Shown here: positions 1 through 6,703 of the stretch, in pieces
Position numbering within the stretch: position 1 is the first letter of the stretch
How the letters are laid out: every line of letters begins with the position of its first letter
Virus record (IMG/VR): IMGVR_UViG_3300014539_000071
Span: 1 to 6,703 of that record
Source of the DNA: a virus
Lineage: Duplodnaviria > Heunggongvirae > Uroviricota > Caudoviricetes
DNA length: 6,703 nt
Reading direction: 5' to 3' (one strand)
Program-made: the position numbers and the translations under genes
Notes under the pieces: model-generated
The model's input: the letters and a program-made list of their open reading frames with translations, nothing else
What the model was told of the DNA's origin: nothing
The model's database searches: none

Positions 1-20
1 ATCGCGGTTACTCTGCTAAT
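1..20 (-). CDS. Rz-like i-spanin, N-terminal codons only (gene runs off the left edge of the window)
   Basis: Minus-strand reading of 20..1 gives ATT AGC AGA GTA ACC GCG AT = (I/M)SRVTAI, matching the MSRVTAII start of lambda-type Rz as I recall it. It sits in the expected position overlapping the 3' end of the endolysin. The start codon position is ATT rather than ATG; an in-frame GTG lies at 32..30. Only 6 codons are visible. Confidence 0.3.
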
Positions 21-514
21 TGTTTCCCCCACAAACAGATTTCACGCTCAATCTCACGACGAGTCATGAGACCTTTCCATTGCTTACCGCCAGCATATGT
101 CCAGCGACGTAGCTGATCACATGCGCCTTTGATATCGCCCTGGTTTATTTTGCGAAGAAGCGTCGATGTTCTGAAATTGCCAGCACCCACGTTGTAAACG
201 AATGAGTAAAGAGCGCCGCGCGTTGTTTCCGGTATATCGACTTCGATGTACGGGTTAATTTGTCTGGCGACAGTGGCAAGGTCTTTATTCAAGAGTGCTT
301 TGCATTCTGCTTTGGTATACGTTTTACCGAGCATGATGTCTTTTCCTGTATGCCCGTGACATACAGTCCATACACCAACAATATCTTTGTATGGTATGTA
401 GCTGACACCTTCCAGACCATCGTTACCACTTGGGCCAGTGATTAACACTGATGCTATAGCAATTGCTCCGCCACCAATAGCAGCAGCAACGGCTTTTCGT
501 AATGATGGAGGCAT
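8..514 (-). CDS. rrrD: SAR (signal-anchor-release) endolysin, phage lysozyme of the T4-lysozyme/GH24 type, phage 21 R / DLP12 RrrD-like
   Basis: 168-aa ORF from the track. N-terminal Gly/Ala-rich weakly hydrophobic segment [20 protein letters not shown] typical of a SAR domain. Catalytic E-x8-D-x5-T arrangement in [18 protein letters not shown]. Recognised from memory as near-identical to phage 21 R / E. coli RrrD. Start ATG (514..512) overlaps the holin stop by 1 nt. Confidence 0.93.
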
Positions 515-729
515 TATTCACCTCTCGCAGCCTTGCGCTTATCTTCTTTAATCTTGAAATAAAGGTTTGTCAGGTACGTCAGCAGGCCAAATACCAGGCT
601 ACCCAGCACACCTATTGCTGCCCACTGTGAGGGCGTGACTTTATCGAGCAGCTGTAAAAACCAGTAACCGGCACTACCTGCTGAGGTGCCATAGGCGACA
701 CCCGTTGTTAACTTATCCATGGATTTCAT
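514..729 (-). CDS. essD: Class II pinholin, phage 21 S21-like, with dual-start motif
   Basis: 71-aa ORF. MKSMDK N-terminus gives two in-frame Met starts (Met1 and Met4), the classic holin/antiholin dual start. Two hydrophobic TM segments ([16 protein letters not shown] and [17 protein letters not shown]) and a charged C-terminal tail [13 protein letters not shown]. Recognised from memory as S21/EssD-like. Stop TAA 516..514 overlaps the endolysin ATG. Confidence 0.9.
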
Positions 730-841
730 AACCCCACCTCGCAGACAAAGCGGGTGTAAATTGAGGGAATACTACGAAACGTAACAGACTCGGAGTCAGT
801 GAATAACTCAGGTATTGGGTTATCAGCTAATATCGAGACTC

Positions 842-874
842 AAAAAATGGAAAAACCCGCTCGACGGCGGGTTT
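842..874 (-). terminator. Candidate intrinsic terminator upstream of the lysis cassette (hairpin plus U-tract on the minus strand; weaker on plus)
   Basis: Stem CCCGC (856-860) pairs with GCGGG (867-871), extendable with A/T pairs 853-855/872-874; loop tcgacg. On the minus-strand transcript the hairpin is followed by UUUUUCCAUUUUUU (complement of 855-842). It lies about 115 nt upstream of the holin start. Confidence 0.5.
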
Positions 875-1199
875 AAGCTGTGTGACGAAGTAACCACTCT
901 TAACAGCATAACCAATTTTTTACGTACGTAAACCACAAAATGATATTTGCGAGAATGCTACCGAGTATTGAAAACACCACTACAAATACATAAGCAAATC
1001 TCAACAAATAACCAACAAATAATTTCCAGTGTTATTTTCAGCCGATTTAAATTGAACCTTCAAATTACAGAGCACTTAAATAACAGCCGTTAATATAAAT
1101 TGGCTAATAGATTTATTTTTATTCAGCCAAGAGCCATGAATAGGATTCGATAGAAAAAAGTTCAGATAAAAATAGAGATCTACTTCACAAATCAAACGA

Positions 1200-1300
1200 G
1201 AAACCAAAACTTACATCTTGAAATAATCACATTGATTAGATGAATATTTATCGCGCAGTGACATCATTTTTTAATAATAGTTCAAAAAAAAGGGCTCACG
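1200..1300 (+). promoter_or_regulatory. Porin upstream region containing the porin promoter and 5' UTR (exact elements not resolved)
   Basis: AT-rich 570-bp non-coding region between holin and porin. Candidate -35/-10-like hexamers (TTGAAA around 1219, TAATAAT around 1272) and a weak SD AAGGG about 9 nt before the ATG at 1301. Assignment is tentative. Confidence 0.25.
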
Positions 1301-2398
1301 ATGAAAAAATTAACAGTGGCAATTTCTGCTGTAGCTGCATCAGTACTGATGGCGATGTCTGCTCAGGCAGCTGAAATTTATAATAAAGACAGTAACAAGC
1401 TGGATCTGTACGGGAAAGTTAATGCTAAGCACTACTTCTCCTCTAATGATGCAGATGATGGTGATACTACTTATGCCCGTCTTGGCTTCAAAGGTGAAAC
1501 CCAAATCAACGATCAACTGACTGGTTTCGGTCAGTGGGAATATGAATTCAAAGGCAACCGCGCTGAATCTCAAGGTTCCTCCAAAGACAAAACCCGTCTT
1601 GCATTTGCAGGCCTGAAATTCGGTGACTACGGCTCAATCGATTACGGCCGTAACTACGGTGTAGCATACGACATCGGTGCGTGGACTGACGTTCTGCCAG
1701 AATTCGGTGGCGATACCTGGACCCAAACAGATGTGTTCATGACTGGTCGCACCACTGGTGTTGCAACCTATCGTAACAACGACTTCTTTGGTCTGGTTGA
1801 TGGTCTGAACTTTGCTGCTCAGTACCAAGGCAAAAACGATCGTAGCGATTTCGATAACTACACTGAAGGTAACGGTGATGGCTTCGGTTTCTCTGCTACC
1901 TATGAATACGAAGGATTCGGTATCGGTGCAACTTATGCGAAATCTGATCGTACCGACACTCAAGTTAATGCAGGGAAAGTTCTTCCTGAAGTATTTGCTT
2001 CCGGTAAAAATGCAGAAGTTTGGGCCGCAGGTCTGAAATATGACGCTAACAACATTTACCTGGCCACTACCTATTCTGAAACCCAGAATATGACTGTATT
2101 TGCTGATCACTTCGTTGCTAATAAAGCCCAAAACTTCGAAGCTGTTGCACAATATCAGTTCGATTTCGGTCTGCGTCCGTCCGTTGCTTACCTGCAATCT
2201 AAAGGTAAGGATCTTGGAGTATGGGGCGATCAGGACTTAGTCAAATATGTTGATGTAGGTGCAACCTATTACTTCAACAAAAATATGTCTACTTTCGTTG
2301 ATTACAAAATCAACCTGCTTGACAAAAATGACTTCACTAAAGCACTCGGTGTAAGCACTGATGACATCGTTGCTGTAGGTCTGGTTTACCAGTTCTAA
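1301..2398 (+). CDS. nmpC: Outer-membrane general porin of the OmpC/OmpF/PhoE family, NmpC / phage PA-2 Lc-like, apparently intact
   Basis: 365-aa ORF. N-terminal signal peptide [23 protein letters not shown] with AQA|AE cleavage site. Porin hallmarks: AEIYNKD...LDLYGK start of the mature protein and C-terminal ...VAVGLVYQF ending in Phe. Recognised from memory as NmpC/Lc. Opposite strand to the flanking phage genes (moron-like). Confidence 0.93.
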
Positions 2399-2408
2399 TC
2401 TGATTACG

Positions 2409-2448
2409 AAAAAGATATGTTGCGGGAGGCGTTGCCTCCCCAACATAT
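2409..2448 (-). terminator. Intrinsic terminator acting on minus-strand transcripts coming from the Q side (tR'-like candidate)
   Basis: Long near-perfect hairpin: ATATGTTGCGGGAGGC (2415-2430) pairs with GCCTCCCCAACATAT (2434-2448), about 15 bp with one bulge and loop gtt. On the minus strand it is followed by CUUUUUC (complement of 2414-2408). On the plus strand there is no U-tract after it. Confidence 0.5.
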
Positions 2449-2535
2449 AAGTGGCTCCCTCAAGCCACTTCCTTTAGAAGCACAACCTTGCTTCTAACTA
2501 TATAAACCTTCTGTTATATATTACCCTTTATTTTT

Positions 2536-2570
2536 GGGGGCGTCTCAACGCCCCATTTTTAATAATTTTT
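2536..2570 (+). terminator. Intrinsic terminator for the porin transcript (plus strand)
   Basis: GC stem GGGGGCG (2536-2542) pairs with CGCCCC (2549-2554), loop tctcaa, followed by ATTTTTAATAATTTTT. Located about 140 nt downstream of the porin stop. Confidence 0.55.
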
Positions 2571-2587
2571 AGTAAACAATTGGCATA

Positions 2588-2971
2588 TTAATTAGAGTTA
2601 TTAACAACGATATCCATCTCTAACCGGATATCTAATGCCATTAACATCCCTTCAATTATGCCCTCAGCCTTCTGTAACCTTTTCCCGATATAACCATCAG
2701 AGCAGCAATGCTTACCTGCCAGTGACATGAATGTCATACCGACTACATAATAATCTACTAATAAATCGTGCAAATCGCTGTTGTTCTTTTTCAGACGGGC
2801 CATGCACCCGCAAATGATCATCGCGTCATCGTCACAACATTGCGGGCGAGATTTTACTTTTGAAGTAATTAATCCCTTAAAACCGGCGGCAATGGACGAC
2901 CAGGTCACATCTTCATGATTATTAGCCGCCCACGCTCCCCAACGCTCAAGAACCATCTGAATATCACGCAT
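2588..2971 (-). CDS. quuD: Late-gene antiterminator Q (phage 21/82-type, QuuD-like)
   Basis: Track ORF 2588..2986 (132 aa). I prefer the second in-frame ATG (2971..2969, [11 protein letters not shown]..., 127 aa) because it is preceded by GGAG with 7-nt spacing. Cys-rich motifs [16 protein letters not shown] and GKHCCSDG. Position immediately upstream of the lysis region and downstream of rusA-ylcG matches the DLP12 order. Recognised from memory as QuuD-like. Confidence 0.85.
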
Positions 2972-3056
2972 CAACTTACTCCACAAAAATCAGACCAAAA
3001 CGCCAATTACAAGCAAAAATCAACAAAACAGTATTAGTTGATTGTTATCTCTGACT

Positions 3057-3197
3057 TCATACTCCTGCTCCTGTCAGGGTTTTGGCGTAATTCTTCAGTA
3101 TTCGGTAATCGGTCAAAACAGAACCGGGGAAACGATATAAGCGCAGACGCCCCCAGCGGTGGCGAAGAAGTTCTGCCATATTAAACTCAAACATCAT
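3057..3197 (-). CDS. ylcG: Small conserved prophage ORF YlcG-like (46 aa)
   Basis: Not in the ORF track (too short). Manual translation of the minus strand gives [46 protein letters not shown], stop TGA 3059..3057. Start ATGATG overlaps the rusA stop codon (ATGA overlap at 3197..3194). Matches my memory of E. coli YlcG and its rusA-ylcG-Q position. Confidence 0.7.
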
Positions 3198-3556
3198 TCA
3201 TTCCCCATTTCGGTGATGGTCAGTTCCAGCCTCCCACCTTTGGTAACAGGCATCTTCACAACGCGGTAATCAACGACCTGAGCATCATCCAGCCAGAAAC
3301 CTGCTTTAGTGAGTGCGTCAAAAGCGGCTTTTTGCAGATTATCCAGGTCACGGCGACGGCGATCCGGCATGTGGCACTCAATGCGGATTTTCACAGGCAT
3401 AGCCAGGCCGATATCCAGCATTGCGTTTTTAATGATTCGGGCGACGTTATCGCGGTATGCCTGCCCCTCTGCGCTGATGTGCGTGCGCCCGCGATTATGG
3501 CGGTAATAGCGATTATTGCTCGGAGGCCAGGGTAATGTGATGCTGTAGGTATTCAC
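3194..3556 (-). CDS. rusA: Holliday-junction resolvase RusA (crossover junction endodeoxyribonuclease)
   Basis: 120-aa [21 protein letters not shown]..., recognised from memory as RusA. Start codon is GTG (3556..3554), preceded by a purine-rich SD AGAGGGGG. Acidic residues within RRRRDLDN are consistent with the RusA active site region. Confidence 0.9.
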
Positions 3557-3559
3557 GCC

Positions 3560-3673
3560 TTAATAACCCCCTCTTTCAGCCAGATAGACGGCCTGCTGTG
3601 AAACTTCGCAGGCAGCGCCTAGTTTCTTTTGTGAACCAACGATATTGATCGCTGTTTTGATGGCTGGGTTCAT
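3560..3673 (-). CDS. Short Cro-like HTH ORF (37 aa), possibly a truncated cro
   Basis: Manual translation: MNPAIKTAINIVGSQKKLGAACEVSQQAVYLAERGGY, stop TAA 3562..3560, 3 nt before the rusA GTG. Strong SD GGAGG (complement of 3679-3683) 5 nt upstream of ATG 3673..3671. GSQKKLGAACEVSQQAVY fits a Cro/CI-type helix-turn-helix, but the ORF ends right after the recognition helix, shorter than typical 60-70 aa Cro proteins. Confidence 0.45.
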   Translation of the reverse strand: MNPAIKTAINIVGSQKKLGAACEVSQQAVYLAERGGY

Positions 3674-3700
3674 AACAACCTCCGTGGTTAATTTGAATCA

Positions 3701-3729
3701 AGATTAAAACTATGGTTGTTTTTAGTCAA
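3701..3729 (-). promoter_or_regulatory. Candidate pR-like sigma-70 promoter driving the Cro-like ORF and rusA-ylcG-Q operon
   Basis: On the minus strand: -35 TTGACT (complement of 3729-3724), exact 17-nt spacer, -10 TAATCT (complement of 3706-3701), then about 25-nt leader to the SD GGAGG and ATG 3673. The -35 and spacer lie inside the palindromic operator at 3712-3736. Confidence 0.45.
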
Positions 3730-3736
3730 CAACCAT
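3712..3736. promoter_or_regulatory. Palindromic operator candidate ATGGTTGTT-N7-AACAACCAT
   Basis: Perfect 9-bp inverted repeat with 7-bp spacer (ATGGTTGTT tttagtc AACAACCAT) centred between the divergent Cro-like and repressor genes. The same half-site (ACAACCA / TGGTTGT) recurs at 3675-3681, 3760-3766 and in a second cluster at 6159-6204. Confidence 0.45.
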
Positions 3737-3742
3737 TTTCGT

Positions 3743-3771
3743 TTGATGAAATAAAACCTTGGTTGTACATT
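3743..3771 (+). promoter_or_regulatory. Candidate pRM-like promoter giving a leaderless repressor mRNA
   Basis: -35 TTGATG (3743-3748), 17-nt spacer, -10 TACATT (3766-3771), placing the transcription start about 7 nt downstream at or near the A of ATG 3778. No Shine-Dalgarno precedes either candidate start (3712 or 3778), as for leaderless lambda cI from pRM. Confidence 0.4.
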
Positions 3772-3777
3772 TGGACT

Positions 3778-4467
3778 ATGAAAACAACACTCTCAGAAAG
3801 ACTTAAAGAAGCCAGATTAGCGCGAGGCCTTACACAAAAGGCGCTTGGGGATTTGGTCGGGGTTAGCCAAGCAGCTATTCAGAAAATCGAAACAGGGAAA
3901 GCTAACCAAACAACTAAAATCGTGGAGATCGCGAACGCTTTGGGTGTGCGCGCAGAATGGTTATCTTCTGGCGTTGGAAATATGTCAGACAGTACAGTGC
4001 AACCAATACAAACAACTGTCAGCCATTCCAAATACTTTAAGATTGACGTTCTTGATATCGAAGTGAGTGCCGGGCCGGGAGTCATCAACCGTGAGTTTGT
4101 AGAAGTTCTACGTTCGGTTGAGTATTCGTTTGACGATGCTCGTCACATGTTCGATGGCAGGAAGGCGGAAAATATCCGTATCATTAACGTACGCGGTGAC
4201 AGCATGTCAGGAACGATCGAACCAGGTGATCTGCTGTTCGTTGATATCACTGTTAAATCTTTCGACGGTGATGGTATCTATGCGTTTCTGTACGACGACA
4301 CAGCCCATGTAAAGCGCCTGCAAATGATGAAGGATAAACTGCTGGTTATCTCTGATAACAAGAGCTACTCACCGTGGGACCCAATCGAGAAAGACGAGAT
4401 GAACCGGGTATTCATCTTCGGGAAAGTCATCGGGAGCATGCCGCAGACGTATAGGAAGCATGGATAA
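3778..4467 (+). CDS. CI/LexA-like repressor: N-terminal XRE-type HTH plus C-terminal S24 autopeptidase domain
   Basis: Track ORF is 3712..4467. I prefer start ATG 3778 (MKTTLSERLKEARLARGLTQKALGDLVGVSQAAIQKIETGK..., 229 aa) because 3712-3777 holds the operator palindrome and pR-like -35. HTH: LTQKALGDLVGVSQAAIQKIETGK. S24 motifs: Ala-Gly candidate cleavage site in VSAGPG (A98-G99 from the 3778 start), nucleophile Ser in RGDSMSG (S142), general-base Lys in HVKRL (K179), with LexA-like Ser-Lys spacing. Confidence 0.85.
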   Translation: MKTTLSERLKEARLARGLTQKALGDLVGVSQAAIQKIETGKANQTTKIVEIANALGVRAEWLSSGVGNMSDSTVQPIQTTVSHSKYFKIDVLDIEVSAGPGVINREFVEVLRSVEYSFDDARHMFDGRKAENIRIINVRGDSMSGTIEPGDLLFVDITVKSFDGDGIYAFLYDDTAHVKRLQMMKDKLLVISDNKSYSPWDPIEKDEMNRVFIFGKVIGSMPQTYRKHG

Positions 4468-4562
4468 TTCGACATAAATTCAACAAGTTAACTTTGGCTT
4501 CAAAAAAGCATCGATAACATTGCATTATATTTTTCCTTTTGTCTAACTTAAAAGGATGAACA

Positions 4563-5288
4563 ATGGAAGAACGTGGGAATTACCTAATAGACCCCCTAGA
4601 AGTAATTGGTTCTGGCGGTTTTGGCCTTGTAGAAAAAATAAGGTTATATAACTCACAAAGAAAAATTTGTGGTCTATATGCCAGAAAAATTTTACGACCT
4701 GATGCAACAGATCCTGAACTCTTTACCAGATTTGAACGAGAAGTAAGATATCAAACTGAATGCCTGCATACTAATATTGTCCAAATATTCATATGCCACT
4801 TACAGAATGCTCAGCCTTGGTTCGTAATGGAACTAGCAGAAACAAATCTTGAAGAAGAAATAAAAAGTGGAACTCTTACAAAGGCTGAAAAAATCTCTAT
4901 TGTAAAAATGGTACTAAATGCCGTCGGATGGATTCATAAGAAAGGATATCTTCATCGGGATATAAAACCACTAAATGTACTAAAATTTAAAGATGGAATT
5001 TATAAGTTATCTGACTTCGGCCTTGCAAAAAATGTGTCACCAGATGCCAATACACAGCTATTAACACAAATTGGCCAATACCCCGCTACTCCTAAATACT
5101 TTGATTACAACGTTTTCCTCAACGGATATTCAAAACAATCAGATATATATTCAATTGGTATTTTAATTGAAGAATTAAATATTGATGGTTTTGATGATAT
5201 AATAAACAAATGTACGCATAGACAACTTAACAAAAGATTCCTGACCGTAGAGCAGATCTTTGAGGAATTGGAGTTGAAACGCTTATGA
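4563..5288 (+). CDS. Compact Hanks-type (eukaryotic-like) Ser/Thr protein kinase, catalytic domain only
   Basis: 241-aa ORF with all core kinase motifs in order: glycine loop GSGGFG, beta3 Lys in YARK, alphaC Glu in FEREV, catalytic loop HRDIKPLN, DFG in SDFGLAK, subdomain IX SDIYSIG. SD AAGGA (4552-4556) 6 nt upstream of the ATG. No extra sensor domain. Low GC by eye relative to the rest of the window. Confidence 0.85.
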   Translation: MEERGNYLIDPLEVIGSGGFGLVEKIRLYNSQRKICGLYARKILRPDATDPELFTRFEREVRYQTECLHTNIVQIFICHLQNAQPWFVMELAETNLEEEIKSGTLTKAEKISIVKMVLNAVGWIHKKGYLHRDIKPLNVLKFKDGIYKLSDFGLAKNVSPDANTQLLTQIGQYPATPKYFDYNVFLNGYSKQSDIYSIGILIEELNIDGFDDIINKCTHRQLNKRFLTVEQIFEELELKRL

Positions 5289-6028
5289 TTAGCATACTCT
5301 CATCATCCATATTTTCTGTACCAAAACATAATGGCAGGGAAAATCAAGATAGCGTGCTTTATCCACTTCAAACACCAAATGGTTATCTTATGGCTATAGC
5401 TGATGGGGTTGGTGGTTATAAAGGAGGAAAAGAAGCATCTGCAGCAGTAATAAATCATTTGTATAGTATTAAAGACAGCTTCACTCATGAAGACAATGTC
5501 TTATCCTTACTTAAGACCCTACAAGAAAAGGTGGCATCTCTTTCGTCAGTTGATAAAGAATTAGCATCTGCTGCTACAACTTTAACAATGTGCCTACTTC
5601 ACAATCAAGGTCTAACAATTATACATGTAGGTGACTGTCGTGTTTATTTAAAAAATGGAAATAAGCTAATCCAATTAACAACAGATCATACTCAACATCA
5701 AATGTTGATAGATAGCGGTATTTATACAGCTCGACAGCTCAAAAATGCAAAAGGTAAAAATATTATTACAACTGCACTTGCTGCCAAGATCCCTCTTCAA
5801 CATCAAGTCATAAATATTGATAAAGATGAACTTCCTCTTGACGATGGTGTTCTATCTCTATTCATCATGTCTGATGGCGCGCATACCTTTTGGGAGCAAC
5901 GCCCACGATTTTCTTACCGTACATTGTCAACCGCATCAAGGTTTGCCTCCAGCCTAATGCGAAGAATAGAGACAAAAGGCCCGACTGACGATTATTCTCT
6001 TATAGCGGTAAATGTAAAGTATTTGTAA
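5285..6028 (+). CDS. PP2C-family (PPM) Ser/Thr protein phosphatase
   Basis: 247-aa ORF. PP2C metal-binding motifs: ENQDS near the N-terminus, DGxGG as ADGVGG, GDSR-like HVGDCRV, LTxDH as LTTDHT, SDG as MSDGAH, and C-terminal DDYSLIAVNV. Start ATG overlaps the kinase stop (ATGA at 5285-5288), implying translational coupling. Confidence 0.8.
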   Translation: MISILSSSIFSVPKHNGRENQDSVLYPLQTPNGYLMAIADGVGGYKGGKEASAAVINHLYSIKDSFTHEDNVLSLLKTLQEKVASLSSVDKELASAATTLTMCLLHNQGLTIIHVGDCRVYLKNGNKLIQLTTDHTQHQMLIDSGIYTARQLKNAKGKNIITTALAAKIPLQHQVINIDKDELPLDDGVLSLFIMSDGAHTFWEQRPRFSYRTLSTASRFASSLMRRIETKGPTDDYSLIAVNVKYL

Positions 6029-6032
6029 ACTT

Positions 6033-6059
6033 CCCGGCCACCGTGCCGGGTTTTCTTTT
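6033..6059 (+). terminator. Intrinsic terminator closing the repressor-kinase-phosphatase operon
   Basis: Stem CCCGGC (6033-6038) pairs with GCCGGG (6045-6050), loop caccgt, followed by TTTTCTTTT (6051-6059), beginning 5 nt after the phosphatase stop. No U-tract on the minus strand, so unidirectional. Confidence 0.7.
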
Positions 6060-6154
6060 ATCCCCTCCCCTCATCACGTATACCGTTCAAAAAACCACCA
6101 CAATCTCCCTTCAGTTATCGCTATGCGATGCAAGTCACAAAATAAATCCATCCT

Positions 6155-6236
6155 AAATACAACCAGTTACATCTAAAACAACCAATAAAACAACTTTTGT
6201 TGTTGACGATAAAACAACTATAGTTTTAAATAAATT
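6155..6236 (+). promoter_or_regulatory. Second operator-like cluster with a candidate pL-like promoter (OL-like region)
   Basis: Repeated half-sites resembling the 3712-3736 operator: ACAACCAG (6159-6166), ACAACCAA (6178-6185), AAAACAACT (6186-6194, 6211-6219). Inverted repeat AACAAC-TTTT-GTTGTT (6189-6204) overlaps a -35-like TTGACG (6203-6208); a weak -10-like TTAAAT follows at 6226-6231 after 17 nt. Promoter call is weak; the half-site clustering is the stronger signal. Confidence 0.3.
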
Positions 6237-6508
6237 CATCGCAACAACACAACGATACGGCAACCACCTGATTCACCGTTGCGATGACCGCTTAGATCCG
6301 CAGCTTGAATTTCAGCAGGCTTCGGGAAGTGCGAGGGGTGAAGCGGACGCGTGAACGTCGGTGTGACCAGCTGAAATCAACTCAACACTTCATACCTCAG
6401 TCGCTTCAACGAGGCGGCTTAGTTATGACAACCGGCGGCCATCCACCGCCTGAATACGCGCAGAAGTCTTTATATGTTCAGCAGCCCAGCTTACGGGCAG
6501 GAGTTTTT

Positions 6509-6703
6509 ATGGTTCATCAACATTACGGAACGCAGACCGTTAATCGCGGTGCGGTCATGCCAGGAATGCTGGTCAAACACAAAGATGGTACCTGGACTGC
6601 ATCAGCTAATTTATGCGGACGGCTATATCTGCATCGCGGCATCGAGCGCACTTATACCCGTGATTTGCTCGTGGAAGTTTTTCTCGACGGACGAGGCAAC
6701 GGC
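6509..6703 (+). CDS. 5' part of an ORF of unknown function running off the right edge of the window
   Basis: The frame is open from 6296 to the window end. ATG 6509 has a strong SD AGGAG (6499-6503) with 5-nt spacer and gives MVHQHYGTQTVNRGAVMPGMLVKHKDGTWTASANLCGRLYLHRGIERTYTRDLLVEVFLDGRGNG... An alternative in-frame ATG at 6425 has a weaker SD. Not in the ORF track, presumably because it has no stop inside the window. I do not recognise the product. Confidence 0.35.
   Translation, partial: MVHQHYGTQTVNRGAVMPGMLVKHKDGTWTASANLCGRLYLHRGIERTYTRDLLVEVFLDGRGNG

Follow-up and report, generated by a model that had tools for sequence, protein, structure and literature searches.

A porin cassette between the antiterminator gene Q and a probable late promoter in a lambdoid prophage

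How does late transcription reach the lysis genes of a prophage when a complete porin gene, facing the other way, lies between them and the gene for the late antiterminator, Q? The question is raised by a 6,703-nucleotide stretch of caudoviral DNA (IMG/VR record IMGVR_UViG_3300014539_000071), referred to in full as 'the window'. According to the original prediction, Q-modified RNA polymerase crosses the whole porin gene antisense, and porin expression and lytic growth exclude one another through transcriptional interference. The explanation that we favor, and consider likely, is a different one: the porin belongs to an lc/nmpC–ipeX cassette situated between Q and the late promoter, pR', and late transcription starts at pR', beyond the porin, and never crosses it.

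The porin, its neighbors and its own transcript

The window encodes an intact general porin of the Lc/NmpC type (1301–2398, plus strand, 365 aa), evident from its open reading frame, from Pfam, and from its identity to Lc and NmpC. The Pfam search finds Porin_1 (PF00267) along the whole protein (profile positions 1–337 of 337, E 1e-156), and the mature part, residues 24–365, aligns end-to-end with the solved chains of OmpC and OmpK36 (E about 1e-135). The protein begins with a cleavable signal peptide (coding positions 1301–1369; the record J02580 marks it in the same sequence) and ends in ...GLVYQF, the terminal residue being aromatic. By profile and alignment, it is a general bacterial porin (PF00267) of the Lc/NmpC subgroup. 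It is identical to Lc of phage PA-2 at 363 of its 365 residues, the exceptions being R99H and V154F, and identical at 363/365, again, to NmpC of the DLP12 prophage of Escherichia coli K-12, once the latter is rejoined across the IS5 element that interrupts it in codon 346–347. Alignment reveals neither an insertion sequence nor a frameshift within 1301–2398. The original prediction thus stands in these respects: between Q and the lysis cassette there is an intact OmpC-family porin, oriented inversely and at the coordinates proposed, and it is the counterpart of PA-2 lc and DLP12 nmpC, here without IS5. In PA-2 and DLP12 the same gene has the same position and orientation, between Q and lysis genes of the S21 type. 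Other phage-borne porins of the OmpC family—nmpC of P7/P1-like phages (80% identical, for P7) and the ompD-like porins of Salmonella phages (64–65%)—occur in other types of phage and other genomic contexts, outside the gap between Q and pR'. The cassette itself is already known. It is the lc/nmpC gene of lambdoid prophages, a textbook instance of lysogenic conversion, and its intactness here is ordinary.

Q is encoded on the minus strand (2588–2971, 127 aa; PF06530, E 3.5e-53). It is 100% identical to QuuD of K-12, 77–80% identical to the Q proteins of Stx phages, the similarity ceasing after ...LEMD, at residue 120, and 78–81% identical to those of the 933W type. Identity to the Q protein of phage 21 is 29%, and the match to the Q21 structures is weak (E 8e-7). 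By these comparisons, Q is a member of the Q933 type. It closes a series of minus-strand genes (cro', rusA, ylcG, Q) that starts at a cro-like stub beside a cI-like gene; the truncated cro-like gene abuts rusA, and the prophage is defective. The early region nearby (cI-like gene, kinase, PP2C) is different from that of PA-2 and DLP12, and deleted. On the other side of the porin, also on the minus strand, the first late gene encodes an S21-type pinholin (514–729, 71 aa, dual start MKSM; PF04971, 'P21 holin S', E 2e-35), followed by an endolysin, or lysozyme, of the R21/RrrD type (8–514; PF00959, E 3e-45). In phage 434B (OL657227), the equivalents of these two proteins are annotated as antiholin/holin class II and 'SAR endolysin'.

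Preceding the porin is an AT-rich control region (934–1300, plus strand) with a GC content of about 0.31. This region alone is distinct in composition; the coding part of the gene (0.41–0.50) is like the flanks. In alignments, the region upstream of the porin is near-identical to that of K-12, in which the nmpC promoter, PnmpC, is active and loses its activity when positions -199 to -1 are deleted (PMC11677980). By these deletion data and this near-identity, the porin promoter would lie no more than about 200 bp upstream of the ATG (about 1102–1300, plus strand). The promoter scanner called no hexamers in 1100–1300. CRP sites have been proposed for PA-2, and when these features of J02580 are mapped via alignment they fall at about 1172–1192 and 878–898.

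Downstream, the 3' UTR (2399–2565, plus strand) is about 167 nt long, and contains four or five stem-loops with an intrinsic terminator at the end. It folds strongly on the plus strand (-65.3 kcal/mol, z -9.6), and at all 189 of 189 intergenic columns 3' of the porin it is identical to PA-2 and to DLP12 of K-12. The ipeX RNA is described as part of the porin transcript, between the porin stop codon and the Rho-independent terminator (PMC12197685), and the length found here fits the 167 nt reported for it. By position, length and identity, 2399–2565 is the known ipeX region. The terminator that the original prediction assigned to the porin is present, with a stem at 2537–2554 and a U-run at 2556–2560 (AUUUUU), detected by scanner and by folding (-13.9 kcal/mol, z -3.5). 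The ipeX 3' UTR did not figure in that prediction. When the whole window was scanned against Rfam at E <= 1 there was no match, so neither ipeX nor the pR' leader is represented by a curated family.

A second hairpin, just past the porin stop codon (2409–2448), can form on both strands. The plus-strand version (-23.3 kcal/mol) forms the first stem-loop of ipeX, and the minus-strand version (-21.3 kcal/mol, z -5.3) runs on into CUUUUU (2413–2409). Our simple scanner missed the minus-strand form (2448–2415) because the stem is bulged, and in 4 of 10 relatives only 4 U remain in the U-run. A minus-strand terminator had been proposed here. The hairpin and its U-run do exist; the element is an ipeX stem-loop, with just as good a fold on the plus strand, and may also serve on the minus strand as a stop for read-through from the Q operon. 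Adding a strong terminator to the spacer between nmpC and quuD had no effect in K-12, and the authors inferred that intrinsic terminators already bar entry from the quuD side (PMC11677980). The number of terminators found in the window (3, vs 2.0 +/- 1.5 in shuffled sequences) does not, as a count, exceed chance; we hold the elements to be real because they are conserved in relatives. These relatives are 96–97% identical in both intergenic regions, the background against which covariation in the hairpins must be read, and the wider pR' set displays shifted bulges and no clean compensatory pairs.

A probable late promoter on the far side of the porin

On the minus strand, 933–851 matches (77–85% identity, E 5e-9 to 3e-18) a segment that, in more than 300 records of Stx-type phages, lies at the 3' end of Q and is annotated there as 'putative late promoter PR'' or 'Promoter', together with a terminator. 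Within this segment, homology marks out a candidate pR' (905–933), comprising a -35 hexamer TTTACG (932–927), a 16-nt spacer and a -10 hexamer TATGCT (910–905). Directly after it comes a tR'-type intrinsic terminator (843–874, minus strand), with a stem at 874–853 and a U-rich tail at 852–843 (UUUUUCCAUUUUUU), which both scanner and fold recover (-12 kcal/mol). This hairpin is conserved in all of the pR' homologs and is labelled 'Terminator' in PV189402; no other terminators are seen between pR' and the holin, at 843–730. The promoter also includes a 14-bp palindrome, TTTACGTACGTAAA (932–919), the likely Q-binding site, and is followed by a conserved core, TAAGAGTGGTTAC (890–902), that spans the likely start (about A898/G897) and the first transcribed bases. 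The palindrome, in the -35 and spacer, varies with the type of Q, and here is of the type that accompanies the present Q; core and hairpin are common to all types. In 9 of 10 pR' regions, drawn from three Q types, the core is unchanged, and in the tenth, phi467, it differs at 3 bases. The window has a single copy of the pR' element and of its core, divergent from the porin and about 170 nt upstream of the holin.

The closest experimental reference is E. coli Sakai, in which the start of pR' and the end of tR' have been mapped by dRNA-seq and Term-seq, the 3' end lying 258 nt from the start (PMC7547250). In Sakai Sp5 the homologous promoter, TTTACG-16-TATCAT, is called by the scanner and sits 258 nt before the 3' end of the second terminator, in keeping with the mapped pR' and tR'. 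Register with Sp5 places the start in the window at about 898. The window's own pR' scores 8/12 against the consensus and is not called. Its -10 is weaker than those of the Stx phages. Between 898 and 875 there is no clear -10-like repeat that could be a sigma-dependent pause element, only the core. Positions 933–843 are near-identical in plaque-forming phages (mEp332, PhiR26_1, ev243 and others), and the near-identity of the upstream region to PA-2 and DLP12 extends to the pR' homolog; PA-2 has, in addition, a 16-nt block in the holin leader that is missing here. Taken together, 933–905 is probably the pR' cognate to the present Q, an assignment made by homology and register only. The terminator proposed upstream of the holin (842–874) is indeed there; its kinship, however, points to a tR'-type target of Q rather than to an insulator of the moron.

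The arrangement resembles that of the Stx phages (933W, Sakai Sp5 and Sp15), whose late cassette gives rise to the small RNA StxS, in its parts—-35 palindrome, -10, start core and first hairpin are all homologous—and by this homology pR' would likewise be constitutive and terminated early. It differs in layout. The Stx-phage promoter overlaps the end of its Q gene, whereas here 1.66 kb of antisense cargo intervenes. Downstream of tR' these phages carry their cargo (tRNAs, stx) in the sense orientation, within the late transcript, whereas the cargo here lies outside it. The late leader in the window lacks both the StxS part and a second terminator like theirs at +258. Since the mapped 3' end of the Sakai transcript lies beyond the first hairpin, the tR'-type hairpin may be leaky, even though it is the sole terminator before the holin here. 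The constitutive, early-terminated pR' transcript (898–843, about 55 nt) might, by analogy, act as a small regulatory RNA like StxS. The logic of lambda, Q–pR'–6S RNA–tR', is the same, in that a Q acting in trans loads near the promoter and reads through a nearby terminator, but lambda Q and the present Q are unrelated, and here pR' does not adjoin the Q gene.

These features suggest the following course of events. The lc/nmpC lysogenic-conversion cassette would extend from 934 to about 2610—control region, porin, ipeX 3' UTR and terminator—and would have been inserted between Q and its cognate pR'; transcription of the cassette would converge with that of Q and diverge from that of the late operon. 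In the lysogen, a single transcript from the porin promoter, as established for PA-2 and DLP12, would furnish both the outer-membrane porin and the ipeX tail. ipeX/Lc are reported to lower OmpC and OmpF in DLP12 and PA-2, and the lysogenic conversion anticipated by the original prediction accords with this established role of the family. OmpC is the receptor of PA-2. Here, too, the ipeX tail would lower host OmpC and OmpF, altering the cell surface with loss of the OmpC receptor. Late transcription would start at pR' (932–905, start about 898) and, without Q, halt at the hairpin 874–843. Q, made from 2971–2588 and acting in trans at the promoter palindrome, would modify RNA polymerase so that it continues 113 nt further into the holin and endolysin genes. 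The hairpin at 2448–2409 and the terminator at 2537–2560 would keep the convergent Q and porin transcripts apart. Late transcription of the lysis genes thus probably never has to cross the porin antisense.

Where else might late transcription begin?

In canonical cassettes, Q is directly followed by pR', a pause element and a terminator, and the original prediction is, in effect, that this holds here; pR' would then lie at about 2548–2518 and tR' at 2448–2409, and Q-modified polymerase would cross the porin and the terminator at 874–843 and so cause interference. The minus strand between 2540 and 2395 does fold as such an arrangement would, into a structured leader (z -5.4) with a hairpin and U-run, CUUUUU, at its end, and this counts against our model. 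The region is also 97% conserved in relatives, and contains a -35-like TTGAGA (2548–2543), a -10-like TAATAT (2523–2518) and a second -10-like TATAGT (2502–2497). Conservation and structure are both accounted for by ipeX, however, and the putative tR' has a U-run of only 4 U in four of the ten relatives. We rejected TTGAGA...TAATAT as a promoter: the hexamers are 19 nt apart, the scanner does not call them, TTGAGA is merely the variable loop of the plus-strand terminator, and the segment has no homolog beside Q in any porin-less phage. The scanner called no promoter anywhere in 2399–2587, and no pR' homolog occurs there; the homolog, of the cognate type, is 1.66 kb away, at 933–905. The Q-proximal segment, 2399–2600, is found only in porin-carrying phages. 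We regard a promoter next to Q as improbable. The claim that late transcription traverses the porin is therefore unsupported, and with it the mutual exclusion of porin expression and lytic growth, which rests on that claim. That late transcripts start downstream of the porin and not at Q is, for its part, indicated by comparative evidence only.

There are two further possibilities. Late transcripts might start at about 898 while, upon induction, early rightward transcription coming from the immunity region also passes 2448–2409 and runs antisense over the porin, damping porin and ipeX and adding to transcription of the lysis genes. Q does stand at the end of the minus-strand genes that start from the cro-like stub, the U-run of 2448–2409 is short and variable, and a terminator in the sense of Q follows Q in PhiR55_1, but is undetected by the scanner in a locus with a KAP-NTPase gene (L039), which suggests that insulation is not universal. 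Against this, the hairpin has considerable strength (-21 kcal/mol), the window yielded neither an N-type antiterminator nor a nut site, and the inertness of the added terminator in uninduced K-12 points to little entry from the Q side (PMC11677980). We consider this combination unlikely. Alternatively, the pR' homolog could be a relic, with the lysis genes relying on host-type promoters (e.g. sigma-E) and Q irrelevant. The truncated cro-like gene abutting rusA, in a defective prophage, would suit this reading, as would the weaker -10 hexamer and the control by RpoE and Hha described for the DLP12 lysis operon of K-12 (cited in PMC7918800). Yet 933–843 is near-identical in mEp332, PhiR26_1, ev243 and other phages that form plaques, Q is intact and identical to QuuD, and a phage Q-type antiterminator is counted among the factors that control the DLP12 lysis operon (PMC7918800, citing Rueggeberg 2013). 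We give a relic scarcely any credence.

The gap between Q and pR' as a site for cargo

The 1.86-kb porin block is widespread: of 5426 complete E. coli genomes, 2465 have it, as do 36 phage records, PA-2 and mEp332 among them. No single record, whether of a complete E. coli genome or of a phage, contained at least 80% of the window as a whole. The main result, a late promoter probably placed beyond the cargo and not beside Q, is a correction to a very common prophage module, and modelling and annotation of porin, ipeX and lysis-gene expression change accordingly. Pipelines for gene finding and prophage annotation that seek pR' next to Q would miss a displaced one. Cargo in the slot between Q and pR' would be kept out of late transcription, in contrast to stx, which lies inside the late transcript, and this difference in placement may explain why such cargo is expressed from its own promoter instead of being released on induction.

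The cassette has two traits of a moron. It has its own terminator and, judged by near-identity to the active PnmpC of K-12, its own promoter, and in relatives its flanks adjoin: Q runs straight on to pR' in Stx phages and also, among the first 120 IMG/VR matches listed, in 23 of the 99 loci that have a pR' core and an upstream Q. In the same 99 loci among the matches listed, the gap contains the porin in 33 and other cargo in 43, and the longest open reading frame in the gap is antisense in 70 of the 76 that are occupied. Whether the gap between Q and a displaced pR' is a general, under-described hotspot for mostly antisense cargo outside the late unit (porin–ipeX, KAP-NTPase, HNH protein and other defence candidates), with a pR' RNA, encoded in almost half of E. 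coli genomes, that is perhaps StxS-like, is a broader and, for now, rather doubtful proposition that these counts bring into view.

Position of the late promoter

The original prediction placed the late promoter, pR', where lambda has it, beside the gene for the late antiterminator Q (2588-2971, minus strand), such that late transcription would run antisense through the porin gene (1301-2398, plus strand), making porin expression and lytic growth mutually exclusive. Phages without the porin have no counterpart of the Q-proximal segment. The minus strand of 933-851, beyond the porin, has matches in over 300 records of Stx-type phages (77-85% identity; E-values from 5e-9 to 3e-18). In these phages the matched segment overlaps the 3' end of the Q gene, and is annotated as 'putative late promoter PR'' (Shigella phage Ss-VASD) or as 'Promoter' and 'Terminator' (phi345). 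Their Q proteins are 78-81% identical to that of the window, which is itself identical to QuuD, the Q of the K-12 prophage DLP12; phage 21 Q reaches only 29% identity. Similarity to the Stx-phage Q stops after residue 120, and homology restarts at 933; approximately 1.66 kb (934 to about 2610) has thus been inserted between Q and the promoter. The insertion comprises the control region and coding sequence of the porin, together with ipeX, a regulatory RNA region in the porin 3' UTR.

The porin and Q are transcribed towards each other, and the porin and the late operon away from each other; late transcription would not need to cross the porin. With the pR' homolog beyond it, at 933-851, the proposed transcriptional interference is probably wrong: on comparative evidence, late transcripts would start downstream of the porin rather than at Q. 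Early-right transcription is another matter, and could cross the porin antisense after induction. As for a pR' adjacent to Q, the sole -35/-10-like pair there has a 19-nt spacer and no scanner call, and we rejected it.

The homologous promoter of Sakai Sp5 (TTTACG-16-TATCAT) is called by the scanner, and lies exactly 258 nt ahead of the U-run of the second terminator. This is the distance from pR' to tR', the terminator that Q overcomes, mapped in Sakai by dRNA-seq and Term-seq (PMC7547250). By register with Sp5, the elements of the candidate late promoter pR' in the window, all on the minus strand, are a -35 TTTACG (932-927), a -10 TATGCT (910-905), an inferred transcription start at about A898/G897, and a hairpin (874-853) whose U-rich tail reaches 843; the start codon of the holin follows 113 nt later. 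This element occurs once in the window, and its promoter scores 8/12, weaker than consensus. The terminator at 842-874, previously read as a cargo insulator, would instead be the one that Q overcomes, directly after the pR' homolog. In Sakai, the 3' end of the mapped pR' transcript is 258 nt from the start, past the first hairpin (PMC7547250), whereas here no terminator other than the first hairpin precedes the holin, so that some transcription may leak into the lysis genes. The DLP12 lysis genes of K-12 are reported to be expressed at a low level (PMC7918800). In the window, the lysis genes, far left of Q, are an S21-type holin (514-729, minus strand) and an R21/RrrD-type endolysin (8-514, minus strand; annotated 'SAR endolysin' in 434B). 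A 16-nt block (CTGCTTTTTTGCGATA) occurs between terminator and holin start, at about 775, in 6/10 aligned relatives, including PA-2 (alignment A2, columns 527-542); the window, K-12 and two phages lack it.

Ten aligned pR' regions (A5) all share the sequence from -10 to hairpin; the palindrome in the -35/spacer varies with Q type. With QuuD/Q933-type Q (that of 933W/Stx-type phages) it is TTTACG(TA or AT)CGTAAA, and with 1720a-02-type Q it is GCGGTCCGC at the same place. The window palindrome, TTTACGTACGTAAA, is perfect, 14 bp long (919-932, minus strand), overlaps the -35 and spacer, and belongs to the type of the window's own Q; in Stx phages of this type the palindrome is TTTACGATCGTAAA, equally perfect and centred on GATC. 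According to PMC6266700, the Q utilisation site lies in this -35/spacer region. The change of palindrome with Q type at this place points to a candidate Q-type-specific binding site.

The porin and its ipeX flank

The porin was predicted to be intact and of the OmpC family, and is both: the ORF is complete with a full-length Porin_1 match (E 1e-156), and solved OmpC/OmpK36 porins align with the mature part over its whole length. Two of its residues differ from PA-2 Lc (phage), and a different two from K-12 NmpC once that is rejoined across IS5; it contains no IS or frameshift. At ≥80% coverage, the 730-2590 block occurs in 2465/5426 complete E. coli genomes. It is likewise found in 36 phage records, including PA-2 (J02580), mEp332, those of the PhiR and ev series, and a derivative of 434 that acquired the K-12 DLP12 copy together with IS5. 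The order quuD, nmpC::IS5 (opposite strand), essD in K-12 is that of the window. The cassette is an already known element, lc/nmpC, whose ipeX lowers OmpC and OmpF, and its reading as a lysogenic-conversion gene was right.

Porin alleles fall into two classes, about 99-100% and about 91-93% identical (alignment A6). Residues 1-181 are invariant; differences group at 182-190, 219-232, 268-271 and 340-352, probably surface loops. The flanking non-coding DNA is 96-97% conserved, above the coding DNA. This clustering, next to better-kept flanks, points to an exposed face under diversifying selection or subject to loop swapping.

The window shares all 189 nt from porin stop to Q stop with PA-2 and K-12, without a difference; on the plus strand they fold into a chain of stem-loops closing with the porin terminator (-65 kcal/mol; z -9.6). 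IpeX has been described as a 167-nt RNA that belongs to the porin transcript, is made from the promoter of the phage porin, and reduces OmpC and OmpF (PMC12197685, PMC5069750, PMC8065619); the porin 3' flank is the region so described. Rfam has no model for ipeX. All three predicted hairpin or terminator elements lie where expected and fold well; their number, taken alone, is not above chance in the window. That at 2409-2448, predicted to be a minus-strand terminator, is foremost an ipeX stem-loop, since it lies in this flank. It carries CUUUUU on the minus strand, and so may also stop read-through from Q; this U-run is only 4 U in 4/10 relatives. In K-12, a strong terminator added to the nmpC/quuD spacer had no effect, from which the authors inferred that entry from the quuD side is already blocked by intrinsic terminators (PMC11677980).

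A cargo slot between Q and pR'

Scanning IMG/VR for the pR' core gave at least 120 loci. Among the matches listed, 99 have a Q homolog upstream: Q adjoins the core in 23, the porin occupies the gap in 33, and in 43 the gap holds other cargo, which falls into at least 15 classes by length (630-2470 nt). The longest gap ORF is antisense in 70 of these 76 occupied gaps. The space separating Q from the conserved core serves as a slot for variable cargo; PhiR55_1 and phi467 likewise have the order Q, reverse cargo, pR'. Among the occupants are a KAP-NTPase (PADLOC PDC-S20 match, E 1e-177), an HNH protein (PDC-M68A), a PDC-S42 match and an alpha/beta hydrolase (e.g. IMG/VR loci L039:1650-2978:-, L067:1424-2167:- and L036:655-1521:+). 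The PDC-S20, PDC-M68A and PDC-S42 matches are to candidate defence families.

Genes to the right of Q

Upstream of Q on the minus strand are ylcG (3057-3197), rusA (3194-3556) and a truncated, 37-aa cro/YdaS-like stub (MNPAIKTAINIVGSQKKLGAACEVSQQAVYLAERGGY; 3563-3673). The stub stops 6 nt short of rusA; replication and nin genes have therefore been deleted, and the prophage is defective. In it, rusA, ylcG and Q would be fed almost directly by the cI-controlled early promoter. To the right, on the plus strand, are a cI-like S24/HTH gene (3712-4467), a Ser/Thr kinase (4563-5288) and a PP2C phosphatase (5285-6028), the last two overlapping by 4 nt. This pair occupies the place of rexAB in lambda and stk in 933W, and is therefore likely a lysogen-expressed abortive-infection pair. 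The kinase matches PADLOC families mad6, PD-T4-6 and Stk2 (E down to 5e-39). The S24 gene of related E. coli prophages is followed by a DUF7946 gene, not a kinase. A terminator-like hairpin (CCCGGCCACCGTGCCGGG, then a U-run; 6029-6060) lies 3' of the PP2C gene, followed by approximately 450 nt without a convincing ORF (including 6290-6430), and an ORF that leaves the right end of the window.

What the first reader, a model, noticed from the sequence alone, without database searches (positions are those of the whole stretch)
3675..3780. Compact immunity-type genetic switch: divergent promoters sharing a palindromic operator, with a leaderless repressor transcript
Seen directly: a perfect 9-bp inverted repeat ATGGTTGTT-N7-AACAACCAT (3712-3736) lies between divergent genes. 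On the minus strand a near-consensus promoter (TTGACT, 17 nt, TAATCT) overlaps the palindrome and points at the Cro-like ORF. On the plus strand TTGATG, 17 nt, TACATT ends about 7 nt before ATG 3778, with no SD, so the repressor mRNA would be leaderless, as lambda cI is from pRM. Extra copies of the half-site (3675-3681, 3760-3766) sit over the Cro-like RBS and the pRM-like -10. This indicates a functional bistable switch controlling the repressor-kinase-phosphatase operon against the rusA-Q late-activation operon. It also implies the ORF-track start at 3712 is probably wrong.
Basis: partly seen in the sequence, partly recalled or inferred. Interest (0 to 1): 0.6.

Follow-up and report, generated by a model that had tools for sequence, protein, structure and literature searches.

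The report
434-type prophage immunity region, cro truncated
This is an ordinary lambda-family prophage control region: the "palindromic operator" is really the facing halves of two of three 14-bp repressor sites of the phage-434 type. The repressor mRNA probably has no leader, but the partner cro gene is cut short, so this copy cannot work as a two-state switch.

Summary
The perfect inverted repeat ATGGTTGTT-N7-AACAACCAT (3712-3736) is real and non-random for a 104-bp spacer. It is not one operator.

- **Repressor:** the repressor (3778-4467) has a DNA-binding domain whose best solved relative is phage 434 repressor.
- **Operators:** the region holds three 434-type 14-mers (ACAAC-N4-GTTGT): OR1 3706-3719, OR2 3729-3742 and OR3 3753-3766. 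The same motif recurs at OL (6190-6203, 6214-6227). The palindrome is OR1's right half plus OR2's left half.
- **Relatives:** five related phages keep the 14-mers at fixed distances from the repressor ATG (about -18.5, -42.5, -66). The palindrome is lost in one and re-spaced in another.
- **Supported by comparison:** Nothing is mapped experimentally.
- **Not supported:** a "functional bistable switch". cro keeps only 30 of 76 codons. A roughly 5-kb deletion fused it to DNA upstream of rusA, so the repressor now gates rusA-Q directly.

Verdict: a new member of a known kind, of low to moderate interest.

The parts
3712..3736 (.). It is composite: right half of OR1, the inter-operator spacer (which holds the pR -35), and left half of OR2.
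   Evidence: Arms present in 80 of 82 homoimmune loci. Degraded to 6 of 9 arm positions in UPF_BP1 and re-spaced by +1 in phiEt88 and at the window's own OL.
3706..3719 (.). OR1, AAAACTATGGTTGT (ACAACCATAGTTTT on the pR strand). It lies in the pR spacer and touches the pR -10.
   Evidence: One mismatch to ACAAC-N4-GTTGT. Centre at -65.5 from the cI ATG, with an equivalent site at -65.5 to -67.5 in five relatives. It is 13 of 14 identical to OL1.
3729..3742 (.). OR2, ACAACCATTTTCGT. Its first base overlaps the pR -35 and its last base abuts the pRM -35.
   Evidence: 2 mismatches. Centre at -42.5 in 5 of 6 phages and -43.5 in the sixth. Same placement as the annotated OR2 of phage 434.
3753..3766 (.). 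OR3, AAAACCTTGGTTGT. It lies in the pRM spacer and its last base is the first base of the pRM -10.
   Evidence: 1 mismatch. Centre at -18.5, conserved in relatives. Exact in 82 of 82 homoimmune loci.
3675..3688 (.). Possible fourth operator, ACAACCTCCGTGGT, over the cro Shine-Dalgarno and downstream of the predicted pR start.
   Evidence: 1 mismatch. One-mismatch sites sit at the same position (-96.5) in PSTCR7lys and UPF_BP1 but not in phiEt88. Function is inferred only.
3701..3729 (-). pR-like promoter: -35 TTGACT (3729-3724), 17-nt spacer, -10 TAATCT (3706-3701). Predicted start near 3694.
   Evidence: Sequence. A -35-like hexamer and a TAnnnT -10 lie at the same place relative to OR2 and OR1 in five relatives. 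Not flagged by the consensus scan. No start-site data.
3743..3778 (+). pRM-like promoter: -35 TTGATG (3743-3748), 17-nt spacer, -10 TACATT (3766-3771), then 6 nt, then the A of ATG 3778 as the predicted start. The cI mRNA would be leaderless.
   Evidence: Geometry is identical in 6 of 6 related immunity regions. Common SNPs at 3774 and 3775 change the only GGA between the -10 and the ATG. Four more distant repressor relatives also have a -10-like element 6-9 nt before the ATG.
3778..4467 (+). cI-type repressor, 229 aa: 434-like HTH domain plus S24 autoprotease domain (Ala98-Gly99, Ser142, Lys179).
   Evidence: Pfam HTH_3 and Peptidase_S24. Best PDB match is 434 repressor, E 4.5e-9, ungapped. 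Annotated as 229 aa in PhiR47_2 and E. coli T2. Residues.
3560..3673 (-). Truncated cro (YdaS family): 30 cro codons, then 7 foreign codons and a stop. The deletion joint is at 3584-3586, with ATA microhomology.
   Evidence: Homology to intact phages stops at 3584, and DLP12-type homology ends at 3586/3587. Intact cro is 76 codons. Pfam YdaS_toxin covers residues 5-30 only.
4563..6028 (+). Ser/Thr kinase (4563-5288) and PP2C phosphatase (5285-6028), in the position of lambda rexAB downstream of cI.
   Evidence: Pfam. The kinase hits the PD-T4-6, mad6 and Stk2 defence models. No terminator-like site was found between cI and the kinase. Other phages carry different cargo at this position.
6033..6060 (+). 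Intrinsic-terminator-like hairpin plus T-run that ends the cI-kinase-phosphatase unit before OL.
6190..6203 (.). OL2, ACAACTTTTGTTGT, a perfect ACAA-N6-TTGT. Its last base starts the pL -35 TTGACG (6203-6208).
   Evidence: 0 mismatches. Exact in 76 of 82 loci. The OL block travels with this immunity type in 79 of 82 loci.
6214..6227 (.). OL1, ACAACTATAGTTTT, 24 bp from OL2, in the pL spacer.
   Evidence: 1 mismatch. OL pairs 24-25 bp apart lie downstream of cI in four of the five relatives; none was found in the HK639 stretch held. Homology with heteroimmune phages starts only at about 6238.
2588..3556 (-). rusA (3194-3556), a ylcG-like ORF (3057-3197) and antiterminator Q/quuD (2588-2986). 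The deletion has placed them directly downstream of pR-cro'.
   Evidence: ORFs. Annotation of homologous DLP12-type DNA.

Best explanation
**What it is.** The region 3674-3777 is the right operator/promoter region (OR) of a defective lambdoid prophage of E. coli. An SOS-cleavable cI-type repressor with a phage-434-like helix-turn-helix domain binds as dimers to three 14-bp operators of the form ACAAC-N4-GTTGT: OR1 3706-3719, OR2 3729-3742 and OR3 3753-3766, spaced 23 and 24 bp apart. It binds two more at OL (6190-6203 and 6214-6227).

**How it works (inferred from geometry).**
- OR1 and OR2 cover the spacer and -35 of the leftward promoter pR (TTGACT-17-TAATCT), so a bound repressor would shut pR.
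- OR2, centred 42.5 bp before the repressor ATG and abutting the -35 of the rightward promoter pRM (TTGATG-17-TACATT), is placed to activate pRM.
- OR3, inside the pRM spacer, would give negative autoregulation at high repressor levels.
- pRM should start transcription at or next to the A of ATG 3778, giving a leaderless cI mRNA as in lambda.

**The palindrome.** The 9-bp perfect inverted repeat arises because the well-conserved halves of OR1 and OR2 face each other across the pR -35.

**Why it is not a switch here.** A roughly 5-kb deletion removed cro from codon 31 onwards, along with cII/ydaT, O, P, ren, ybcN, ninE and most of ybcO. There is no Cro and no bistability. The repressor maintains itself, probably co-expresses the kinase-phosphatase pair, and directly holds down rusA-Q, and through Q the lysis genes.

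**Shown versus inferred.** Shown here: the sequence features, homologies, conserved positions and the truncation. Inferred: binding, activation, the transcription start sites and the consequences of derepression.
For: - **DNA-binding domain.** Its best solved relative is 434 repressor (E 4.5e-9, residues 5-68 against 2-65, no gaps). The annotated 434 operators are ACAA-N6-TTGT 14-mers.
- **Motif enrichment.** ACAAC-N4-GTTGT with at most 1 mismatch occurs 5 times in the window, all in OR or OL. The expectation is 0.28, and 0 of 200 shuffles reach 5.
- **Conserved positions.** In six related immunity regions the three 14-mers are centred at -18.5/-19.5, -42.5/-43.5 and -65.5 to -67.5 from the cI ATG. 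OL pairs 24-25 bp apart lie downstream of cI in five of them.
- **Unit of conservation.** In UPF_BP1 the strong half of OR2 has swapped sides while the 14-mer stays at -42.5, and the palindrome falls to 6 of 9 positions. In phiEt88, and at the window's own OL, the GTTGT-to-ACAAC spacing is 10 rather than 9.
- **Residue-base covariation.** Relatives with recognition helix QPAIQK have near-perfect ATAAC-N4-GTTAT 14-mers at the same positions, whereas the helix QAAIQK goes with ACAAC.
- **Promoters.** -35/17 nt/-10 arrangements for both promoters are conserved in position in 6 of 6 regions, with 6-7 nt between the pRM -10 and the ATG.
- **Polymorphism.** Non-singleton SNPs among 82 homoimmune loci fall at 3692-3694, 3699, 3711 (centre of OR1), 3725 (pR -35, in the OR1-OR2 spacer), 3749-3750 and 3774-3775. 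None falls in the 30 outer operator positions.
- **Start codon.** PGAP and phage authors call the 229-aa start. Stop codons close the upstream frame in 4 of 5 relatives.
- **cro truncation and deletion joint.**
- **Precedent.** In the CP-933P prophage, paaR2 is leaderless by 5' RACE, and a ydaS mutation abolishes one of the two expression states (PMC8630535).
Against: - There is no binding, footprint or transcription-start data for this immunity type.
- Both promoters match only 8 of 12 consensus positions and were missed by the consensus scan.
- OR2 has 2 mismatches, and the second halves of OR1, OR3 and OL1 are degenerate (AAAAC/GTTTT).
- Phage 434 itself has an 18-nt leader with a ribosome-binding site on its pRM transcript. 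A 434-like operator layout therefore does not by itself imply a leaderless mRNA.
- The homoimmune loci are about 97-100% identical, so their SNP pattern discriminates weakly: the chance of no hit in the operator halves is about 0.03, and in the palindrome arms about 0.15.
- The palindrome is kept in PSTCR7lys (8-bp arms), so some role for OR1-OR2 mirror symmetry cannot be excluded.
Confidence: 0.8

Rival explanations
1. One reading: the 25-bp palindrome ATGGTTGTT-N7-AACAACCAT is a single operator. One repressor dimer binds it, both divergent promoters share it, and isolated extra half-sites assist.
For: - The repeat is perfect, improbable by chance in a 104-bp spacer (0.003) and present in 80 of 82 homoimmune loci.
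- It overlaps the pR -35.
- PSTCR7lys keeps an 8-bp version with the same 7-nt spacing.
Against: - The half-sites point tail-to-tail (GTTGT...ACAAC) with centres 15 bp apart, which puts them on opposite faces of the helix. The homologous 434 domain binds ACAA...TTGT with centres 10 bp apart.
- The spacing is not kept at the window's own OL or in phiEt88 (10 rather than 9 nt between GTTGT and ACAAC). The repeat decays to 6 of 9 positions in UPF_BP1, while the 14-mers stay in register.
- QPAIQK relatives have unambiguous, near-perfect 14-bp palindromes at the OR1-3 positions and no 25-bp palindrome.
- The model leaves 3753-3766 and the OL sites unexplained.
Confidence: 0.07
2. The inverted repeat acts as an RNA hairpin or intrinsic terminator. 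The scan flags it as terminator-like on both strands.
For: The terminator scan lists it on both strands. The RNA hairpin folds at -9 to -10.8 kcal/mol, with z-scores of -2.4 and -3.3.
Against: - It lies upstream of both predicted transcription starts (about 3694 leftward, about 3778 rightward). Neither pR nor pRM would transcribe it.
- Only 3 of its 9 pairs are G-C.
- It is absent from UPF_BP1.
- A terminator here would block pRE-type establishment transcripts from reaching cI.
Confidence: 0.02
3. The repressor is translated from ATG 3712 (251 aa) on a leadered mRNA. The 3743-3771 hexamers would then not be its promoter.
For: The frame is open from 3712 to 3778 in the window and in UPF_BP1, whose record annotates the long form.
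Against: - The extension would be encoded by operator and promoter DNA.
- There is no Shine-Dalgarno before 3712.
- Stop codons close the frame in PSTCR7lys, phiEt88, PA28 and HK639.
- The 434 homology starts at residue 5 of the short form.
- Relatives are annotated as 229 aa.
Confidence: 0.03

Closest known systems
Phage 434 immunity region (cI, OR1-3, OL1-3)
   Same: - The DNA-binding domain is homologous.
- The operators are 14 bp with outer ACAA...TTGT, and the window's OL2 is a perfect ACAA-N6-TTGT.
- OR2 ends where the pRM -35 begins, and OR3 ends at the pRM -10 with a 17-nt spacer.
- The repressor is an S24 autoprotease.
   Different: - The recognition helix is QAAIQK rather than QQSIEQ. 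Position 5 of the half-site is a conserved C, and position 2 tolerates A.
- The 434 pRM transcript has an 18-nt leader with a ribosome-binding site, whereas here the -10 sits 6 nt from the ATG.
- In the annotated 434 record, pR is shifted so that OR2 lies in its spacer. Here pR has the lambda layout.
- Cro here belongs to the YdaS family, not the 434 Cro fold family.
Phage lambda OR / pRM (leaderless cI mRNA)
   Same: - Three operators about 23-24 bp apart lie between divergent pR and pRM.
- OR2 is centred about 42 bp before the pRM start, and OR1 lies in the pR spacer and -10 (lambda positions are from my own knowledge of the textbook system).
- The cI mRNA starts at the AUG (PMC10491246).
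- A cI-cargo-terminator-OL/pL order, like cI-rexAB.
   Different: - Operators are 14 bp rather than 17 bp, and the DNA-binding domains are of different subfamilies.
- The cargo is a kinase plus a PP2C phosphatase rather than rexAB.
- No N gene lies between pL and kil in this family.
- cro is truncated in this copy.
CP-933P cryptic prophage switch (PaaR2 / YdaS / YdaT), PMC8630535
   Same: - A short (97 bp against 104 bp) divergent region lies between a repressor and a YdaS-family Cro analogue, followed by a YdaT-type cII analogue in intact relatives.
- The repressor mRNA is leaderless, shown there by 5' RACE.
- The repressor operon carries cargo.
   Different: - PaaR2 is unrelated in sequence to this S24 repressor.
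- Its repeats are 18-bp (GTTTAGTAA-type) and there are four of them.
- CP-933P keeps ydaS and is bistable, whereas this window has lost two-thirds of cro.
DLP12-type defective prophage of E. coli K-12
   Same: The left part of the window (rusA, ylcG, quuD, porin, essD, lysozyme) is DLP12-type DNA, 93-99% identical to many E. coli genomes.
   Different: Here an immunity region (cI, OR, OL) is retained and joined directly to rusA. That joint was not found in 5,426 complete E. coli genomes, the GTDB species representatives or the JGI metagenome contigs.

Membership tests
LexA/cI-type (S24) phage repressor | N-terminal HTH domain plus C-terminal Peptidase_S24 domain | tested here: met
   Pfam HTH_3 (E 5.5e-13) and Peptidase_S24 (E 1.2e-18), both above the curated cut-offs.
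LexA/cI-type (S24) phage repressor | Ala-Gly cleavage site and Ser/Lys catalytic dyad | tested here: met
   Ala98-Gly99, Ser142 in GDSM and Lys179 in VKR, with a 37-residue Ser-Lys spacing. The residues were assigned from motifs, not from a structural alignment.
LexA/cI-type (S24) phage repressor | RecA-stimulated self-cleavage | not testable with these tools
   Needs biochemistry or an induction experiment.
434-class operator system | DNA-binding domain homologous to 434 repressor | tested here: met
   434 repressor is the best natural PDB match (the 434-derived design dh434, 1sq8, scores slightly better), E 4.5e-9, ungapped over 64 residues. Gln31 aligns with 434 Gln28.
434-class operator system | 14-bp operators with outer ACAA...TTGT, repeated at OR and OL | tested here: met
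   Five sites with at most 1 mismatch to ACAAC-N4-GTTGT, all in OR or OL, against 0.28 expected. 434 sites confirmed as ACAA-N6-TTGT from the annotated record.
434-class operator system | Three OR sites about two helical turns apart, overlapping pR and pRM | tested here: met
   Spacing of 23 and 24 bp, with positions conserved in six immunity regions.
434-class operator system | Repressor and Cro actually bind these sites | not testable with these tools
   Needs EMSA or footprinting.
Leaderless pRM-type repressor mRNA (lambda cI type) | -10 hexamer placed so that transcription starts at the A of the start codon, with no Shine-Dalgarno | tested here: met
   TACATT ends 6 nt before the ATG. The equivalent TAnnTT hexamers in five relatives end 6-7 nt before it. 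SNPs at 3774 and 3775 change the only GGA.
Leaderless pRM-type repressor mRNA (lambda cI type) | Mapped 5' end at the AUG | not testable with these tools
   Needs 5' RACE or dRNA-seq.
Bistable cI/Cro genetic switch | Intact Cro-type second repressor transcribed from pR | tested here: not met
   Only 30 of 76 cro codons remain, ending inside the HTH region. Pfam YdaS_toxin covers residues 5-30 at 23.1 bits, below the cut-off of 30.
Bistable cI/Cro genetic switch | Intact repressor with its operators and promoters | tested here: met
   The spacing is +1 at OL and in phiEt88, and the arms fall to 6 of 9 positions in UPF_BP1.

The most novel reading that the evidence does not exclude
The cro-less remnant may be a domesticated module rather than debris. 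An SOS-cleavable 434-class repressor is kept because it directly holds down Q and the lysis genes, so losing it would be lethal. It thereby stably expresses a kinase/PP2C anti-phage pair from pRM. cro is cut at the very same nucleotide in a second, differently joined set of E. coli genomes (E3 type, fused to ylcG). That hints at a recurrent or targeted 'switch-locking' deletion. A fourth operator over the cro ribosome-binding site, conserved at -96.5 in three phages, may be part of the same control.
Probability: 0.15. Interest if true: 0.45.

Novelty: new member of a known kind. Interest (0 to 1): 0.25.

Why it matters
- **Annotation of a common element.** This immunity type occurs in about 1,500 of 5,426 complete E. 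coli genomes. The analysis gives it a concrete, testable operator and promoter map.
- **Repressor start.** It settles the start codon at 3778. At least one public record of a relative (UPF_BP1) annotates a long form that overlaps cro.
- **A caution for sequence reading.** A striking perfect palindrome can be a by-product of neighbouring operators rather than the binding unit.
- **Protein-DNA recognition.** The residue-base covariation is a small natural data set for 434-class recognition: Ala at the position of 434 Gln29 goes with C/A at operator position 2, and Pro goes with T.
- **Biology of this copy.** It is a repressor-only remnant, so it tells us about prophage decay and domestication, not about a new kind of switch.

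Tried and rejected
- **Consensus promoter scan.** Neither proposed promoter reached the tool's threshold. The promoters rest on positional conservation instead.
- **The palindrome as a single operator.** TGGTTGT-N9-ACAACCA with up to 3 mismatches recurs nowhere meaningful in the window.
- **17-bp lambda-style operators** (AAAAC-N7-GTTTT). They fit OR1 and OL1 but not the other sites, so I dropped them in favour of the 14-mers.
- **A third OL operator.** The candidates at 6159-6172 and 6178-6191 have poor second halves, and 6178-6191 is the most polymorphic stretch of OL. I did not call one.
- **Literature search by operator sequence.** It returned only unrelated primers. A search by phage names found no description of this immunity region.
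- **933W as the model.** Its operators are 15 bp and of a different sequence, so it is not the right comparison.
- **Rfam at E<=1.** No RNA family matched anywhere in the window.
- **Deletion joint.** It was searched in complete E. coli genomes, GTDB representatives and JGI metagenomes and never found. The source of the window remains unknown.
- **Hairpin or terminator reading.** Rejected on position and weak stem.
Full report
**Observation.** The window reads ATGGTTGTT (3712-3720), 7 nt, AACAACCAT (3728-3736). This is a perfect 9-bp inverted repeat.
- It lies in the 104-bp spacer between a leftward ATG at 3673 and a rightward ATG at 3778.
- First-order Markov simulations give about 0.3 such repeats per 6.7-kb window but only 0.003 per 104-bp segment.
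Each promoter matches only 8 of 12 consensus positions, and the consensus scan flagged neither.
The second is at 3760-3766 as stated.

**Context.** The window is a defective lambdoid prophage of E. coli.
- Positions 3584-4466 are 96-100% identical to the cro-cI region of temperate phages such as PhiR47_2 and IdasGreatGrand. About 1,500 of 5,426 complete E. coli genomes hold at least 80% of the 3500-4500 query.
- In those relatives cro is 76 codons. It is followed by a YdaT-type cII analogue, then O, P, ren, ybcN, ninE, ybcO and rusA.
- In the window, homology to cro stops at 3584 and DLP12-type homology (the 3' end of ybcO plus rusA) ends at 3586/3587. The two are joined at a 3-nt ATA microhomology.
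- cro therefore keeps 30 of 76 codons, then runs through 7 foreign codons to a stop.
- The joint was not found in complete E. coli genomes, GTDB species representatives or JGI metagenome contigs.

**The repressor.**
- The 229-aa protein from 3778 has HTH_3 and Peptidase_S24 domains, with Ala98-Gly99, Ser142 and Lys179.
- Its N-terminal domain aligns without gaps to phage 434 repressor, its best natural match in the PDB (E 4.5e-9).
- Gln31 corresponds to 434 Gln28. The rest of the recognition helix differs: QAAIQK against QQSIEQ.

**Operators: the re-parse.** The annotated 434 genome lists 14-bp operators of the form ACAA-N6-TTGT.
- The window contains the same kind of site. ACAAC-N4-GTTGT with at most 1 mismatch occurs five times, at 3675, 3706, 3753, 6190 (perfect) and 6214. 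The expectation is 0.28, and no shuffle in 200 reaches five.
- With 2 mismatches allowed, 3729-3742 joins them.
- OR thus holds OR1 3706-3719, OR2 3729-3742 and OR3 3753-3766, spaced 23 and 24 bp apart. OL holds OL2 6190-6203 and OL1 6214-6227, 24 bp apart.
- OL lies after a terminator-like hairpin at 6033-6050.
- The OL block accompanies this immunity type in 79 of 82 loci, although the cargo between cI and OL varies. Homology with heteroimmune phages begins only at about 6238.

**Test against relatives.** I took the cro-cI spacers of five phages whose repressor N-terminal domains are 56-65% identical to this one.
- PSTCR7lys and UPF_BP1 share the helix QAAIQK, and phiEt88 has QANIQK. All three have ACAAC-type 14-mers. 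PA28 and HK639 have QPAIQK and near-perfect ATAAC-N4-GTTAT 14-mers.
- In all six regions the 14-mers are centred at -18.5 (-19.5), -42.5 (-43.5) and -65.5 to -67.5 from the A of the cI ATG. OL pairs 24-25 bp apart follow cI in five of them; none was found in the HK639 stretch held.
- The palindrome behaves differently. PSTCR7lys keeps it with 8-bp arms. phiEt88 and the window's own OL have one extra base between GTTGT and ACAAC. In UPF_BP1 the strong half of OR2 has moved to the other side of the 14-mer, so the arms match at only 6 of 9 positions while the 14-mer stays at -42.5.
- The conserved unit is therefore the 14-mer.
- Geometry points the same way. The palindrome's half-sites are tail-to-tail with centres 15 bp apart, on opposite faces of the helix. 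A 434-type dimer reads ACAA...TTGT with centres 10 bp apart.
- Among 82 homoimmune loci, non-singleton SNPs in OR fall at 3692-3694, 3699, 3711 (the centre of OR1), 3725 (the pR -35), 3749-3750 and 3774-3775. None falls in the outer five positions of any operator half. This test is weak, because the loci are so similar.

**Promoters and the leaderless mRNA.**
- Relative to the operators, both promoters sit at the same place in all six regions.
- For pRM, the -35 begins right after OR2: TTGATG, TTGAAT, TTGACC, TTGTAT, TTTACT, TTTACT. A 17-nt spacer follows. The -10 begins at the last base of OR3: TACATT, TATCTT, TATTTT, TAACTT, TAGATT, TATATT. Then 6 nt (7 in one phage) precede the ATG.
- That leaves no room for a Shine-Dalgarno and puts the expected start at the A of ATG 3778, as for lambda cI (PMC10491246).
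- The common SNPs at 3774 and 3775 alter the only GGA in those 6 nt.
- Four more distant relatives also carry a -10-like element 6-9 nt before the ATG.
- Phage 434 itself is annotated with an 18-nt leader and a ribosome-binding site. This region is therefore 434-like in its operators and lambda-like in its leaderless cI.
- For pR, TTGACT overlaps the first base of OR2, and TAATCT begins at the first base of OR1. Relatives have TATTAT, TATATT or TATAAT at that spot.
- With a start at 3778, OR2 is centred at -42.5. From my own knowledge of the lambda system, that is the position from which lambda cI activates pRM.
- None of this has been mapped experimentally.

**Start codon.**
- The ORF from 3712 would be encoded by operator and promoter DNA, and it has no Shine-Dalgarno.
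- Stop codons close the frame in four of five relatives.
- PGAP and the phage authors call the 229-aa form.

**What the circuit does in this copy.**
- Without Cro there is no second stable state. In the experimentally studied CP-933P switch, which also uses a YdaS-family Cro analogue and a leaderless repressor, stop codons in ydaS abolish one of the two populations (PMC8630535).
- Here the repressor presumably maintains its own synthesis and that of the downstream kinase and PP2C phosphatase. No terminator-like site was found between cI and the kinase.
- The kinase matches the anti-phage kinase models PD-T4-6, mad6 and Stk2.
- Because the deletion removed everything between cro codon 30 and rusA, pR now reads straight into rusA, ylcG and Q. 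The repressor would therefore directly gate Q-dependent expression of the lysis genes. This last step is inference.

**Comparison and novelty.**
- The region is a member of the lambdoid cI/OR/OL family, with a 434-class DNA-binding domain and operators, a lambda-type leaderless pRM and a YdaS-type Cro.
- I found no paper that describes the operators of this immunity type. The architecture is canonical, however.
- It is a new member of a known kind. As a bistable cI/Cro switch it fails a defining test, because cro is not intact.

**Rivals.**
- A single 25-bp operator is contradicted by the OL spacing and by the relatives.
- An RNA hairpin or terminator is unlikely. The repeat lies upstream of both predicted starts, and the stem is weak.
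- Translation from 3712 is contradicted by the stop codons in relatives.

Noticed in passing
window 3560-3673 (joint at 3584-3586): cro is truncated after codon 30 of 76 and fused to the 3' end of ybcO upstream of rusA through an ATA microhomology. This exact joint is absent from 5,426 complete E. coli genomes, the GTDB species representatives and the JGI metagenome contigs.
   Followed up: yes
L088 4560-4600 (E. coli strain E3), compared with window 3100-3108 and 3584-3590: Seven complete E. coli genomes carry the same immunity region with cro cut at the same nucleotide (...TA|GACGGCC). There it is fused to ylcG, so rusA is also missing. I could not decide between two independent events at one hotspot and two successive deletions.
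   Followed up: partly
window 3675-3688: A fourth 434-type 14-mer (ACAACCTCCGTGGT) covers the cro Shine-Dalgarno, 31 bp from OR1. One-mismatch sites sit at the identical position (-96.5 from the cI ATG) in Providencia phage PSTCR7lys and Salmonella phage UPF_BP1, but not in phiEt88. It may be an extra operator downstream of the pR start.
   Followed up: partly
window 4563-6028: A Ser/Thr kinase and a PP2C phosphatase occupy the rexAB-like slot after cI. The kinase matches the anti-phage models PD-T4-6, mad6 and Stk2. The same slot holds GevT/GevA in PhiR47_2 and a DUF7946 protein in strain E3, so it is a variable cargo site.
   Followed up: partly
window 6236-6509: About 270 nt lie between the predicted pL start and kil (ATG 6510), with no N-like gene. 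The stretch begins with a perfect 10-bp stem (6236-6245 / 6278-6287). It is shared with heteroimmune phages from about 6238, and it has no Rfam match. It could be an RNA-based (put-like) antitermination element, but I did not test this.
   Followed up: no
L083 (Providencia), L084 (Salmonella), L085 (Erwinia) against the window: Phages of four genera share the recognition helix QA(A/N)IQK and the same ACAAC-type operators at OR and OL, although their N-terminal domains are only 58-65% identical. They may be cross-immune. Relatives with QPAIQK use ATAAC instead, a residue-to-base covariation at operator position 2.
   Followed up: partly
L084 1093-1923 (Salmonella phage UPF_BP1): The public record annotates the repressor from an upstream start that overlaps cro. 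By comparison with the other five regions, the true start is probably locus position 1201, which is preceded by the conserved -10.
   Followed up: partly
window 1301-2398: An OmpC/NmpC-like porin gene lies between Q and the holin-lysozyme genes on the opposite strand, as in DLP12. It would be antisense to any Q-dependent late transcript.
   Followed up: no

What the first reader, a model, noticed from the sequence alone, without database searches (positions are those of the whole stretch)
4468..6028. Compositional island: kinase-phosphatase genes are markedly more AT-rich than neighbouring phage genes
Seen directly by eye (not computed): the kinase and phosphatase coding sequences are dominated by A/T-rich codons, with long runs such as aaaaaataaggttatataactcacaaagaaaaattt, whereas the repressor, rusA, Q, lysozyme and porin look close to 50% GC. 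This suggests recent horizontal acquisition of the pair from a low-GC donor and insertion into the rexAB slot, consistent with mobile defence cargo.
Basis: seen in the sequence. Interest (0 to 1): 0.45.

Follow-up and report, generated by a model that had tools for sequence, protein, structure and literature searches.

The report
AT-rich kinase-phosphatase cargo behind prophage repressor
The AT-rich stretch is real: it is a swappable two-gene cargo (a protein kinase and its opposing phosphatase) in the known accessory-gene slot behind a prophage repressor, but the low GC is a lasting trait of such cargo everywhere, so it does not point to a recent arrival from a low-GC donor.

Summary
Observation confirmed. 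Window 4468-6028 has 35.3% GC against 44.6% for the rest. GC3 is 25% against 40-59%. The lowest-GC 1561-nt window starts at 4464. Neighbouring genes are 43-53% GC, not all "close to 50%", and a second AT-rich tract (730-1300) was missed.

Comparison with E. coli prophages puts the island at 4468-6032, from the cI stop codon to a shared terminator hairpin. In relatives this slot, positionally equivalent to lambda rexAB, holds unrelated cargos. All are 34-40% GC.

The cargo is a Hanks-type Ser/Thr kinase (241 aa, no extra domain detected) translationally coupled to a PP2C phosphatase (247 aa). Both keep their catalytic residues. The pair is conserved in all 14 individually examined related loci and in 79 of 80 viral contigs, in three accessory-gene slots of temperate phages and near defence genes.

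Horizontal mobility is supported: the cassette is 100% identical between prophages whose flanks are 77-90% identical. "Low-GC donor" is not supported: the cassette is 4-20 points below its flanks in every host, even after synonymous-site saturation.

[quoted passage not shown] It resembles KKP and 933W Stk but belongs to neither. The composition is ordinary. The cargo is moderately interesting and uncharacterised.

The parts
3557..3673 (-). Truncated cro (cro'). The first 30 codons are followed by 7 foreign codons and a stop. The deletion junction is at about 3584-3586.
   Evidence: the first 30 aa are identical to Cro of E. coli R1 (L003) and then diverge (LAERGGY*); the window lacks L003 261-8116 (ybcO to cro, 7.9 kb).
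3712..3736 (.). Operator-like perfect palindrome ATGGTTGTT-N7-AACAACCAT in the cro-cI intergenic region (OR candidate).
   Evidence: The same AACAAC/GTTGTT half-sites recur at 6189-6218. Assignment as an operator is inferred.
3778..4467 (+). cI-type repressor (HTH_3 + Peptidase_S24), 229 aa plus the stop codon. An upstream ATG at 3712 would give 251 aa.
   Evidence: Pfam. Relatives are annotated as 690 nt, and as 756 nt. A possible leaderless PRM (TTGATG-17-TACATT, 3743-3771) was read and is inferred.
4468..6032 (+). The exchangeable AT-rich cargo island (35.3% GC), bounded by the cI stop codon and the shared terminator.
4468..4562 (+). Cargo-specific leader, 28% GC, with an AAGGA ribosome-binding site before the kinase ATG. 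No sigma-70-like promoter or terminator was detected.
4563..5288 (+). Hanks-type Ser/Thr protein kinase of 241 aa: a bare catalytic domain with no extra domain detected.
   Evidence: Pkinase, E = 3e-32; invariant G16/G18/G21, K42, E60, H131-R132-D133, K135, N138, D151-F152-G153, T168 and R225. AF2 pLDDT 87, best fold match PknB (TM 0.75), activation loop 156-173 disordered.
5285..6028 (+). PP2C (PPM) Ser/Thr phosphatase of 247 aa. Its start overlaps the kinase stop (ATGA), which indicates translational coupling.
   Evidence: PP2C_2, E = 5e-12. PstP/tPphA/Stp1 relatives; invariant D22, D40-G41, G116-D117, D197-G198 and D235-D236. One search shows the overlap.
6033..6059 (+). Intrinsic terminator CCCGGCCACCGTGCCGGG followed by a T-tract. 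It is shared by all cargo variants and ends the cI operon.
   Evidence: found in 9 of 10 prophages compared.
6189..6218 (.). Two overlapping operator-like palindromes (AACAAC-N4-GTTGTT and GTTGTT-N8-AACAAC) over a TTGACG-17-TTAAAT promoter-like site. These are OL/PL candidates.
   Evidence: 0.01-0.03 expected by chance. The promoter reading comes and is inferred.
6510..6703 (+). Start of the kil-like cell-division-inhibitor gene. It runs off the window and is the first conserved gene after the slot.
   Evidence: annotated homologue in L002/L003. GC is 52%.

Best explanation
The AT-rich island is a two-gene accessory cassette in the cargo slot between the repressor gene cI and the terminator in front of OL/PL. 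The host element is a defective DLP12-type lambdoid prophage of E. coli.

Shown:
- The island runs from the cI stop codon to a shared terminator hairpin.
- In related prophages the same flanks enclose unrelated cargos.
- The cassette encodes a catalytically intact Hanks-type Ser/Thr kinase translationally coupled to a catalytically intact PP2C phosphatase.
- The pair travels as a unit among three accessory-gene slots of temperate phages (behind cI, behind Q, behind the lysis genes) and lies near defence genes in chromosomes.
- It is under purifying selection.
- It is 4-20 GC points below its surroundings in every host.

Inferred:
- With no promoter or terminator between cI and the kinase, the pair is transcribed with cI in the lysogen, as rexAB and 933W stk are.
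- The kinase is an RD kinase with an invariant activation-loop Thr168. It is probably a latent toxin or effector kept dephosphorylated by the co-made phosphatase.
- An infecting phage would tip the balance, either by activating the kinase (as HK97 does to 933W Stk) or by inhibiting the phosphatase (as in KKP). Broad phosphorylation of host or phage proteins would then abort the infection.
- The AT-richness reflects the standing composition of this mobile accessory-gene pool: weak codon selection, AT-biased mutation and possibly H-NS silencing. It is not a donor fingerprint.

The overall confidence of 0.6 combines about 0.95 for exchangeable slot cargo, about 0.8 for AT-richness as a persistent pool property, and about 0.5 for an anti-phage function.
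For: Composition.

Boundaries and slot:
- Searches show sharp homology breaks at 4467/4468 and 6032/6033.
- Searches show the other slot contents: DUF7946, PDC-M11 A+B, PDC-M63 A+B, a SIR2 protein (PDC-S25), two pairs of small ORFs, and a deletion remnant.
- these cargos are 34-40% GC, against cI at about 47% and downstream DNA at about 48%.
- the cargos share no DNA similarity with one another.
- three alternative cargos match PADLOC candidate defence families over their full length.
- PMC8585504 states that the cI-N region of lambdoid phages is a known mosaic hotspot that holds rexAB and bstA.

Enzymes.

Pair conservation and mobility:
- the pair is present in every related locus examined individually.
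- 79 of 80 viral contigs have the pair. At least 12 lie behind a cI-like gene, at least 20 behind Q and at least 12 behind lysis genes.
- the cassette is 100% identical across prophages whose flanks are 77-90% identical.
- only 15 of 5426 complete E. coli genomes carry it, all at 99.8% identity or more.

Persistence of AT-richness:
- 12/12 loci are below their flanks, mean -12 points, r = 0.79 with flank GC.
- 79/79 viral contigs are below their flanks.
- pS 0.76-0.88 (saturated), pN 0.07-0.26, GC still 0.38.

Expression signals.

Defence neighbourhood: one search shows a ThsB-like TIR protein plus PDC-S60 in Yersinia, and a HEC-04 ATPase in Xanthomonas.

Precedents: KKP, in which the kinases act as toxin and the PP2C as antitoxin and a phage protein inhibits the phosphatase (PMC11341870). 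933W Stk, which is activated by HK97 and mediates exclusion (PMC3681748).
Against: - No experiment or transcript data were available for this family, and no paper on it was found.
- The kinase carries no detected sensor domain, so how infection would be sensed is unknown.
- The PADLOC kinase hits (PD-T4-6, mad6, Stk2) cover only the generic catalytic domain. The PP2C hits one candidate family weakly (33 bits).
- No NCBIfam model passes its cut-off.
- In many phages the pair lies in the late region, behind Q or the lysis genes. It could be expressed there during lytic growth, which fits a phage-benefit role as well as a defence role.
- Co-transcription with cI rests on the absence of consensus signals, which is weak evidence.
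Confidence: 0.6

Rival explanations
1. The pair was recently acquired from a low-GC donor lineage, and its AT-richness is the still unameliorated signature of that donor.
For: - The island is 9 GC points below the rest of the window and uses rare E. coli codons.
- The cassette is rare in E. coli (15 of 5426 genomes) and nearly identical wherever it is found. It is 100% identical across divergent prophages.
- The lowest-GC family members are in Acinetobacter-like contexts, at 29-33%.
Against: - Even in the lowest-GC hosts the cassette is 10-11 points below its flanks.
- It is below its flanks in 12/12 genomic loci and 79/79 viral loci.
- Relatives with saturated synonymous sites still sit behind repressors and are still 38% GC, so the bias is an equilibrium and not a relic.
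- All unrelated cargos of the slot have the same GC.
- Cassette GC tracks host GC (r = 0.79), which implies long residence within each host group.
Confidence: 0.12
2. The pair is chiefly a regulator of the prophage's own lysogeny or induction, or of host physiology. It would phosphorylate a host nucleoid or regulatory protein, as KKP does with MvaU. It would not primarily be an anti-phage system.
For: - It lies in the immunity operon next to cI in the window and in diverged relatives.
- KKP controls Pf lysogeny through MvaU phosphorylation (PMC11341870).
- A kinase-phosphatase pair is by nature a reversible switch.
Against: - The same pair also sits behind Q, behind the lysis genes and in non-prophage chromosomal sites. 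That fits portable, context-independent cargo better than a regulator wired to one repressor.
- The window's prophage lacks its replication genes but keeps the pair.
- The alternative occupants of the slot are defence candidates.
Confidence: 0.18
3. The pair serves the phage during lytic growth through host takeover or counter-defence by mass phosphorylation, as reported for the T7 kinase. Protection of the lysogen would not be its role.
For: - Many family members lie in late-operon positions, with at least 20 behind Q and at least 12 behind lysis genes.
- A T7 kinase that disarms defences by phosphorylation is listed (PMC13645617, title and abstract only).
Against: - In the window and its closest relatives the pair is on the cI strand, behind cI and in front of a terminator. 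That transcription unit is active in lysogens and shut off in lytic growth.
- A co-encoded antagonist phosphatase is not expected for a pure takeover kinase.
- Chromosomal copies occur outside prophages.
Confidence: 0.08
4. The island is decaying, non-functional DNA in a dead prophage, and its AT-richness reflects mutational decay.
For: The prophage is defective: a 7.9-kb deletion removed cro (partly), O, P, ren and the nin genes.
Against: - Both ORFs are intact and all catalytic residues are invariant.
- pN is far below pS in comparisons with relatives.
- The cassette is 99.8-100% identical to copies in apparently complete prophages.
- The AF2 model is confident.
Confidence: 0.02

Closest known systems
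KKP (kinase-kinase-phosphatase) module of Pseudomonas Pf6 and of P2/P4/Mu-like prophages (Guo et al. 2024, PMC11341870)
   Same: It is prophage-borne. It combines Hanks-type Ser/Thr kinase activity with a PP2C (PF13672) phosphatase in one operon. There it acts as a phosphorylation-based toxin-antitoxin and anti-phage module. It is horizontally mobile among temperate elements.
   Different: KKP has three genes: a PP2C plus two kinases carrying C-terminal CSD and FHA domains, and both kinases are required. The window has one 241-aa kinase with no extra domain detected, followed by the PP2C. No sequence-level comparison with PfkA, PfkB or PfpC could be made here.
Stk of Shiga-toxin phage 933W (eukaryote-like kinase behind cI; excludes HK97)
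   Same: It occupies the same genomic position, downstream of cI and in front of OL. It has the same AT-rich composition (35.4% GC, GC3 28%). It is a Hanks-type kinase and has a documented exclusion phenotype (PMC3681748).
   Different: Identity with the window's kinase is only 26%. Stk is 348 aa, is separated from cI by a 924-nt spacer, and has no partner phosphatase.
lambda rexA-rexB and Salmonella BTP1 bstA (abortive-infection cargo of the cI operon)
   Same: They occupy the same slot and presumably share the expression logic, being co-transcribed with the repressor in lysogens. They are accessory genes that protect the lysogen.
   Different: The proteins and mechanisms are unrelated. lambda rexAB is only mildly AT-shifted (40-42% GC against cI at 45%).
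PD-T4-6, Stk2 and MAD6 defence kinases (PADLOC/NCBIfam models)
   Same: The kinase catalytic domain matches their profiles (E = 1e-27 to 1e-39).
   Different: The matches cover only the catalytic core of longer proteins. The MAD6 NCBIfam score is 66.7 bits against a cut-off of 460. None of these systems includes a PP2C partner as defined.
Phage 'morons' (Hendrix/Juhala concept; from my own knowledge)
   Same: It is an extra gene block between genes that are adjacent in related phages, with deviant and usually lower GC. It is expressed from the prophage and ends with a terminator.
   Different: No promoter of its own was detected. It appears to use the cI promoters and the slot's resident terminator.

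Membership tests
Hanks-type (eukaryote-like) Ser/Thr protein kinase | Gly-rich loop, VAIK Lys, alphaC Glu, HRD catalytic loop with Lys/Asn (the HRDxKxxN Ser/Thr signature) and a DFG motif | tested here: met
   G16/G18/G21, K42, E60, H131-R132-D133-I-K135-P-x-N138 and D151-F152-G153 are invariant in 28 sequences. Pkinase at 112 bits against a cut-off of 31.7.
Hanks-type (eukaryote-like) Ser/Thr protein kinase | Bilobal kinase fold | tested here: met
   the AF2 model has pLDDT 87 and pTM 0.86. Foldseek's best hits are the PknB kinase domain (TM 0.75-0.76, E = 4e-15).
Hanks-type (eukaryote-like) Ser/Thr protein kinase | APE motif at the end of the activation segment | tested here: not met
   the enterobacterial branch, including the window, has (T/S)PKYFD. 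Distant members keep APE. This is a variation within the fold and does not exclude membership.
PPM/PP2C Ser/Thr phosphatase | Conserved metal-binding Asp residues of motifs 1, 2, 8 and 11 (xxD, DGxGG, xDG, DD) | tested here: met
   D22, D40-G41-V-G43, D197-G198 and D235-D236 are invariant in 10 sequences. PP2C_2 at 46 bits against a cut-off of 24. PstP, tPphA and Stp1 at E = 1e-13 to 1e-8.
KKP module | Three-gene cluster of a PP2C plus two kinases | tested here: not met
   the only ORFs of 40 aa or more on the + strand between cI and the terminator (4468-6032) are one kinase, one PP2C and a 46-aa ORF inside the PP2C gene. The same two-gene unit is present in all the individually examined related loci.
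KKP module | Kinases fused to CSD (PF00313) and FHA (PF00498) domains | tested here: not met
   no CSD or FHA hit. The kinase is 241 aa, and the Pkinase match to residues 12-205 plus the invariant subdomain-XI Arg225 leave no room for a further domain. The defining features are as stated in PMC11341870.
KKP module | Kinase toxicity neutralised by the phosphatase, with anti-phage activity | not testable with these tools
   This needs expression and phage-plating experiments.
933W Stk family | Sequence homology beyond the generic kinase core, in a single-gene architecture | tested here: not met
   25.7% identity over 216 aa; stk is 1047 nt and has no phosphatase. Only the position behind cI is shared.
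PD-T4-6 / MAD6 / Stk2 (PADLOC, NCBIfam) | Full-length match to the family model above its threshold | tested here: not met
   the matches cover only the catalytic-core positions of longer profiles. MAD6 scores 66.7 bits against a cut-off of 460, and the PASTA kinase model 105 against 450.
Phage moron / cargo of the cI-OL hotspot | Lies between genes that are contiguous, or separated by other cargo, in related phages | tested here: met
   the flanks are identical, the cargos are unrelated, and one relative holds a 121-nt remnant.
Phage moron / cargo of the cI-OL hotspot | Nucleotide composition distinct from the neighbours | tested here: met
Phage moron / cargo of the cI-OL hotspot | Own promoter and terminator | tested here: inconclusive
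   no consensus promoter in 4468-4562, and the terminator at 6033 belongs to the slot and not to the cargo. Consensus scans cannot exclude a weak or non-sigma-70 promoter.

The most novel reading that the evidence does not exclude
The bare kinase + PP2C pair would be a minimal, self-contained, phosphorylation-based abortive-infection or toxin-antitoxin system that has not been experimentally described. It would be a compact family (about 21 clusters at 50% identity among 1.84 billion representatives) that hops between the three classic accessory-gene slots of temperate enterobacterial phages and chromosomal defence islands. Because the kinase has no detected sensor domain, the phage trigger would have to act directly on a catalytic domain, for example by inhibiting the phosphatase. 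The recurring link with DUF7946 may point to a functional partner or alternative: it occupies the same slot in 77 E. coli genomes and lies directly upstream of the pair in Xanthomonas.
Probability: 0.4. Interest if true: 0.55.

Novelty: new variant of a known kind. Interest (0 to 1): 0.36.

Why it matters
The compositional signal itself is textbook: accessory cargo in prophages is AT-rich. Its practical value is as a marker. In this prophage family, a GC drop bounded by the cI stop codon and a conserved terminator hairpin pinpoints a cargo-exchange slot. About 2200 of 5426 complete E. coli genomes carry this type of cI gene. The slot already yields several candidate defence systems, namely PDC-M11, PDC-M63 and a SIR2 protein, plus unannotated small ORF pairs and DUF7946.

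The kinase-PP2C pair is a small, easily testable addition to the few phosphorylation-based phage-exclusion systems known (933W Stk, KKP, Stk2). The analysis also gives a caution. Low GC in such cargo should not be read as evidence of recency or of a low-GC donor, because here it persists across hosts of 40-61% GC and through saturation of synonymous sites.

Tried and rejected
It returned one true family member (Pseudomonas koreensis) among 80 loci. I switched to exact-protein look-ups and to a viral-contig scan with the more specific PP2C motifs.
- Megablast of the island against the phage collection found nothing. A protein-level search was needed.
- The dinucleotide relative-abundance signature was not decisive at this length.
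- dN/dS could not be computed because synonymous sites are saturated. I report pN and pS instead.
- The apparently empty slot in strain AR_0104 turned out to be a deletion remnant of the PDC-M11 cargo and not a virgin site.
- Rfam found nothing at E <= 0.1 in the whole window. The RNA fold of 6238-6509 is not better than shuffles (z = -0.79), so there is no support for a put-like RNA there.
- Literature searches for this two-gene family, for DUF7946 and for the phiES15 kinase gave no functional study. The Histophilus "kinase-phosphatase pair" lies next to the tellurite-resistance genes terDEZ and I did not take it as relevant.
- I set aside an NleH/OspG-type effector kinase reading. The best of the 485 PDB sequence matches at E <= 1e-10 (60 listed) are StkP and PknB, then PAK, SYK and other eukaryotic kinases. 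The gene is also translationally coupled to a phosphatase.
Full report
**What the window is**

ORF listing and Pfam give the following genes:
- lysozyme, 8-514 (-)
- P21-type holin, 514-729 (-)
- an OmpC-like porin, 1301-2398 (+)
- antiterminator Q, 2588-2986 (-)
- RusA, 3194-3556 (-)
- a cI-type repressor (HTH + S24 peptidase), 3778-4467 (+)
- a protein kinase, 4563-5288 (+)
- a PP2C phosphatase, 5285-6028 (+)

Megablast against 5426 complete E. coli genomes shows that 1-3586 is about 99% identical to DLP12-type prophages (essD, rrrD, quuD, rusA). No genome holds 80% or more of the window in one piece.

The closest relative of the right half is the prophage at argU/intD of E. coli R1 (L003). 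It is 98-100% identical over 3584-6703. Relative to it, the window lacks 7.9 kb (L003 261-8116), running from ybcO through the replication genes into cro. What remains of cro is its first 30 codons fused to 7 foreign codons. The window therefore comes from a defective prophage that has lost its replication module but kept cI and what follows it.

**Checking the observation**

The finding is correct.
- The kinase gene is 34.2% GC, the PP2C gene 37.2%, and the 95-nt leader 28.4%.
- Interval 4468-6028 is 35.3% GC, against 44.6% for the rest (p = 1e-10).
- The drop is greatest at third codon positions: GC3 is 0.25 in both genes and 0.40-0.59 in the six other genes. It therefore reflects codon choice and not amino-acid content alone.
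- Of all 1561-nt windows, the one with the lowest GC starts at 4464.

Codon usage is significantly different: chi2 = 138, df = 41, p = 2e-12. A/T-ending synonymous codons are 77% against 57%. Six codons that are rare in E. coli occur four times as often.

Two qualifications apply.
- The neighbours range from 42.9% (Q) to 52.9% (rusA), so they are not uniformly "close to 50%".
- There is a second AT-rich tract at 730-1300 (35% GC, minimum 29%).

The GC-normalised dinucleotide signature is elevated but not unique in the window.

**Exact limits and nature of the island**

I aligned the window with prophages of strains E3 and 74-2.
- Homology runs through cI to its stop codon (window 4465-4467) and then vanishes.
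- It resumes exactly at a G+C-rich hairpin, CCCGGCCACCGTGCCGGG followed by a T-tract, at 6033. One search also flags this hairpin as an intrinsic terminator.

The island is therefore 4468-6032.

Between the same two landmarks, other E. coli prophages carry different contents:
- a DUF7946 gene (77 genomes)
- a 353-aa protein plus an ASCH protein (275 genomes)
- DUF6932 plus a 310-aa protein
- a 533-aa SIR2 protein
- two different pairs of small ORFs
- a 121-nt remnant of one of these cargos

The cargos share no DNA similarity with one another.

Three of them match PADLOC candidate defence families over their full length: PDC-M11 A+B, PDC-M63 A+B and PDC-S25.

The cI C-terminal type that flanks the slot occurs in 2209 of 5426 genomes. 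The kinase-PP2C cargo occurs in only 15.

Downstream of the terminator lie operator-like palindromes with the same AACAAC/GTTGTT half-sites as the palindrome between cro' and cI. They overlap a TTGACG-17-TTAAAT promoter-like site. The kil-like gene follows.

This is the arrangement of lambda, where rexA and rexB lie between cI and OL. It is also that of 933W-type phages, where stk does. The cI-N interval of lambdoid phages is described in the literature as a mosaic hotspot that harbours rexAB and bstA (PMC8585504).

**What the cargo encodes**

*The kinase*
- It is 241 aa and consists of a Hanks-type catalytic domain with no extra domain detected.
- In an alignment of 28 family members, the Gly-rich loop, K42, E60, H131-R132-D133-x-K135-x-x-N138, D151-F152-G153 and R225 are invariant.
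- The HRDxKxxN signature is that of Ser/Thr kinases (established knowledge).
- An AlphaFold model is confident (pLDDT 87) except for the activation loop 156-173, which contains an invariant Thr168.
- The best structural matches are the PknB kinase domain (TM 0.75).
- In the enterobacterial branch the APE motif is replaced by PKYFD.

*The phosphatase*
- It is 247 aa and keeps all canonical PPM metal-binding aspartates: D22, D40, D117, D197 and D235/D236.
- Its nearest solved relatives are PstP, tPphA and Stp1.
- Its ATG overlaps the kinase stop codon (ATGA).
- Such tight coupling, from a 13-nt overlap to a 6-nt gap, is seen in the other loci read (coordinates).

*Family assignment*
- No curated NCBIfam model passes its threshold.
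- PHROGs places the kinase in phrog_2361 and the phosphatase in a family of unknown function.
- PADLOC hits for the kinase (mad6, PD-T4-6, Stk2) cover only the generic catalytic core. The phosphatase hits one candidate family weakly.

**Distribution**

The kinase family is well delimited. Scores drop from 175 to 115 bits after about 58 clusters. Where a source names the organism, members come from Escherichia, Yersinia, Rahnella, Klebsiella, Pectobacterium, Pantoea, Rouxiella, Proteus, Serratia, Cronobacter, Providencia, Acinetobacter and Xanthomonas, plus one MAG labelled Bacilli. A Pseudomonas koreensis copy turned up.

The PP2C family has only 21 clusters at E <= 1e-30 among 1.84 billion representatives.

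The two genes are adjacent, in the same order, in every locus examined individually:
- phage Flotzy, behind Rz
- Cronobacter phage phiES15, between Q and lysis
- a second E. coli prophage type present in about 53 genomes, between Q and lysis
- a Serratia prophage, behind lysis
- a Klebsiella mobile element
- Acinetobacter chromosomal sites
- Yersinia, next to a ThsB-like TIR protein and an nSTAND NTPase
- Xanthomonas, next to a HEC-04-like ATPase, ParE/PhD and, in one case, a DUF7946 gene
- Pseudomonas koreensis

In IMG/VR, 79 of 80 contigs with a PP2C relative have the kinase directly upstream. At least 12 lie behind a cI-like gene, at least 20 behind Q and at least 12 behind lysis genes.

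Relatives whose kinases are only 86% and 78% identical also sit directly behind a prophage repressor.

**What the AT-richness means**

*Evidence for horizontal exchange.* The cassette is 100% identical (1565/1565) between the window and strain TUM14771. That strain's prophage is integrated elsewhere. Its cI N-terminal part is 77% identical and its downstream DNA 90% identical. Likewise, each of the other cargos is 99% or more identical in all its carriers, while the flanking cI segment ranges from 90 to 99%. The cargo is thus being exchanged among prophages by recombination in the conserved flanks.

*Evidence against a donor fingerprint.*
- In 12 of 12 genomic loci the cassette is below its flanks, by a mean of 12 points. 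This holds from Acinetobacter-type contexts (cassette 30-31%, flanks 40-42%) to Xanthomonas (41-44% against 59-61%). Cassette GC correlates with flank GC (r = 0.79, p = 0.002).
- In 79 of 79 viral contigs it is below its flanks, by a mean of 10 points.
- Against the 86% and 78% relatives, synonymous sites are saturated (pS 0.76-0.88) while pN is 0.07-0.26. Those copies are still 38% GC next to repressors of 45-50%.
- All unrelated cargos of the slot are 34-40% GC, and 933W stk is 35%.

The low GC is therefore a stable property of this mobile accessory-gene pool. It follows the host composition at a distance. It says nothing about recency or about a particular donor.

Likely causes, from general knowledge and not tested here:
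- weak selection on codon usage in lowly expressed accessory genes, under the universal GC-to-AT mutational bias
- the generally lower GC of mobile elements
- selection for H-NS silencing of potentially toxic genes

**How it most likely works**

*Shown:* an intact kinase and an intact antagonistic phosphatase, translationally coupled, under purifying selection, and moving as a unit.

*Inferred from anatomy:* there is no promoter-like or terminator-like site between cI and the kinase, and a strong terminator lies directly after the phosphatase. The pair is therefore probably part of the cI transcript made in lysogens, as with rexAB, bstA and 933W stk.

*Inferred from precedent:*
- In KKP, kinase activity is toxic, the PP2C is the antitoxin, and a phage replication protein that inhibits the phosphatase unleashes the kinases and aborts infection (PMC11341870).
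- In 933W, Stk is inactive until HK97 infects and then excludes it.

I propose the same logic for this pair. An RD kinase needs activation-loop phosphorylation, with the invariant Thr168 as the candidate site. The co-made PP2C holds it off, and an infecting phage releases it.

I put about 0.5 on an anti-phage role. I put about 0.95 on the pair being exchangeable slot cargo, and about 0.8 on the AT-richness being a persistent pool property.

The rivals are a lysogeny or host-physiology switch, a lytic-cycle takeover or counter-defence function, and decay. They are set out separately with their evidence.

**Comparison and novelty**

The pair works like KKP but fails its membership test: it has one kinase, no CSD or FHA domain, and two genes. 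It shares position and composition with 933W stk but not family (26% identity, no phosphatase). It is not PD-T4-6, MAD6 or Stk2 beyond the shared catalytic core.

I found no paper on this two-gene family. The search covers only the held library.

The compositional observation is ordinary and already explained by the moron/hotspot concept. The cargo is a new, minimal variant of a known kind of system.

Noticed in passing
window 730-1300: A second AT-rich tract (35% GC, minimum 29% around 1001-1300) lies between the holin gene and the porin gene and has no ORF of 60 aa or more. The finding does not mention it. The porin gene (1301-2398, +) lies antisense to the Q-holin-lysozyme late genes, so it occupies another accessory-gene slot.
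   Followed up: no
window 3557-3673 (junction about 3584-3586): Relative to E. coli R1, a 7.9-kb deletion fuses the first 30 codons of cro to sequence just upstream of rusA. It removes ybcO, ninE, ybcN, ybcM, ybcL, ybcK, emrE, ren, P, O and the ydaT-like gene. The PR side would now read cro'-rusA-Q directly. No complete E. coli genome among the 5426 has this junction, since no place covers 80% or more of the window.
   Followed up: partly
L001 10042-10905; L086 7096-7896: A DUF7946 gene occupies the same cI slot in 77 E. coli genomes. A DUF7946 gene also lies directly upstream of the kinase-PP2C pair in a Xanthomonas contig. It has no PADLOC hit, and no paper mentions it. It may be a functional partner or an alternative to the pair.
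   Followed up: partly
L099 3868-3988: The apparently empty cI slot of E. coli AR_0104 consists of the first 45 nt and the last 80 nt of the PDC-M11 (353-aa + ASCH) cargo. This is a cargo loss by internal deletion and not an unoccupied site.
   Followed up: yes
L098 3948-4666; L101 3942-4753: Two further slot contents are pairs of small unannotated ORFs (89+146 aa and 132+130 aa), 36-40% GC. I did not analyse them.
   Followed up: no
window 3712-3780: The longest cI ORF starts at 3712, inside the operator-like palindrome (251 aa). Most relatives are annotated from 3778 (229-230 aa), but one is annotated from the upstream ATG. TTGATG-17-TACATT ends 6 nt before the 3778 ATG, which suggests a leaderless PRM-type transcript as in lambda.
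   Followed up: no
window 6060-6509: There is no N-like ORF between the PL-like promoter (about 6203-6231) and the kil-like gene at 6510. About 280 nt of roughly 50% GC are unassigned. Rfam gives no hit, and the RNA fold is no better than shuffles (z = -0.79).
   Followed up: partly
window 5285-6028 (phrog_5650): The PP2C matches positions 276-519 of a 565-position PHROG profile of unknown function. Some phages may therefore encode a longer, possibly fused, protein.
   Followed up: no
L102 4731-6235: A second, diverged kinase-PP2C cassette sits between Q and a DNA methyltransferase/tRNA/lysis block in another lambdoid prophage. It matches the window's cassette over only 14% of the query, at 69% DNA identity, and occurs in about 53 complete E. 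coli genomes. This is the position that stx genes occupy in Stx phages.
   Followed up: partly

What the first reader, a model, noticed from the sequence alone, without database searches (positions are those of the whole stretch)
4563..6028. Overlapping Hanks-type kinase and PP2C phosphatase pair in the rexAB position downstream of a CI-like repressor: candidate lysogen-expressed exclusion or abortive-infection module
Seen directly: two ORFs with complete catalytic motif sets for a eukaryotic-like protein kinase (GSGGFG, ARK, HRDIKPLN, DFG) and a PP2C phosphatase (DGxGG, GDCR, LTTDHT, SDG). Their start and stop overlap (ATGA), and they lie directly downstream of, and in the same orientation as, a CI/LexA-like repressor, with a terminator only after the phosphatase. 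Established knowledge: in lambda this position holds rexA-rexB, co-transcribed with cI in the lysogen; prophage 933W carries a kinase (stk) in its immunity region that aborts infection by HK97 (from memory). Inference: the kinase is a phosphorylating effector that is expressed in lysogens and triggered by superinfection, and the PP2C partner is a built-in reset or antidote, a toxin-antitoxin-like logic. I am not aware of a described prophage exclusion module that pairs the kinase with a co-encoded PP2C phosphatase, but I cannot search to confirm novelty. An alternative reading is a self-contained three-gene cassette in which the S24-HTH protein is a damage-responsive regulator of the kinase-phosphatase pair rather than the prophage master repressor.
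Basis: partly seen in the sequence, partly recalled or inferred. Interest (0 to 1): 0.88.

Follow-up and report, generated by a model that had tools for sequence, protein, structure and literature searches.

The report
Prophage kinase–phosphatase pair behind cI
A defective lambda-like prophage carries, in the slot where lambda keeps rexAB, a small mobile two-gene cassette encoding a protein kinase and the phosphatase that should reverse it; it is most likely an untested, minimal relative of known kinase-based anti-phage systems.

Summary
Window 4563-5288 encodes a 241-aa Hanks-type kinase. Window 5285-6028 encodes a 247-aa PP2C phosphatase. The two genes overlap by ATGA. Every catalytic residue is invariant across homologues, and the predicted folds match PknB and PstP/Stp1.

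The pair is a low-GC cargo cassette (4468-6032). It sits exactly between the stop codon of a genuine lambdoid cI and a terminator that belongs to the phage backbone. This is the rexAB slot, in a DLP12-like prophage that has lost cro, O, P and the nin region.

The S24 repressor is not part of the module. The same cI serves inducible phages that carry other cargo, namely the PADLOC candidates PDC-S42 and PDC-M11. The kinase→PP2C pair, always overlapping, also occurs without that cI:
- behind a different, short CI;
- after Q;
- between the lysis genes and terminase;
- in a P4-like satellite;
- next to Gabija GajA;
- next to ThsB-like TIR genes;
- as chromosomal islets.

It is only 26% identical to 933W Stk, and it fails the definitions of KKP and TerY-P. 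I found no paper that tests this pair.

Best reading (about 0.55): a lysogen-expressed, toxin-antitoxin-like phosphorylation switch for phage exclusion. The function is inferred from context, not shown. It is a new variant of a known kind, of moderate interest.

The parts
3576..3673 (-). Truncated cro (YdaS-family HTH). About 32 codons remain, from ATG 3673 to the stop at about 3576-3578. The rest was lost in the deletion whose junction is at 3584-3586.
   Evidence: An intact 77-aa cro is annotated in TB06053. Homology to that prophage begins at window 3584, and rusA-side homology ends at 3586.
3680..3774 (.). Divergent cro/cI control region (OR-like). It contains a perfect 9-bp inverted repeat, ATGGTTGTT-N7-AACAACCAT, at 3712-3736.
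   Evidence: zero-mismatch palindrome. The position lies between divergent cro and cI. The operator role is inferred.
3775..4467 (+). cI repressor (HTH_3 + Peptidase_S24), 230 aa from the RefSeq start. It is backbone, not part of the cassette.
   Evidence: Pfam S24 1.5e-18 and HTH_3 6.5e-13. PHROG 4 at 5.8e-73 and CI-like repressor PHROG 6201 at 2e-46. The homologous gene (about 97% nt identity) is annotated as cI in inducible phages PhiR47_2, IdasGreatGrand and Turner.
4468..4562 (+). Cassette leader. It has no terminator and no strong sigma-70 promoter (best candidate 8/12). An AAGGA ribosome-binding site lies 7 nt before the kinase ATG.
   Evidence: sequence.
4563..5288 (+). Minimal Hanks-type Ser/Thr protein kinase, 241 aa, kinase domain only.
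   Evidence: Pfam Pkinase 3.2e-32. Invariant residues are G18, G21, K42, E60, H131, R132, D133, K135, N138, D151, F152, G153, T168, D194 and R225. AF2 pLDDT is 87.7, with top PDB matches to PknB. It belongs to a discrete family of 241-260-aa proteins.
5285..6028 (+). PP2C (PPM) Ser/Thr phosphatase, 247 aa, overlapping the kinase stop codon (ATGA).
   Evidence: Pfam PP2C_2 4.8e-12. The NCBIfam Stp1/IreP model matches over its full length at 1.2e-31. Invariant residues are D22, D40, G41, G43, H114, G116, D117, R119, D134, T136, S196, D197, G198, D235 and D236. AF2 pLDDT is 93.1, TM 0.83 to S. aureus Stp1, top E-value to PstP.
4468..6032 (+). The whole exchangeable cargo cassette: leader, kinase and PP2C. 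GC is 35%, against 47-48% in the flanks.
   Evidence: blastn boundaries against L002, L097 and L099, which carry other cargo. GC content.
6033..6058 (+). Intrinsic terminator of the immunity operon (CCCGGCcaccgtGCCGGG + TTTTCTTTT). It is part of the conserved backbone.
   Evidence: It is shared with prophages that carry different cargo.
6160..6230 (+). OL/pL-like region: GTTGTT/AACAAC-rich imperfect inverted repeats and a possible TTGACG-N17-TTAAAT promoter.
   Evidence: sequence. The role is inferred from the position upstream of kil-gam-bet-exo.
6510..6703 (+). Start of kil (phage cell-division inhibitor), which runs off the window.
   Evidence: Annotated in TB06053 at the homologous position. 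The alignment offset is given.

Best explanation
The kinase and PP2C form an autonomous, horizontally mobile two-gene accessory cassette (a 'moron'). It was dropped between the cI stop codon and the immunity-operon terminator of a DLP12-like lambdoid prophage. There it should be transcribed with cI from pRM in the lysogen, as rexAB is in lambda.

[quoted passage not shown] The translationally coupled PP2C would keep the kinase's activation loop (invariant T168) and its substrates dephosphorylated. A superinfecting phage would tip the balance, either by inhibiting or titrating the phosphatase or by activating the kinase. The unrestrained kinase would then phosphorylate host and/or phage proteins and abort or exclude the infection.

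Shown: both enzymes are intact and conserved, they are coupled, and the cassette boundaries, mobility and contexts are as described. Inferred: co-transcription with cI, kinase toxicity, the antidote role of the phosphatase, and the defence phenotype itself.
For: - Cassette limits lie at the cI stop codon and at a shared backbone terminator. There is no terminator and no strong promoter in the 95-nt gap.
- In sister prophages the same slot holds the PADLOC defence candidates PDC-S42 (3e-86) and PDC-M11A/B, annotated GevT/GevA toxin-antitoxin (2e-133 and 7e-52).
- 933W-type phages hold stk in the equivalent slot.
- The pair recurs as kinase→PP2C with a 1-13-nt overlap in every lineage examined. 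These are Yersinia beside a ThsB-like TIR (9e-55) with a PDC-S60-like NTPase, or beside PDC-M38A/B; P. koreensis beside Gabija GajA (2e-208); a Klebsiella P4-like satellite next to the alpha-type primase; and Raoultella/Klebsiella Rac-like prophages behind a short non-S24 CI.
- The prophage here has lost cro, O and P yet keeps cI plus cargo.
- Purifying selection acts on both genes.
- There is precedent that a prophage kinase/PP2C set works as a type VII-like toxin-antitoxin defence triggered when a phage protein inhibits the phosphatase: KKP, PMC11341870.
Against: - There is no functional evidence for this family, and I found no paper on it.
- Neither protein has a sensor domain.
- In several phages the pair lies in late-operon territory: after Q in phiES15, and between the lysis genes and terminase in Flotzy and in K. 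pneumoniae prophages, in some of the latter beside an Acb2/Tad1-like anti-defence gene. That placement would also fit a role in lytic growth.
- Some copies are plain chromosomal islets with no defence neighbours.
- PADLOC has no dedicated model. The kinase hits only generic kinase models (mad6, PD-T4-6, Stk2), and the PP2C hits PDC-M21C weakly at 8e-9.
- Toxicity of a single minimal kinase is assumed; in KKP neither kinase was toxic alone.
Confidence: 0.55

Rival explanations
1. Lytic-cycle host-takeover or counter-defence module. The kinase would phosphorylate host proteins, including defence systems, when the phage grows lytically, as the T7 kinase does. The PP2C would limit or time this activity.
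For: - The pair lies downstream of Q in phiES15.
- It lies between the lysis genes and terminase in Flotzy and in K. pneumoniae prophages, and in two of the four Klebsiella loci shown (L104, L105) an Acb2/Tad1-hairpin gene is about 0.7 kb away.
- The T7 kinase is reported to disarm defences by pervasive phosphorylation (PMC13645617, abstract seen).
Against: - In this window, and in the Rac-like prophages, the pair sits in the repressor operon, which is active in lysogens.
- It is retained in a prophage that can no longer replicate.
- It occurs in non-phage defence islands, a satellite and chromosomal islets.
- A strictly coupled antagonist phosphatase fits long-term carriage better than a one-shot lytic weapon.
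Confidence: 0.13
2. Regulator of lysogeny or host physiology. Kinase/phosphatase balance would modify a host nucleoid protein, cI itself or another regulator, and so tune prophage induction or host traits. This would match the first function described for KKP. Phage exclusion would be absent or secondary.
For: - KKP controls Pf prophage activation through MvaU phosphorylation.
- The module lies next to the lysis-lysogeny switch here and in the Rac-like prophages.
Against: - The cassette is interchangeable with unrelated cargo behind the same cI.
- It works with two different cI DNA-binding domains and with a non-S24 CI.
- It also sits in non-prophage contexts, so it cannot be tailored to one switch.
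Confidence: 0.12
3. Pure addiction (post-segregational killing) module. It would stabilise whatever element carries it, with no role in phage infection.
For: It has a two-gene, overlapping, patchy, horizontally mobile distribution, including an Arsenophonus plasmid and small islets.
Against: - Prophage slots and defence-island neighbours are over-represented among the contexts seen.
- Addiction needs a labile antidote, for which there is no evidence.
- Many toxin-antitoxin systems once assigned this role turned out to defend against phages.
Confidence: 0.1
4. Self-contained three-gene cassette in which the S24-HTH protein is a damage-responsive regulator dedicated to the kinase-phosphatase pair.
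For: Same strand and close spacing, with only one terminator after the third gene.
Against: - The same gene is the cI of inducible phages that have other cargo, or no match to this cassette, in that slot.
- It pairs divergently with cro and sits in a complete lambdoid early region.
- The kinase-PP2C pair is found without it in every non-E. coli context.
- Backbone homology breaks exactly at the cI stop codon.
Confidence: 0.02
5. Ordinary housekeeping Ser/Thr signalling pair of the Stk1/Stp1 or PknB/PstP type.
For: The closest solved structures and NCBIfam models are Stk1/PknB and Stp1/PstP.
Against: - Scores are far below the equivalog cut-offs: 105 against 450 bits, and 110 against 230 bits.
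- There is no PASTA or transmembrane region, and the gene order is reversed.
- It is present in only 15 of 5426 complete E. coli genomes, always inside a prophage in those inspected.
- The cassette GC is foreign.
Confidence: 0.02

Closest known systems
KKP (PfkA/PfkB/PfpC) kinase-kinase-phosphatase module of Pf6 and other prophages (Guo et al. 2024, PMC11341870)
   Same: It is prophage- or satellite-borne in Gram-negatives. It combines Hanks-type kinase(s) with a PF13672 PP2C. It was shown to act as a toxin-antitoxin in which the phosphatase is the antidote, and to defend against lytic phages when a phage protein (T4 Gp59) inhibits the phosphatase. This is the best mechanistic analogue.
   Different: KKP is defined by two kinases carrying C-terminal CSD and FHA domains, by gene order PP2C-kinase-kinase, and by genes of 900-1300 bp. 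The module here has one bare 241-aa kinase followed by a 247-aa PP2C. In KKP neither kinase was toxic alone. I could not compare sequences directly because no KKP sequence was available.
Stk of phage 933W / phi24B (Friedman et al. 2011, cited in PMC9122126)
   Same: It is a eukaryotic-like kinase encoded downstream of cI, before the immunity-operon terminator. It is reported to abort HK97 infection when activated by the incoming phage.
   Different: Identity is 26% over 218 residues. Stk is 348 aa with a C-terminal extension and has HFD in place of HRD. It has no phosphatase partner; its neighbours are DUF3024 and a RuvC-like resolvase.
lambda rexA-rexB
   Same: It occupies the same slot (between cI and the terminator that precedes OL/pL) and is presumably co-transcribed with cI in lysogens.
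   Different: There is no protein similarity; rexAB encodes a sensor and a membrane protein, not enzymes of phosphorylation. The analogy is positional only.
PD-T4-6 and Stk2 single-gene kinase defences
   Same: PADLOC kinase models match the catalytic core: PD-T4-6 at 1.5e-34 and Stk2 at 1.9e-27. Automated tools would probably label the kinase PD-T4-6-like.
   Different: The matches cover only the generic kinase core (for example positions 15-205 of 327). Those systems are longer single proteins without a coupled PP2C.
TerY-P triad (TerY vWA protein + PP2C + Ser/Thr kinase; from my own knowledge of Gao et al. 2020 and Anantharaman et al. 2012)
   Same: It is a defence-associated operon that combines a kinase with a PP2C phosphatase.
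   Different: It requires a TerY/vWA component, which is absent here. No TerY-P model appeared among the PADLOC matches listed (one search lists only the best 25 of 34 kinase families).
Stk1/Stp1 and PknB/PstP housekeeping pairs
   Same: They are the closest solved folds and sequence models for both proteins, and the kinase and phosphatase genes are adjacent.
   Different: Those kinases are membrane proteins with PASTA domains, the phosphatase gene comes first, and they are core chromosomal genes. The pair here is cytoplasmic, minimal, mobile and rare.

Membership tests
Hanks-type (eukaryotic-like) protein kinase superfamily | Gly-rich loop, beta3 Lys, alphaC Glu, HRDxKxxN catalytic loop, DFG, subdomain IX Asp and XI Arg | tested here: met
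   All are present and invariant in 28 homologues. Pfam Pkinase scores 112 bits against a 31.7 cut-off.
Hanks-type (eukaryotic-like) protein kinase superfamily | Bilobal kinase fold | tested here: met
   AF2 pLDDT 87.7 and pTM 0.86. Foldseek top hits are PknB, E 2e-14, TM 0.71-0.76. The activation loop (156-172) is of low confidence.
PPM/PP2C phosphatases | Metal-binding Asp residues of motifs 1, 2, 8 and 11, plus the GDxR motif | tested here: met
   D22, D40, G41, G43, G116, D117, R119, D197, G198, D235 and D236 are invariant. PP2C_2 scores 46 bits against a 24 cut-off.
PPM/PP2C phosphatases | PP2C beta-sandwich fold | tested here: met
   AF2 pLDDT 93.1. Matches PstP (E 3e-15) and Stp1 (TM 0.83).
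KKP (PfkA/PfkB/PfpC) | Two adjacent kinases | tested here: not met
   There is only one kinase ORF in the cassette, and homologous loci also have one.
KKP (PfkA/PfkB/PfpC) | PfkA-type kinase fused to a cold-shock domain; PfkB-type kinase fused to FHA | tested here: not met
   The kinase is 241 aa with only kinase-domain Pfam families (Pkinase, PK_Tyr_Ser-Thr) above cut-off, and no CSD or FHA hit.
KKP (PfkA/PfkB/PfpC) | Gene order PP2C then kinases; genes of 900-1300 bp | tested here: not met
   The order is kinase then PP2C; the genes are 726 and 744 bp. Definition taken.
KKP (PfkA/PfkB/PfpC) | Kinase toxicity neutralised by phosphatase activity; defence phenotype | not testable with these tools
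   This needs expression and phage-challenge experiments.
933W Stk family | Close sequence relationship to Stk | tested here: not met
   26% identity, pairwise E 7e-14. tblastn E is 3e-7, against 1e-59 for true family members.
933W Stk family | Located in the cI immunity operon | tested here: met
RexAB | RexA and RexB proteins | tested here: not met
   The two cassette proteins are a kinase and a PP2C by Pfam, NCBIfam, PHROGs and fold. Only the position is shared.
PD-T4-6 | Full-length match to the single-gene kinase system | tested here: inconclusive
   The best model scores 1.5e-34 but covers only positions 15-205 of 327. A partner PP2C is not part of that system.
TerY-P triad | TerY/vWA protein adjacent to the kinase and PP2C | tested here: not met
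   There is no third ORF in the cassette. Neighbours in other loci are unrelated to each other.
Stk1/Stp1 (PknB/PstP) housekeeping pair | Equivalog-level score; PASTA/transmembrane kinase; phosphatase gene first | tested here: not met
   Scores are 105 against 450 bits and 110 against 230 bits. The kinase is 241 aa with no extra domain, and the gene order is reversed.
Type VII toxin-antitoxin systems | Antitoxin enzymatically modifies and neutralises the toxin | not testable with these tools
   Suggested only by the enzyme pairing, the invariant activation-loop T168 and the analogy with KKP.
Lambdoid cI repressor (for the upstream gene) | HTH + S24 autopeptidase, divergent from cro, with operators, in a lambdoid early region | tested here: met
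   A palindrome lies at 3712-3736.

The most novel reading that the evidence does not exclude
The pair is the minimal form of a phosphorylation-based immune switch: one bare kinase and one bare PP2C with no sensor domain. In this reading the phosphatase itself would be the guarded target that phages hit. Temperate phages of Enterobacterales would shuttle the cassette among at least three different moron slots, satellites and defence islands. It might serve two purposes, excluding rivals in the lysogen and modifying the host during lytic growth.
Probability: 0.2. Interest if true: 0.65.

Novelty: new variant of a known kind. Interest (0 to 1): 0.45.

Why it matters
Kinase-based phage defence is known from a few cases: 933W Stk, Stk2, PD-T4-6 and KKP. 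How infection is sensed, and which phosphorylations matter, remain poorly understood. A two-protein, roughly 1.5-kb module with no accessory domains, carried in E. coli prophages, would be a much simpler experimental system than the three-gene KKP. It could be used to ask whether the phosphatase is the sensor, what the lethal or protective substrates are, and whether the arrest is reversible.

The comparative data also show that the slot between cI and its terminator in this lambdoid lineage exchanges candidate defence cargo. That makes it a practical place to look for further systems.

If the cassette has no defence phenotype, it would point to a different, so far undescribed, use of reversible phosphorylation by temperate phages.

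Tried and rejected
- The scan of genome contigs with the kinase alignment was swamped by generic kinases, because the patterns HRDIKPxN and YKxSDFG are not specific. Only one true family locus (L003) came out. I switched to exact-protein look-ups.
- PADLOC gave no dedicated model. The PDC-M21C hit to the PP2C is weak (8e-9; 3e-6 or nothing for homologues), and no PDC-M21 kinase component appeared among the matches listed. I therefore rejected 'member of PDC-M21'. A literature search for PDC-M21 returned nothing.
- Rfam on the whole window returned no hits. Folding of the 6225-6512 leader was not better than shuffles, z -0.78, so there is no evidence for a put/nut-like RNA.
- Upstream regions of the kinase in 12 contexts share no conserved leader or promoter, so I rejected a cassette-borne conserved promoter.
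- The operator pattern search was not significant beyond the one perfect palindrome.
- Literature searches for GevT/GevA, the phage names, and two-gene kinase-phosphatase defence found nothing specific.
- I could not obtain KKP protein sequences for a direct comparison. The PP2C tblastn against phage records found only Flotzy and phiES15 as family members.
- No complete E. coli genome contains the window's rusA-cro junction, so the exact source strain was not identified.
Full report
**What is in the window**

The 6.7-kb window is part of a defective lambdoid prophage.
- On the minus strand lie an RrrD-type lysozyme (8-514), a P21-type holin (514-729), antiterminator Q (2588-2986) and RusA (3194-3556).
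- An intact OmpC/NmpC-type porin (1301-2398) lies on the plus strand between Q and the holin.
- This gene order matches DLP12-like elements at argU.
- To the right of rusA come a cro stub, a divergent control region, cI (3775-4467), the kinase (4563-5288), the PP2C (5285-6028), a terminator (6033-6050 plus a T run), an operator/promoter-like region, and the start of kil at 6510.
- Compared with the intact prophage of strain TB06053, which is 99.7% identical from 3584 to the end of the window, about 5.2 kb is missing. The lost segment covers the nin genes, ren, P, O, the YdaT-type gene and most of cro. The deletion junction is at 3584-3586.
- No complete E. coli genome in the collection has this junction.

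**Check of the observation**

- Both ORFs, the ATGA overlap and all eight motifs are there. The S24-HTH gene lies upstream on the same strand. The only terminator-like site follows the phosphatase.
- Pfam places both proteins above the gathering thresholds: Pkinase 3.2e-32 and PP2C_2 4.8e-12.
- The kinase belongs to a sharply delimited family of 241-260-aa proteins, with E-values from 1e-158 down to 1e-46 and then a drop to generic kinases at 1e-27. Within it the Gly-loop glycines, K42, E60, H131, R132, D133, K135, N138, D151, F152, G153, an activation-loop Thr (T168), D194 and R225 are invariant.
- The PP2C family is equally compact. About 20 clusters at 50% identity score below 1e-55 among 1.84 billion representatives. 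The metal-binding aspartates D22, D40, D197, D235 and D236 and the GDxR motif are invariant.
- The AlphaFold models are confident, with pLDDT 87.7 and 93.1. They match the PknB kinase domain and PstP/Stp1 respectively, in agreement with profile searches of PDB sequences.
- Against the Yersinia pair, dN/dS is 0.09 for the kinase and 0.13 for the PP2C.
- The refutation test 'catalytic residues are not conserved in homologues' therefore fails. Both enzymes are almost certainly active.

**Where the pair sits**

- The S24-HTH gene is a genuine prophage repressor. A near-identical gene (about 97% nt identity) is annotated cI in the inducible phages PhiR47_2, IdasGreatGrand, Turner and others. It pairs divergently with cro and sits in a standard cro-cII-like-O-P / kil-gam-bet-exo layout.
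- Pairwise blastn against sister prophages with different cargo shows that homology ends at window 4466-4468, the cI stop codon. It resumes at 6032/6033, the first base of the terminator stem.
- The cassette is thus 4468-6032, with 35% GC against 47-48% in the flanks. The terminator belongs to the phage backbone.
- The 95-nt leader contains no terminator and only an 8/12 promoter-like match.
- The simplest reading is therefore transcription with cI from pRM, exactly as for lambda rexAB. This is an inference; no expression data exist.

**The slot is a cargo hotspot**

- Behind the same cI, other E. coli prophages carry one of three alternatives. One is a 313-aa protein matching PADLOC candidate PDC-S42 (3e-86). 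Another is a two-gene unit annotated GevT/GevA toxin-antitoxin, matching PDC-M11A/B (2e-133 and 7e-52). The third is an unassigned 287-aa protein.
- The kinase-PP2C cassette is the rare variant. It covers at least 80% of the query in 15 of 5426 complete genomes, while 2210 genomes match parts of the backbone.
- In two of those 15 genomes it sits behind a cI with a different N-terminal DNA-binding domain, with a breakpoint near window 4016.

**The pair is an autonomous mobile unit**

In every lineage I inspected, the kinase is followed directly by the PP2C with a 1-13-nt overlap, and the S24 gene is absent. The contexts are:
- Yersinia enterocolitica, beside a ThsB-like TIR protein (9e-55) with a PDC-S60-like NTPase, or beside PDC-M38A/B.
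- A Klebsiella P4-like satellite, next to the alpha-type primase.
- Pseudomonas koreensis, next to Gabija GajA (2e-208) and IS genes.
- Acinetobacter and Xanthomonas chromosomal islets.
- An Arsenophonus plasmid.
- Raoultella/Klebsiella Rac-like prophages, directly behind a 131-aa non-S24 CI. Here the kinase is 87% and the PP2C 73% identical.
- Cronobacter phage phiES15, between Q and the lysis genes.
- E. coli phage Flotzy and K. pneumoniae prophages, between the lysis genes and terminase. In two of the four Klebsiella loci shown it lies beside an Acb2/Tad1-hairpin gene.

This rules out the 'three-gene cassette' alternative. The unit behaves like a moron or defence cassette.

**How it probably works**

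- The two proteins consist of nothing but catalytic domains, so any sensing must act on the enzymes themselves or on their balance.
- The invariant activation-loop threonine suggests the kinase is switched on by (auto)phosphorylation, as in PknB-type kinases. A coupled PP2C would reverse this.
- The best-documented analogue is KKP. There, two prophage kinases are jointly toxic, the PP2C PfpC is the antidote, and T4 Gp59 binds and partly inhibits PfpC to unleash the kinases.
- By analogy I propose a lysogen-expressed switch in which infection disturbs the phosphatase or activates the kinase, as reported for 933W Stk with HK97. The resulting phosphorylation of host or phage proteins would then abort or exclude the infection.
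- The support is contextual. The slot exchanges defence candidates, defence genes are neighbours elsewhere, the pair is carried by a satellite, and it is retained with cI in a prophage that has lost its replication genes.
- None of the functional steps is shown. I put this reading at about 0.55.

**Rivals**

- The late-operon positions and the Acb2/Tad1 neighbour keep open a role in lytic growth, as host takeover or counter-defence in the manner of the T7 kinase (PMC13645617, abstract). I put this at about 0.13.
- KKP's other function, control of prophage induction, is a second possibility at about 0.12. However, the cassette's indifference to which repressor or locus it accompanies argues against a tailored regulatory role.
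- A pure addiction module has about 0.10.
- A housekeeping Stk/Stp pair is very unlikely. NCBIfam scores are far below the equivalog cut-offs, there are no PASTA or transmembrane parts, the gene order is reversed, the GC is foreign, and the pair occurs in 0.3% of genomes.

**Comparison with known systems**

- The module works like KKP but is not a member. It has one kinase rather than two, no CSD or FHA domains, the opposite gene order, and genes below KKP's size window.
- It shares the slot and enzyme class of 933W Stk but only 26% identity, and Stk has no phosphatase.
- PADLOC's PD-T4-6, mad6 and Stk2 models hit only the generic kinase core.
- The TerY-P triad, recalled from memory, needs a vWA protein that is absent.
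- I found no paper describing or testing a two-gene kinase-PP2C defence. Searches of about 8 million papers and preprints returned only KKP as relevant. The P2/P4 hotspot studies and the E. coli functional-selection study do not mention it.

**Verdict**

- This is a new variant of a known kind, namely a minimal single-kinase/PP2C cassette related in logic to KKP.
- Interest is moderate. A specialist would not be surprised that a prophage kinase-phosphatase pair sits in a defence slot. The system is nonetheless unusually small, is carried by E. coli prophages and is directly testable.

Noticed in passing
window 3556-3673 (junction 3584-3586): A deletion of about 5.2 kb relative to the intact TB06053-type prophage fuses a roughly 32-codon cro stub to the start of rusA. 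It removes the nin genes, ren, P, O and the YdaT-type gene. No complete E. coli genome in the collection shares this junction. Some DLP12-like prophages have a similar but different fusion of quuD to a cro stub.
   Followed up: partly
window 1301-2398 (+), with a 32-34% GC stretch at 800-1400: An intact 365-aa OmpC/NmpC-type porin gene (Porin_1, 1e-156) lies between Q and the holin on the opposite strand, as in DLP12.
   Followed up: no
window 3712-3736 and 6166-6228: A perfect 9-bp inverted repeat, ATGGTTGTT-N7-AACAACCAT, overlaps the first in-frame ATG of the long cI ORF. Related GTTGTT/AACAAC imperfect repeats lie downstream of the terminator. These are probably the OR and OL operators. The pattern search was not significant beyond the one perfect site.
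   Followed up: partly
window 6057-6509: About 450 nt between the immunity terminator and kil have no ORF of 40 aa or more on the + strand and no N-like gene. Rfam finds nothing, and the predicted fold is no better than shuffles (z -0.78). How early leftward transcription is antiterminated in this phage group is unclear.
   Followed up: partly
L097 3458-4399; L002 4953-6381; L099 6184-7047: The same slot between cI and the terminator carries other cargo in sister prophages. These are a 313-aa PDC-S42 match, a PDC-M11A/B match annotated GevT/GevA toxin-antitoxin (I found no paper on it), and an unassigned 287-aa protein. This slot would be a good place to mine for further systems.
   Followed up: partly
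L098 (H14/H15), breakpoint at about window 4016: Two genomes carry the cassette behind a cI whose N-terminal DNA-binding half is different (different immunity). The C-terminal S24 half and the cassette are 97% identical, which indicates recombination within cI.
   Followed up: no
L104 and L105 5261-5545: In two of the four K. pneumoniae prophage loci shown, the kinase-PP2C pair lies about 0.7 kb downstream of a gene with an Acb2/Tad1 hairpin domain (an anti-CBASS/anti-Thoeris sponge family), between the lysis genes and terminase.
   Followed up: no
L083-L085 (Yersinia enterocolitica): The genes flanking the pair differ between strains. One strain has a ThsB-like TIR with a PDC-S60-like NTPase; others have PDC-M38A/B. 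All lie next to a very large polyvalent protein (LPD/MuF domains) and a Deam_C/DUF6911 pair. This looks like a variable defence island on a mobile element.
   Followed up: partly
kinase residues 174-185 (window about 5082-5117): In the Enterobacterales clade the usual APE motif at the end of the activation segment is replaced by PKYFD, while more distant members keep Y(M/I)APE. The AF2 activation loop (156-172) is of low confidence.
   Followed up: no

What the first reader, a model, noticed from the sequence alone, without database searches (positions are those of the whole stretch)
6155..6236. Second cluster of the same operator half-sites downstream of the phosphatase (OL-like), bracketing the operon as OR and OL bracket cI-rexAB in lambda
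Seen directly: the heptamer ACAACCA or close variants (AAAACAACC/T) occur four times in about 60 bp (6159-6219), plus an inverted pair AACAAC-TTTT-GTTGTT overlapping a -35-like TTGACG. The heptamer is otherwise rare in the window (one stray ACAACCT at 2482-2488). Inference: the repressor binds here too, controlling a pL-like promoter reading into the next plus-strand ORF (6425 or 6509 onward). Two operator clusters could also allow cooperative looping. This supports the whole 3700-6240 block being a transplanted immunity region with the kinase-phosphatase pair as cargo.
Basis: partly seen in the sequence, partly recalled or inferred. Interest (0 to 1): 0.55.

Follow-up and report, generated by a model that had tools for sequence, protein, structure and literature searches.

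The report
Prophage left operator and early promoter
This 95-base stretch is very probably the second set of repressor-binding sites (OL) and the leftward early promoter (pL) of a lambda-like prophage, keeping a host-killing gene silent; this is ordinary phage biology in an uncharacterised immunity type.

Summary
ACAACCA occurs five times in the window, all in 3713-3766 and 6159-6184 (expected 1.08). The fuller dyad ACAAC-N4-GTTKT matches only in those two regions (11 matches vs 1.11 expected).

The main interpretation holds on comparative evidence. Window ~6144-6238 is a self-contained, immunity-specific block. Related phages with a different cI helix-turn-helix, cro and OR carry an unrelated sequence at exactly this place. 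That sequence holds their own OR motif, between near-identical flanks. In 111 loci, cI N-terminal type and block type pair perfectly (58 A/A, 53 B/B, 0 mixed), although at least 10 cargo types between them occur with both.

Two 14-bp operators lie 24 bp apart: OL1 at 6214-6227 and OL2 at 6190-6203. They overlap a promoter, TTGACG-17-TTAAAT, which aligns with TTGATA-17-TATTAT in the other immunity type. The promoter reads through a 271-nt leader into kil-gam-bet-exo. No N gene is present.

One amendment: 3700-6240 is not a single transplanted block. It is three independently exchanged modules: cro-OR-cI N-terminus, a cargo slot, and the OL block.

No binding or promoter assay exists. This is a new member of a known kind. 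In passing I found a strongly covarying RNA hairpin at 6399-6419.

The parts
6033..6060 (+). Intrinsic terminator ending the cI-kinase-phosphatase (pRM) transcript: stem 6033-6050 plus a T tract.
   Evidence: 6 G-C pairs, TTTTCTTTT tail. It is conserved in all relatives whatever the cargo.
6144..6238 (+). Immunity-specific OL/pL block, the real extent of the finding.
   Evidence: Identity between immunity types A and B is 42% here, against 95% in the leader and 80% in the upstream spacer. Block type pairs with cI N-terminal type 58/53/0.
6159..6165 (+). Lone ACAACCA half-site, a candidate auxiliary or OL3 site with no convincing dyad partner.
   Evidence: It is conserved among 27 type-A haplotypes, with 1 variant.
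6178..6184 (+). Second lone ACAACCA half-site, poorly conserved and probably not essential.
   Evidence: Variants AAAAAAACC, AAAGCAACC and AAAACAGCC occur among relatives.
6190..6203 (.). OL2: the perfect 14-bp dyad ACAAC-TTTT-GTTGT, abutting the -35 hexamer.
   Evidence: Zero mismatches on both strands and nearly invariant among haplotypes. Its centre lies 24 bp from that of OL1.
6203..6208 (+). pL -35 hexamer TTGACG.
   Evidence: Read from the sequence. It aligns column for column with TTGATA of the type-B promoter and with the pR -35 TTGACT.
6214..6227 (.). OL1: ACAACTATAGTTTT, lying between the -35 and -10 hexamers. It is the paralogue of OR1 (ACAACCATAGTTTT).
   Evidence: Nearly invariant.
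6226..6231 (+). Probable pL -10 hexamer TTAAAT with a 17-bp spacer. The predicted transcription start is about 6238.
   Evidence: It occupies the same columns as TATTAT in type B (10/12 promoter). In one search and sequences the hexamer-to-leader spacing is constant: hexamer + 5 nt + CATCG in type C, Enterobacter B-like loci and phi80. It is weak by consensus and the scan did not report it.
6238..6508 (+). 271-nt leader of the early-left transcript, shared by immunity types A and B.
   Evidence: 95% A-B identity over 6238-6424. No terminator-like site lies between the cargo terminator (6033-6050) and a site at 6658-6674 inside kil. No Rfam match. Fold z-score -0.73.
6399..6419 (+). Conserved RNA hairpin: stem 6399-6404 / 6414-6419, loop UUCAACGAG.
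   Evidence: All 6 pairs have compensatory changes in 13 sequences from Escherichia, Klebsiella, Citrobacter, Enterobacter, Huaxiibacter and phi80. 98.7% of cells are paired against 57% in shuffles and 24-50% when slid.
6425..6448 (+). Strongly conserved element ATGACAACCGGCGGCCATCCACCG; the coding sequence after it diverges between relatives.
   Evidence: The first 23 bases were the search pattern, so their invariance among the loci is by selection. Independent support: the megablast matches to phi80, Klebsiella and Enterobacter phages and the phi80 sequence.
6509..6703 (+). kil (cell-division inhibitor), first gene of the pL operon, cut by the end of the window.
   Evidence: PHROG 294 at E 1.3e-37 on the full-length orthologue. 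RefSeq annotation, followed by gam-bet-exo. The start was verified by the stop-codon survey.
3706..3766 (.). OR1 (3706-3719), OR2 (3729-3742) and OR3 (3753-3766) with the same dyad; centres are 23 and 24 bp apart.
3778..4467 (+). cI repressor: HTH_3 plus Peptidase_S24.
   Evidence: Pfam. PHROG 4 at E 8.6e-73. The N-terminal domain is closest to the 434 repressor among solved structures, E 4.5e-9.
3560..3673 (-). Truncated cro: 37 of 76 codons.
4563..6028 (+). Cargo between cI and the terminator: Ser/Thr kinase (4563-5288) and PP2C phosphatase (5285-6028).
   Evidence: Pfam. It forms one of more than 14 interchangeable cargo clusters. The kinase is 25.7% identical to stk of Stx phages.

Best explanation
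Window ~6144-6238 is the left operator/early-left promoter (OL/pL) of a lambda-like prophage of the DLP12/Bievrevirus type. The most similar complete-genome copy (L003) is integrated at icd.

Proposed mechanism:
- cI (3778-4467) is a repressor with a 434-like helix-turn-helix. Dimers bind two 14-bp dyads, OL1 (6214-6227) and OL2 (6190-6203), whose centres are 24 bp apart.
- OL1 fills the spacer and reaches the -10 hexamer of a sigma-70 promoter, TTGACG(6203-6208)-17-TTAAAT(6226-6231). OL2 abuts the -35 hexamer. Bound repressor therefore excludes RNA polymerase.
- When repressor is cleaved after DNA damage, transcription starts near 6238. It runs through a 271-nt leader into kil and then, in intact relatives, gam-bet-exo-xis-int.
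- Cro presumably uses the same sites.
- The two lone ACAACCA copies upstream (6159, 6178) may be weak auxiliary sites.
- The terminator at 6033-6050 insulates pL from the constitutive cI-kinase-phosphatase transcript.

Shown here: motif enrichment, dyad structure and phasing, the paralogy of pL with pR, co-variation of the block with the repressor's DNA-binding domain, and the identity of the downstream genes.

Inferred: repressor binding, promoter activity, the start site, cooperativity and looping.
For: 1. The motif is confined to two clusters. In a whole 47-kb relative, every position-weight-matrix score of 14 or more is at the orthologous OR and OL sites. That matrix was built from the window's own five sites, so the test is partly circular.
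2. A natural swap experiment: phages 4A7, Perceval and PhiR70_1 differ in the cI helix-turn-helix, cro and OR. They replace exactly this ~95 bp with unrelated sequence between near-identical flanks. Their block carries AATAGC-N4-GCTATT, which is otherwise found only in their own OR.
3. In 111 loci the pairing is 58 A/A, 53 B/B and 0 mixed, although at least 10 cargo clusters occur with both types. This shows repeated recombination between the two modules.
4. A third immunity type in Citrobacter and Enterobacter (ATCGC-N4-GCGAT) shows the same rule. In each of the 6 loci tested, the 100-bp stretch sharing most 7-mers with that locus's own OR (14-28 against a median of 1-2) lies upstream of the leader and ends at its start.
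5. The promoter: TTGACG-17-TTAAAT occupies the same columns as the 10/12 promoter TTGATA-17-TATTAT of type B. The core is a paralogue of pR, GTTGTTGAC..AAAACAAC[T/C]ATAGTTTTAA. In the type C, Enterobacter B-like and phi80 sequences the hexamer lies a constant 5 nt before the conserved CATCG leader start; types A and B align column for column.
6. The phi80 GenBank record annotates a 92-bp 'O-L region' of similar layout.
7. The downstream gene is kil, followed by gam-bet-exo in relatives.
8. The cI N-terminal domain aligns without gaps to the 434 repressor, E 4.5e-9. OL2 fits the 434 operator form ACAA-N6-TTGT, which I recall from established knowledge of 434.
Against: - There is no experimental binding, footprint, start-site or reporter data for this immunity type, and none was found in the paper library.
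- The proposed -10 hexamer TTAAAT lacks the highly conserved A at position 2, so the consensus scan did not report a plus-strand promoter here.
- The alternative TTGTTG-16-TATAGT cannot be excluded.
- Only two of the four heptamer copies form dyads. The other two have no partner, and one is not conserved.
- The 111 loci are mostly closely related E. coli prophages, so the perfect linkage rests on roughly 10 or more independent recombination events rather than 111.
- cro type co-varies with cI type, so the comparison cannot say which of the two proteins binds.
Confidence: 0.85

Rival explanations
1. The block is an immunity-specific promoter-operator, but it is used by Cro (the YdaS-like HTH protein) or by another immunity-linked factor rather than by cI. 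On this reading it acts as a lytic-phase down-regulator, not as the lysogenic lock on pL.
For: cro type co-varies with the block exactly as the cI N-terminal type does. Cro of the intact relative is an HTH protein.
Against: In lambdoid phages cI and Cro share operators (established knowledge). The same dyads sit in OR in the positions expected for cI control of pR and pRM, at the 23-24 bp phasing typical of cooperative cI binding. In this window cro is truncated, yet the OL block differs from the commonest type-A haplotype only at two positions that vary among relatives.
Confidence: 0.06
2. The repeats drive or regulate a leftward (minus-strand) promoter that reads antisense into the phosphatase. 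The candidate is TTGCGA(6244-6239)-16-TATAGT(6222-6217).
For: The consensus scan reports this 9/12 minus-strand match.
Against: The match arises because AACTATAGTT is a palindrome. In type-B phages the equivalent hexamers are only 6 bp apart, so the promoter is not conserved. No leftward gene or terminator fits it.
Confidence: 0.03
3. The cluster is a set of iterons or a recombination or packaging site: direct repeats bound by a replication or recombination protein.
For: Two ACAACCA copies are direct repeats 19 bp apart. phi80 has three direct AAATCAAC copies in the same place.
Against: The motif is shared with the cro-cI intergenic region and co-varies with the repressor's HTH, not with the O/P replication genes, which are the same in types A and B. 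In this window the replication genes are deleted, yet the block differs from the commonest type-A haplotype only at two naturally variable positions.
Confidence: 0.02
4. The cluster is a chance feature of an AT-rich, low-complexity intergenic stretch with no sequence-specific function.
For: The region is A-rich, and the heptamer alone is only about 2-fold enriched phage-wide.
Against: 0 of 200 shuffles reach the observed counts. Other windows share far fewer 7-mers with OL. OL1 and OL2 are almost invariant among 27 haplotypes while neighbouring bases vary. The swap with cI type is perfect.
Confidence: 0.02

Closest known systems
Phage lambda OL/pL (three operators overlapping pL, downstream of cI-rexA-rexB)
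   Same: A second operator cluster with the same consensus as OR. It lies after the repressor gene plus lysogen-expressed cargo and a terminator, and it overlaps the promoter of the early-left operon. The OR-OL distance here is about 2.46 kb, similar to lambda's ~2.3-2.4 kb (from memory).
   Different: The operator sequence is unrelated: a 14-bp ACAAC-N4-GTTKT dyad rather than lambda's 17-bp site. Only two clear dyads are present, plus lone half-sites. There is no N gene in the complete relative and no boxB-like hairpin was seen in the leader by eye; pL reads through a 271-nt leader straight into kil. The OR-OL distance varies from about 1.0 to about 2.6 kb among relatives, depending on cargo.
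Phage phi80 'O-L region' (GenBank X13065, annotated misc_feature)
   Same: Same lineage and position. It is a 92-bp block of repeated motif copies, including upstream direct-repeat copies without dyad partners. It ends in TTGACC-17-TTTAAT followed by a CATCG leader start. Further downstream lie the same hairpin and the same ATGACAACCGGCGGCCATCCACCG element.
   Different: The motif differs (AAATCAAC/AAATCCAC). phi80 also has a ~400-nt leader, an 'N' gene and an intrinsic terminator between pL and the hairpin, all absent here.
Phage 434 repressor and its 14-bp operators (ACAA-N6-TTGT)
   Same: The cI N-terminal domain aligns without gaps to the 434 repressor, E 4.5e-9. Operator length is 14 bp, and OL2 (ACAACTTTTGTTGT) fits ACAA-N6-TTGT exactly.
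   Different: The recognition helix differs: 434 has TQQSIEQLENG and this cI has SQAAIQKIETG. The fifth base, C, is conserved. Most sites carry GTTTT in the second half. Specificity is therefore almost certainly distinct (heteroimmune).
Immunity regions of 933W and other Stx phages carrying stk next to cI; more generally the cI-to-N mosaic hotspot (rexAB, bstA)
   Same: A eukaryote-like kinase is encoded directly downstream of cI, inside the OR-OL bracket. A published paper describes this site as a hotspot of mosaic diversity that holds abortive-infection genes (PMC8585504).
   Different: The kinase is only 25.7% identical to stk and is paired with a PP2C phosphatase. No defence function has been tested.

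Membership tests
Lambdoid OL/pL operator-promoter region | Several copies of a dyad-symmetric site sharing the consensus of the OR sites of the same phage. | tested here: met
   ACAAC-N4-GTTKT occurs only in 3675-3766 and 6187-6227, with 11 matches against 1.11 expected. OL and OR share 16 7-mers against a mean of 1.54 elsewhere.
Lambdoid OL/pL operator-promoter region | It lies downstream of the repressor gene (plus lysogeny cargo) and reads away from it into the early-left recombination operon. | tested here: met
   The order is cI, cargo, terminator, block, kil, gam, bet, exo, xis, int in L001, L002 and L003. kil is confirmed by PHROG 294.
Lambdoid OL/pL operator-promoter region | The operators overlap the -35 and -10 hexamers of a sigma-70 promoter. 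| tested here: inconclusive
   TTGACG-17-TTAAAT is flanked and overlapped by OL2 and OL1. It is position-equivalent to a 10/12 promoter in type B. However, its own -10 hexamer is weak and the scan did not report it.
Lambdoid OL/pL operator-promoter region | Operator sequence changes together with repressor specificity (the immunity module). | tested here: met
   58 A/A, 53 B/B and 0 mixed, with cargo shuffled between types. A third type follows the same rule.
Lambdoid OL/pL operator-promoter region | The repressor binds the sites and represses transcription. | not testable with these tools
   This needs EMSA or footprinting and reporter assays.
Lambda-type pL-nutL-N antitermination unit | An N gene and a boxA/boxB nut site immediately downstream of pL. 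| tested here: not met
   No N is annotated in the complete relative PhiR47_2. No Rfam match. The arginine-rich upstream reading frame is broken by stop codons in more than half of the loci. The conserved hairpin occurs once per genome, so there is no nutR partner.
434-type repressor/operator pair | An HTH domain homologous to the 434 repressor. | tested here: met
   E 4.5e-9 with a gapless alignment over residues 5-68.
434-type repressor/operator pair | The same recognition-helix residues and hence the same immunity as 434. | tested here: not met
   SQAAIQK here against TQQSIEQ in 434, from the alignment.
OR-OL long-range loop (lambda cI octamer) | Cooperative contact between repressors bound at OR and at OL. 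| not testable with these tools
   Only the geometry is known: about 2.46 kb here and about 1.0 kb in cargo-free relatives.

The most novel reading that the evidence does not exclude
pL here drives an N-independent early-left operon. Its near-invariant leader carries an undescribed cis-acting RNA element: the covarying hairpin at 6399-6419 plus the strongly conserved 24-nt ATGACAACCGGCGGCCATCCACCG. This element is shared by phi80 and by prophages of Citrobacter, Enterobacter, Klebsiella and Escherichia, and it might control read-through, processing or translation of kil and the recombination genes. Separately, the lone direct-repeat half-sites upstream of OL2, which phi80 also has, could be a distinct auxiliary-operator architecture.
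Probability: 0.25. Interest if true: 0.5.

Novelty: new member of a known kind. Interest (0 to 1): 0.3.

Why it matters
The region is widespread: 2,225 of 5,426 complete E. coli genomes match window 6030-6520, which spans the terminator, the operator block (A or B type), the leader and the start of kil. I found no paper describing the operators of this immunity type. The work defines them (ACAAC-N4-GTTKT), together with a second and a third heteroimmune type. It also shows, as a clean natural experiment, that a 95-bp OL block is kept matched to the repressor's DNA-binding domain while the cargo between them is freely exchanged.

Practically, this delimits the cargo slot (cI stop to the terminator at 6033) in which the kinase-phosphatase pair and many toxin-like or defence-like cassettes sit. 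It also predicts which prophages are co-immune. None of this changes the textbook picture, so the finding is ordinary in kind.

Tried and rejected
- **Rfam.** The window at E up to 1, and 12 related loci at gathering score, gave no family.
- **Whole-leader fold.** The z-score is -0.73, so there is no unusual overall stability and no support for a large structured (put-like) RNA.
- **N-like reading.** The frame open from 6296 encodes KRTRERRCDQ, which resembles the arginine-rich motif of lambda N as I recall it. It is broken by a stop at about 6398 in more than half of the loci, and in relatives it runs through a hairpin that follows a terminator. I rejected it.
- **nutL/nutR idea for the hairpin.** Only one copy exists per phage genome.
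- **ORF start at 6425.** It is not conserved; 6509 is the conserved kil start.
- **'One transplanted block 3700-6240'.** Homology breakpoints at 3911 and at ~6144/6238 reject it.
- **OL3 at 24-bp phasing.** The sequence at 6166-6179 is not a dyad, so no OL3 could be assigned.
- **Literature.** Searches for the PhiR phages, GevT/HipD cargo, Bievrevirus and this operator type found no paper describing it. Two searches failed on term length.
- **Ungapped identity beyond about 6390.** These figures are unreliable because of indels, so I do not use them.

Full report
**1. What the window is**

The window is a piece of a lambda-like prophage. In order it holds:
- an endolysin (8-514, minus strand) and a holin (514-729, minus)
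- a porin gene (1301-2398, plus)
- Q (2588-2986, minus) and rusA (3194-3556, minus)
- a truncated cro (3560-3673, minus)
- a cI repressor with HTH_3 and Peptidase_S24 domains (3778-4467, plus)
- a Ser/Thr kinase (4563-5288) and a PP2C phosphatase (5285-6028)
- an intrinsic terminator (6033-6050)
- the region of the finding, then a leader, then the start of kil (6509 onward)

Intact relatives include phages PhiR47_2, PhiR34_1, PhiR5_1, 4A7 and Perceval, and a prophage at icd in E. coli ChlosBP-23-1. Their gene order is cII-O-P on the cro side and kil-gam-bet-exo-...-xis-int on the other side. Window 6030-6520 matches 2,225 of 5,426 complete E. coli genomes.

**2. The observation**

- ACAACCA occurs five times, only in 3713-3766 and 6159-6184, against 1.08 expected.
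- The dyad ACAAC-N4-GTTKT with up to one mismatch gives 11 matches on six sites. All lie in 3675-3766 and 6187-6227, against 1.11 expected.
- A test with no motif chosen in advance agrees. The OL and OR stretches share 16 distinct 7-mers, against a mean of 1.54 (maximum 7) for 307 other windows of the same sequence.
- In the 47-kb genome of PhiR47_2 the bare heptamer is unremarkable (12 against 5.8). Every position-weight-matrix score of 14 or more is at the orthologous OR and OL sites, though the matrix was built from the window's own sites.

**3. Anatomy**

Two sites are clear 14-bp dyads:
- OL2, ACAAC-TTTT-GTTGT (6190-6203)
- OL1, ACAACTATAGTTTT (6214-6227)

Their centres are 24 bp apart. 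OR holds three equivalent sites, at 3706-3719, 3729-3742 and 3753-3766, spaced 23 and 24 bp apart. A fourth match lies over the cro ribosome-binding site (3675-3688).

The pL core (plus strand) and the pR core (minus strand) are paralogues, sharing GTTGTTGAC..AAAACAAC[T/C]ATAGTTTTAA. OL2 abuts the -35 hexamer TTGACG (6203-6208). OL1 fills the spacer and runs into TTAAAT (6226-6231).

Among 27 type-A haplotypes OL1 and OL2 are almost invariant, while 6208-6210, 6232-6234 and the 6178 heptamer copy vary. The copies at 6159 and 6178 have no dyad partner. I could not define an OL3.

**4. The decisive comparative evidence**

Phages 4A7, Perceval and PhiR70_1 become homologous to the window only from 3911, inside cI after the helix-turn-helix. 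They therefore have a different cro, OR and cI DNA-binding domain. They are again near-identical from 6032 onward, except for about 95 bp (window ~6144-6238), which is replaced by unrelated sequence.

Identity between the two immunity types is 42% in that block. It is 95% in the leader and about 80% in the spacer on the other side. The replacement block carries AATAGC-N4-GCTATT, found otherwise only in those phages' own OR. It also carries a 10/12 promoter, TTGATA-17-TATTAT, in exactly the alignment columns of TTGACG-17-TTAAAT.

In 111 loci that share the leader, cI N-terminal type and block type pair 58 A/A, 53 B/B and 0 mixed. At least ten clusters of the intervening cargo occur with both types, so recombination between the two modules has happened repeatedly without a mismatched pair surviving in the sample.

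In Citrobacter and Enterobacter a third type (ATCGC-N4-GCGAT) behaves the same way. In each of the six loci tested, the stretch sharing most 7-mers with that locus's own OR lies upstream of the leader and ends at its start. In the type C, Enterobacter B-like and phi80 sequences the -10-like hexamer sits 5 nt before a conserved CATCG leader start, and types A and B align column for column. This places the start near 6238.

The phi80 GenBank record annotates a 92-bp 'O-L region' of similar layout.

**5. Mechanism**

The best reading is the classical one. cI dimers at OL1 and OL2 occlude pL and keep kil, a cell-division inhibitor (PHROG 294), and the recombination genes silent in the lysogen. RecA-stimulated self-cleavage of the S24 domain would lift the block. 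Cro presumably binds the same sites.

In this window cro is truncated and cII through ybcO are deleted (section 8). Repression of kil by cI is then probably what keeps the cI-OR-OL circuit under selection. This is inference.

The cI N-terminal domain is closest to the 434 repressor among solved structures, E 4.5e-9. OL2 fits the 434 form ACAA-N6-TTGT, which I recall from memory. The recognition helix differs, so the specificity should be its own.

**6.

- The block 3700-6240 is not a single transplanted unit. Only cro-OR-cI N-terminus and the 95-bp OL block are immunity-specific. The cI C-terminal domain, terminator, spacer and leader are common to both types.
- The kinase-phosphatase pair (4 loci, all type A) is one of more than 14 alternative cargos. 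About two dozen loci have an empty slot. A published paper describes this site as a mosaic hotspot that holds rexAB and bstA (PMC8585504).
- The gene read into starts at 6509, not 6425.
- Looping is untested.

**7. Weak points**

- There is no binding or expression experiment.
- The -10 hexamer is poor by consensus and the scan missed it. TTGTTG-16-TATAGT remains an alternative.
- The loci are not independent samples.
- cI and Cro cannot be told apart by co-variation.

**8. Side observations**

- There is no N gene in the complete relative and no Rfam match.
- A hairpin at 6399-6404 / 6414-6419 with loop UUCAACGAG shows compensatory changes at all six pairs across 13 sequences from several genera and phi80. 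It is 98.7% paired, against 57% in shuffles. It occurs once per genome.
- The hairpin is followed by the strongly conserved ATGACAACCGGCGGCCATCCACCG. Most of that string was my search pattern, so its invariance among the loci is by selection. The matches and the phi80 sequence are independent.
- In relatives the hairpin follows a strong terminator that ends a variable gene slot (phi80 'N'). Here that slot is absent.
- The cro/ybcO deletion junction at 3584-3586 is in none of the 5,426 complete E. coli genomes.

**9. Verdict**

It is a new member of a well-known kind, and interest is modest.

Noticed in passing
window 6399-6419: RNA hairpin with a 6-bp stem and loop UUCAACGAG, preceded by CAUACC. 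All six pairs covary across Escherichia, Klebsiella, Citrobacter, Enterobacter, Huaxiibacter prophages and phi80: 98.7% paired against 57% in shuffles. There is one copy per phage genome and no Rfam family. Function unknown.
   Followed up: yes
window 6425-6448: ATGACAACCGGCGGCCATCCACCG is conserved across these relatives, although the reading frame that starts at its ATG diverges or stops soon afterwards in different phages. This looks like nucleotide-level rather than protein-level conservation. It includes a possible GGCGG/CCGCC stem. The first 23 bases were my search pattern; the matches are independent.
   Followed up: partly
window 3584-3586: A deletion junction. cro is cut to 37 of 76 codons and joined to the 3' end of ybcO next to rusA, removing cII, O, P, ren and the nin region. 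The prophage is therefore defective. No complete E. coli genome of 5,426 carries this junction.
   Followed up: partly
window 4468-6032 and loci L008-L127: The slot between the cI stop codon and the terminator is a cargo hotspot. It shows more than 14 unrelated cargo clusters of 0.9-1.8 kb and an empty state of 116 bp. At least 10 clusters are shared by both immunity types. Deposited annotations include GevT/GevA and HipA/HipD toxin-antitoxin pairs.
   Followed up: partly
window 6051-6143, especially 6110-6143: The spacer between the terminator and the OL block is shared by immunity types A and B and is nearly invariant in its right half. It holds the palindrome ATCGC-TAT-GCGAT (6117-6129). 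This resembles the type-C operator half-sites (ATCGC-N4-GCGAT) but with a spacer one base shorter. Function unknown.
   Followed up: no
window 6296-6508: An open frame in phase with kil encodes an arginine-rich stretch (KRTRERRCDQ) reminiscent of the lambda N RNA-binding motif. It is broken by a stop near 6398 in more than half of the related loci, so it is probably not coding.
   Followed up: yes
window 3675-3688: A fourth operator-like dyad (ACAACCTCCGTGGT) lies over the cro Shine-Dalgarno sequence, 31 bp from OR1. It might add repression downstream of the pR start, over the cro ribosome-binding site.
   Followed up: no
window 3743-3780: A possible pRM, TTGATG(3743-3748)-17-TACATT(3766-3771), would start transcription at the A of the cI ATG (3778). 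The cI mRNA would then be leaderless, as in lambda, with OR2 abutting the -35 hexamer. This is read from the sequence only and falls below the scan threshold.
   Followed up: no
L128 (PhiR47_2, whole genome); window 6238-6508: No N-like antiterminator gene is annotated anywhere in the complete relative. No terminator-like site lies between the cargo terminator (6033-6050) and a site at 6658-6674 inside kil, so kil at least needs no antitermination.
   Followed up: partly
window 1301-2398: An OmpC/NmpC-like porin gene sits between Q and the lysis genes on the opposite strand, as I recall for the DLP12 prophage of K-12. It is a lysogenic-conversion style cargo.
   Followed up: no
L131, L137, L135, L144, L145: Citrobacter and Enterobacter prophages carry a third immunity type (operators ATCGC-N4-GCGAT) and a B-like type. 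Both are joined to a phi80-like leader that contains a conserved 5' UTR, a variable gene slot and a conserved terminator ahead of the hairpin.
   Followed up: partly
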